Source of the DNA: Eledone cirrhosa | Lineage: Eukaryota | Assembly (NCBI GenBank): GCA_964016885.1 | Contig: OZ024766.1 | Coordinates: forward strand, 20,398,001-20,462,000 | Direction: 5' to 3' | Length of the DNA: 64,000 nt | Shown here: positions 1 through 64,000 of the stretch, piece by piece | How positions within the stretch are numbered: the stretch's first letter is position 1 | Layout: every line of letters starts with the position of its first letter | Notes under the pieces: generated by a model | Seen by the model: the letters and a program-made list of their open reading frames with translations, nothing else | Database searches by the model: none | Told to the model about the DNA's origin: nothing | Position numbers and translations under genes: made by a program

Positions 1-990
1 ACACTCTGTAAAGTGGTAGTGTTGGTGTCATGATATAATACACCCAGTACACTCTGTAAAGTGGTAGTGTTGGTGTAATGATATAATACACCCAGTACAC
101 TCTGTAAAGTGGTAATGTTGATGTATATGATAACATACACCCAGTACACTCTGTAAAGTGGTAGTGTTGATGTATATGATAACATACACCCAGTACACTC
201 TGTAAAGTGGTAGTGTTGATGTATATGATAACATACACCCAGTACACTCTGTAAAGTGGTAGTGTTGATGTATATGATAACATACACCCAGTACACTCTG
301 TAAAGTGGTAGTGTTGATGTATATGATAACATACACCCAGTACACTCTGTAAAGTGGTAGTGTTGGTGTCATGATATAATACACCCAGTACACTCTGTAA
401 AGTGGTAGTGCTGGTGTCATAATGTAATACACCCAGTACACTGTAAAGTGGTAGTGCTGATGTCATGATATAATACACCCAGTACACTCTGTAAAGTGGT
501 AGTGTTGGTGTCATGATATAATACACCCAGTACACTCTGTAAAGTGGTAGTGCTGGTGTCATATTATAATACACCCAGTACACTCTGTAAAGTGGTAGTG
601 TTGGTGTCATGATATAATACACCCAGTACACTCTGTAAAGTGGTAGTGCTGGTGTCATATTATAATACACCCAGTACACTCTGTAAAGTGGTAGTGTTGG
701 TGTCATGATATAATACACCCAGTACACTCTGTAAAGTGGTAGTGCTGGTGTCATGATGTAATACACCCAGTACACTCTGTAAAGTGGTAGTGCTGGTGAC
801 ATGATGTAATACACCCAGTACACTCTGTAAAGTGGTAGTGCTGATGTCATGATATACTACACCCAGTACACTCTGTAAAGTGGTAGTGGTGGTGTCATGA
901 TATAATACACCTAGTACACTCTGTAAAGTGGTAGTTAGTGTTGGTGTCATGATATAATACACCCAGTACACTCTGTAAAGTGGTAGTGTT
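1..990. repeat. 48-49 bp minisatellite (ACACCCAGTACACTCTGTAAAGTGGTAGTGTTGGTGTCATGATATAAT), ~20 copies, in the last intron of Hakai
   Basis: Periodicity is directly visible. The unit aligns with the SINE segment AGCACCCAGCACTCACTGTAAA at ~61878. Confidence 0.95.
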
Positions 991-1022
991 GTGTTATCCT
1001 TGTCTCTTCTTTCTTTCTACAG

Positions 1023-1510
1023 GTGTGGTGACCCTGTGCAGAGAATTGAGCAGTCTGCCCTGGGGTCGGTGTTTGTGTGCACGTTTGGGGGTGCAAAGCA
1101 TGGAGTCTCCGGGTGCAGAAGGACGTACCTCTCCCAGCGGGACCTGCAAGCTCACATCAATCACCGCCACCTGCGACAGGGAGCAGGACCAGAACCTCCT
1201 ACGCAACAATCAAGCTCAAAACCTCAAGGACCTGGGCCAGGCCAGGGTCAGCCGCTGCTGCAGCAAGCCCCGCCGCCGTCATCGTCATCATCATCATCAT
1301 CGTCGTCGTCACAGCAGCAGCAGCAGCAGGGTGTAGGGCTGTCGTCTGTGGCCGGCGGTAGCAGCCAAGCGCCGTCTGGTGGGCAGCAGGGCCAGGGCGG
1401 GGGTGTTGGCGCGGCGGGCCAGGGGCAGGGACACTCTGGGCATCTCCTGGCTCCTCCGCACCACGGCCGAGGTCCTACCCCGGCCCACGCCCACGGCCAC
1501 ATGGCACAGA

Positions 1511-1553
<43 letters not shown>

Positions 1554-3516
1554 ACAGTCACAACAACAACAAAGTAGAACTGGACAACAACAACAACAAC
1601 AACAACAACACCAACAGCAGCAGCAACAACCACCGCCGCAGGGCGTCGTCGTCCACGCGGGGCACCAGCCCGTAGCCAACAGCTACATCGCTGCCCCAAC
1701 CTCGGTGGGGTCTCAGCCCATGTCAGCGCTTGACCTCTTGACCTCGATTAGCCAGCAGCAGCAGCAGCAACAACAACAACAACAACATGAACAGCTTGTG
1801 TACCTGCACCACTCTATGGACGAGTCGCAGATGGTCGCCCAAGCCCCCGGGGGTCCCCCTCCGCCGCTCCTCGCCCTCCCCCACCAGCATCAGCACCACC
1901 ACCAACAGCAGCAGCATTTGCAGGGCCACCCTCCGCCCCTGCCGGGCCACCATGCGCCCGCGGGGGTGGCGATGGTCGGCGGGGGGGCGGGCGGGATGGG
2001 CGTCGCCCCTCCCCTCGTCTCTCCGGCCGGCCCCCTCTCCTCGTCCTCGCCGTCGCCGATCGCCGCCTCCGGCGGGCCGCCGGTCGCCCTGCCCCTGCCG
2101 ACGCCCGTCTCGGTGGGCGGGGCGGTGGGGCCCAACAAGCACGGCGGGGGCCGGGTGATGGCGCCGGGCGGCGGCGCCTCGGGGGGCGGGATGAGCGTGC
2201 CCCCGCCCCTGCCGCAGGCGCCGCCGCCCCACGGCGGGGGCATGCCCCCCCCGCCGCTCCTGCCGCACATGCACAACCACCACCACCACCAGCAGCATCA
2301 GCAGATGTCGGTGGGGCACGACTCGTACCCGATCTCTGCGATCCCCGTCATGTCGAGCGCGTCGAGGACCAACCTGATCACCGTGCCGATCCAGGACGAG
2401 GGCTCGGAGTACGTGGGGCCCCGCGGTGGTGGCCCGGGGGCGGGGGGCGACCCTCAGCTCGCGCCGCCGCCGAACCACCCTCACGGCCCGGCCCACCACC
2501 AACAGCAGCAGCAGCACGGCCCCCCGCCCCCTCAGCACCCCCACCACCCGCACCACCCCCACCAGCAGCACCACCACCACCACCAGCCCCCGGGGCCGGG
2601 CGGCGGGGGCTACCAGGGCTTCGCCCCCAACGCCCCGCCGCCGCCCTTCCCCCCGGGCCACCCGCTGGCGCAGGTCGGCGTCCAGATGCCGCCTTCGTCC
2701 ACTTCGGCGGTGTCGATGCCTTCCCTTTCCCCCCAGGGGATGCCTCCCCCGCCCCCCGTCTCGTACGCGCCGCCCACGTCGTCGGCGGGAGGGGGAGGCG
2801 GCACCAACATGCCGCCGCCGCTGTGTTCGCCCCTCTACTCGTCGCCGCAGGGCTTCCCGCCCCAGGGCGGGGGCGGGCGGCCCCCTCCGCCGCCACAAGC
2901 GGGGTTCCAGGGCGGGGGCGGCGGCGGCGGGCCTCCTCCCCCCCACCACCCGCCCCACGTCATGGTGGGGCACCACCAGGCCCGGGGCGGTGGCGGCGGC
3001 GGCGGCCCGAGGGGCCAGCTGCCCCCGCCGCCGCCCCTCCTGTCGGGCGGCCCGCCCCCCCTCGCCGGCTCGGCGCCCCCGCTCCAGGGCGGCCACGGGG
3101 GCCACCACCCGTCGGGCATGCCCCCGCTGGTCGTCGGCCAGCAGCAGCAGCAGCGCATGGGCATGCCCCCCCACCAGCCGCCCCCGCCGCCGCCCCCTCC
3201 CCCGCCCCACTTTCCGCCCGCCCCCCACGGTGGCCACTACGAGGACGCCCCGCCGCCGCCGCCGCCTCCCCCGCCGCCCCTCGGCGCCGGCTACCCTCCC
3301 CCTCCACCGCAGCAGCAGCAGCAGCCCCCACCGCAGCCGGGCAGCCCCAGGATGGGCTGGGGCGGCGGAGGGCCGATGGCGCCGAGGGGCCCTCACCCGC
3401 GACCGCCGGCCAGCGCTCTGGCCCAGCTACAGCAACAGCAGCAGCAACAACAACAACAGCAACAGGCCCAAAGATCACAATCAGACGGTGGTGGACATTA
3501 CAACCAATACTATTAA
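1023..3516 (+). CDS. CBLL1: E3 ubiquitin ligase Hakai (CBLL1), terminal coding exon: end of the RING/HYB zinc-binding region plus a ~780-aa Q/P/H/G-rich tail
   Basis: A polypyrimidine tract and AG sit at 1021-1022 (phase 2). [10 protein letters not shown]...FVC...[20 protein letters not shown] matches the Hakai HYB motif as I recall it. NLITVPIQD (2371-2397) and the terminal YY also match vertebrate Hakai. Stop TAA at 3514-3516. Upstream exons lie outside the window. Confidence 0.93.
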
Positions 3517-3892
3517 GGGGCTGGGTCAGCTAAGGGCCAGCTTCCCTTTAGGTCCAGGGTCAGTTAAGGGCCTAGGTCAGCTCCTGTTAAATTCCTATGG
3601 GCATAAAAGGGGTTAGAGGGAGGGGCGGGGGGTACACAAAATAAGTGGACGCAGAGAGAAGAGGTTTTCCAGGGTCGAGGTGGCGAATAACGAGAAGGAT
3701 CTGATTGGGGTGAGTAAGGATGTGTTCATTTTATTTTGATTTTGGTTTGTATTGAAACTGCTTGTTGCTTCCATCTGACCACATTTGGAATTTTGGTGGC
3801 CCTTCTTGCGGCGGGGCCAGTGACCAATTTTATAAAGGGTAATATAGGTTTTGATGGTCTTTTTTTGGACCAGGTGACCATTTTAGTAAAGG

Positions 3893-4270
3893 ATATTTCA
3901 GGTTTTGCTGGTCCTAATTTGGACCAGTGACCAATTAGTAAAGTATATTTCAGGTTTTGCTGGTCCTAATTTGGACCAGTGACCAATTAGTAAAGTATAT
4001 TTCAGGTTTTGCTGGTCCTAATTTGGACCAGTGACCAATTAGTAAAGTATATTTCAGGTTTTGCTGGTCCTAATTTGGACCAGTGACCAATTAGTAAAGT
4101 ATATTTCAGGTTTTGCTGGTCCTAATTTGGACCAGTGACCAATTAGTAAAGTATATTTCAGGTTTTGCTGGTCCTAATTTGGACCAGTGACCAATTAGTA
4201 AAGTATATTTCAGGTTTTGCTGGTCCTAATTTGGACCAGTGACCAATTAGCAAAGTATATTTCAGGTTTT
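3893..4270. repeat. 52-bp tandem repeat (~7 copies) in the probable Hakai 3' UTR; each unit has a CTGGTCC-TAATTT-GGACCAG hairpin
   Basis: Periodicity and a 7-bp internal inverted repeat are directly visible. Confidence 0.9.
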
Positions 4271-5189
4271 GGTGACCTTTTTTAGGCCATTGAATAATTT
4301 AGGGTTTAGTGGTCTTATTTGGGCCAGTAACCAATTAGTAGTGTGTTCCTTAGTCAGCCCTCATTTGAAACAAGGTTTACACCAAGAAATCCTTACAAAA
4401 TGTGGTCTTAAGCGGCCCTTTATTTGTCACAAGGGTTACACCAAGAAATCCCTACAAAATGTGGTCTTAAGTGGCCCTTTATTTGTCACAAGGCCTACAC
4501 CAAGAAATCCCTACAAAATCTGGTCTTAGGCAGCCCTCACTTGTCACAAAAATCCCTACAAAATGTGGTTGTTAGGTGGCCCTTTATGCAGTACTACTGA
4601 TGAGGGAGAGTGTGAGAATATAAAATGGGGTCTCTGTGTTCATTTTTTTTGTAGGGGATGGGTGAGAGGAAGGGCTGAGAGGTCCACATCATTTGGGACG
4701 GGGGGAGGGCTGTTTCATGTTGGGTTTGGTTGGGGGGTGATGGATCAGGGCTAGGGGGTCGCGGAGACCCCCATTTTCATTTGGGATCGGGTGAAACGTG
4801 GGCTAGGGGTTTGAGAAGGTCCGCTTTTATTTGGGATAGGGTGGGTAGGGTGCTGAGGGGGGCCCACTTTCATTCGGGGTGGGGTGAAGCAGGGTGCAAG
4901 GGGTTCTGACATTATTTACAAATCCATTTTTGTTCCATAAACTTGGTTTGTTTATTTTTGTTTGTTGTTTTTTTTTCTTTCTTTCTTCATGTATTTTTTT
5001 TTTTCTTTTAATATAGATTTTTGTAATTAATTAATTAATAATTATAATTAACATAAAAACTGATCTTGGTCTTGTTGTTTTCTTAACCCCTTTTGATTCT
5101 AAACTCCCTAAAACTATTGCCATGTGTTGTGATCCTGTTATCGTTACCCTACTGAAATCAAAGGATCTTTGGTTCTGTGGCAACACAAC

Positions 5190-6335
5190 TTTGTTTTAAA
5201 TTCTTCTTCTTGTGACACTAAACTGCGCCAGTTGCAGATTGCACATCAACATGTGATCTCTCTCTCCACAAAGTTTCATTACCAACAGCAGAGTTTAAAG
5301 AGCAGAGATCAAGTCCAGTCCATTGTTTTGGCTGCCAGCCTCTGCTTCTCTGACCAGCCAACCTTCCTTCCAGGAATATATAATACCTTTAGATCACCAA
5401 CAGCAGAGTTTAAAGAGCAGAGATCAAGTCCAGTCCATTGTTTTGGCTGCCAGCCTCTGCTTCTCTGACCAGCCAACCTTCCTTCCAGGAATATATAATA
5501 CCTTTAGATCACCAACAGCAGAGATCAAGTCCAGTCCATAAGTTGACATTATTAAGCCATCGTTTTGGCTGCCAGCCTCTGCTTCTCTTACCAGCCAACC
5601 TTCCTTCCAGGAATATATAATACCTTTAGATCACCAACAGCAGAGTTTAAAGAGCAAAGATCAAGTCCAGTCCATAAGTTGACATTATCAAGCCATCGTT
5701 TTGGCTGCCAGCCTCTGCTTCTCTTACCAGCCAACCTTCCTTCCAGGAATATATAATACCTTTAGATCACCAACAGCAGAGTTTAAAGAGCAAAGATCAA
5801 GTCCAGTCCATAAGTTGACATTATCAAGCCATCGTTTTGGCTGCCAGCCTCTGCTTCTCTTACCAGCCAACCTTCCTTCCAGGAATATATAATACCTTTA
5901 GATCACCAACAGCAGAGTTTAAAGAGCAAAGATCAAGTCCAGTCCATAAGTTGACATTATCAAGCCATCGTTTTGGCTGCCAGCCTCTGCTTCTCTTACC
6001 AGCCAACCTTCCTTCCAGGAATATATAATACCTTTAGATCACCAACAGCAGAGTTTAAAGAGCAAAGATCAAGTCCAGTCTATAAGTTGACATTATCAAG
6101 CCATTGTTTTGGCTGCCAGCCTCTGCTTCTCTTACCAGCCAACCTTCCTTCCAGGAATATATAATACCTTTAGATCACCAACAGCAGAGTTTAAAGAGCA
6201 AAGATCAAGTCCAGTCCATAAGTTGACATTATCAAGCCATTGTTTTGGCTGCTGACCTCTGCTTCTCTTACCAGCCAACCTTCCTTCCAGGAATATATAA
6301 TACCTTTAGATCACCAACAGCAGAGTTTAAAGAGC
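5190..6335 (-). mobile_element. RTE-clade LINE 3' end whose C-terminal ORF2 segment has been amplified into a 136-bp tandem array (5281-6335)
   Basis: The minus-strand unit translates FLEGRLAGKRSRGWQPKRWLDNVNLWTGLDL, a typical RTE C-terminal GR.RGR..RW.D motif. A (GAA)n-like tail lies near 5200. Confidence 0.75.
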
Positions 6336-6480
6336 ATAATTTTATGTAAGAACCTTTTAATATTTCGAGATTAATATCTCTTCTTCCTCGGAAGAAGAGA
6401 TATTAATCTCGAAATATCAGGACATGTGAATAAATTAGGGTAAAAAAACAAAAACAAGCCCTGTTTCTTACAGTGTAATT

Positions 6481-7050
6481 ATGATGTGTTGAGAGAGAAA
6501 CTGGGTATAAGAGGGATAAGTTGTGGTGTGTGGGAGAGAAGACTGAGATGGTATGGACATGTGATGTGTTGAGAGAGAAACTGGGGATGAGAGGGATAAG
6601 TTGTGGTGTGTGGGAGAGAAGACTGAGATGGTATGGACATGTGATGTGTTGAGAGATAAACTGGGTATAAGAGGGATAAGTTGTGGTGTATGGGAGAGAA
6701 GACTGAGATGGTATGGACATGTGATGTGTTGAGAGAGAAACTGGGGATGAGAGGGATAAGTTGTGGTGTGTGGGAGAGAAGACTGAGATGGTATGGACAT
6801 GTGACGCGCATGGAGGATGACGGCTGGGTAAAGAAGTGCCAAGAAATCCCAGTAGAAGGAAGACGTGGTAGAGGTAGACCACGTAAAACATGGGCGGAGG
6901 TGGTGAGAACAGACCTCAGATCGCTGAAGCTCACGGAGGAGATGACGAAGGACCGTGACAAGTGGAGAGATGCTGTGCTGAATAGGACCCGTCCCACCCT
7001 TGCAAGCAGGGAAAAGCGGGCGTATGATGATATATATATATATATATATG
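6481..7050 (+). mobile_element. 5'-truncated RTE-like LINE 3' end with 4 x 80-bp tandem duplication at its 5' side and a (TA)n tail
   Basis: Translates LRWYGHVTRMEDDGWVKKC..VEGRRGRGRPRKTWAEVVRTDL..DRDKWR. 80-bp period over 6481-6800. Confidence 0.85.
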
Positions 7051-7069
7051 AATGTAAGTATTGTATATC

Positions 7070-7262
7070 TAATAATTGTTTCTACTTTAGGCACAAGGCC
7101 AGCAATTACCCAGTGCATTACTGGTACTTTATTTTATCGACCTCGTAAGGATGAAAGGCAAAGTAAACCTCGGCGGGATTTGAACTCAGATCGTAAAGGG
7201 ACGTAACTATGCTGGAAAGCATGGCGTCCGACCCTCTACCGATACTGCCAATCCACCGCCCT
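7070..7262 (-). mobile_element. tRNA-derived SINE (family A; other copies at ~18929, ~49590-49800, ~60910-61050)
   Basis: The minus strand carries an A-box-like TGGCAGTATCGG and a B-box GAGTTCAAATCC. Multiple dispersed copies are in the window. Confidence 0.8.
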
Positions 7263-7414
7263 ATTGTATATCTAATAATATGCTGTATGTTTATTTAAAA
7301 ACATTTTCAAGGTCTTTCACTATGAATTTAAAGTAGTAACTATAATCATATGCCTAGCTTCAGCAAAAAGGAGAGGGAAATAACCGACGATCGTTTCTCA
7401 CTGCCATCTTGTGA

Positions 7415-8520
7415 CACCCAAGCTCCGAAGTGCCATAAATTCACCATCCTATTTTCCCAGTTCCCTAATGTGTCACCATAGCTCCGCTGTGCCATATTCC
7501 CGCACCCAAGCTCCGAAGTGCCATAAATTCACCATCCTATCTTCCCAGTTCCCTAATGTGGCACCATAGCCCCGCTGTGCCATATTCCCGCACCCAAGCT
7601 CCGAAGTGCCATAAATTCACCATCCTATCTTCCCAGTTCCATAATGTGGCACCATAGCCCCGCTGTGCCATATTCCTGCTCCGAAGTGCCATAAATTCAC
7701 CATCCTATCTTCCCAGTTCCATAATGTGGCACCATAGCCCCGCTGTGCCATATTCCTGCTCCGAAGTGCCATAAATTCACCATCCTATCTTCCCAGTTCC
7801 ATAATGTGGCACCATAGCCCCGCTGTGCCATATTCCTGCTCCGAAGTGCCATAAATTCACCATCCTATCTTCCCAGTTCCATAATGTGGCACCATAGCCC
7901 CGCTGTGCCATATTCCTGCTCCGAAGTGCCATAAATTCACCATCCTATCTTCCCAGTTCCATAATGTGGCACCATAGCCCCGCTGTGCCATATTCCTGCT
8001 CCGAAGTGCCATAAATTCACCATCCTATCTTCCCAGTTCCATAATGTGGCACCATAGCTCCGCTGTGCCATATTCCTGCTCCGAAGTGCCATAAATTCAC
8101 CATCCTATCTTCCCAGTTCCATAATGTGGCACCATAGCCCCGCTGTGCCATATTCCTGCTCCGAAGTGCCATAAATTCACCATCCTATCTTCCCAGTTCC
8201 ATAATGTGGCACCATAGCCCCGCTGTGCCATATTCCTGCTCCGAAGTGCCATAAATTCACCATCCTATCTTCCCAGTTCCATAATGTGGCACCATAGCTC
8301 CGCTGTGCCATATTCCTGCTCCGAAGTGCCATAAATTCACCATCCTATCTTCCCAGTTCCATAATGTGACACCATAGCCCCGCTGTGCCATATTCCTGCT
8401 CCGAAGTGCCATAAACTGACCATCCTATCTTCCCAGTTCCATAATATGTCACCATAGCCCCGCTGTGCCATATTCCCGCACCCAAGCTCCGAAGTGCCAT
8501 AAACTGACCATCCTATCTTC
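7415..8520. repeat. 80-bp (89-bp at edges) tandem repeat rich in GTGCCATA
   Basis: Periodicity is directly visible. Confidence 0.9.
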
Positions 8521-8579
8521 CAATAGACATCGGAGGTCACCCTAGCTCCATATTACCATACTGTGTCACTGGTGCTACC

Positions 8580-9960
8580 CAGTGCAATAGTGTGTGCCAT
8601 ACTGCGGCACCTTTGCTCCAAAGTGCCGTATTTTCCACCCTATCACCCCATTGCCATAATTTTACCATATCTTCCCAGTACCATTTTGTCGTCCCCCCCC
8701 CCCCCAGTGCAGTGGTGTGCCACCTAATCCCCACTGTGCCATACTGCGGCACCTTTGCTCCAAAGTGCCGTATTTTCCACCCTATCACCCTATTGCCATA
8801 ATTTTACCATATTATCTTCCCAGTACCATTTTGTCCCCCCCCCCTCCCCAGTGCAATAGTGTGCCACCTAATCCCCACTGTGCCATACTGTGGCACCAAA
8901 GTGTCGTATTTTCCACCCTATCACCCCATTGCCATAATTTTACCATATTATCTTCCCAGTACCATTTTGTCCCCCCCCCCTCCCCAGTGCAATAGTGTGC
9001 CACCTAATCCCCACTGTGCCATACTGTGGCACCAAAGTGTCGTATTTTCCACCCTATCACCCCATTGCCATAATTTTACCATATTATCTTCCCAGTACCA
9101 TTTTGTCACCCCCCCCCCCCAGTGCAATGGTGTGCCACCTAATCCCCACTGTGCCATACTGCGGCACCTTTGCTCCAAAGTGCCGTATTTTCCACCCTAT
9201 CACCCTATTGCCATAATTTTACCATATTATCTTCCCAGTACCATTTTGTCCCCCCCCCTCCCCAGTGCAATAGTGTGCCACCTAATCCCCACTGTGCCAT
9301 ACTGTGGCACCAAAGTGCCGTATTTTCCACCCTATCACCCATGGCCATAATTTTACCATATTATCTTCCCAGTACCATTTTGTCCCCCCCCCCCAGTGCA
9401 GTAGTGTGCCACCTAATCCCCACTGTGCCATACTGTGACACCCTAGCACCAAAGTGCCGTATTTTGCCACCCTATTACCCCATTGCCATAATTTTACCAT
9501 ATTATCTTCCCAGTACCATTTTGTCCCCCCCCCTCCCCAGTGCAATAGTGTGCCACCTAATCCCCACTGTGCCATACTGTGGCACCAAAGTGCCGTATTT
9601 TCCACCCTATCACCCATGGCCATAATTTTACCATATTATCTTCCCAGTACCATTTTGTCCCCCCCCCCCTCCCCAGTGCAATAGTGTGCCACCTAATCCC
9701 CACTGTGCCATACTGTGGCACCTTTGCTCCAAAGTGCCGTATTTTGCCACCCTATCACTCCATGGCCATAATTTTACCATATTATCTTCCCAGTACCATT
9801 TTGCCCCCCCCCCCTAGTGCAATGGTGTGCCATACTGCGGCACCTTTGCTCCAAAGTGCCGTATTTTCCACCCTATCGCCATAATTTTACCATATTATCT
9901 TCCCAGTACCATTTTGTCCCCCTCCCCCCCTCCCCCCCGCAGTGCAATAGTGTGCCACCA
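8580..9960. repeat. ~135-bp tandem repeat with poly-C runs; shares the GTGCCATA submotif with the adjacent 80-bp array
   Basis: Periodicity is directly visible. Confidence 0.9.
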
Positions 9961-11189
9961 TAGCTCCGCTGTGCCATAGTGCGGCACACAAGCTCCTAAT
10001 TTGTTTTACTTTCTCCTCCTCTCTTCTTATACTCTATCACTTCCCTTCTTTCTCTCTCTCTCTCTCTCCTAATCTTGTCTCTTTCCTCCTCTCTCCCCCA
10101 CTCTCACGTCTTCTCTCTCTCTCCCGTCTTCTCCCACACTTTATCCCTCTCGTCATTTTCTCCTCTTCTCTCTCTCTCTACCTCCTACTCTCTCGTCTGC
10201 TTTTCCTTTCTTCCTTCCCTCCTCCCACCACAACTCTCATCCAAATCACGTTCTCTCGTACACACAGACAGACGAGAAATCCCGGCATTTATTATTTACT
10301 ATCAAATAAACCGATAGAAACATGTAATATTCTGTTACTTGTGTAAGAAAGAAACGACTAATATTGGGTGAAAATGAAATAATATGAGTTTAATTTTTTT
10401 TTTAAATCTGAAGATGAATTTTGAAAATAAAAATAGTAAATTTTCCTCGACATATTCATTAATTTAAACTATAAATAACGGTTAATATTGGAGAAAAATG
10501 TATGAATACGATACTAATTTTTTCCTCAAGATATTAATTAATATAATTCGTAGAAAACCACTTAAATTGAGGAAAGATAAAATAATATAAGTTTAATTTT
10601 AAAAAATTTTAAAGATGAATTTTGAAAGAAAAAATACTAAATTTGTCCATCATATTTGTTAATTAATTTAAACTATTGACAAATAATATTATTGGGGGGA
10701 AAATGAAATAATATGTTTAATTTAAAAAAAATCTGAATATGTATTTTGAAATAAACGAAATACTAAATATTTCTGAACATTTATAAACCTTATAAAATGA
10801 TTAAATGGATAAAATACTAAACTTTTTCAAGATATTTTTAATATAAACTAGAAAACGACTTATATGAAAGAATATAATTTTAATTTAAAAAGAAACCTGA
10901 AGGTGAATTTTGAAGAAAAGAAAATAATACTAAATTTTTCTCACCTGAATTAGTTTTTTGTTAAGATATCTATTAATTAATATAAATTATACAAAACAAC
11001 TAAATTAGGGAAATAATGAAATAATATGAGTTTAAATATTTACAAAATCCTGAAGGTGAATTGTGTAAATAAATAAAAAATACTACTTTTCTGAACACAT
11101 TTATTAATTAATTTAAACTATAAAAAGATGTTAGTATTGGCGAAAAATGATAGAAAATTAGCTTAATTAAAAAAAAAATTAATTAATTA

Positions 11190-11521
11190 AAACAATCTTT
11201 CCTTCCCAGCATTCTTTTACGGTGCGGTTTTAGAGATTCTCCGGAACTCTGATCCAGAGAAGACGAAATTACGGTGGGCTTATACAGCTTATCTTAATAT
11301 GTAAGTAGGAAAACCAATCAATCATCTCTTATTTTTTACCGCATTCGATCTATTAGACATCGTAGATCGATTCTGACTAATTTTTATCGATCCACGACTA
11401 TGATTTCTATGATAATTTCGAGCTTATTAACAGCATAGTAAGCTTCACTTCCGTTTCTCTTCGCCATTTTTATTCACCTTCATTCAACATGTGTGTGTGT
11501 AAACAGTTGTTTTGATTTCTG
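11190..11521 (+). promoter_or_regulatory. Candidate promoter plus non-coding first exon for the DD41D transposase-derived gene
   Basis: CpG-containing island after an AT-rich block. It has an ETS-like CACTTCCG (~11446), a YY1-like CGCCATTTT (11462), several ATCGAT motifs, and a donor CTG|GTAATG at 11521/11522. The link to the 15701 acceptor is inferred. Confidence 0.5.
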
Positions 11522-11656
11522 GTAATGGCGACGACTGTGGAAGGCAATGTTGGTGGGGAAGGGCTCTTCGTCGCTTCTCATTTAGATGATGAAATATTTA
11601 GGGTTTTCGCAGGCCCTTTATTAATGGTGATATTATTAAATGGTAGAATATTGTGA

Positions 11657-11780
11657 GGGGTGCGTGGCTGAGTGGTTAGAGAGTTGGTTTGGCAGGGGTG
11701 AGGTCGTGAGTTCGATTCAGGGACCGGACCGGGTGCTGTGTTGGGTCCTTGGTCCCATTTAACGAGATCCACTTCACAGG
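11657..11780 (+). mobile_element. tRNA-derived SINE head (family B; degenerate minus-strand copies at ~53500-53575 and ~58830-58925)
   Basis: A-box TGGCTGAGTGG and B-box GAGTTCGATTC, followed by a GTGTTG.GTCCTTG core-like segment. Confidence 0.7.
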
Positions 11781-11800
11781 GGGTCTTACTTGTTCCTATG

Positions 11801-11832
<32 letters not shown>

Positions 11833-12061
11833 GGAACAAGTATGTCCCCGACGGCAGAGCTCTAGCTGTATGACTGGGAACTTGTCGACCGATCAGAGCA
11901 ATATGTATATATGTATATATATGTATATGTATATGTATATATATATGTATATATATATATATGTATGTATATATATATGTATATATATATGTATATATAT
12001 ATATATGTATGTATATATATATGTATATATATATGTATATATATATATATGTATGTATATA

Positions 12062-12094
<33 letters not shown>

Positions 12095-12105
12095 GTATGT
12101 ATATA

Positions 12106-12136
<31 letters not shown>

Positions 12137-12163
12137 GTATGTATATATATATGTATATACACA

Positions 12164-12200
<37 letters not shown>

Positions 12201-12210
12201 GTATATACAC

Positions 12211-12272
<62 letters not shown>

Positions 12273-12369
12273 GTATGTATATATATATATGTATATATAC
12301 GTGGGAGAACGGACGTAAAACGGTGATGCTGTACATATATATATATATATGTACATATATATATATATA

Positions 12370-14035
12370 TACAGCATCACCGTTTTACGTCTGTTCTTCC
12401 ACGCTAGCATGGGTTAGACGGGTTGTCCTGTTGTGGGCAGTGTCTGGTCGGCTGACCTTGTCTTGCTCATACAGGAACTGATTTGGCTTGATTTCTACAG
12501 CTGGATGCCCTCCCTAACACCAACCTCATTTACAGTGAGTGCTGGGTGCTTTATTTGCCGTGGCACCTCCACGACCACTTTACAGTGAGTGCTGGGTGCT
12601 TTTTTGCTGTGGCACCTCCACGACCTCTTTACAGTGAGGGCTGGGTGCTTTTTTTGCCGTGGCACCTCCACGACCACTTTACAGTGAGTGCTGGGTGCTT
12701 TATTTGCCGTTGCACCTCCACGACCACTTTACAGTGAGGGCTGGGTGCTTTTTGCCGTGGCACCTCCACGACCACTTTACAGTGAGTGCTGGGTGCTTCT
12801 TTGCCGTGGCACCTCCACGACCACTTTACAGTGAGTGCTGGGTGCTTCTTTGCCGTGGCACCTCCACGACCACTTTACAGTGAGTGCTGGGTGCTTTATT
12901 GCCGTGGCACCTCCACGACCACTTTACAGTGAGTGCTGGGTGCTTTTTTGCCGTTGTACCTCCACGACCACTTTACAGTGAGTGCTGGGTGCTTTTTTGC
13001 CGTGGCACCTCCACGACCCCTTTACAGTGAGTGCTGGGTGCTTTTTTGCCGTGGCACCTCCACGACCACTTTACAGTGAGTGCTGGGTGCTTCTTTGCCG
13101 TGGCACCTCCACGACCACTTTACAGTGAGTGCTGGGTGCTTTTTTTGCCGTGGCACCTCCACGACCTCTTTACAGTGTGGGCTGGGTGCTTTTTTTGCCG
13201 TGGCACCTCCACGACCACTTTACAGTGAGTGCTGGGTGCTTTTTTGCCGTGGCACCTCCACGACCACTTTACAGTGAGTGCTGGGTGCTTTTTTGCCGTG
13301 GCACCTCCACGACCACTTTACAGTGAGTGCTGGGTGCTTTTTTGCCTTGGCACCTCCACGACCACTTTACAGTGAGTGCTGGGTGCTTTTTTGCCGTGGC
13401 ACCTCCACGACCCTCTTTACAGTGAGTGCTGGGTGCTTTTTTGCTGTGGCACCTCCACGACCTCTTTACAGTGAGTGCTGGGTGCTTTTTTGCCGTGGCA
13501 CCTCCACGACCACTTTACAGTGAGTGCTGGGTGCTTTTTTGCCGTGGCACCTCCACGACCACTTTACAGTGAGTGCTGGTGCTTTTTTGCTTGGCACCTC
13601 CACGACCACTTTACAGTGAGTGCTGGGTGCTTTTTTGCCGTGGCAACCTCCACGACCTCTTTACAGTGAGTGCTGGGTGCTTTTTTGCTGTGGCACCTCC
13701 ACGACCTCTTTACAGTGAGTGCTGGGTGCTTTTTTTGCCTGGCACCTCCACGACCACTTTACAGTGAGTGCTGGGTGCTTTTTTGCTGTGGCACCTCCAC
13801 GACCTCTTTACAGTGAGTGCTGGGTGCTTTTTTTGCCGTGGCACCTCCACGACCTCTTTACAGTGAGTGCTGGGTGCTTTTTTGCCATGGCACCTCCACG
13901 ATCACTTTACAGTGTGGGCTGGGTGCTTTTTTGCCGTGGCACCTCCACGACCACCTTGCAGTGTGGGGTGTGGGGGCATATTGTCTATATGCTTCAGCTT
14001 GTACCCATGGGAGGTTGGGTACTCTGTATTACATA
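12370..14035 (-). mobile_element. SINE-like element (AGGAAGGGCATCCAGCTGTAGAAA family) containing a ~29-copy 49-bp internal tandem array (12530-13955)
   Basis: Same body as the single-unit copy at 61860-62010 and the arrayed copy at 21866-23025. Confidence 0.8.
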
Positions 14036-14491
14036 TATATATATATATATAGGAACAAGTATGACCTCGACAGCTAGATCCGAAAAAGCTTGAGCTCTGC
14101 CGTCGGAGTCTTGAATCTTTGTGTGTATATATATATATATCGGCGAGTCTACGATTTCCCGCCTTCACTATACACCAATGTATTTACGGGTCACTTTCAC
14201 AACCTTTTAGACCTGTATTAGTTGGAGTGAGGTCATATATTTTGTCGTTCCTGGGGTTTTTAACCCTAGGACAGGAAAATGCTTCTCTGATGATCGTTGC
14301 TTTTCCATTAATATCCTCGTGATATTTTATGTTTTGCAACGTGAAACTGTACAGTAAGGGCCATTAGAATAGGTAAATATTTATATTATATTTTTTAATT
14401 TTGATTGTATATTAATTTTAATTTATTTTGAAAAATTGATTAAATTTTACTTGTTCTGCTTATCTTGATATATATATATATATATATATAT

Positions 14492-15545
14492 AAAACCATA
14501 TTTATTTCGTTATATATATTTCAGGGATATCATATTAATAATATGTTATGCCATCTTCAGACAAAATACAATATAAACAGTCTTATAAATAAATAAATAA
14601 TGGAATGTTTTAATGGAGTGCTTTTATATCAGTTATATATATAAAACCATATTTATTTCGTTATATATATTTCAGGGATATCATATTAATAATATGTTAT
14701 GCCATCTTCAGACAAAATACAATATAAACAGTCTTATAAATAAATAAATAATGGAATGTTTTAATGGAGTGCTTTTATATCAGTTATATATATAAAACCA
14801 TATTTATTTCGTTATATATATTTCAGGGATATCATATTAATAATATGTTATGCCATCTTCAGACAAAATACAATATAAACAGTCTTATAAATAAATAAAT
14901 AATGGAATGTTTTAATGGAGTGCTTTTATATCAGTTATATATATAAAACCATATTTATTTCGTTATATATATTTCAGGGATATCATATTAATAATATGTT
15001 ATGCCATCTTCAGACAAAATACAATATAAACAGTCTTATAAATAAATAAATAATGGAATGTTTTAATGGAGTGCTTTTATATCAGTTATATATATAAAAC
15101 CATATTTATTTCGTTATATATATTTCAGGGATATCATATTAATAATATGTTATGCCATCTTCAGACAAAATACAATATAAACAGTCTTATAAATAAATAA
15201 ATAATGGAATGTTTTAATGGAGTGCTTTTATATCAGTTATATATATAAAACCATATTTATTTCGTTATATATATTTCAGGGATATCATATTAATAATATG
15301 TTATGCCATCTTCAGACAAAATACAATATAAACAGTCTTATAAATAAATAAATAATGGAATGTTTTAATGGAGTGCTTTTATATCAGTTATATATATAAA
15401 ACCATATTTATTTCGTTATATATATTTCAGGGATATCATATTAATAATATGTTATGCCATCTTCAGACAAAATACAATATAAACAGTCTTATAAATAAAT
15501 AAATAATGGAATGTTTTAATGGAGTGCTTTTATATCAGTTATAAA
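14492..15545. repeat. 151-bp AT-rich tandem repeat, 7 near-identical copies
   Basis: Periodicity is directly visible. The array end (15520-15585) resembles 50918-50985, which suggests a dispersed-repeat origin. Confidence 0.92.
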
Positions 15546-15666
15546 TATTTACTCGTTGTTAACCCAACAATTTAAATATAACTTTCCATGTATATATATA
15601 TATATATATATACATATATACATGGTGACCCAAAATAATGTATACACACTTCAAGAGCAGATAACT

Positions 15667-15697
<31 letters not shown>

Positions 15698-15727
15698 CAG
15701 ATTTTATCCATCCCATCAGAATTAAAA

Positions 15728-16927
15728 ATGACTTCGGAATTAAAAATGCCTTCAGAATTAAAAATGCCTTCAGAATTAAAAATGCCTTCAGAATTAAACA
15801 TGACTTCAGAATTAAACATGACTTCAGAATTAAACATGACTTCAGAATTAAACATGACTTCAGAATTAAAAATGACTTCTTCAAGACTTAGCAACGAACA
15901 GAGAGAATTTATCCTAAACTGTTACTGGAAATATGAAAACAAGGCTGATGTTCAGAGGCAGTATAGAAGGGAGTTCCAGTCAGATCCCCCTACGAGGGTC
16001 ACCATCTCTCGAATCATTAAGAAGTTTGAAACTCATGGAACTGTCCAGAATCTGCACAAGAACCGTTCCGGAAGACGACGGAGCTCAACCAACCTGAGAA
16101 CTGAAGAACTGGTGCTGGAAAGCTTTCAGAAGTACCCTGGTATATCCCTGCGACAGGCTAGCCGCGAGGCTGGCATTTCTAAAACATCTGTCCATCGTAT
16201 TTTAAAGCGCTGCAACTGGAACAGCTATGTCCCCGCGCTGGTCCACGCCATCAACGAGGACGACCCCGACAGAAGAATGGAGTTTTGCGAATGGTATTTG
16301 GGTAAATGTCTAGAGGATTCTCGCTTCTCCACGAAGGTTGTGTGGAGCAATGAGGCTATATTTAAATTAAATGGTTCCATCTATCGTCACAATTGCACTT
16401 ATTGGGGGCCGGATAACCTGTACAATCATGAAGACGATATACCAGGGGTGAGTGTGTGGTGTGGTCTTACATCCAGGGGTTTAATCGGCCCGTTCTTTTT
16501 CGATATCATCGTCAGCGGTCTGGTTTATTTAAACATGCTACAGCATTCGGCGATGCCGTGCATCATGGAAATGTTTCAATACGAGGAGTTCCACTTTCAG
16601 CATGACGGCGCCGCCCCGCATTTCCACCCTGACGTGCGATCCTACCTTAACGCCGTCCTGCCAAACAGGTGGATCGGTAGAAGGGGTTTCCTAGAGTACC
16701 CTCCGCGGTCGCCCGACCTCACGCCTCTAGATTTTTTCCTATGGGGTTACTTAAAAGAGAAGGTGTACGCTACAAAACCAGGAACGGTTGATCAACTTAG
16801 AATTGCCATTGAACGAGAGTGCTCTCAAATACCTAAAGAGATGCTTATTGACGCTACTAATTCCATCTATTCCCGCTGCCAACAGTGCGTTGACCAGCAA
16901 GGGTATCAGTTTGAAAACATACAATGA
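15728..16927 (+). CDS. DD41D-type transposase-derived protein (N-terminal HTH DNA-binding region plus DDD domain); first catalytic D replaced by N
   Basis: Uninterrupted 399-aa ORF with motifs WSNEAIF / FQHDGAAPH / [16 protein letters not shown]. There are 41 residues between the 2nd and 3rd Asp. Poly-T + CAG acceptor at 15699-15700. N-terminal 18-bp (M[T/P]SEL[K/N]) x8 repeat. Confidence 0.85.
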
Positions 16928-16947
16928 CAAGACGTTAGAAAAATGCG

Positions 16948-17880
16948 TTAACCCTTTAGCATTTACATTACTCTATATATACTATTGTATTTTCACGGTG
17001 AAGGTTTTACCTCACATAATATCGAATCTATGAGATTTTGATGTTATTTATCTTGAGAAAAATACCTTAACATCAGTATGAGTGGCCAGTTTGAATAGAA
17101 AGAGGTGAGAGAATTCTGGCCAGATATGACAGGCTTAACCCTTTAGCATTTACATTACTCTATCTATATTATTGTATTGTCACAGTAAAGGCTTTATCCC
17201 ACATAATACCTCACATAACATTTACATTACTCTATATATACTATTGTATTTTCACGGTGAAGGCTTTACCTCACATAATATCTACATTACTCTATATATA
17301 CTATTGTATTGTCACAGTAAAGGCTTTACCTCACATAATATCTCACATAACACTTACATTACTCTATATATACTATTGTATTTTCACGGTGAAGGCTTTA
17401 CCTCACATAACATTTACATTACTCTATATATACTATTGTATTGTCACAGTAAAGGCTTTACCTCACATAATACCTCACATAACATTTACATTACTCTATA
17501 TATACTATTGTATTTTCACGGTGAAGGCTTTACCTCACATAATATCTCACATAACATTTACATTACTCTATATATACTATTGTATTTTCACAGTAAAGGC
17601 TTTACCTCACATAATATCTCACATAACATTTACATTACTCTATATATACTATTGTATTTTCACGGTGAAGGCTTTACCTCACATAACATTTACATTACTC
17701 TATATATACTATTGTATTTTCACGGTGAAGGCTTTACCTCACTTAATATCGATTCTATGAAATTTTGATGTTATTTATCTTGAGAACAATACCTTAACAT
17801 CAGTATGAGTGGCCAGTTTGAATAGAAAGAGGTGAGAGAATGCTGGCCAGATACAGCCTGTTTAAATGCTAAAGGGTTAA
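16948..17880. mobile_element. piggyBac-type MITE(s) with internal tandem amplification (other copies at ~54437-54645, ~59175-59243, ~62728)
   Basis: TTAA-CCCTTTAGCATTT ... AAATGCTAAAGGG-TTAA termini. A second left end starts at 17135. Confidence 0.8.
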
Positions 17881-17884
17881 CTTG

Positions 17885-18230
17885 TGACTGCTATGTATAT
17901 TTTACACAGCTACAGTTGCTGTGTTGCTGTGTATATTTTACACAGCTACAGTGGCTGTGTTGACTGCTGTGTATATTTTACACAGCTACAGTGGCTGTGT
18001 TGACTGCTGTGTATATTTTACACAGCTACAGTTGCTGTGTTGACTGCTGTGTATATTTTACACAGCTACAGTTGCTGTGTCTATTTTACACAGCTACAGT
18101 TGCTGTGTTGACTGCTGTGTCTATTTTACACAGCTACAGTTGCTGTGTTGACTGCTGTGTCTATTTTACACAGTTACAGTTGCTGTGTTGACTGCTGTAT
18201 ATATTTTACATAGTTACAGTTGCTGTGCTG
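17885..18230. repeat. ~41-bp tandem repeat (ATTTTACACAGCTACAGTTGCTGTGTTGACTGCTGTGT)
   Basis: Periodicity is directly visible. Confidence 0.85.
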
Positions 18231-18346
18231 GATTTTTTCTTTTTTTTTTTCCAGTAAAATTATTATTTTTTTAAACGAACATTTATTAACAACATATATC
18301 TGAATGATTGACAAATGTCACATCAATAGACTAGTAACGCCATCTA

Positions 18347-18857
18347 GCTTTGAAGTTATGAACTGTTGGAAGGAGTTCATAACTTTGAAGTTATGAACTG
18401 TTGGAAACCAGTTCATAACTTTGAAGTTAGGGACTGTTGGAAAGGAGTTCATAACTTTGAAGTTATGGACTGTTGGAAAGGAGTCCATAACTTTGAAGTT
18501 AGGGACTGTTGGAAAGGAGTCCATAACTTTGAAGTTATGGACTGTTGGAAAGGAGTCCATAACTTTGAAGTTAGGGACTGTTGGAAAGGAGTTCATAACT
18601 TTGAAGTTATGAACTGTTGGAAAGGAGTTCATAACTTTGAAGTTAGGGACTGTTGGAAAGGAGTTCATAACTTTGAAGTTAGGGACTGTTGGAAAGGAGT
18701 TCATAACTTTGAAGTTATGAACTGTTGGAAAGGAGTTCATAACTTTGAAGTTAGGGACTGTTGGAAAGGAGTCCATAACTTTGAAGTTAGGGACTGTTGG
18801 AAAGGAGTTCATAACTTTGAAGTTAGGGACTGTTGGAAACCAGTTCATAACCTTGAA
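18347..18857. repeat. 36-bp tandem repeat containing the palindrome (TTCA)TAACTT-TG-AAGTTA(TGAA)
   Basis: Periodicity is directly visible. The long ORFs here are repeat artefacts. Confidence 0.9.
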
Positions 18858-18928
18858 ACAGGTTAGGACAAATTCTCTCGTCTGCAACAATGAAGAAGTT
18901 AAAAAAAATTCTGTTTTATATGCATCAC

Positions 18929-19692
18929 TGGTGGATTGACAGTATAGGTAGAGGGTCGGATGCTATGCTTTGTAGCATAGAGCTGTGGCCCTTTGCAGTC
19001 TGAGTTCAAATCCCGCCGAGGTCAACTTTGCCCTTTCGTCCTTACCGGGGTCGATAAAATGAAGTACCAGTAATGCACTGGGATAATTGCTGGCCTTGTG
19101 CCAAAAAGTAGAAACAATTATTACGGGGTCAGTAATATAAAGTACCAGTAATACACTGGGGTAATTGCTGGCCTTGTGCCCCCCTAAAGTAGAAACAATT
19201 ATTACGGGGTCAGTAATATAAAGTACCAGTAATACACTGGGATAATTGCTGGCCTTGTGCCCCCCAAAAGTAGAAACAATTATTACGGGGTCGATAAAAT
19301 TAAAGTACCAGTAATACACTGGGGTAATTGCTGGCCTTGTGCCCCCAAAAAGTAGAAACAGTTATTACGGGGTCTGTAAAATAAAGTACCAGTAATACAC
19401 TGGGATAATTGCTGGCCTTGTGCCCCCCAAAAGTAGAAACAATTATTACGGGGTCGATAAAATTAAAGTACCAGTAATACACTGGGGGTAATTGCTGGCC
19501 TTGTGCCCCCCAAAAGTAGAAACAATTATTACGGGGTCAGTAATATAAAGTACCAGTAATACACTGGGGTAATTGCTGGCCTTGTGCCCCCCAAAAGTAG
19601 AAACAATTATTACGGGGTCGATAAAATTAAAGTACCAGTAATACACTGGGGTAATTGCTGGCCTTGTGCCCCCCTAAAGTAGAAACAATTAT
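18929..19692 (+). mobile_element. SINE family A with its 3' ~81-bp segment amplified ~8 times
   Basis: B-box GAGTTCAAATCC at ~19002. Matches the reverse complement of 7070-7262. Confidence 0.85.
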
Positions 19693-19839
19693 TTAAATTA
19701 TGCAAACATTTTTAGGGGTTTACATGCAACTGAATGTGTGTAGTTCCTTTTTATTTTTGGGAAAGGCTGTGTATTCAAATAAATATTGCCTGACTAGGCA
19801 ATCAAAGTGTGTATACATTATTTTGGGACATCCTGTATA

Positions 19840-20127
19840 TATGTAAATATGTATGTAGGTGAATATATATGTAAAAATGTGTGTGTGTATATACACATAA
19901 AATTGCATGTATTATATATATATATGTAAAAGTTTATGTGTGTGTGTGTGTATATATATATGTAAGTGTGTGTGTGTGTATATATATATGTAAGTGTGTG
20001 TGTGTGTATATATATATATATGTAAATGTATGTGTGTATATATATATATATATATGGAAATGTTTATGTGTGTGTGTGTATATACACATAAAATTGCATG
20101 TATTATATATATATATGTAAAAGTTTA

Positions 20128-20158
<31 letters not shown>

Positions 20159-20819
20159 GTAAGTGTGTGTGTGTGTATATATATATATGTAAGTGTGTGT
20201 GTGTGTATATATACATATATGTAAATGTATGTGTGTGTATATATATATATATATGGAAATGTTTGTGTGTGTGTATATATGTATGTATATATATATATGG
20301 AAATGTATGTGTATATATATATATGGAAATGTTTACGTGTGTGTGTATATGTATATATATATATATGTAAATGTATGTGTATATATATATATATATGGAA
20401 ATGTTTATGTGTGTGTGTGCGTATGTATATATATATATATATGTAAATGTGTGCGTATATATATATATATGGAAATGTTTATGTGTGTGTGTGTATATAT
20501 ATGTATGTAGGTGAATATATATGTAAAAATGTGTGTGTGTATATACACATAAAATTGCATGTATTATATATATATGTGTAAAAGTTTATGTGTGTGTGTA
20601 TATATATATATATATGGAAATGTTTGTGTGTGTGTTTGTATATGTATGTATATATATATGTAAATGTATGTGTATATATATATATATGGAAATGTTTGTG
20701 TGTGTGTGTATATATATATATATGTGTAAATGTGTGTGTGTATATACACATAAAATTGCATGTATTATATATATTTATATGTAAATGTATGTATATATAT
20801 ATATATATGGAAATGTTTA

Positions 20820-20850
<31 letters not shown>

Positions 20851-21041
20851 GTGTATATTATATATGTAAATGTATGTGTATATATATAGATATGGAAATG
20901 TTTATGTGTGTGTGTATATATATATATGTATGTATGTATATATCTATTTATAGTTACAAATTCATTTGTTTGAACACTTAAATGGCAGTGTGTTGGCCCT
21001 ATACCCATATATATATATATGTAAAAGTTTATATGTGTGTG

Positions 21042-21079
<38 letters not shown>

Positions 21080-21585
21080 GAAATGTATGTATATATATAT
21101 ATATATGGAAATGTATGTATATATATATATATATGGAAATGTATGTATATATATATATATATGGAAATGTATATATATATATATATATGGAAATGTATGT
21201 ATATATATATATATGGAAATGTATGTGTATATATATATATATGGAAATGTATGTATATATATATATGGAAATGTATGTGTATATATATATATATATGGAA
21301 ATGTATGTATATATATATATATGGAAATGTATGTATATATATATATATGGAAATGTATGTGTATATATATATATGGAAATGTATATATATATATATATGG
21401 AAATGTATGTATATATATATATATATATATGGAAATGTATGTATATATATATAGAAATGTATGTATATATATATATATGGAAATGTATGTATATATATAT
21501 ATGGAAATGTATGTATATATCTATTTATAGTTACAAATTCATTTGTTTGAACACTTAAATTGCAGTGTGTTGGCCCTATACCCAT
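19840..21585. repeat. Compound (TA)n/(TG)n microsatellite punctuated by GGAAATGT
   Basis: Directly visible. Confidence 0.9.
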
Positions 21586-21589
21586 CCAT

Positions 21590-23520
21590 CAATGTTGATT
21601 TTACTTTGGAATTCTGGGATTGATGCCAGTGAGCTGGGACCCCTACTTAAAACTCTTGTACAATAGGGAATACTTAGACGCAAGGTCAGAAAGAGGCTGA
21701 CCACCCTAACCACCCACCATTATCTCAATGGCCAAGAAGACCCACAGAGAAGTATGGAACGGGGGGACCAGAGCCATACGGACCCCCAAAAACCACAACG
21801 CAGCAAAGAAAATGCTTGCACGTGCGGTCGAGGCCAGTTTAAAATTAACCCTTAAGGAACATATCATAATCATTTCATTTCACGTCCGCTTTTCCCTGCT
21901 TGCAAGGGTGGGACGGGAACTGATTCTGGCTTGATTTCTACAGCTGGATGCCCTTCCTAACACCACCTCATTTACAGTGAGTGCTGGGTGCTTTTTTGCC
22001 GTGGCACCTCCACGGCCACTTTACAGTGAGTTCTGGGTGCTTTTTTGCCGTGGCACCTCCACGGCCACTTTACAGTGAGTGCTGGGTGCTTTTTTGCCGT
22101 GGCACCTCCACGGCCACTTTACAGTGAGTGCTGGGTGCTTTTTTTGCCGTGGCACCTCCACGACCACTTTACAGTGAGTGCTGGGTGCTTTTTTTGCCGT
22201 GGCACCTCCACGACCACTTTACAGTGAGTGCTGGGTGCTTTTTTGCCGTGGCACCTCCACGACCACTTTACAGTGAGTGCTGAGTGCTTTTTTGCTGTGG
22301 CACCTCCACGACCACTTTACAGTGAGTGCTGGGTGCTTTTTTGCCGTGGCACCCCCACGACCACTTTACAGTGAGTGCTGGGTGCTTTTTTTACCTTGGC
22401 ACCTCCACGACCACTTTACAGTGAGTGCTGGGTGCTTTTTTGCCGTGGCACCTCCACGACCACTTTACAGTGAGTGCTGGGTGCTTTTTTGCCGTGGCAC
22501 CTCCACGACCACTTTACAGTGAGTGCTGGGTGCTTTTTTGCCGTGGCACCCCCACGACCACTTTACAGTGAGTGCTGGGTGCTTTTTTGCCGTGGCACCC
22601 CCACGACCACTTTACAGTGAGTGCTGGGTGCTTTTTTGCCGTGGCACCTCCACGACCACTTTACAGTGAGTGCTGGGTGCTTTTTTGCTGTGGCACCTCC
22701 ACGACCACTTTACAGTGAGTGCTGGGTGCTTTTTTGCCGTGGCACCTCCACGACCACTTTACAGTGAGTGCTGGGTGCTTTTTTGCTGTGGCACCTCCAC
22801 GACCACTTTACAGTGAGTGCTGGGTGCTTTTTTGCTGTGGCACCTCCACGACCACTTTACAGTGAGTGCTGGGTGCTTTTTTGCTGTGGCACCTCCACGA
22901 CCACTTTACAGTGAGTGCTGGGTGATTTTTTGCCGTGGCACCTCCACGACCACCTTGCAGTGGGGGCATATTTTCTATATGCTTCAGCTTGTACCCATGG
23001 GAGGTCGGGTACTCTGTATTACTGCGTGACGCCAGAGGTCACGGTCGTGTGTCATCGCCTTTGAGAGGTGTAGTTGGGTAATATCGTAGTAAAAACACCC
23101 TCCCATCCACCCCCCCGCGGGAGGACAGTCAGGAATTAGAGAAGAACAGCATGGAAAGTATCCAGCAAATAGCTAACTCCATCCACCAGAGTATTAAAGT
23201 TACTATAAGCTACCTTACCATAGATTACCTACCTGCACTAGACACAGAACTCTGGTTGGTAACACAGCGCAAATCCTCCATTGTGTCAAACCCGTGACCT
23301 CCAAATGCCTGATCCACCGAAATTTAGTTGTTTTGGATGAAATGAAAGGTAACATATTGATTGTGGACTTAGTAAGAATGATGAAGCATGTGCAACCCTA
23401 AAGAATCAGGGTGTATAAAGGAACCAGGGCCAAATGGGCAAAGATTATAGAAAATTATGTGAATTGGACTTGCCCCGTATATAGGAGCAACTTTTGGAAT
23501 AAGATAGAATATTAAAACCC
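21590..23520 (+). mobile_element. Degenerate Penelope-like RT fragments (21590-21865 and 23100-23520), interrupted by a SINE/49-bp array
   Basis: Peptides KKMLARAVEASLKLTLKEHI, IQQIANSIHQSIKVTI..LPALDTELW and KPVTSKCLIH..NILIVDLVRMM resemble PLE RT palm/thumb motifs from memory. Stops and frameshifts are present. Confidence 0.6.
21866..23025 (-). mobile_element. SINE-like element with ~20-copy 49-bp internal array (21972-22955)
   Basis: Same unit and same distal flank (GGGGCATATT..CCCATGGGAGG) as 12370-14035. Confidence 0.85.
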
Positions 23521-23559
23521 CACAAAGTCAACCCAGGGTGTAACGCATGCGTAAACAAA

Positions 23560-24345
23560 GTAGACAACATACAAAAACGATGGTGTGGGATAGAAAAAAA
23601 AAAAAAAAATTAGTCACTGAGGAGGTCACAATGTGTGATGAAAGAACTTTGACTATAAATAAACAACCAACCAACTGGAAATTTGTAATAAATTTATAAT
23701 AAATTGAAGTGAAAACCAACGAATGTGTGTGTTTTTTTTTATTTTATTGGCAACATGACCCTCAAGTATAAATATCTGTTTCAAGACGTGTTTTGAGGTA
23801 AGAAATCTTGCAAAGCAAATTAAAAAACGAAGTGTGTGTGTGTATATATATATATATATGTGTGTGTAACACAGTAACAAGATGGTGTAAGAGAGAGACA
23901 AAATAAAACCTAGTCACTGAGGAGGTCACAGAGTGTGACGAAAGAGCTTTGACAATAAATAAACAGCCGACTGGAAATTTATAATAAATTGAAGTGAAAT
24001 CCAACAGATGTGTCTGTGTTTTTCTTTTATTGGCAACATGACCCTCCCAATGTATAACGATATCTGTTTCAAGATACGTTTTGAGGTAAGAAATCTTGAA
24101 AAACAAATTAAAAAACGTGTGTGTGTATATATATATATATATATGTTGTGTGTATAACAAAAACAAGATCGTGTAGGACAGAACAAAAGTGACACAAAAT
24201 AAAAACCGAGTCTCTGAGGAGGTCACAATGTGTGACGAAAGAACTTTGACAATATATAAACAGTGATCTGGTTATCGAACCAACCAACAGGAAATTTATA
24301 ATAAATTGAATTGAAAACCAACAGGTGTGTGTGTTTTTATTGGCA
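23560..24345 (+). ncRNA. ~300-bp tandem repeats (pLTR/retrozyme-like), each with a type I hammerhead-ribozyme-like motif (23611-23655, 23911-23953, 24208-24250)
   Basis: TAGTCA-CTGAGGA-G-GTCACA-nnn-TGTGAY-GAAA-GARC-TT-TGAC(TA) gives stem I, the CUGANGA core, a 6-bp stem II, GAAA and a minimal stem III. It lies directly after a Penelope-like RT relic. Confidence 0.6.
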
Positions 24346-24361
24346 GTATTTACATTACTCT

Positions 24362-25830
24362 ATTGAGAGATCACAGCCCTGATACTATGGACATGTGGTT
24401 AGAATGTCTCGGGGAAAGAATCACTGGAGAGTCACTCCAGGTAGAGCTGCTATTTCTCTGAATTGAGAGATCACAGCTCTGATACTATGGACATGTGGTT
24501 AGAATGTCTCAGGTAAGAATCACTAGAGAGTCACTCCAGGTAGAGCTGCTACTTCTCTGGATTGAGAGATCACAGCTCTGATACTATAGACATGTGGTTA
24601 GAATGTCTGAAGGAAAGAATCACTGGAGAGTCACTCCAGGTAGAGCTGCTACTTCTCTGAATTGAGAGATCACAGCTCTGATACTATGGACATGTGGTAA
24701 GAATCACTGGAGAGTCACTCCAGGTAGAGCTTCTACTTCTCTGAATTGAGAGATCACAGCTCTGATACTATGGACATGTGGTTAGAATGTCTCAGGTAAG
24801 AATCACTGGAGAGTCACTCCAGGTAGAGCTGTTACTTCTCTGAATTGAGAGATCACAGCTCTGATATTATGGACATGTGGTTAGAATGTCTCAGGAAAGA
24901 ATCACTAGAGGGTCACTCCAGGTAGAGCTGCTACTTCTCTGAATTGAGAGATCACAGCTCTGATACTATGGACAAGTGGTTAGAATGTCTCAGGTAAGAA
25001 TCACTGGAGAGTCACTCCAGGTAGAGCTGTTACTTCTCTGAATTGAGAGATCACAGCTCTGATACTATGGACATGTGGTTAGAATGTCTCAGGTAAGAAT
25101 CACTGGAGAGTCACTCCAGGTAGAGCTGTTACTTCTCTGAATTGAGAGATCACAGCTCTGATATTATGGACATGTGGTTAGAATGTCTCAGGTAAGAATC
25201 ACTGGAGAGTCACTCCAGGTAGAGTTGCTACTTCTCTGAATTGAGAGATCACAGCTCTGATACTATGGACATATGGTTAGAATGTCTCAGGTAAGAGTCA
25301 CTCCAGGTAGAGCTGATACTTCTCTGAATTGAGAGACCACAGCTCTGATACTATGGACATGTGGTTAAAATGTCTCAGGAAAGAATCACTGGAGAGTCAC
25401 TCCAGGTAGAGTTGCTACTTCTCTGAATTGAGAGACCGCAGCTCTGATACTGTGGACATGTGGTTAGAATGTCTCAGGTAAGAATCACTGGAGAGTCACT
25501 CCAGGTAGAGCTGCTACTTCTCTGAATTGAGAGACCACAGCTCTGATACTATGGACATGTGGTTAGAATGTCTCAGGAAAGAATCACTGGAGAGTCACTC
25601 CAGGTAGAGCTGCTACTTCTCTGAATTGAGAGATTACAGCTCTGATACTATGGACATGTGGTTAGAATGTCTCAAGAAATAATTGCTTGATAGATCTTAT
25701 GGGCAAAACCAAACCAGCAGGAAGCCCAGGGGTAGATCCCCATGAGAAATAAATGGACAAAAAAGATTTGCTGGACAGATTTTATGGGCAAAACCAACAG
25801 GTCCTGCTGGAAGGAGTATTTTGAAGACCT
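24362..25830 (+). mobile_element. Expander/Rex3-like (RTE) LINE fragment amplified into a ~97-bp tandem array (~13 copies)
   Basis: The unit translates ESLQVELLLL*IERSQL*YYGHVVRMSQER and is followed by KPRGR-like sequence. Confidence 0.8.
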
Positions 25831-26956
25831 TTTAACCCCCATGATCGTGAAGAATGAGAAAAAAAATGATGAAAATATAGAATGTATTTTAAAGATATTT
25901 GTAAATTTAAACAGTAGAAAACGTCTTATATAGGGGAAAGATAAAATAATGAAGAGTCAATTTTAGAAAAAATTTAGAGATGAATTTTGAAAAAAATAAT
26001 ACTAAATTTTTTCAACATACTTATTAATTAATTTAAACCATACAAAACAACTAATATTCGGTAGAAATGAAATGATTTAACTTTAATTTATAAAAAAAAT
26101 ATTCAAAGTTGAATTTTGAAAAAAAAAAACAACTGAATTTTTCTCAAGATATTTATTAATTATTTTAAACCATAGAAAAAGATTAATATTGAGGACAAAT
26201 GAAAGAATTTAACTTTAATTTATAAAAAAATTCACAGATGAATTTTGAAATAAAAAATACTAAATTTTTCTCAACATATATATTACGTTAGACTATACAA
26301 AACTCTTAATATTGGGTAAAAAGGAAATAATTTGAGATTAATTTATAAAAATACTAAATTTTTCTTAACATATTTAAACGAAAGAAAACGGGGAAAACGA
26401 GTGAATAAGATACTAATTTTTTCTCGACATATTTATTAATATCAATCGTAGAAAACGACTTTAAGGAGTCAATTTAGAAAAAATTTAGAGATGAATTTCG
26501 AAAAATAAAAAAAATGAATTTTTCTCAAGATATTTATTAATTACTTTAAACCCTACAAAAAGATTAATATAGAAGATAAATGAAATAATTTAACCTTAAT
26601 TTATAAAATATTTCACAGATGAGTTTTTAAAGGAAAAAATACTAAATTTTTCTCAACATATTTAAACGAAAGAAAACGGGGAAAACGAGTGAATAAAATA
26701 CAAATTTTTTCTTAACATATTTATTAATATAAATCGTAGTACATGACTTATATAGGGGAAAGATGAAATAATTAGGGGTCAATTTCAGAAAAAATATAGA
26801 GATGAATTTTGAAAAATAAAAAAAATTAATTTTTCTTAACATATTTATTAATTAATTCAAACTATACAGAACGACTTATATTAAGGATAAATAAAATAAT
26901 TTGTGTTTAACTAATAAAAATATTCAAAGATGAATTTTAAAGGAAAAATTTAGTGA

Positions 26957-27480
26957 AACAATCTTTCCTTCCCAGCATTCTTTTACGTGAGACGCGCGCG
27001 GTTTTAGAGATTCTCCGGAACTCTGATCCAGAGAAGACGAAGTCACGGTGGTGGGTTATACAGTTTATCCTAATATGTAAGTATGAAAATCAATCAATCA
27101 TCTCTTATTTTTTACCGTATTCGATCTATTATACATCGTAGATCGATTCCGAGTAATTTTCATCGATCAACCACTTTGATTTTTATGATTATTTATGGCC
27201 AGATGCTGGTTTTCGATGTTGCCGCCGCGATTGCTTTTAAGCTGCTGGTATGGCGCGGGTTTTTTCTTTTTTTTCACTAACGATCATCCCACTCGGAAAG
27301 ATCGATCAATCATCTGCCATTTTAATTAAATAATTATTCATCTTTTTCCTACATGTATTCCTTCATCTTCTCTCCTACCGGATGATTGTCTTTAGTGTGG
27401 TTTTATGGACGATTTAGCCGGATTACATTATGGAGGATTAATGGATGGATGGTGTACAAGGTATAATGGCGGTCGGTGAC
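26957..27480 (+). promoter_or_regulatory. Second copy of the 11190-11410 promoter-like block, with a candidate first exon (donor at 27247/27248)
   Basis: A ~230-bp paralogous block preceded by a similar AT-rich repeat region. It has CTG|GTATGG, plus YY1-like GCCATTTT and AATGGCGG downstream. Confidence 0.45.
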
Positions 27481-27704
27481 AAATGCCAGTGACACCTTGT
27501 CTTTCTTTAAACATAATAACCGCCTTTCCTTCATTATTTCTGCCATTAATATAATTATTCTTATTCCGTATATATTTTATCATCTTATCTATTTATATAT
27601 GTATATAAATATATTTATCTAATGCCGTCATTTGTAGAAATATATTTATAGAAAAATGTCCATCTCGACATTTAAAAAAAAAAAAAAAATCTCCTTTTTC
27701 GTCC

Positions 27705-28300
27705 ATGTATATATATATATATACGTATATATATATATATATAGTTGTATAGATGTGTATATATATATGTGTATATATGTATATATATATATATATATAG
27801 TTGTATAGATATATATATATATATACATATGTATCTCTCTCTATATATACGTGTATATATATGCGTGTATATTATATATATATAGGTATATATGTATATA
27901 TGTATATATATGTATATATGTATATATATGTATATATATATATATGCGTGTATATATATATATATGTGTATATATATATGTGTATATATATGCGTGTATA
28001 TATATATGTGTATATATATATGTGTATATATATATATATATATACGTGTATATATATATATATATATACGTATATATATATATATATACGTGTATATATA
28101 TATATATACGTGTATATATATATATATACGTGTATATATATATATATATACGTGTATATATATATATATATATATATATACGTGTATATATATATATATA
28201 TATACGTGTATATATATATATATATATACGTGTATATATATATATATACGTGTATATATATATATATACGTGTATATATATATACACACGTATATATATG
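27705..28300. repeat. (TA)n microsatellite punctuated by ACGTG/CGTG
   Basis: Directly visible. Confidence 0.9.
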
Positions 28301-28337
28301 AAAAATTGTGATCAATATTAGAAGAATCCAGTAGAGC

Positions 28338-31300
28338 AGTCGGTTATTGTTATCGATCTCTTCCAGATTCTATCTCCTATTCCTCTAACACCATCAAGCC
28401 GGTTATTGTTATCAGCCTGTGTCTTCCAATACAGGATGTATTTAACACCATTAAGCCGGTTATTGTTATCAACCTGTGTCTTGGAATGTAGGATGTATTT
28501 GACACCATCAAGCCGGTTATTGTTATCGGCCTGTGTCTTCCAGTGCAGGATGTATTTCACACCATTAAGCCGGTTATTGTTATCAACCTGTGTCTTCCAG
28601 TGCAGGATGTATTTAACACCCTTAAGCCGGTTATTGTGATCAGCCTGTGTCTCCCAATGTAGGATGTATTCCTGTATTTGACACCATCAAGCCGGTTATT
28701 GTTATCAGCCTGTGTCTCCCAATGTAGGATGTATTCCTGTATTTGACACCAAGCCGGTTATTGTTATCAGTCTGTGTCCCAATGTAGGATGTATTCCTGT
28801 ATTTGACACCCTCAAGCCGGTTATTGTTATCAGCCTGTGTCTCCCAACGTAGGATGTATTCCTGTATTTGACACCATCAAGCCGGCTATTGTTATCAGCC
28901 TGTGTCTCCCAACGTAGGATGTATTCCTGTATTTGACACCCTCAAGCCGGTTATTGTTATCAGCCTGTGTCCCAATGTAGGATGTATTCCTCCTGTATTT
29001 GACACCATCAAGCCGGTTATTGTTATCAGCCTGTGTCTCCCAACGTAGGATGTATTCCTGTATTTGACACCTTCAAGCCGGTTATTGTTATCAGCCTGTG
29101 TCTCCCAATGTAGGATGTATTTCCTGTATTTAACACCCTCAAGCCGGTTATTGTTATCAGGAAGATATATATATTCCTATATCAGTCGGTTATCAGTGTA
29201 TTTCTCGTTTAACACCATCAGCCGGTTATTGTTATCAACCCGTTTCTTCCAATATAGAATGTATTGTAATTATTCAACACCATTAAGCCGGTTATTGTTA
29301 TCAGCCTGTGTCTTCTAATGTAGGATGTATTCCTACTATCAAGCCGGTTATTGTTATCAGCCTGTCTTCCCTAATATACAGCTGAGTATATTTCTAAGAC
29401 CAGTCGGTTATTGTTATCAACCTGTATGTATGCCGGTTATTACCAGTATATTTCTTGTTTAACACCAGCCGGATATTGTTATCGGCGTTATACTAACACA
29501 AGCCGGTTATTGTTATCGGTATAATATAGTTAATCGCTTATTTTCAGTGTTATTGATTGCTACCATGAGCCGGTTATTGTTATCAGTCTGATATATTCCT
29601 ATATTAACACCAGCCGGTTAATGTTATCAACCCGAGTATTTTACACTAGCCGGTTATTATGATCAATATATGTTAATGTTTCCTTCAGCCGGTTATTGTT
29701 ATCACTATATAGTCTAACATCAACAATCGGTTATTGTTATCACTATATATTGTCTAATACCAACAATCGGTTATTGTTATCACTATATATTGTCTAATAC
29801 CAACAATCGGTTATTGTTATCACTATATATTGTCTAACATCAACAATCGGTTATTGTTATCACTATATATTGTCTAATACCAACAATCGGTTATTGTTAT
29901 CACTATATATTGTCTAATACCAACAATCGGTTATTGTTATCACTATATATTGTCTAACACCAACAATCGGTTATTGTTATCACTATATATTGTCTAACAT
30001 CAACAATCGGTTATTGTTATCACTATATATTGTCTAATACCAACAATCGGTTATTGTTATCACTATATATTGTCTAATACCAACAATCTGTTATTGTTAT
30101 CACTATATATTGTCTAATACCAACAATCGGTTATTGTTATCACTATATATTTTCTAACATCAACAATCGGTTATTGTTATCACTATATATTGTCTAATAC
30201 CAACAATCGGTTATTGTTATCACTATATATTGTCTAACATCAACAATCGGTTATTGTTATCACTATATATTGTCTAACACCAACAATCGGTTATTGTTAT
30301 CACTATATATTGTCTAACACCAACAATCGGTTATTGTTATCACTATATATTGTCTAACACCAACAATCGGTTATTGTTATCACTATATATTGTCTAATAC
30401 CAACAATCGGTTATTGTTATCACTATATATTGTCTAATACCAACAATCGGTTATTGTTATCACTATATATTGTCTAATACCAACAATCGGTTATTGTTAT
30501 CACTATATTGTCTAACATCAACAATCGGTTATTGTTATCACTATATATTGTCTAATACCAACAATCTGTTATTGTTATCACTATATATTGTCTAATACCA
30601 ACAATCGGTTATTGTTATCACTATATATTGTCTAACACCAACAATCGGTTATTGTTATCACTATATATTGTCTAACATCAACAATCTGTTATTGTTATCA
30701 CTATATATTGTCTAACACCAACAATCGGTTATTGTTATCACTATATATTGTCTAACATCAACAATCGGTTATTGTTATCACTATATATTGTCTAATACCA
30801 ACAATCGGTTATTGTTATCACTATATATTGTCTAACACCAACAATCGGTTATTGTTATCACTATATATTGTCTAATACCAACAATCGGTTATTGTTATCA
30901 CTATATATTGTCTAAAACCAACAATCGGTTATTGTTATCACTATATATTGTCTAATACCAACAATCGGTTATTGTTATCACTATATATTGTCTAACATCA
31001 ACAATCGGTTATTGTTATCACTATATATTGTCTAATACCAACAATCGGTTATTGTTATCACTATATATTGTCTAATACCAACAATCGGTTATTGTTATCA
31101 CTATATATTGTCTAATACCAACAATCGGTTATTGTTATCACTATATATTGTCTAATACCAACAATCGGTTATTGTTATCACTATATATTGTCTAACATCA
31201 ACAATCGGTTATTGTTATCACTATATATTGTCTAATACCAACAATCGGTTATTGTTATCACTATATATTGTCTAATACCAACAATCGGTTATTGTTATCA

Positions 31301-31690
31301 CTATATATTGTCTAATACCAACAATCGGTTATTGTTATCACTATATATTGTCTAATACCAACAATCGGTTATTGTTATCACTATATATTGTCTAACACCA
31401 ACAATCGGTTATTGTTATCACTATATATTGTCGTAACAGCCTGTTATGTTAATGTTCCTCTATTTAACGCGATCAGTCGGTTAATGTTATCAATGTCAAC
31501 TGTTCCGAACTCACTATGATGTACCTCCGTAATTAATACCACTAGCCGGTTATTGTTATCAATTTGAATCATTCTAAACTTAATCTATTTAACACCAGTC
31601 GGTTATTGTTATCAGTGATATATATATTCCTGTTATCAAACAACCGATGCTGGTCCAATAGCATCAGTCGGTTATTGTTATCAACCTGAG
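28338..31690. repeat. Array of the conserved core GYCGGTTATTGTTATC with variable spacers; includes ~60-bp and 40-bp (29720-31432, ~43 copies) homogeneous sub-arrays
   Basis: The core recurs throughout while spacers diverge at 29160-29700 and 31440-31690. Confidence 0.9.
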
Positions 31691-31917
31691 GATGTTCCGT
31701 TCTCTGTTTAATTGAGGCTAAGTGATCACAATATGCGGATTGTGGCTACTTTTGCTATTTATATACACTCGCATGTATGTATAACGGCAGATGTATTTGT
31801 ACAGTATGTAATGAAAACCATCTCTATATATATATGTGTGTATATATATATATGTGTGTGTATATATATAGGTAAAGAGGTATGTATATGGTGTGTGTGT
31901 GTATATATATATACGTA

Positions 31918-31950
<33 letters not shown>

Positions 31951-31957
31951 CGTAATG

Positions 31958-31997
<40 letters not shown>

Positions 31998-32419
31998 GTA
32001 AAGATGTATGTATATGATGTGTGTATATGTATATATATATATATACGTAAAGATGTATGTATATATGTGTGTGTGTGTGTATATATATATATACGTAAAG
32101 ATGTATGTATATGATGTGTGTATATATATATACGTAAAGATGTATGTATATGATGTGTGTATATATATATATATATACACATAAAGGTGTATATATGTGT
32201 GTGTGTATATGCATAAAGATGTCTATATATATATATATGTGTGTATACATACACATAAAGATGTCTATATTTATATATATGTGTTTGTGTGTATATATAT
32301 ACATACGTAAAGAAGTCTATATATATATATATATATAGATATATATAGATTTATCTACATATATATATATATATATATATAAATATATATATATATATGT
32401 ATGTATGTATATAGTATTA

Positions 32420-33185
32420 CACTGGTACACTGGTGTTGCTATAGAGAGTACCTAGTCCACCCTGTAAGGTAGCTAGCTACACTGGTGTTATAGAGAGTAC
32501 CTAGTCCACCCTGTAAGGTAGCTACACTGGTGTTATAGAGAGTACCTAGTCCACCCTGTAAGGTAGCTACACTGGTGCTGCTATAGAGAGTACCTAGTCC
32601 ACCCTGTAAGGTAGCTACACTGGTGTTGCTATAGAGAGTACCTAGTCCACCCTGTAAGGTAGCTACACTGGTGTTGCTATAGAGAGTACCTAGTCCACCC
32701 TGTAAGGTAGCTAGCTACACTGGTGTTGCTATAGAGAGTACCTAGTCCACCCTGTAAGGTAGCTAGCTACACTGGTGTTATAGAGAGTACCTAGTCCACC
32801 CTGTAAGGTAGCTACACTGGTGTTATAGAGAGTACCTAGTCCACCCTGTAAGGTAGCTACACTGGTGTTATAGAGAGTACCTAGTCCACCCTGTAAGGTA
32901 GCTACACTGGTGCTGTTATAGAGAGTACCTAGTCCACCCTGTAAGGTAGCTACACTGGTGTTGCTATAAAGCGCAACTAGCCCACCCTGTGCAGCTGTAA
33001 AGAGCACCCAGTCCACCCTGTAAGCTGACCACTGGTGTTGCTATAAAGAGTACCAAGCCCACCCTGTAAGGTAGCCACACTGGTGTTGCTATAAAGCGCA
33101 ACTCGCCCACCCTGTGCAGCTGTAAAGAGCACCCAGTCCACCCTGTAAGGTAGCTACACTGGTGTTGCTATAGAGAGCACCCTCT
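32420..33185. repeat. 45-52 bp minisatellite (GAGTACCTAGTCCACCCTGTAAGGTAGCTACACTGGTGTTGCTATAGA)
   Basis: Periodicity is directly visible. Homologous to the 48/49-bp SINE-derived unit. Confidence 0.88.
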
Positions 33186-33739
33186 ATATACCTTAAAGAG
33201 GTTGATGGTAAGAATATCCAGTTGCAGCAGAAAGCCAAGACACAGTCACCTAGCTGACCCTATGGGGCCTGTCTAACCCTTGCAAGTATTGAAGAGGGGT
33301 GTTAAACTGAAGATGATGGACAGTGTTTGAGGGTTATCTATAGGAGTTGAAGGAATTTCTGATGGGGCACAGGTTGCAGGCCCATCGTGAGTTTTTACAG
33401 CATGAAATGGACATTGGAACCCACGCGAAGGACGATGTGGTACGGTTCTTTTTCTTACTTTTGCACCATATTGCAGTTTTGGGGGTCTTATTGAAACCCG
33501 TGCTTGGTTTGGGCCAGGCTGGTAACTAAAGGGTTGATGTGATTCACAAGCTGGATCAGGGTATCAAGCTAACTTCTTCCACGGGGCTTGCTTTAAACCA
33601 GGGACCCCCTCTGATGGCCACTGTTCATGGTTTGACATGGCCTGAAGGGTACAACTCTTGTGGTGGATAAGATGTTGTGGGCACCCAATTAGGATATTGT
33701 GCCCTTGAGCAAGACACTATTCCACTCCGCTCCAGTCTT

Positions 33740-34895
33740 CTTCTTCGAGGGCCCGCCCATGGGGCCAGAGTCCTCAAACACTCCTTCCAGCCGGTCATGT
33801 CAAAAGCACTTGACTCGAACTGATTTGACTGGGTCCCCAAGCAAGACCAGCCAAGCTCATGGATGTTACCCTACCATCTTGCTCCAGGTCTACCTCTGGG
33901 TCTCCTGTAAAATCTTTCCCCCAGCAATATATGTTATCCAAGCGAAAGACAGAGACAGCTTGGCACCAGTGTCATCACTATATACCCTTCTTCTTTACCC
34001 ACTTAGTCCTGAGAAGGTCGCGGTGGGTGAAGAGCCCTCAAACACTCCTAGCAGTGGGTCCTGTCAGAAGCAACTGTCTCCAACTGATTTGACTGGGTCC
34101 CCAAGCAAGACCAGCCAATCTCATGGATGTTACCCTACCATCTTGCTCCAGGTCTACCTCTGGGTCTCCTGTAAAATCTGTCCCCCCAGCAATATATGTT
34201 GTTATCCAAGGGAAAGACAAGAGACAGCTTGGCACCAGTGTCATCCCTATATACCCTTCTTCTTTACCCACTTAGTCCTGAGAGGGTTGTGGGGGGTGAA
34301 GAGCCCTCAAACACTCCTAGCAGTGGGTCCTGTTAGAAGCAACTGTCTCCAACTGATCTGACTGGGTCCCCAAGTGTGACCAGCCAAGCTCATGGATGTT
34401 ACCCTACCATCTTGCTCCAGGTCTACCTCTGGGTCTCCTGTAAAATCTGTCCCCCCAGCAATATATGTTGTTATCCAAGGGAAAGACAGAGACAGCTTGG
34501 CACCAGTGTCATCCCTATATACCCTTCTTCTTTACCCACTTAGTCCTGAGAGGGTTGTGGGGGGGTGAAGAGCCCTGAAACACTCCTAGCAGTGGGTCCT
34601 GTTAGAAGCAACCCTCTCCAACTGATCCGGCTGGGTCCCCAAGTGTGACCAGCCAAGTTCATGGATGTTACCCTACCATCTTGGTCAGGGTCTACCTCTT
34701 TAATAGTGACAGCCCTTCTTAATTCTTCTGTTGCCCACATATTCCTGTGAGGGGTCTACGCCTGGGTCCCCTGCCTGTAAAATCTGTCCAGCAGTTCTTT
34801 CCTGAAAAAATCTAACCACGTGCCCATAGAATGTACCGAAGCTGTGCTCTCTCAATTCAGAGAAGTAAGGGCTCTACCTAGAGTGACTCTGATGT
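33740..34895 (-). mobile_element. Expander-like RTE LINE 3' end with a ~265-bp segment repeated 4 times
   Basis: The minus strand reads GRPGARW*GNIHELGWSCLG..VASDR. 34810-34890 matches the 24362 array unit. Confidence 0.7.
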
Positions 34896-35377
34896 GTATT
34901 ATTTACAAGGAAGGGCTCGTACAGCACTTCATAACGAGAAGGGGGGTAGGTATATAAGCCCAACTTGGTGTTCGTGCTGACCCTTGAATCTGGAGGTAAT
35001 GACTGAAAGAAGACAATCCCCAAATTACAAGTGATCGAAGTGGGGTTGGTTTCTTGATGAATGAAATAAGTTGGTTGCTATTATTAAGGGTATCTAACTT
35101 AGGGGTCTACACCAAAATAGGGCTTTGTTTTAATCTGACTTGACAACCTTTCGAAATCATGCCAGCGTGTTGATGATGATGTCCTGAGTAATTTATGTTA
35201 ATTTATGTATCAATTTGTTGATTAAAATGTGTAATTTATGCGGTACCATGCGGTGACGTGGGCTTTTTAAACCACCTATCGAGGGCCAGGCCCTTTCCAT
35301 GTCAGAGAAGCCGGTTTGTTCTGGGTGAGGGGCCGGGAGTGAGTGAGAAAGAAAGATATCTGGTGGAAAGTACTTTG

Positions 35378-37015
35378 GGACGGTGGTCCCTAGATTTTGT
35401 AGGGAGGACTGCTGTTATTATCTGGGGCGGTGGTCCCTAGATTTTGTAGGGAGGACTGCTGTTATCTGGGGCGGTGGTCCCTAGATTTTGTAGGGAGGAC
35501 TGCTGTTATCTTGGGCGGTGGACCCTAGATTTTGTAGGGAGGACTGCTGTTATCTTGGGCGGTGGACCCTAGATTTTGTAAGGAGGACTGCTGTTATCTA
35601 GGGCGGTGGTCCCTAGATTTTGTAGGGAGGACTGCTGTTATCTATGGCGGTGGTCCCTAGATTTTGTAGGGAGGACTGCTGTTATCTATGGCGGTGGTCC
35701 CTAGATTTTGTAGGGAGGATTGCTGTTATCTAGGACGGTGGTCCCTAGATTTTGTAGGGGGGATTGCTGTTATCTAGGACGGTGGTCCCTAGATTTTGTA
35801 GGGAGGTCTGCTGTTATCTGGGGCGGTGGTCCCTAGATTTTGTAAGGAGGACTGCTGTTATCTGGGGCGGTGGTTCCTAGATTTTGTAGGGAGGACTGCT
35901 GTTATTATCTACGGCAGTGGTCCCTAGATTTTATAGGGAGGTCTGCTGTTATCTGGGGCGGTGGTCCCTAGATTTTGTAGGGAGGACTGCTGTTATCTAC
36001 GGCGGTGGTCCCTAGATTTTATAGGGAGGTCTGCTGTTATCTGGGGCGGTGGTCCCTAGATTTTGTAGGGAGGACTGCTGTTATCTGGGGTGGTGGTCCC
36101 TAGATTTTGTAGGGAGGACTGCTGTTATTATCTACGGCGGTGGTCCCTAGATTTTATAGGGAGGTCTGCTGTTATCTGGGGCGGTGGTCCCTAGATTTTG
36201 TAGGGAGGACTGCTGTTATTATCTACGGCGGTGGTCCCTAGATTTTATAGGGAGGTCTGCTGTTATCTGGGGCGGTGGTCCCTAGATTTTGTAGGGAGGA
36301 CTGCTGTTATCTGGGGCGGTGGTCCCTAGATTTTGTAGGGAGGACTGCTGTTATCTAGGGTGGTGGTCCCTAGATTTTGTAGGGAGGACTGCTGTTATCT
36401 GGGGCGGTGGTCCCTAGATTTTGTAAGGAGGACTGCTGTTATCTGGGGCGGTGGTCCCTAGATTTTGTAAGGAGGACTGCTGTTATCTGGGGCGGTGGTC
36501 CCTAGATTTTATAGGGTGGTCTGCTGTTATCTACGGCGGTGGTCCCTAGATTTTGTAGGGAGGACTGCTGTTATCTATGGCGGTGGTCCCTAGATTTTGT
36601 AGGGAGGACTGCTGTTATCTGGGGCAGTGGTCCCTAGATTTTGTAAGGAGGACTGCTGTTATCTGGGGTGGTGGTCCCTAGATTTTGTAGGGAGGACTGC
36701 TGTTATTATCTACGGCGGTGGTCCCTAGATTTTGTAGGGAGGACTGCTGTTATCTGGGGCGGTGGTCCCTAGATTTTGTAAGGAGGACTGCTGTTATCTA
36801 GGGCGGTGGTCCCTAGATTTTGTAGGGAGGACTGCTGTTATCTATGGCGGTGGTCCCTAGATTTTGTAGGGAGGACTGCTGTTATCTGGGGCGGTGGTCC
36901 CTAGATTTTGTAGGGAGGACTGCTGTTATCTGGGGCGGTGGTCCCTAGATTTTGTAGGGAGGACTGCTGTTATCTGGGGCGGTGGTCCTTAAATTTTGTA
37001 GGGAGGACTGCTGTC
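35378..37015. repeat. 44-bp minisatellite (GGCGGTGGTCCCTAGATTTTGTAGGGAGGACTGCTGTTATCT..), ~36 copies
   Basis: Periodicity is directly visible. Confidence 0.93.
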
Positions 37016-37570
37016 ATATCTAGGATAGTGAACCCTAGACTTGGGTCGTTGCACCATAGACCCCTAGGGAGGACTGCTGTCATATCTAGGATAGTGAACC
37101 CTAGACTTGGGTCGTTGCACCATAGACCCCCAGGGAGGACTGCTGTCGTATCTAGGATAGTGGACCCTAGACTTGGGTCGTTGCACCATAGACCCCCAGG
37201 GAGGACTGCTGTCGTATCTAGGATAGTGGACCCTAGACTTGGGTCGTTGCACCATAGACCCCCAGGGAGGACTGCTGTCGTATCTAGGATAGTGGACCCT
37301 AGACTTGGGTCGTTGCACCATAGACCCCCAGGGAGGACTGCTGTCGTATCTAGGATAGTGGACCCTAGACTTGGGTCGTTGCACCATAGACCCCCAGGGA
37401 GGACTGCTGTCGTATCTAGGATAGTGGACCCTAGACTTGGGTCGTTGCACCATAGACCCCCAGGGAGGACTGCTGTCATATCTAGGATAGTGGACCCTAG
37501 ACTTGGGTCGTTGCACCATAGACCCCCAGGGAGGACTGCTCTCACATCTGGGACAGTGGTCCCTAGACCC
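37000..37570. repeat. 66-bp minisatellite related to the adjacent 44-bp unit, ~8 copies
   Basis: Shares AGGGAGGACTGCTGT..ATCTAGG..GTGG.CCCTAGA with the 44-bp unit. Confidence 0.9.
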
Positions 37571-38029
37571 ACGGGATGTCTTGCAACCCCCCCCCCCCCA
37601 CCTGTATCGGCAATATATATTAGAATTCTTTTGGGGGTCACCCTATAGATGTGTGTTTGTGTGAGGTCCAGGTTCGATCGCGGGTCCCCGCAGTTAATAA
37701 GGAACTCAATACATTAGTGGAGTGTAAACATCACTTCATGTTTGAAATATTGTAGTTTATAAATGGCTCCTACAGGGCTAGAGCTGTTTCATTGGCAAGA
37801 AAATCATCGGGAAAGCTGCTTTCTTGGTTTCAGTGTGGCGGTGTAAGGGTCTAGGGGGTGTGTGGGCGTGTGGTCGATCTCCGTCGGTGTGGGGCATATT
37901 TGGCTAAGGTGGGGGGTAGCTGTTAGAGATTTTAGTCTGGTTGTTAGGGCTGCGGCCATGCTGGGGTCACTTTGTTTTGTCTGTCTTGGAGGAGCTGTTT
38001 TGTCGTACTGCTAAGTTAGGGGACGTAAT

Positions 38030-38773
38030 ATTACACACATGTATATATGTGTATGTGTGTGTGTAGGTATATATGTGTGTGTGTAGGTATATATATGTGT
38101 GTGTAGGTATATATGTGTGTGTAGGTATATATGTGTGTGTGTAGGTATATATGTGTGTTTGTAGGTATATATATGTGTGTGTAGGTATATATGTGTGTGT
38201 ATGTTTGTAGGTATATATGTGTGTGTGTAGGTATATATATATGTATGTGTGTGTGTGTAGGTATATGTGTGTGTTTGTAGGTATATATATATATGTGTGT
38301 AGGTATATATGTGTGTGTATGTTTGTAGGTATATATGTGTGTGTGTAGGTATATATATATGTATGTGTGTGTGTGTAGGTATATGTGTGTGTTTGTAGGT
38401 ATATATATATATGTGTGTAGGTATATATATATATATATATGTGTGTGTTTGTGTAGGTATATATATATATATATATGTGTGTGTTTGTGTAGGTATATAT
38501 ATATATATATGTGTGTAGGTATATATATGTGTGTGTGTGTAGGTATATATGTGTGTAGGTATATATGTGTGTGTGTAGATATATATATGTGTGTGTGTAG
38601 GTATATATATATATATATGTGTGTTTGTGTAGGTATATATATGTGTGTAGGTATATATGTGTGTGTGTAGATATATATATGTGTGTGTGTAGGTATATAT
38701 ATATATGTGTATATATGATCGTCTAACGTATTCTAGCGTGGGAAAATGGATGTAAAACGGTGATTGTGATATA

Positions 38774-38804
<31 letters not shown>

Positions 38805-38883
38805 TATTACCCACTCTACTACCCTAAGTATTGAGTACTCTGGTGCGTTATGGTCCACCTGGTTCCTTACCACATTTCCTTCG

Positions 38884-38939
<56 letters not shown>

Positions 38940-38998
38940 GTGTGTGTGTGTATATGTATACATATTAATGCTGGCAGAGAAAACATAAGTTAAAACAA

Positions 38999-39055
<57 letters not shown>

Positions 39056-40672
39056 ATAATATATGTGTGTGTATATATATATGTGTGTGTGTATAATATA
39101 TGTGTGTGTGTATAATATATGTGTGTGTGTATATATATAGGTGTGTGTGTATATATAGGTGTGTGTGTGTATATATAGGTGTGTGTGTGTATATATAGGT
39201 GTGTGTGTATATATAGGTGTGTGTGTGTGTATATATAGGTGTGTGTGTGTGTATATATAGGTGTGTGTGTGTGTGTATATATAGGTGTGTGTGTGTATAT
39301 ATAGGTGTGTGTTTGTATATATAGGTGTATGTGTGTATATATATATAGGTGTGTGTGTATGTATATATGTGTGTGTGTATATATATGTGTGTGTGTGTGT
39401 ATATATGTATGTGTGTGTGTGTATATATAGGTGTGTGTGTGTATATATATAGGTGTGTGTGTATATATAGGTGTGTGTGTGTGTATATATAGGTGTGTGT
39501 GTATATATATATCTGTGTGTATATATATGTGTGTGTGTATATATATGTGTGTGTGTGTATATATGTGTGTGTGTGTGTATATATAGGTGTGTGTGTGTGT
39601 ATATATAGGTGTGTGTGTGTATATATAGGTGTGTGTGTGTATATATAGGTGTGTATATGTAGGTGTGTGTGTGTATATATAGGTGTGTGTGTGTGTATAT
39701 ATAGGTGTGTGTGTGTATATATAGGTATGTGTGTGTATATAGGTGTGTATATATAGGTGTGTGTGTATATATATGTGTGTATATATGTGAGACTTTCTAC
39801 CAGGAATTTCCAATCAGCAGATATCAATAATGCAAATATCTCTGGTCCCATCTCAATAGCAGTGGCTGTTATTACATTTATATAATTAGAATGACACACA
39901 TATATACATATATACATACATACATATATATATATATATGTGTGTATGTGTGTGTGTGTGTGTGTATATATAGGTGTGTGTGTGTGTGTATAGGTGTGTA
40001 TATATATAGGTGTGTGTGTGTATATATATAGGTGTGTGTGTATATATATAGGTGTGTGTGTGTATATATATAGGTGTGTGTGTATATATATAGGTGTGTG
40101 TATATATATAGGTGTGTGTGTATATATATAGGTGTGTGTGTGTGTATATAGGTGTGTGTATTTATATATAGGTGTGTGTGTATATATATAGGTGTGTGTG
40201 TATATATATATAGGTGTGTGTGTGTATATATATATAGGTGTGTGTATATATATAGGTGTGTGTATTTATATAGGTGTGTGTGTATATATATGTGTGTGTG
40301 TATATATATGTGTGTGTATATATATATAGGTATGTGTATATATAGGTGTCTGTGTGTATATATATATATAGGTGTATATATATATATATATGTGTGTATA
40401 TATATAGGTGTATATATATATATATATGTGTGTATATATATATATAGGTGTATATATATATATATATGTGTGTGTATATATATATATGTGTGTGTGTATA
40501 TATATATAGGTGTGTGTATATATATAGGTGTGTGTGTATATATATATATGTGTGTGTATATATATAGGTGTGTGTGTATATATATATATATATAGGTGTG
40601 TATATATATATGTGTGTGTGTGTGTGTATATATATGTATATGTGTGTGAGTGTGTATATATATAGGTGTGTG

Positions 40673-40712
<40 letters not shown>

Positions 40713-41080
40713 GGTGTCTGTGTGTATATATATATAGGTGTATATATATATAGGTGTGTGTGTGTGTACATATATATGTGTGTGTGTGAGTGTATATATG
40801 TGTGTGTGTGTACATATATATGTGTGTGTGTGTATATATATGTATATGTGTGTGTATATATGTGTGTGTGTGTACACATATATATGTGCCCCGTCCACCT
40901 TCAAACAGCCTGGGGGGGGGGAGTCGCCTGTATAAAATACCGCCATGACAGCAATAAATGTTGAAGGATGACGTAATATCTAGTGAGGTGTAGGAAAACG
41001 TATATATATATATATATATATGTGTGTATAATATATATATATATATATGTGTGTGTGTATAATATATATATATATATACA
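38030..41080. repeat. Compound TA/TG microsatellites punctuated by TAGG, with short dispersed-repeat islands
   Basis: Directly visible. Confidence 0.9.
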
Positions 41081-41269
41081 CAGAGAGATTGTGTGTCCCC
41101 AAAACATGTATAGATGCTTTGATTATCTATACAGGCCAATCAATATTGATTAGAATGCTGTTGAAGTGTGTATACATTATTTCGGAACACTGTGTGCTAC
41201 TACAGTTAGAAGCGAAGCACTTAATGCTGTTACGAGAGAGTATATATACACACACACACATATATATAT

Positions 41270-41477
41270 ATAGTGTGTATATATATGTCACGGTTTGGGA
41301 CTATATATATATAGTGTGTATATGTCACGGTTTGGGACTGTATATATATAGTGTGTGTGCGTGTATGTATATAGTGTGTGTATATATATGTCACGGTTTG
41401 GGACTATATATATATATATATATATATAGTGTGTGCGTGTATGTATATAGTGTGTGTATGTATATGTCACGGTTTGG

Positions 41478-41521
<44 letters not shown>

Positions 41522-42477
41522 TGTGTATATATATGTCACGGTTTGGGACTATATATATATATATATAGTGTGTGTATATATATGTCACGGTTTGGGACTA
41601 TATATATATATAGTGTGTGTGCGTGTATGTATATAGTGTGTGTATATATATGTCACGGTTTGGGACTATATATATATAATGTGTGTGCGTGTATGTATAT
41701 AGTGTGTGTATATATATGTTACGGTTTGGGACTATATATATATAGTGTGTATATGTCACGGTTTGGGACTATATATATATAGTGTGTATATGTCACGGTT
41801 TGGGACTGTATATATATAGTGTGTGTGCGTGTATGTATATAGTGTGTGTATATATATGTCACGGTTTGGGACTATATATATATATATATATAGTGTGTGT
41901 ATATATATGTCACGGTTTGTGACTATATATATATATAGTGTGTGTGCGTGTATGTATATAGTGTGTGTATATATATGTCACGGTTTGGGACTATATATAT
42001 ATAGTGTGTATATGTCACGGTTTGGGACTATATATATATAGTGTGTATATGTCACGGTTTGGGACTGTATATATATAGTGTGTGTGCGTGTATGTATATA
42101 GTGTGTGTATATATATGTCACGGTTTGGGACTATATATATATATATATATAGTGTGTGTATATATATGTCACGGTTTGTGACTATATATATATATAGTGT
42201 GTGTGCGTGTATGTATATAGTGTGTGTATATATATGTCACGGTTTGGGACTATATATATATAATGTGTGTGCGTGTATGTATATAGTGTGTGTATATATA
42301 TGTTACGGTTTGGGACTATATATATATAGTGTGTGTGCGTGTGTGTATATAGTGTGTGTATATATATGTCACGGTTTGGGACTTTATATATATAGTGTGT
42401 GTGTGCGTGTGTGTATATATATGTCACGGTTTGGGACTATATATATATATAGTGTGTGTATATATATGTCACGGTTT

Positions 42478-42540
<63 letters not shown>
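41270..42540. repeat. GTCACGGTTTGGGAC core repeated ~23 times with variable microsatellite spacers
   Basis: Directly visible. Confidence 0.9.
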
Positions 42541-42541
<1 letters not shown>

Positions 42542-42636
42542 AGAGAGCTTATCGTCACATTGGAGGTTTTGAGGGGGACATTTAACTGTTATTTCTAGCG
42601 ATAATGCCTCACATATTGTGGCTTGTATGATCTGAC

Positions 42637-42682
<46 letters not shown>

Positions 42683-42759
42683 CGAAGGCAATGTGGTAAG
42701 GAACCAGGTGGACCATAACGCACCAAAGTACTCAATACTTAGGGTAGTAGAGTGGGTAA

Positions 42760-42900
42760 TAGGAACGAGTAGGACCCCGACGGCTGAGATCAAGCCGTTT
42801 CGACGGTTAATTCTGGACCCTTGTCCAGAATTCTGGACCCTATCCAGAATTAGCCGTCGAAACGGTTTGAGCTCAGCCGTCGGGGTCCTACTCGTTCCTA
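42760..42900. mobile_element. Foldback (palindromic) MITE-like element
   Basis: ~58-bp inverted arms TAGGAACGAGTAGGACCCCGACGGC...GCCGTCGGGGTCCTACTCGTTCCTA. Confidence 0.8.
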
Positions 42901-43389
42901 TATATATATATATATATATGGGGAAAACATCGGGACCCCGACGGCTGAGCTCTGGCCGTTTCGACAGCTACACATCTGAACGCATTATGGTCCGCCTGGT
43001 ATATTACCATATATATATATATATATATATATAATACACACACACACACATATACACACATACACATATATACACATATACGCACATACATACACCACAC
43101 ACACTGCTGTGGTGTGTATATCGCAATTTCAGCGACAAGTCTATTGAAATGAATGGCTGTGGTAGTTTTTCAAACGGCCATATGTTACACCAAGTCCGTG
43201 GTGTGTAGGGCTGGTTGTCTGGTTTATAGGGGGGTTAGCCCCGGCAACCCTCTGGGGGTTCGGGTCTGTTGCGCAACAGCTCAGGCAAGGGTCTTCTACT
43301 CTAACCTTGGCTTGGTCGCTACCTTGGGGCAAGCGTTTCGGCACCTTTGCCACGCCGTCACCCGGCCTTAATTAGGCGTCTGGCGGTGC

Positions 43390-44955
43390 CCGTGAGGGTG
43401 CTTGGCTGTTTCAGAGCCTTAGTCTCGCCATCACCCGGCCTTACTGAGACGTCTGGCGATGCCCGTGAGGGTGCTTGGTTGTTCCAGCGCCTCAGCCTCT
43501 CCATCACCCGGCCATACCGAGATACCAAGCTAGATCCCTGGTGAGGGTGCTTGGTTGTTCCAGCGCCTCAGCCTCTCCATCACCCGGCCATACCGAGATA
43601 CCAAGCTAGAACCCTGGTAAGGGTGCTTGGTTGTTACAGCGCCTCAGCCTCTCCATCACCCGGCCATACCGAGATACCAAGCTAGAACCCTGGTAAGGGT
43701 GCTTGGTTGTTACAGCGCCTCAGCCTCTCCATCACCCGGCCATACCGAGATACCAAGCTAGAACCCTGGTAAGGGTGCTTGGTTGTTCCAGCGCCTCAGC
43801 CTCTCCATCACCCGACCATACCGAGATACCAAGCTAGATCCCTGGTAAGGGTGCTTGGTTGTTCCAACGCCTCAGCCTCTCCATCACCCGGCCATACCGA
43901 GATACCAAGCTAGAACCCTGGTAAGGGTGCTTGGTTGTTACAGCGCCTCAGCCTCTCCATCACCCGGCCATACCGAGATACCAAGCTAGATCCCTGGTAA
44001 GGGTGCTTGGTTGTTTCAGCACCTCAGCCTCTCCATCACGCGGCCATACCGAGATACCAAGCTAGAACCCTGGTAAGGGTGCTTGGTTGTTACAGCGCCT
44101 CAGCCTCTCCATCACCCGGCCATACCGAGATACCAAGCTAGATCCCTGGTGAGGGTGCTTGGTTGTTTCAGCACCTCAGCCTCTCCATCACCCGGCCATA
44201 CCGAGATACCAAGCTAGAACCCTGGTAAGGGTGCTTGGTTGTTACAGCGCCTCAGCCTCTCCATCACCCGGCCATACCGAGATACCAAGCTAGATCCCTG
44301 GTGAGGGTGCTTGGTTGTTTCAGCACCTCAGCCTCTCCATCACCCGGCCATACCGAGATACCAAGCTAGATCCCTGGTAAGGGTGCTTGGTTGTTTCAGC
44401 ACCTCAGCCTCTCCATCACCCGACCATACCGAGATACCAAGCTAGATCCCTGGTAAGGGTGCTTGGTTGTTTCAGCACCTCAGTCTCTCCACCACCCGAC
44501 CATACCGAGATACAAAGCGATATCCCTGGTAAGGGTGCTTGGTTGTTTCAGCACCTCAGCCTCTCCATCACGCGGCCATACCGAGATACAAAGCTAGATC
44601 CCTGGTAAGGGTGCTTGGTTGTTCCAGCACCTCAGTCTCTCCATCACCCGGCCATACCGAGATACCAAGCTAGATCCCTGGTAAGGGTGCTTGGTTGTTT
44701 CAGCACCTCAGCCTCTCCATCACGCGGCCATACCGAGATACAAAGCTAGATCCCTGGTAAGGGTGCTTGGTTGTTTCAGCACCTCAGCCTCTCCATCACG
44801 CGGCCATACCGAGATACAAAGCTAGATCCCTGGTAAGGGTGCTTGGTTGTTTCAGCACCTCAGCCTCTCCATCACGCGGCCATACCGAGATACCAAGCTA
44901 GATCCCTGGTAAGGGTGCTTGGTTGTTTCAGCGCCTCAGCCTCGCCATCACCCGC
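43390..44955. repeat. 76-bp GC-balanced minisatellite, ~20 copies
   Basis: Periodicity is directly visible. Confidence 0.93.
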
Positions 44956-45659
44956 GGTAATGCTATAGAGTAGTTCCTTATGGTGTGATGTAACGAAATG
45001 ACGCACTTAGTGGTGAATTGATGTAGATTTTTTAAGGGTTCCCTTTTCTCTCAGGCCCTCCCTTTAATTATATATTTTTAGGTATCACATTTATCAGGGC
45101 CCTGGCAATTAAACAGTCGGGTCCTTTAGCCTCTACTTCTATTTAATCACGATATATTTGTTTTATGATGTGAATATAATTTTCAAACCTCGTTTTCGTT
45201 TTCCTGTTAAAATGACGTCTACATATTTATTTGACACGATATATATATAATATATATACATAAATAAATATATATTTATATATATATACACCCGCGGGTC
45301 TCGTATAAAGGTCCCGTCCCCTCTTTAGTAATTTAAAAAAATGTTTTTCCTACCCCTAAACACACCCCCTGCCTGTTTTTATTTCAAACCCAGCCCCCTT
45401 CTCTTATTAAATTTTGCTGATCTATCTCTATATTTATCTCCAGTGAAATTTTTTCTTTGTATATTAAAAGATATATATATATATGTAGAATTGTAGAGAG
45501 TGGGGCGTTTATATTAAAAAAACCCAGGATTTGACGTTTAGTTTACATGTTGAAGGACCCCCCCCCCCCTCGAACCTATCGTATCGTTTTTTTTTTTTAT
45601 AATGTACATTTTTTTTGTCGTGCATTGATGTATCTTTTCATTCTGTCTCTTTCTCCCAC

Positions 45660-46850
45660 CCTCTCTCGTATATGTTACTCTCTCTCCCTCCCTCGTATAT
45701 GTTACTCTCTCTCATTTCTCCCCTCTCTTGTATATGTTACTCTCTCTCACTTTTTCTCTCTCTTGTATATGTTACTCTATCTCACTTCTCTCTCTTCCCC
45801 CTCTTGTATATGTTACTCTATCTCACTTCTCTCTCTTCCCCCTCTTGTATATGTTACTCTATCTCACTTCTCTCTCTTCCCCCCTCTCTTGTATAGGTTA
45901 CTCTATCTCACTTCTCTCTCTTCCCCCTCTTGTATATGTTACTCTCTTTCACTTTCCCCCTCTCTTGTATATGTTACTCTCTCACTTCCCCCCTCTCTTG
46001 TATATGTTACTCTCTCTCACTTCCCCCCCTCTCTTGTATATGTTACTCTCAGTCACTTTCCCCCTCTTGTATATGTTACTCTTTCCCCCTCTCTTGTATA
46101 TGTTACTCTCTTCCCCCTCTCTTGTATATGTTACTCTCTCTCTTTCCCCCTCTCTTGTATATGTTACTCTCTCTCACTTCCCCCCTCTCTTGTATATGTT
46201 ACTCTCAGTCACTTTCCCCCTCTCTTGTATATGTTACTCTCTCACTTCCCCCCTCTCTTGTATATGTTACTCTCTCTCACTTCCCCCCTCTCTTGTATAT
46301 GTTACTCTCTCACTTTCCCCCCTCTCTTGTATATGTTACTCTATCTCACTTCACCCCCCCTCTCTTGTATATGTTACTCTATCTCACTTCTCTCTCCTCT
46401 TGTATATGTTACTCTCTCTCACTTCTCCCCCCTCTTGTATATGTTACTCTCTCTCACTTCCCCTCTCTCGTATATGTTACTCTCTCTCACTTCTCCCCCT
46501 CTTGTATATGTTACTCTCTCACTTCCCCTCTCTTGTATGTTACTCTCTCTCACTTCTCCCCTCGTATATGTTACTATCTCTTTCCCCCTCTCTTGTATAT
46601 GTTACTATCTCTTTCCCCCTCTCTTGTATATGTTACTATCTCTTTCCCCCTCTCTTCTATATGTTACTCTCTCTACCTTTCTCCCTCCTTCTCGTATAAT
46701 GTATTCTCTCTTCCCTCATATTTCACTATCTCTCTCTCTTCCCCTTATATTTCACTATCTCTCTCTCTTCCCCTTATATTTCACTATCTCTCTCTTCCCC
46801 TTATATTTCACTATCTCTCTCTTCCCCTTATATTTCACTATCTCCTATAT
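45660..46850. repeat. Pyrimidine-rich ~30-42 bp repeat (CTCTTGTATATGTTACTCT core) upstream of the CNBP-like promoter
   Basis: Directly visible. The long ORFs here are artefacts. Confidence 0.88.
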
Positions 46851-47139
46851 ATACTCCCTCTTTTCTCTCCCCTTCCCTCTTCCTTCTTTTCTCCTCCCTT
46901 CTATACTAACTACCACTTTACTCTCCCCCTCTCCCTTATATACTCACTCACACCTTCTATATCTGACTACTACTTCATTACCTGCTTCCTTATATCCCTC
47001 ACTATCTCTGTACACACTCCCCTTCCTCTTCACTCCCACTTTACTCTCATCTCCAGCAACTACCGGCCTTGACTGTACCGACTTATCTCCCCTTACCCTC
47101 CCTCTTCTTCTCTTTTCTACCAGTGAGAGTGAGATAGTA

Positions 47140-47236
47140 ACGACCTACTTTCGCCCGAGCAGACCGGCCACCATTTTACTTTTAACCCACGTGTTTCACT
47201 TTCTTCGTCGTCTCTCCCACTCTATTCCCTCTCCAG
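47140..47236 (+). promoter_or_regulatory. Candidate promoter and non-coding exon 1 of the CNBP-like gene
   Basis: CpG cluster, YY1-like CCATTTT (~47171), E-box CACGTG (~47188), donor CAG|GTAATG at 47236/47237. The start ATG lies 1 nt inside the next exon, so a 5' UTR exon is required. Confidence 0.55.
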
Positions 47237-47433
47237 GTAATGTCTTCAATTTTATACACTCTTTAGGCATGTATGTATATATATATACACACAGATCGAT
47301 GGCTGTGTAGAAAAAAAAATGGCTACTTGTGTATAGATTGGTGAGAAAAATTAGATTTTTCAAGCTACGTTTTTTTAATTCTCTTCATTTTCTGCTTGTG
47401 TAAGATTAATTTTTTTTCGTCTTATATATATAG

Positions 47434-47478
<45 letters not shown>

Positions 47479-47494
47479 GTGTGTGTGTATATAT

Positions 47495-47863
47495 ATTTAT
47501 TTGTCTTGAATTAGTAACATTTGTATGTATATATAATATATATCGTGTGTGTAGATTACAAATATATATATATATATGGTATATAGACTATATATATGGG
47601 GAATTAGTGATGGCGGATGTAGGTAGACATCTGGTAGACTTGTTCAGTTCAATGGAAAGATGATCTTTATATATATATATATTCATTTGTCTTGAATTAG
47701 TAACATTTGTATGTATATATAATATATATCGTGCGTGTAGATTACAAATATATATATATATCGTATTATATAGCCTAGGAATATATATATACGGGGAATA
47801 CTGTGATGGCGGCTTGAGGTAGACATCTGGTATATTTGTTCAGTTCAATGGAAAGATGATCTT

Positions 47864-47906
<43 letters not shown>

Positions 47907-48095
47907 CTTGAATTAGTAACATTTGTATGTATATATAATATATATCGTGCGTGTAGATTACAAATATATATATATATATATCGTATTATATAGCCTAGGA
48001 ATATATGATATATGGGGAATAGTGATGGCGGCTTGAGGGAGATCTGGTATATACTTGTTCGGTTCGATGGAAAGATGGCATAAGATGATCTTTAA
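47495..48095. repeat. ~190-220 bp imperfect tandem triplication
   Basis: ATTTGTCTTGAATTAGTAACATTTG...GTGATGGCGG...GGAAAGATGATCTTT occurs 3 times. Confidence 0.85.
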
Positions 48096-48296
48096 ATATA
48101 TATAAATATATGACATATTTATATAAATATATATATTTATATATATATAAATATATATATAAACAATTTTTGTATATGCCACCCTTTTTTTCTTTTTTTT
48201 TTTTAATATATTTTTTTTTCTGGGTATAGAATAAAATATTCATGAAAATATTTGGGAAAAAAAGATTATATATATATGTATATATGTATATATATA

Positions 48297-48426
48297 TAGG
48301 AGAAAGTATGACCCCGACGGTAGAGCTCAAGCCGTTTCGACGGCTATTTCTGGACTAAATGGCTTTAGTTCAGAAATAGCCGTCGAAACGGCTTGAGCTC
48401 TGCCGTCGGGGTCATACTTTCTCCTA
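48297..48426. mobile_element. Foldback MITE-like element, same family as 42760-42900
   Basis: ~62-bp near-perfect inverted arms within (TA)n. Confidence 0.8.
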
Positions 48427-48959
48427 TATATATATATTATTTTTTTAAATATTATTGCTGAGTACACGAGAAAATTTGGAAGATTTTCTAGTTTACTGGG
48501 GTTTTTTTCTTATAAATTTTTTTTTCCTGGCTGTTATCTATTGCCGGATTAGGGGTTTAGATGTTCCTCAGTCATTAGAGGGCTTTTCCTTTTTTTCCTC
48601 GGGCTTGGAGTATTATAGTGGGACAGGTCGCTCGTTGAGTTTTTAATATATATATATATATATATGAATGTGTGTATATATATATATATTATATATATAT
48701 TTATGAATGCGTATGTATATATTTAATTTAGAAATGGCTTCTACAGGAGTAGAGCTGCTTCATTCGAAGGAAAACCCTGTTGATTTCCTTGGACTGAAAC
48801 AGTTTTAGTCCTGTAGAAGCTATTTCTATGTTAAATATTGTCTATACCCTACTAATGTATTGAGTACCTTACTGTGGTTACCACATTTGCGTATTATATA
48901 TATATATAAGGGGGGGGGGGGGGGCAATCATCGACTGGTTGAGTATTCCGCAGTGTTTC

Positions 48960-48993
<34 letters not shown>

Positions 48994-51817
48994 TGTGTCC
49001 CCCTAAAAATGTATACATACTGCAACAGCTTTGTAACAAATGTGTGTATACATTTTTTGGGGACAGCCACTATGTATTTAGGTTTAATATAATCATCTGT
49101 TAACGGTTGTCCATCTTATATCTTAAGTGGTTGAGTATTCCGTGGAAATGTGTACCATTATCGTCTTTTAGGTTATTTTACGCACGTATCCTGTAATGCA
49201 AACTGTTACATACATTTGTTATGTTACGTCCCTGGGTTCAAACATCCTTACTGGGTCGATAAAATAAAGTACCAGTAATACACTGGGGGTGTATTTAACG
49301 GACTTTTCCGCTCACTGAAAATCGTTGGCCTTAAACCCTTTTATTTGTAAGTGTTAGGGTTTGGACGGACGATCGTAATTACGAGGGTTGAGTCGGTCTT
49401 AGGACCCCCGGGGAAATATATTAATATATTGCAATGTGTATCGAGAGTTGTGGTGTTTTGTGGCATAGAGTTACGGCTCTTTACGTTTAGTGTGCTGAAA
49501 AGCCGCAGGGGTTAGCTTTGCCTTTTATATCCTTTGAAACGAAGTACCAGTAATGCACTGATCTTGTGCCTAAATCAAACCTTTATTATTAAGGATGAGG
49601 CATTGATAGAGATGGGTAGAGCGTCGGACATGGAGCTATTCCCGCCGAGGTTAACTTTACCTTTCATTCTTACGGGGGTCGATTAAAGTACCAGTAATAC
49701 ACTGGGGTAATTGCTGGCCTTGTGTGCCCCCAAAAGTAGAAACAGTTATTAAAGATGAGGCATTGACAGAGATCCGGTAGAGCGTCGGAAATGGAGCTAT
49801 TAGTATTTTACGCATATTCCGATTGTATACTTTCTCCATTATATATATATGTTAGTGTTGGAGAGGGGGGGGTAGTGGCGTGGTAGATCGTAATTACGGT
49901 GGTAAGTGGTGGGGTCGGTACTTCAATTAAGAGTCCCCTCTCAACACCCCTAGAGATAGGAAGTGGAATCGGCTAACAGGTTAAATTGGGAATTTTTATA
50001 TTGGCAGCAATATCGATCGATCTTGCTAGTGTTGAATTTTATATTTTCGAACGTAATATCTTGTGAGGTATTGTAGCAAATCGTTTTAAATTTCCACATA
50101 ATCGATATATATGTGTGTGTGTGTATGTGTATGTATATATATGTGTGTGTGTGTGTGTATGTATATATAATTACAACAGGCAGAAACAGGTATTCGAGTT
50201 TCGTTAAATTAGGATGGGTTCAGTTGAAAACAGGTTAGTTACTTAACTACTTGATATTAGAGGTAGTAGTCTGGGCTTAGCTGTTGAAACGGCAAGAGCT
50301 CAGCCGTCGGGTACCGACTTTTTACGATGTATATATAAAAATATATATATATACACTATCTATCTATACACACACATATTTATGTATGTATGTATGTATG
50401 TATGTATGTGTGTGTGTGTGTGTATAGATAGATATTCAAATAAGGTTTGAAAAAATATGAAAATTAAAGGGGGTAGGTTGGAAAGCCTGAATAGAAGCGG
50501 AGTATGTGATCCACAAAATCAATAGTACAAGTAGTGGCTTATATTTGACAGGAAGTGTTAGGTTTGCTGGTCTATTGAACGCACCCCCTAGATATAAAAT
50601 AAAAAAAGCTGGGTTGCGTCCCCTGCTTCCCTTTTTTTTGTTTGTTGTTTTTTCTTTTCTTCCCCCTTACAAAAATAAAGGGAGGTAACAACATTGCGTG
50701 TATATTTTATAAATATACATACACATATATATATATTATATATGTGTGTGTGTCTATATACATACATATACAATATATTAATAAATGGAAACTATATTTA
50801 TAAAACTGCACCATAATTTGCCTTGGTTTTCCTTGAAATATATATAACAAAACAAATATGGTTTTATAAATATAGTTTCCATTTATTAATATATAGTGTA
50901 TTTACTCCACTAACTTGTTGAGTGCTTTATATCGGTTATACATTTTTTAAGCTTGTTGAATCCCAACAAATTAAATATAACCTTTACATATATATTTTAG
51001 CGTCTGAAAAGTTAAGACCCTCTTCCTGCTATTTCAAGCGTTTAACTAATATATTCCTTCTATATACTGTATAGTTTGTGTTACTTTGGTTTACCTTTTA
51101 TATATATACAAATATATATATATATATAGTAATAATAATAAATGTGAAGACTAAAATCCAAGGAGGGCTCGATGAGGATAAATATCAGATATATAAGAAC
51201 CTAGAGCAAATATTGATTAAAATAAGATTAAAGTTTAAGCAAAGAATTGCTGCTTTCACCCTTAACCCAGAAGATCCCGTTAAGGGTGAAAGCACCAATT
51301 CTTTGCTTAAACTTTAATCTGTTATTTTTTAATAATATATTTATATATGTGGGTTAGGTATGGAAGGGGACAGCACTCTACTCACTGTAAATGTGGTTGT
51401 CATTAGGAAGGGCATCCAGATGTAGAAACCCAAGTCCAAATAAGTTCTGTATAAGCAAGGGCATCCAGATGTAGAAACCTAAGTCCAAATAAGTTCTGTA
51501 TAAGCAAGGGATAGTCACCGGGCCTGCCATATCATGTTAGCGTGGGGAACTGGACGTTGAACGGTGATGATGTTGCTGCTGGGCTGAAGATGTGCCAAGA
51601 AATTGTAGTGGAAGTTACAATAGGGGAATACCTGGGCAGGGGTGGTGAGTACTGAACCGAGGTGTTGGAGTTCACACGGTAGAGATGCTGGGCTGAAAAG
51701 GGCCTGTGGTCAAATGCAGAAGCAGGCGTGTTTTTGATGGTGATGGTGGTTGTGTGTATGGTGGACGAATGGTTTGTTTTGTCACTAAATTCCTCTCTAT
51801 TTCTTTCTTGTTGCAGA

Positions 51818-51950
51818 ATGAGTAACGATCAGTGTTATAAATGCAGAAGACCAGGACATTTTGCACGTGAATGTCGCAGTAGTCTCCCTGGTATGGGTGG
51901 CCGGGGTAATCCTGGTGGTTTGAGGGACCCTCGCTCTCGAAACAGCGCTG
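51818..51950 (+). CDS. CNBP: CNBP-like CCHC zinc-knuckle protein, first coding exon (knuckle 1 plus G/R-rich linker)
   Basis: Acceptor TTGCAG at 51816. Translates MSNDQCYKCRRPGHFARECRSSLPGMGGRGNPGG.... Donor G|GTAAGT (phase 1). Confidence 0.85.
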
Positions 51951-52483
51951 GTAAGTGTTTATGAAGAATTTTAAGGGATTTGGTAAAATTATTTCATTAC
52001 TAAGATAGTAACTTGATGTAATGTTCTTATATAAAGTTGTTGGAAGATTTTAATTTAAATAAGAACCCTTTATTTCATTACTAAGTAACTTAATTCAAGG
52101 GTCTTATGTAAATTTTTTAGAAGATTTTGATTTTGTATGCATGCTTCAACAGCATTCTGATAATTATTACCTTTACAGGTAATCATTGTGTGTATACCTT
52201 TTGGGGGGGGACCCTGTATGTATATACAGTTCAGTAAGAGGAAGACATGGTTACCCGTCTCAAACTGGATAAGCCATCTAACATGCTAGCGTGGAAGATG
52301 GATGTTAAACGATGATGATATATATATACTTTGTTGAAGGGCCTTGGTCTATATAGGATGTAAACAGATTAAATGCCATTTGTAAACAATTATTTGCAAT
52401 GTTTGTTGGTGTTTCTGGGTTGGGGGTAATTTTCTTGTGTTTTCCTACCTCGTTTCTAATGTTTTTCCGCCTCTTCATTGCAG

Positions 52484-52609
52484 AAAAGTGCTACAAGTGC
52501 AATCGTTTTGGCCATTATGCAAGAGAGTGCAAGGTTGAAGCTGAGCGCTGTTATAAATGCAATGACCATGGCCATATTGCCAAGGATTGTGATAAGGAAA
52601 TCGACAGTG
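52484..52609 (+). CDS. CNBP: CNBP-like, second coding exon (knuckles 2-3)
   Basis: Translates (E)[45 protein letters not shown] boundaries, 126 nt, phase 1-1. Confidence 0.9.
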
Positions 52610-52669
52610 GTAAGTTGGACATTGGTTATCGCTCTTCCACACCCTCGGCTTGTCTTTCATTTCTAGCCA

Positions 52670-53257
52670 CCTCTCACTCTTTTTTCTACCCTCTCCCTGA
52701 AAGAAGTCGGCTATGGTCAGGCCTGACCAGGAGGGAAATCGTTCATCTATGAAAGCAACTGATGCAGCTGGATCCCCAAGTGAGACCAGCCAAGCTTATG
52801 AATGTTATCCAACCATGGGTCTCCTACCGGTTGGTTTTGCTCATTTAATATGTCCACATCCCCGTCTTTTCTGCCCTCTCTCTATGAAAGCTTATTTTTC
52901 TTCGCCCACTTATTGTTAAAAGGGTCGTAGGGACGGTCCTCAAACACTCAGGAGCAACAGCCTCCAACTGATTTAGCTGGACCTGCAAGTGAGACCAACC
53001 AAGCTTATGGATGTTATCCAACCATCTTTCTTGGGGTTTCCTTCCGGCATTCTAAACCACATGTCCATAGTGTATCTGAGCTGTGATCTCTCAATTCAGA
53101 GAAGTAGGGGCCTCTACCCGGAGTGACTCTCTGATCTCCGAGTTATGTGCTCTATCGAGTAACGTTACTCCAAAGACCCTTCAGAGGAACCCCATTTCAA
53201 TCGCTTGTATTTGCAATCGTATTCTTTCGGTCATTAGCCAAGATTCATGACCATATT
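52670..53257 (-). mobile_element. Expander-like RTE LINE 3' fragment
   Basis: The minus strand reads YGHESWLMTERIRLQIQAIEMGFL*RVFGVTLLDRAHNSEIRESLRVE..IERSQLRYYGHVV. Confidence 0.85.
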
Positions 53258-54114
53258 GTCTTTGATCTCTTTGATCTATCAAATCAAATTATAAATATTT
53301 CAGAATGTTCAATGGAGCTGCAGTCATGGACTTTCAGATAGAATAAATGGCGTGTATGAGGATATATATGGATGTTTGTGTTGATGATAAGATCAGAGAC
53401 CTCATTCGCTTAACAAGTGAGCTGGAGCTTGTCATATTGGACTGAAGAAACGTTTCCAATTGCTATTACTATCTATCTGGTAGCAAAGCCAGGTAGGAGA
53501 AACGTGGAATAAAGTGACTTGCTGAAGGACATTACACATCACCTGGTCCATGAATTGAACTCACAACCTCGCGATTGCCCTCGTGTACCCAACAGGGACC
53601 GGTCAACCAAGTCAGCACCAGGATCACTGGAGATGTGTTGCAGGTCTGGAGGGACCACTGATGCCTAAAGCTCTTAATTAGTTGGAGTTTGTTAACGGGG
53701 TTTTACGAAGATCCTTCAGTTTGTGTCAAGATACAGCAACTTCTCATTCGATAATGACTACATAAGTGAGATACAGGCCTCCCTGACATGTCTGGGACCT
53801 CAGATAGAGGAGACTAGGTGGGCACTGGCAGATTTGCAAAACTTTCTTTGGAAGAAAAGACGGGTCTATTCACGTTGCCATCTTATTGAAAAGTTGATGT
53901 GATGCTGGCGTTGCTAAAGTTTATCTTTTAAAAGGCGCTGATCGAACAGGTCTAGCTGAAAAGGGAAACACAATTATTTTGTATGTAGTGTGTTGTTTTG
54001 GATGCTAGTCCTTCATCAGAAAATAGCGAGAAATTAAAGAAGATATAGAAAGTGTTTGTGTGTACAGTAGTAAAAAAGAAAAACAGGTTTATTTGGTTTG
54101 TCATCTTGTTTTTT

Positions 54115-54240
54115 TTTCTAGGGCGGGTAATATTCCTGAGATCCTTGGACGAGTCTCTCCAGCGGTCTCTGTCCCTCATTATCGCTGCCATGTCCTGCGT
54201 CTCCAACAGACCGGTGTCTGTCCTTAGGGCATCAACTTGT
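54115..54240 (-). mobile_element. Short RTE-like LINE 3' tip (same family as 62191-62352)
   Basis: Translates VDALRTDTGLLETQDMAAIMRDRDRWR. Confidence 0.75.
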
Positions 54241-55109
54241 TTATATACATAAATACACACCATGTGTGTGCAGGGGTAACTGGTACTGGTTTCAGGAATT
54301 TCGAATGGGGGGTGGTGTGTCAAAACCCCAGATGTTCAAAACCTACATACACTTTTCAACTTCTCATAGGACCAATTTCACAAAAAGCTTGTTATTCAAC
54401 GCGACACTTGCTAATGTCAACCAGTATGAGTAATATTTAACTTTTTAGCATTTAAACTGGCCATATCCGGCCAGAATTATCTCGCTTCTTTCTGTTCAAA
54501 CTGGCTGTAACTGGCCACTCACACTGATGTTAAGGTATTGTTCTCAAAATAAATATTAAAATCTCCGATTCAATATTATGTGAGATAGACCTTTACTGTG
54601 AAAATACAATAGTATATATAGAGTAATGTAAATGCTAAGAGGTTGACCCTTTACTTCACAACTTGGCCAAAACTCTCTCTGGTCTGGTACTGTAAAACAA
54701 AACCACTCCAATTTAAATTAGTCTTCCAACGTAATTTTATATAAGAACCTTATGTTATCTTAGCAATGAAATAATTAATAATTATCCGACCAGAATTCTC
54801 TCACCCCTTTCTGTTCTTGCGAGTCTAGTGAGATCCAAAGAAGAATTGTCGACATTATTCCTTTGTCTTATGTCAGCTTTAGTTACAATCCTACCATTGA
54901 AATGTTGCTTGTCTGCTTTTTCTTTATGGGAGTTGTTCTGATAAGCTTTCTTTGTATTCACAAATTTAAATGGAACACTAGATTGGCAGCTGTCTCTTCC
55001 ATTTACAGTTATTTGTAATTACAAACTTCCCCCCTTTCATGTATTACATATGGGATTCTCTTTCGACCTCTTGCTTTCCTGACTACAGCAATTTGTCTTC
55101 TTTGCCTGC

Positions 55110-55480
55110 TTAATCCCGGGCAGGTCGTAGGGGAAGAATTCTGAAGCCCTCCTTCCAGCGAGCTTCCTGCCAGAAGCAACTGATCTGGCTGGGTCCCCTG
55201 ATGGTTGGTTTTGCCTGTAAAAATTTGTCCAGGGATTTATTTTCCTGGGACATTCTAACCACATGCTCCTCATGTTGTATTTGGAGAAGTAGCAGCTCTG
55301 CCTGGAGTGACTCTGATCTCCGAGCTATGCACTCTGTTGAGTAATGTTACTCCAAAGGCCCTTCAGAAGAACTCCGCTTGTATTTGCAATCGTATTTTGT
55401 TCATTACCGAAGATTCATGACCATATGTTAGGGTTGACACGAATACTAAATTGGAGCTGGCGAGTTTGGCTTTTACACCT
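55110..55480 (-). mobile_element. Expander-like RTE LINE 3' fragment, degenerate
   Basis: Similar to 53050-53257. Confidence 0.7.
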
Positions 55481-55659
55481 ACCTCCTTTCTTTTGATTAC
55501 CGAAGCTGGCGCATTACTGCACCAGCTCTTATAATTCTTACACTTAATTCAACCCCTTGCTTTCCATCACCTGTGAACATGGCCCTGAAATACTTCTACC
55601 TGCTTTAGTGGCAATTTGTAAAAATTCAAAAGCAACGTCAGTCATCGTTCTCCCTTTTT

Positions 55660-56010
55660 GAATTATGTTCTCTCTCTCTTGCCCTCTTTTCAGTAACCCC
55701 GTGTATTTTAGTAGCTTTATTGCCTTGCTAGGGATTATGTTCTCGTTTCTCAGTAACCCCTTGTATTTTAGTAGCTTTATTGCTTTGCTAGGGATTATGT
55801 TCTCGTTTCTCAGTAACCCCTTGTATTTTAGTAGCTTTATTGCCTTGCTAGGGATTATGTTCTCGTTTCTCAGTAACCCCTTGTATTTTAGTAGCTTTAT
55901 TGCCTTGCTAGGGATTATGTTCTCGTTTCTCAGTAACCCCTTGTATTTTAGTAGCTTTATTGCCTTGTTAGGGATCATGTTTTCTTGTCTTCCTTTCTCA
56001 GTAATCCTTT
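55660..56010. repeat. 60-bp tandem repeat, ~5 copies
   Basis: Periodicity is directly visible. Confidence 0.9.
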
Positions 56011-56369
56011 GCATTTTTGTGGTTTTGTTTTGCTTGGGGTTACGAATAAAAAGCTGGTGTTTGGGGTGAAACTTATGACATTCTCTCGTGAAATAAGAGT
56101 GGATGGTCTTGGTAAATATTTTAGGACCGGTGATCCCTTTTGATATCAAAAGGCTTGAGTTGTGTAACAATGCTTTGACAAATTTGCATTAATTTTACCT
56201 GTTGAAATTAGTTTTTAGTCTATTGGAGAGACTAAAGGGAAAATGTTTGTAACAAGATCCTTCTTTAGTAAAAACCCTCTGCAGTTTCACTGATCCATGC
56301 ATAATTAACTGCTGCATTTGATGGTGCATTAAAAAAAAAATTGATAAATGTTATTCTGAATTTAATTTT

Positions 56370-56415
<46 letters not shown>

Positions 56416-56560
56416 CTTTCCTTTGTGACCCTTGTTGGAGTGAGAGGAGAGGGTTTTGTGGGCCTTGTTTGCTTTCAAATATACCTTTTAAATATATTGT
56501 TCATTGCTTTTTATTTGTATCCCATGTACATGTGTGTATATATATATGTATCTTTATATA

Positions 56561-56658
56561 CAGGGTGCCCCAAAAATGTATACATACTTCAACAGCTAAT
56601 AAATATTGAATATTGCCTGTACAGGTAATCAAAGTATACATTTTTTTAGGACACCCTG
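56561..56658. mobile_element. ~100-bp Tc1/mariner-type MITE related to the ends of the DD41D element (relatives at ~41090-41193, 48991-49066, ~52140-52216)
   Basis: TA-CAGGGTGCCCCAAAAATGTATAC ... GTATACATTTTTTTAGGACACCCTG. Both subterminal sequences match 15621-15665 and 19780-19835. Confidence 0.75.
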
Positions 56659-57469
56659 TGTATGTACACATATACACACGCACACACCTTATCATTTATG
56701 TGTATGTATAAATATATATATATATTACACACCTTATTTATGTGTGTATATATAAATATATATGCACATACACACATCATTTATCTGTATATTAAATTGT
56801 AAACACGTGTTGATCTTATCTTCTATATCTAAGAATGTTTTGTGTTGCTGGGCACTTATTTTTCTCTTTTCCTTGTATAATAATCCTGCCATCAACATAT
56901 TTCTATTGAAATGAAATTCTCCCCTATGTCTTTTAACAATCAAACCAGGCCTTTCATAACGAGTTTTTCCATTCTTAATTAAGCTGGTGTTTGGAAAATA
57001 ACAAAATATTCTTAAATTTTTTCATGGGAGCAGTTTAAAAAAAAAAAAGAAAATTAACTTTAATTCTGAGCTTTTTTTCTCTCTCTCTCTCTTTAATTTG
57101 GGTTTCGCTGTATATTTATATATGAGATGTATATATACTTATACATGTGTGTATCAGTGGCGACTGCAGGTTTTGGGGTTACTCGGGCATAGCTTGTATG
57201 GGAGGGTGGGTCCATCTATGAAGTCTTGCTTTGAAACAGGTGTATATCTCGGAACAGAGTAAGAGAGTGACTACTTACTGAGTAAATTAGGAAGATGGCC
57301 ATGTAGCCGGTCCCGGTTAAATAGACTCCCAGGTCACCACGAGTTGCAGCCTTTTACAGTCTGGGTTCAGACAGTTTGAAATCTTTTCCACCATCAATTG
57401 TTATTTAAAAAAAAGCTAAAATCATTTGATTGTTCATTCATAACATATGTTGCACTTTAGTTACACATA

Positions 57470-57600
57470 CACACATATCTACTGTGTTACACACACACAT
57501 ATCTACTGTGTTACACACACACATATCTACTGTGTTACACACACACATATCTACTGTGTTACACACACACATATCTCCTGTGTTACATACACACATACCT
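57470..57600. repeat. 24-bp tandem repeat (ACACACACATATCTACTGTGTTAC)
   Basis: Periodicity is directly visible. Confidence 0.85.
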
Positions 57601-59763
57601 ACCGAGTCCACACACATACATCTACATGTAAACACACACACAGATAGACAACAGAAGTTAAAACACAGGCACACATCTACTCATATCCACTGAGGAAGGT
57701 GCTGGTGAAACACTATAGCGATGTGTTACGTCCCTTCAGGGTTTACCGGCTACATAGCCTATTCGAGTAAATTATAGGTACTAGAAAGAGAGCTTGGTGT
57801 CATTTGACGCTTTGGTTTGTGCTAGTCGCCACTGGTATGTATATGAAGTATATATAAAAAATATATTCATACACAGACAGCGTGTATATATGTATATACG
57901 CACACATCTGATTACTGCTGCACCAAATCCTAACCACCACGCCGTTCATTTATATTTTTTTTGTGTGTCTTGGTGTGAGTTAATTTGTGTTTAGATGCAG
58001 GTGTGTTTATTAGGGGGTATGGTTGTGTGCTGTAGAATAGCCCCATAGCTCTTTTAGTCGTAGGTTGAGAGGCAGAGGTCGTCGTATTGACACGTGGAGT
58101 GTCTTGGACGTTTTTTTGGCCTTGAGCTTACTCCCCTCTCTCTTTAGGTCTGAGTAAATTGACCCCCGTACCAGAAACTGGTCCCGGTAAGATTTAAACT
58201 TGCAATGGATACTGCAGAAGATTCTATCCTGTGTCCTAACAACTGCCAGTTCGTTTAGTATATTGACTATTTAATTTATTATACATGAAAATATTAGGGC
58301 TTTGAGTTGTTTGTAAGGTAATGTGTTTTACATTTGTGGAAAGAAATGTATTGGCTGACCCTTATTTTCTTATTAAATGTAACATTAAATTGGGTAGTGA
58401 AAAAAAATGAAATTTATAGCCCACCTTTTACAATGCTGTGTCCCATGGGTGGGTTTTTGGGTGTTTTTATGAAGGTCTGTCCCAGTTGTAGGTTTGGTTG
58501 GCCTTTTACAATGTCGCAAACCATGGGTGGGTTCTTAGGTTTTTTTTTATAAAGGTCTCAGTCCCAATCGTGGGTTTGGGTAGTCTTTTACAAAGTTGCA
58601 ACCCATGGAAGGTTTCTTCAGTGACTTTAATAAGGACCTCCATTCCAATTGTTATACCTCACACATGCGTATGTAGATTTGGATGGCCTTCTACAATGTT
58701 GCATCTCATGGAAGGTTTCTTGAGTTTTTAATAAGGGCCCTAGCTGACTCTCCGACGAGATTCTCTCGTATGGCATACCATGGGTATAAGAGACCCTATG
58801 TAGGTTTTGCTGGGTTGTATCTCTAAAGTGAATTGAAGTGTCTTGCTCAAAGACACAACACAGTGCCTGGTATGGAAATGGGAGCTCTTTTCACGTTAAG
58901 ACTCCAACACTCTAACCACTCTACTACACATCTTTATTAATGTGAAGTGATGGACAAAGAAACCCAATAGAGGGACCATAAACTTTCTAGGGCTGGAGGT
59001 TAAGCAGATGCAAAATATATACGACTATGGGGTTGTATCATGGGCTTTTAAAACATAGGGGGTTCCCGGTCTTGTGATGAAAACGGAACTTGAAATGAAG
59101 TGTCTTGCTCAAGAAAATGTGGCATTTCCTCCAGGTCTCGTGTCCTCGAGAATTCTGGGCTGGATACAACCGATTTGACCCTTTAGCATTTACATTACTC
59201 TATATATACTATGATCAGCCAGTTTAAATGCTAACGGGTTAATTGCTAGTGAGGCCCAGTTCTGTTAAAGAATATTGATATAAAATGCTCTCCTAGCCAC
59301 TACCACGCCAGCTAAACCTCCATGGGGTCGGGTATTTGTGTCCCCTTCTCCGAAAATAGGGGTCTTGTGTTAAGTGTTAGCCCTAGGCTTACAGAGAAAG
59401 TTTTGTTCGGTGGAAAAGAGGAAAAGCCAATTTAAGAATCAAATTTCTTTTTACAAATTCAGAATTTGCATTACCTAACAAAGAAAATTGTATTTTGAAA
59501 TATTTTTTTTAACCCCTTAACTCTCCTGACCCCCTGTTTTACTTGAAATAAGTCCAAGTTTTTTTAATTGAGTTGCCATAACAAGGATCTCAATTTGTGT
59601 GCCATGCGAAACATTTTGCTTTCCGTAGAAGCTAAGATGAGCAACTGTGGAGTTTTTGTACCTACTTAACAGTGGCTTGCCTTAAAAACTTGCCCCTGAT
59701 GTTCTTGTTAAACCGTGTAAACCCTTGTTAATTCAGCTTATCTTTAATTTTTCTTTTGCACAG

Positions 59764-59814
59764 AGGGGTCACAATATCGTAGCACAGAAGAAAGTGGCAA
59801 CTATAAATGCTCAA
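59764..59814 (+). CDS. Candidate 51-nt frame-preserving cassette exon of the CNBP-like gene
   Basis: TTTTTCTTTTGCACAG acceptor and CAA|GTAGGT donor. Phase 1-1 and open: (E)GSQYRSTEESGNYKCS(R). Confidence 0.45.
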
Positions 59815-59861
59815 GTAGGTGGTACCTCCTAAAATATGTAGAAATTTTGGCACAAAGCATA

Positions 59862-59898
<37 letters not shown>

Positions 59899-61839
59899 TT
59901 ATTATTACCATTATTATTGATTGATTGATTTTTAATTTAGGTACAGGGCCAGCAGTTAGTGGATGGGAGGGTGGAGGTTGAACAAGGTGTGTGTGTCTGT
60001 GTGAATGTTTATTTCAATCCAGTTGCTCTACTCTTTCACTACAGGATTTGAACTGAGATCATGAAGGGCTGTGACTAAATAACTAATTGTCAAGCAGACT
60101 TTGGGGTGTGTTTGTGTGTGTGTGTGGAAGTCGGTTTAAACCTAACTACTTTCCTTTTCCTCCTCGCGATGTTCAACTAGTGCTTTTTATTTTATTGAAG
60201 TTGGTTGGCTGGCAGGATTTGAACTGAGATGTAAAGGTTGTAACTTAATACCTAACTGCCTAGCAGGCAGTTTGGTAGTTTTATGTTGTGGGGTTAAAAT
60301 TCTGCTGGATGTTGGCAGCACCCACAGTGGTTTTGCCCTTTCGGTCTGAGATAAGAGCGACCCGTGGTATGGTTTTGAATGTCGAGTGGTTGTGTTGGGT
60401 TGTTGGGGCAGACAAACCTGTCTTTAGTTCGAAGTGCTTGTTATATATTTGGATGGAGGGGTTGATTAGATTTTTCCCCTCATACTTTGCTGGCTTTGTG
60501 CATAAATTAGAAATCTTTATTATTATTATTATTTATTTAAAATCATGTTCCTTGTTATGCCTTCTTCAGTGTTCTCCCCTCCCAAAGAAGCATGATTCAT
60601 ATGATAAGGTCTTCTGCAGTTAGATCTTGAATGGCCCAGCCCTCACCCCTATTTTTTCCAAAACCACACACACCCCTGCCTACTTATCTAGTCTTTGTTT
60701 TTGTTTGTTTTATATATTTTTATACTCTTAAGTAGTTTGCAGAATTATGTTGTTAAAGTATGATTATCAGAAAAATAATAAAACATTGTTTGTCACTTGA
60801 AGCTAAAAAAAAAATTGCTGATTGGGAAGGCAGATCTTTTGTCAACTGACTTTATATCTTGATGTGTCCCGTCGTGGGTTTAAATTATTACTATTATTAT
60901 TATTGTCATGGCAATGGATTGGCAGAATTGGTAGAGCATTGGACACAGTGCTTTGCCATATAGGTTTGACAAAATAAAGCACCAGCCGTGTACTAGGGTC
61001 GATTTAATCGACTGTCCCCATCCCCCTCTAATTGCTGGCCTTGTGCCTAAACTATTAAGCCATTGTAATTATTATTCAAGTGATCGTGTTTTATTAATTC
61101 TGATAATGATATTTTGTGTGGTAGGGTCTCAGTTGTGTTTAGTTGCAACCCCTCCTCTTTTTTTTTTGTGTGTGTGTGTGAGGCAATGGGGGGGGGGAGT
61201 ATTAGGTGTTAAAATATGAAACAGTGGTGTGGTAGTGTTTGAATTTCTAACATTTTGGCAGTGGTCAGATGTCCAGGGTGGTCGCCAAGTTTTTGAAAGT
61301 GGCCTGTTTTATTTATCTATCTTTCTATCTATCTATCTATCTAATCTATCCCTTTTCCTTACCAAGCTGCCTGAAACCACCCAACCCCTCCTAGTTTTAT
61401 AACCAAATTGATTTAAAATGTATATCTAAAAAAAAAAAAACTGTCGAGGTTATGTGTGGGTTATTTTCCAAACATCAGCTTAAAAATGAGAAAGTTATAA
61501 ACTAAATCCCTGGTTATTTTCGGAATTGTTTTAAAATTCTAGACTGTCTTTCACTAGAGATATGGTAACAAGGCGAGCAACATGTATTCTCGCCATTAGG
61601 AAAAGCAAGGTAAATGCTTCACCTTTGAAAGACATGAGACAGATGACTCAAGAAGAGGAGACTCTTATATATATTTGTGGACACCAGTGGCTCTGTTGAT
61701 GATGGACTATTCATTCGACAATGGATTGACACAGCTGCTCTTGTTAATGGAGAAATCTATGAGTATTAGAAAATGACTCATGAAGAGACATTTATTTAGC
61801 TGTAGAAATGAGATGATAGGGACTGGGGTCCCTATCATT

Positions 61840-62013
61840 CCACTGCAAAGTGGGCGTGCAGGTGCCAAGGCAAAAAAGCACCCAGCACTCACTGTAAATG
61901 AGGTTGGTGTTAGGAAGGGCATCCAGCTGTAGAAATCAAGCCAGAATCAGTTCCCGTCCCACCCTTGCAAGCAGGGAAAAAGGGGACGTAAAATGAAATG
62001 ATGATATATATAT
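61840..62013 (+). mobile_element. SINE-like element (single-unit copy) ending in the same 3' tail as the LINE at 6481-7050
   Basis: GGTGCC..AAAAAAGCACCCAGCACTCACTGTAAA..AGGAAGGGCATCCAGCTGTAG..CCCGTCCCACCCTTGCAAGCAGGGAAAA..ATGATGA(TA)n. Confidence 0.8.
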
Positions 62014-62023
62014 ATATATCATA

Positions 62024-62364
62024 TGTCAACTCTGGATGTCGGTGAACATGTCCAGCTAACCTCAGTCTCCTCTGTGTCACTTTTGAGCTGACTTTTGGGA
62101 AGCTCCCATACAGCTCTGAGTTTTTCATCCTCAGTGTATACTGATTAATGTTCAGAGCCATCCTCAGCATTCTCGTGTAGCACCCATCCACCACATGGAC
62201 ACACTGGAAGAGGGAGACCAAGGTTAACGTATGTTGATGCCCTAAGGACAGACACTGGTCTGTTGGAGACGCAGGACATGGCAGCGATAATGAGGGACAG
62301 AGACCGCTGGAGAGAACTCGTCCATGGATCTCGGGACTTTTACCCGCCTTAGATAGAGAGAGAG
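62024..62364 (+). mobile_element. 5'-inverted, truncated RTE-like LINE insertion
   Basis: 62024-62190 on minus reads DGCYTRMLRMALNI..RRLRLAGHVHRHPEL. 62191-62352 on plus reads PHGHTGRGRPRLTYVDAL..DRDRWR*. (AG)n tail. Flanking ATATATCATA at 62014-62023 and 62365-62374. Confidence 0.75.
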
Positions 62365-63529
62365 ATATATCATAGCAGTGGCATCCAGTTCCACTGAGAA
62401 GGGTGTGGCCGACTGGCCTGTCCCTCCTCACACTAAATGTGGTTGGTATTGGGAAGGTCATCCAGCTGTAAAACGCCCTGCCAAATTTACGTACAGTCCT
62501 GTCGGAGCAGGGTACAGTGTGACCAATCCTTGTAAGGACGGTGATAAGGTGAACACCAGTGGCTTCGTGGTTGATAGTGTTAACTCGAAGGTAGTGGAGA
62601 ACCCTATGAGTCTTTCCAGAAAGACTGATGGCTCATGAAGGGAACAGAGGAGTTGATCCTTTTATTTTCATACATAAAACTTTCATTATAATATTATGTA
62701 CGAACATGTGCTGTCTTTCAACACCAACTTAACCCTTTTTAGCATTTAAATTCTGCTGGATTCTTTCCCCTTTTTGAAATCGGCCCTAACTAGCAACTCG
62801 TACTGATGTTAAGATAACATTCTTGAAATAAACAATATCATCATCGAAATCTTGTATTTTCATGGTAAACACTTTATCTCCCATAATAATGAATTCACAA
62901 GATTTTGATATTTATGTTGAGAACAATACCTTAACATAAGTATGAACAGCTGGTTAGAACAGAATCCCCTTCATGGACATATTTCTAATGAAATAGTCTT
63001 TCGATTAATTAGTGAAGAATTTTGAGCGATTTATTAAAATTATTTCGTTACTAAGATAGTAAGGTCCTTATATATAATTATGTTGGGGGGGGGGGGGTTA
63101 ATTTAAATAAGAAACCTTTAAAATGAGTGGCTATATTTCATAGAACCAGGGCTGGGTTGGTAACAAAAGGGTAACAAAACCCTTTCGTTGTCATTTCCAA
63201 TTAATTTGGTGAGATTTAACTTATTTCATTGAAATAGGGACTCTTTAACAAGAGTGGTACATATATATATATATCCCTGTACATGGTTGGTGCCTGAGAG
63301 AAAACAGTACTCAATACCAAAGTTTTAATAACTTTATGGCTCAATGGGGGGGTGGACTTCACTACTTAGTGGGGGTTTCTGTCCTGTCATCTGGGGGCTT
63401 GCAGCTAGCATTCATATGGCCTACATGGAGCTCTACATTTTTTAATGTGGTACAAACAGTGTGTGGTTTGTGATGTCTAACTCAAACTGAATCTATCTGT
63501 CGATAGATGCCCTCTCTATATCACTAACT

Positions 63530-63812
63530 ACTTTACAGGGTTTTGGTGGCAGTCGGACTAGAAAGGTCCTTAACTCTTTCTCGCAGATACCTTTCCTATC
63601 CCCAACTATTTTACAGGGTGTTCTGGGTAGCTTTTGGTGGCAGTAGGGCTAGAAAGGTCCTTAACTCTTTCTCGCAGATACCTTTCCTATCCCCAACTAT
63701 TTTACAGGGTGTTCTGGGTAGGTTTTGGTGGCAGTAGGACTAGAAAGGTCCTTAACTCTTTCTCGCAGATACCTTTCCTATCCCCAACTATTTTACAGGG
63801 TGTGCTGGGTAC
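63530..63812. repeat. 91-bp tandem repeat, 3 copies
   Basis: Periodicity is directly visible. Confidence 0.9.
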
Positions 63813-63933
63813 ATTTTTCAATGCATGAGTACTAGAAGTTGGCATGGTTTTTAAAGCTGGGTGCCCTTTGTATTTGTATTACCAACTGCGTATGTCACAG
63901 TAGCATCAATGTGGTGTGTTTTCTTCTTTGCAG

Positions 63934-64000
63934 GGTGTTGCTACAACTGCGGAAAGAGTGGTCACATCCGGAAGGACTGCATCGTAGCCAGCTCGAGCTC
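63934..64000 (+). CDS. CNBP: CNBP-like, next coding exon (knuckle 4; runs off the window)
   Basis: Acceptor TTCTTTGCAG at 63933. Translates (G)CCYNCGKSGHIRKDCIVASSS, in phase with the 52609 donor. Confidence 0.88.

Follow-up and report, generated by a model that had tools for sequence, protein, structure and literature searches.

Old pogo genes and SETMAR make up most of the described domestications in the Tc1/mariner-pogo group (available text of PMC7386202), and domesticated transposases usually lose their TIRs and target duplication (bioRxiv 10.1101/656579, in the part available). SETMAR (Metnase), derived from Hsmar1 in primates, is one intact transposase that remains beside thousands of TIRs (available sections of PMC9062482), and purifying selection has been described for the whole protein (likewise for PMC8994322). 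The pogo-derived TIGD, JRK and CENP-B genes stand alone and have altered triads (DD34N, DD30N), with Ka/Ks of 0.055-0.21 (PMC7386202). In bivalves, co-option has been proposed for TLEWI (DD36E), low-copy Tc1-like mollusc genes tied to splicing, which have introns within the ORF, mostly lack TIRs and, according to the available text of the preprint, were not found in cephalopods (bioRxiv 10.1101/656579). Aphid rosa elements have TIRs of 27-32 bp (available text of PMC5490172). We found no report of DD41D domestication in the literature searched, a scope that did not include the main DD41D paper.

The window analysed here, a 64-kb stretch of the Eledone cirrhosa genome, holds, at 15621-19835, a Tc1/mariner element of the DD41D (rosa/Visitor) type that is flanked by TA on both sides. 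It has in common with DD41D/rosa/Visitor (VS) elements the 41-residue spacing, the DUF4817 HTH, a core of about 353 aa, the TA flanks, an ancestral length of about 1.25 kb and short TIRs (31 bp, close to those given for aphid rosa), but differs from them in having Asn for the first Asp, a single copy, 2.75 kb of nested insertions, an N-terminal 6-aa repeat and a strengthened acceptor. With SETMAR it shares one intact transposase beside thousands of TIRs, whole-protein constraint, an Asp-to-Asn change and a match to the catalytic-domain fold. In SETMAR this change is at the third position of the triad, whereas here it is at the first, the element is DD41D and not DD34D, and both TIRs are in place; no SET or other fused host domain was found, and binding and expression are predictions for this copy. 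Like TIGD, JRK and CENP-B, it is a stand-alone transposase gene with an altered triad, but those genes are pogo-derived, old, common to many species and without TIRs, whereas here the ends are kept and protein searches returned no orthologue. Unlike TLEWI, the ORF is a single exon and the putative intron lies 5' of it. On balance, we favour the reading that this is the sole unbroken copy found of an extinct DD41D family and probably a young host gene, whose product is predicted to bind TIRs without cutting.

The element and its reading frame

15621..15651 (+): left TIR of 31 bp; the TA before it is at 15619-20
15716..15879 (+): 18-bp unit repeated 9.1 times, an in-frame expansion of the sequence around the ancestral start codon
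15728..16927 (+): intact 399-codon DD41D-type transposase ORF with DUF4817 HTH, second HTH and DDE fold; N208-D293-D335
16948..17880 (no strand given): MITE of very high copy number with TTAA flanks, internally amplified in tandem; it was inserted 20 nt past the stop
17885..19693 (no strand given): satellites (40-bp and 36-bp) together with a SINE-like element that has an 81-bp tandem tail
19688..19835 (+): native 3' end of the element, with AATAAA at 19778 and the right TIR at 19805-19835, then TA

A sequence-only reading had proposed a domesticated transposase spanning 11190..19835; the element accounts for 15621-19835, and 4.4 kb of that span lie upstream of it. The ORF is free of stops over its 399 aa, as that reading had reported. 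Its triad consists of N208 (WSNE; codon AAT at 16349-51), D293 and D335, the two Asp being separated by 41 residues, and the reported change from WSDE to WSNE is confirmed at the first catalytic position. This position is D in 21 of 22 aligned homologues, and its codon is GAT (Asp) in nine of the 12 dead family copies that cover it. The element derives from the DD41D family and is not an active member, its D-D-D triad being incomplete. Plain CpG decay as the source of the D-to-N change is unsupported, the consensus context being AGT-GAT.

The ORF product has a bipartite HTH and an RNase H-like DDE fold, and the predicted fold matches the catalytic domains of Mos1, Sleeping Beauty and SETMAR (TM to target 0.71-0.82). 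The transposase core begins at 15872; the initial 48 aa are the product of the 18-bp array, which codes for an M-T/P-S-E-L-K/N tail predicted at low confidence (pLDDT 30-43). Conserved positions are altered in the DNA-binding half (K11E, K15N, S87Y and K90I in consensus numbering) and invariant residues are also lost near the triad (N170Y, P182L, P250A and a 3-aa deletion); an in-frame 9-bp deletion follows 16423. The HTH2 helix is unchanged and the recognition-helix regions of both HTHs are little altered. Both alleles in one sample keep the ORF, the sole coding difference being synonymous (16501 C>T; one site). Three contig sets of unrecorded kind, a source that cannot show RNA level or strand, each span 15845-16973 unbroken; one of them (X3, from a second sample) is small, with 88 million letters.

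At the ends of the element, 18 of 147 nt in the 3' end differ from the family consensus. The TIR pair has the three tip mismatches noted earlier (positions 3, 5 and 8, all in the outer 8 nt), and its inner 23 nt are identical, which holds for none of 30 other family pairs (edit distance 1-9). Reading these mismatches as decay with age is not supported, the pair being closer than any of the 30 others, and as a mark of selection their clustering is weak, since the outer part is the most divergent in other pairs too. Both TIRs share two inner changes that are missing from the common family TIR. The MITE, SINE-like element and satellites previously described in the interior are indeed found 3' of the stop codon and ahead of the right TIR. 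The element still has both its TIRs and its TA target duplication, usually lost in domesticated genes, which fits a young domestication event. No tRNA genes were found in the 64-kb window.

Dead relatives and constraint on the protein

The genome contains at least 124 matches by protein and at least 94 by DNA, and apart from the candidate no match combines closeness with an intact frame. Identity over the ORF reaches 73% in the best of the other copies, and neither siblings above 77% identity over long stretches nor the near-identical mobile copies that would speak for a mobile element appear among the genome matches listed. The 19 family loci that were fetched lie 3-9% from their own consensus, with a pooled dN/dS of 0.92; across 3,831 codons they have accumulated 71 stops and 53 frameshifts (11.4 lesions per ORF length). 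The candidate copy is 22.8% from the same consensus, with no lesion and with its indels in frame.

Measured against this within-genome consensus of dead copies, the candidate has pS 0.63, pN 0.117 and dN/dS 0.09 (bootstrap 0.05-0.14). Every class of mutation gives a pN/pS ratio under 1 (GC-neutral changes 0.37, p 7e-4; S>W 0.33; W>S 0.11). Residues conserved across 30 homologues are spared (12 of 121 changed, against 77 of 232 others; p 7e-7), whereas in the dead copies 14.4% of conserved and 15.1% of other residues are changed. From the dead siblings, about 8-11 lesions would be expected in the candidate ORF; when its 12 changes at conserved sites are scaled by the ratio in the dead copies, the expectation is 6-8, for which the probability of zero is 0.002-0.0004, weakened to about 0.01-0.04 by the roughly 20 copies open to chance survival. 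One database homologue (P0007) has an open frame despite 14 conserved-site departures. The absence of lesions, the dN/dS of 0.09 and the spared conserved residues together make host maintenance of the ORF likely, in line with the earlier suggestion of domestication.

This low dN/dS rests on a very high, GC-biased dS (1.37, against 0.08 in the dead copies), because dN (0.127) is about the local neutral divergence (14-17% in MITEs of the window) and the non-coding ends of the element differ from the family consensus at 10-12%. Synonymous sites differ from the consensus at 63%, and GC3 has risen from 0.34 to 0.54; the CNBP exon has a GC3 of 0.34. Synonymous recoding to evade small-RNA silencing was rejected: runs identical to the consensus have not been shortened relative to codon shuffles (the longest is 20, with 21.7 expected), and a literature search on it returned nothing. 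An imprint of A-to-I editing is unsupported (28 A>G, 31 T>C). A metagenome scan for a DNA outgroup with which to polarise the synonymous changes gave a single distant locus (46%).

In a tree that took in database homologues, with no named VS/rosa reference element among them, the candidate is sister to the dead consensus (100/99), with a branch of 0.31 against 0.04. The consensus carries 9-11 derived residues, so the candidate split off before the burst, and part of the selection signal may stem from life as an active transposon before it. Spiders, a sea spider and a horseshoe crab supply the nearest homologues. The protein database searches gave no orthologue, the highest full-length identity being 67%, and no cephalopod names among the 120+1+120 protein matches listed.

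The candidate could instead be a lone insertion from a more recent, separate invasion by a sister DD41D lineage, its low dN/dS earned as a mobile element in a GC-richer host and its ORF open by chance. A long separate history is the simplest explanation of the contrast in dS, the derived consensus residues and the two changes shared by an unusually similar TIR pair agree with it, and nearest homologues in spiders, a sea spider and a horseshoe crab are as expected for a horizontally moving family. We nevertheless consider it unlikely: its conserved-site changes, which include the catalytic Asp, exceed the median across 30 homologues, which is about 3, and predict several lesions where there are none, non-coding ends 88-90% identical to the resident family are hard to fit with a dS above 1, and no close sibling was listed. 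The same W>S-biased excess divergence is also present in an unrelated MITE fragment 4 kb upstream, which points to a local cause.

The pattern within the protein bears on what the host would be maintaining. pN is 0.114 in the DDE domain and 0.104-0.14 in the HTHs, and conserved sites are altered at 8 of 89 and 4 of 32 positions, respectively. The expectation that the HTH is kept while catalysis is lost is thus not supported at the level of domains, the DDE domain being as constrained as the HTHs, and the comparison with the dead copies indicates that purifying selection acts over the whole protein. Such constraint, with D293 and D335 retained and a predicted fold that fits catalytic domains, would also suit a residual nuclease, a DNA-repair or scaffold protein or a non-specific DNA binder, and not a TIR-directed regulator. 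The first Asp of the triad is a metal ligand in DDE/D enzymes, however, and it is lost together with neighbouring invariant residues, whereas neither the HTH2 helix nor the inner part of the element's own TIRs has changed; we give this possibility slightly less weight than a sister invasion.

The upstream island and candidate splice signals

11190..11418 (+): CpG-rich block with two ATCGAT motifs, a local duplicate 88% identical to 26956-27194
11428..11650 (+): fragment of a TTAA-flanked piggyBac-like MITE of ~690 bp; candidate non-coding exon 1, ending at 11521
11522..15700 (+): candidate intron of 4.2 kb, with a tRNA-like SINE head, (TA)n at 11901-12299, arrays and the left TIR
15665..15700 (+): branch-like CTCAT at 15665-69, T29 at 15669-97 and CAG at 15698-700

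The CpG-rich block is a candidate upstream promoter; its two ATCGAT motifs are DRE-like, and CpG o/e is 1.3-1.7 over 11101-11550. The island next to it had been read as host-type, with YY1 and ETS motifs and a GT donor. The motifs and the GT (11522) are present, but the donor scores 6/9 on a crude consensus, comparable to several neighbouring sites, and a host-type origin is not supported, because the island is a fragment of a dispersed MITE whose consensus already holds both YY1-like motifs (CGCCATTTT with CGCCAT at 11462, and ATGGCG at 11525). Newly gained in the fragment are the ETS core ACTTCCG at 11447 and the GT donor. It keeps three of six alignable CpGs and is 25% diverged, with a W>S bias, against 6-12% in 11 of 12 siblings. 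A coding first exon from a MITE ATG (34 codons, phase 0, weak GTGATA donor) was rejected, as the peptide is unconserved and frameshifted relative to the family. For CNBP there is a separate candidate 5' exon donor near 47237, so this gene has no need for the island at 11.4 kb.

Tandem arrays occupy 12529-13963 (49-bp unit) and 14483-15548 (151-bp unit) of the candidate intron. The CTCAT, the tract of about 30 T and the CAG described between the left TIR and the ATG were all recovered, the tract being T29, and by pyrimidine count this CAG is the top acceptor-like site of the 64 kb. In the family consensus this CAG already follows a pyrimidine tract, though a shorter one; the acceptor is therefore ancestral, and T29 is the only novelty. 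The acceptor is in phase 0 to the ORF and open for nine codons, with a spacing of 22 nt ancestrally and 27 nt now. Together with a phase-0 donor after the CBLL1 exon ending in YGRM and the precedent of SETMAR as a fusion (available text of PMC9062482), this would allow the ORF to be maintained by serving CBLL1 (Hakai) as an alternative final exon, with the 11.4-kb island irrelevant, but we regard such a fusion as very improbable, given that the donor ahead of the last CBLL1 exon is in phase 2 and out of frame, that splicing from the phase-0 donor would bypass two exons across about 19 kb and halve the RING domain, that nine in-frame ATGs lie directly 3' of the acceptor and, as weak evidence, that a search of longer proteins (one match) gave no fused homologue of such make-up.

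Proposed history and function

For the favoured host gene, we propose that the element inserted 4 kb 3' of a patch that resembles a promoter and consists of the duplicated CpG-rich block and the piggyBac-like MITE fragment. The new GT at 11522 would then have been spliced to the transposon-borne acceptor, later strengthened to T29. The protein would be dimeric through its retained DDE fold and would occupy family TIRs, including its own two. Its role was probably at first that of a brake on the DD41D family and may now be that of a sequence-specific chromatin or transcription factor, a product comparable to the MAR half of SETMAR, yet stand-alone.

Predicted targets are numerous. At least 2,094 family left ends (exact 21-mers) and at least 789 exact 25-mers of the common TIR were counted in the genome, with no hits for reversed controls. 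The candidate's own TIR version has 21 exact matches, against 789 for the common TIR, and a TIR subfamily like it was not found, the 19 other exact matches being unpaired. Because of the four substitutions in the DNA-binding half and the two inner TIR differences, binding to the bulk of the MITEs is not assured.

Our fuller scenario is tentative and less likely than not: a lineage-specific regulatory gene assembled almost entirely from transposon pieces (a piggyBac-like MITE for promoter and exon 1, a DD41D element for acceptor and coding exon), whose catalytically dead product would read thousands of family MITE ends, whose synonymous sites would, after exonisation, have shifted toward GC at about ten times the rate of the flanks, and whose TIR cores would be kept for autoregulation.

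As a young case with TIRs present, an ancestor that can be reconstructed from dead siblings and splice signals of traceable source, the locus makes the steps of gene birth testable singly. It is also a natural experiment on the speed at which a new long exon acquires GC-rich third positions. If the scenario is true, a regulatory gene built from transposons would represent a SETMAR-like network in an invertebrate.

The element and its locus

The sequence-only reading had described a DD41D transposase copy with an intact ORF, an altered catalytic triad, a splice acceptor and a remote island taken for a host-type promoter, and every sequence feature it named is present. The element, a DD41D (rosa/Visitor-type) Tc1/mariner copy, is flanked by the Hakai/CBLL1 last exon and a CNBP-like zinc-knuckle gene, all three on the + strand.

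Features of the locus (window positions unless a contig is named)
G000:C27:20398001-20462000: the window, on a contig of 22.4 Mb whose end lies 1.9 Mb away; animal genome of 3.0 Gb
from 1023, +: Hakai/CBLL1 last exon, with a zf_Hakai match
11190-11418: CpG-rich island, part 1, 88% identical to 26956-27194; no other location found
about 11428-11650: island, part 2, piece of a TTAA-ended element of ~690 bp
15621-19835: element proper, TA on each side, 31-bp TIRs
coding from 51818, +: CNBP-like zinc-knuckle gene

The CBLL1 last exon (1023-3516) consists of ~2.5 kb of Gln/Pro/Gly/His repeats with a GC content at third codon positions (GC3) of 0.84, and the short exons upstream are AT-rich (GC3 about 0.25). 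A candidate 5' exon of CNBP itself lies near 47237 and has the same GTAATG donor as the island.

The ORF (15728-16927) encodes a repeat tail of 48 aa and a core of 351 aa, in which DUF4817 and HTH domains are matched. Its triad is N208-D293-D335 with a 41-residue spacing; the first site is Asp in 21 of the 22 homologues aligned, and the remaining one, a lobster protein, is likewise WSNE. The predicted model (pLDDT 70.5) and the profile match the catalytic domains of Mos1, Sleeping Beauty and SETMAR. The TIRs mismatch at positions 3, 5 and 8 of 31 bp. The two TIRs agree fully in their inner part, as in none of 30 other family pairs, which would suit autoregulation; conversion or youth fits too.

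Copy number and selection on the ORF

A six-frame genome search gave at least 124 matches and a DNA search at least 94, many of the latter belonging to one tandem array. The reading as a domesticated gene agrees with the copy number: among the matches listed, every close one apart from the window copy contains stops, and over the ORF no other copy exceeds 73% identity. From the two match lists we picked 19 family loci, which are 3-9% away from their own majority consensus, have a pooled dN/dS of 0.92 and carry 71 stops and 53 frameshifts in a total of 3,831 codons (11.4 lesions per ORF length).

The window copy differs from this consensus by 22.8% with no lesions, its indels being +3, -9 and an 18-bp amplification (pS 0.63, pN 0.117, dN/dS 0.09 [0.05-0.14]). 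Because dS is GC-biased, changes were divided by mutation class: pN/pS is 0.37 for GC-neutral changes, 0.33 for changes toward AT and 0.11 for changes toward GC, each significantly below 1, and near 1 by class in the dead copies. Where at least 90% of the 30 best homologues agree (121 positions), 12 changed, vs 77 of the 232 remaining positions (p 7e-7); the dead copies show no such contrast. A further test, which makes no use of dS, took the 12 conserved-site changes, or about 9.5 allowing for normal lineage variation, as neutral decay; 6-8 lesions are then expected and none is present (P(0) 0.002-0.0004; about 0.01-0.04 when some 20 copies are taken into account). The DDE domain is as constrained as the HTHs. 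Both alleles in one sample carry the ORF, with one synonymous difference and one after the stop. We consider it likely that the host maintains this ORF.

The synonymous acceleration is unexplained. Relative to the dead copies, synonymous changes are 19-fold more frequent toward GC, 8-fold when GC-neutral and 2.7-fold toward AT; GC3 is 0.34 in the consensus against 0.54 in the window copy, and CpGs number 24 against 53 (GC3 is 0.25-0.42 in HSP70-family exons elsewhere in the genome, and 0.34 and 0.46 in the CNBP exons). The non-coding parts of the element differ from the consensus at 5/48 and 18/147 nt, which agrees with the 14-17% of those three family MITEs of the window that can be aligned (mean near 7% on contig C1); a fourth, poorly aligned, gives 34%. 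In a protein tree of 42 rows (window copy, consensus and 40 of 120 listed homologues) the window copy and the consensus are sisters (100/99) on branches of 0.31 and 0.04 respectively, and the window copy's 54 derived residues vs 9-11 in the consensus place the split somewhat before the burst of the family. In the reading we prefer, the element inserted a little earlier than the burst and its long exon later came under codon selection or GC-biased conversion; in the rival one, a sister lineage that invaded separately would account for the synonymous divergence.

The family has also left many 79-101-bp MITEs. A 21-nt left-end word has 2,094 exact genome matches and a 25-nt TIR word 789, with none for either reversed control. 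Four family MITEs lie in the window (41085-41205, 48985-49080, 52150-52225 and 56555-56665), and the one at 41 kb carries the AAATAATG TIR variant common to the ends of the gene. Tandem arrays repeat the family TIR words over ~100 kb (G000:C2:40673996-40773516) and a 51-bp fragment of the family ORF (G000:C17:4896135-4905359). A SINE-like tail meets the element at a ATTATTTAAATT word in three independent copies (window 19670-19700 and the 3' ends of loci L034 and L046), which suggests a target preference.

Origin of the splice signals and island

The acceptor is ancestral: in the family consensus a pyrimidine tract followed by CAG already stands 22 nt ahead of the ATG. In the window copy this tract has turned into T29, and the change also supplies the CTCAT branch match. 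A duplication of 5 nt has brought the acceptor into phase 0, and the sequence around the start codon has undergone a ninefold in-frame amplification. A T48 run 3' of the CNBP exons (56372-56419) has no AG after it; long T runs arise in the window also without an acceptor.

The ~690-bp element of the island, presumably piggyBac-like on its TTAA ends, has 46 genome matches, and its consensus contains CGCCATTTT and AAAATGGCG. In the island copy ACTTTCG became ACTTCCG and GAAAATGG became GGTAATGG; this copy is 25% diverged (24 changes toward GC, 11 toward AT), compared with 6-12% for all but one of 12 siblings, and that one is misaligned in part. These changes fit an exapted promoter and first exon; they are no proof of splicing from there to 15701. 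Window 25900-27560 holds a duplicate of the AT-rich repeat and CpG block of 10300-11418, and the unique CpG-rich stretch that follows the duplicated block (27170-27560), to which no gene was assigned, may be a further promoter or a distant first exon of CNBP.

Relatives and a proposed function

The best homologues among the matches listed, a spider cluster and a sea spider protein, are 67% identical, followed by horseshoe crab, lizard, lobster, loris and bat proteins. No orthologue-grade protein was among the matches listed in near-length, longer, shorter and representative searches, and the Atlas yielded transposase clusters only. Four annotated single-member DD41D proteins, from lobster (P0020, also WSNE at the first triad site), anole (P0010), loris (P0021) and horseshoe crab (P0016), show 7-11 conserved-site departures and are possible parallel domestications.

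A second single-copy intact DD41D-like ORF of 349 aa (L020:1504-2550, G000:C6:85483244-85484290) is 31% identical to the window ORF, keeps three Asp with a spacing of 42 and has acceptor-like TTTCAG sites upstream. No TIR was found at this locus, and the next best DNA match is 67% identical over 339 nt, making it a candidate second domestication. Loci L015 and L026 hold long open DD41D-like frames of distant subfamilies (307 and 286 aa).

Octopus transposase co-options, as listed in the excerpted text of PMC10027918, comprise CENPB, THAP, Psq, ZBED and FHY3, with DUF4817 not among them; we also drew on parts of PMC7325037, PMC8472432, PMC5490172, PMC8994322, bioRxiv 10.1101/656579, PMC7386202 and PMC9062482.

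The element is probably a young domesticated transposase, single and immobile-looking in a genome where cognate TIR ends are abundant. Host-kept DD41D copies may already be mentioned in the Visitor study of Shen et al. 2020 or its supplements. Judging from the sequence, transcription would start in the composite patch at 11.4 kb, and an exon there would be spliced into the acceptor inherited with the transposon. We lean, with less confidence than for host maintenance, toward a stand-alone TIR-binding protein: the predicted dimer would bind TIRs and not cut, may first have dampened its own family and may now act at MITE ends. The window copy is an unusually complete record of the parts of such a gene.
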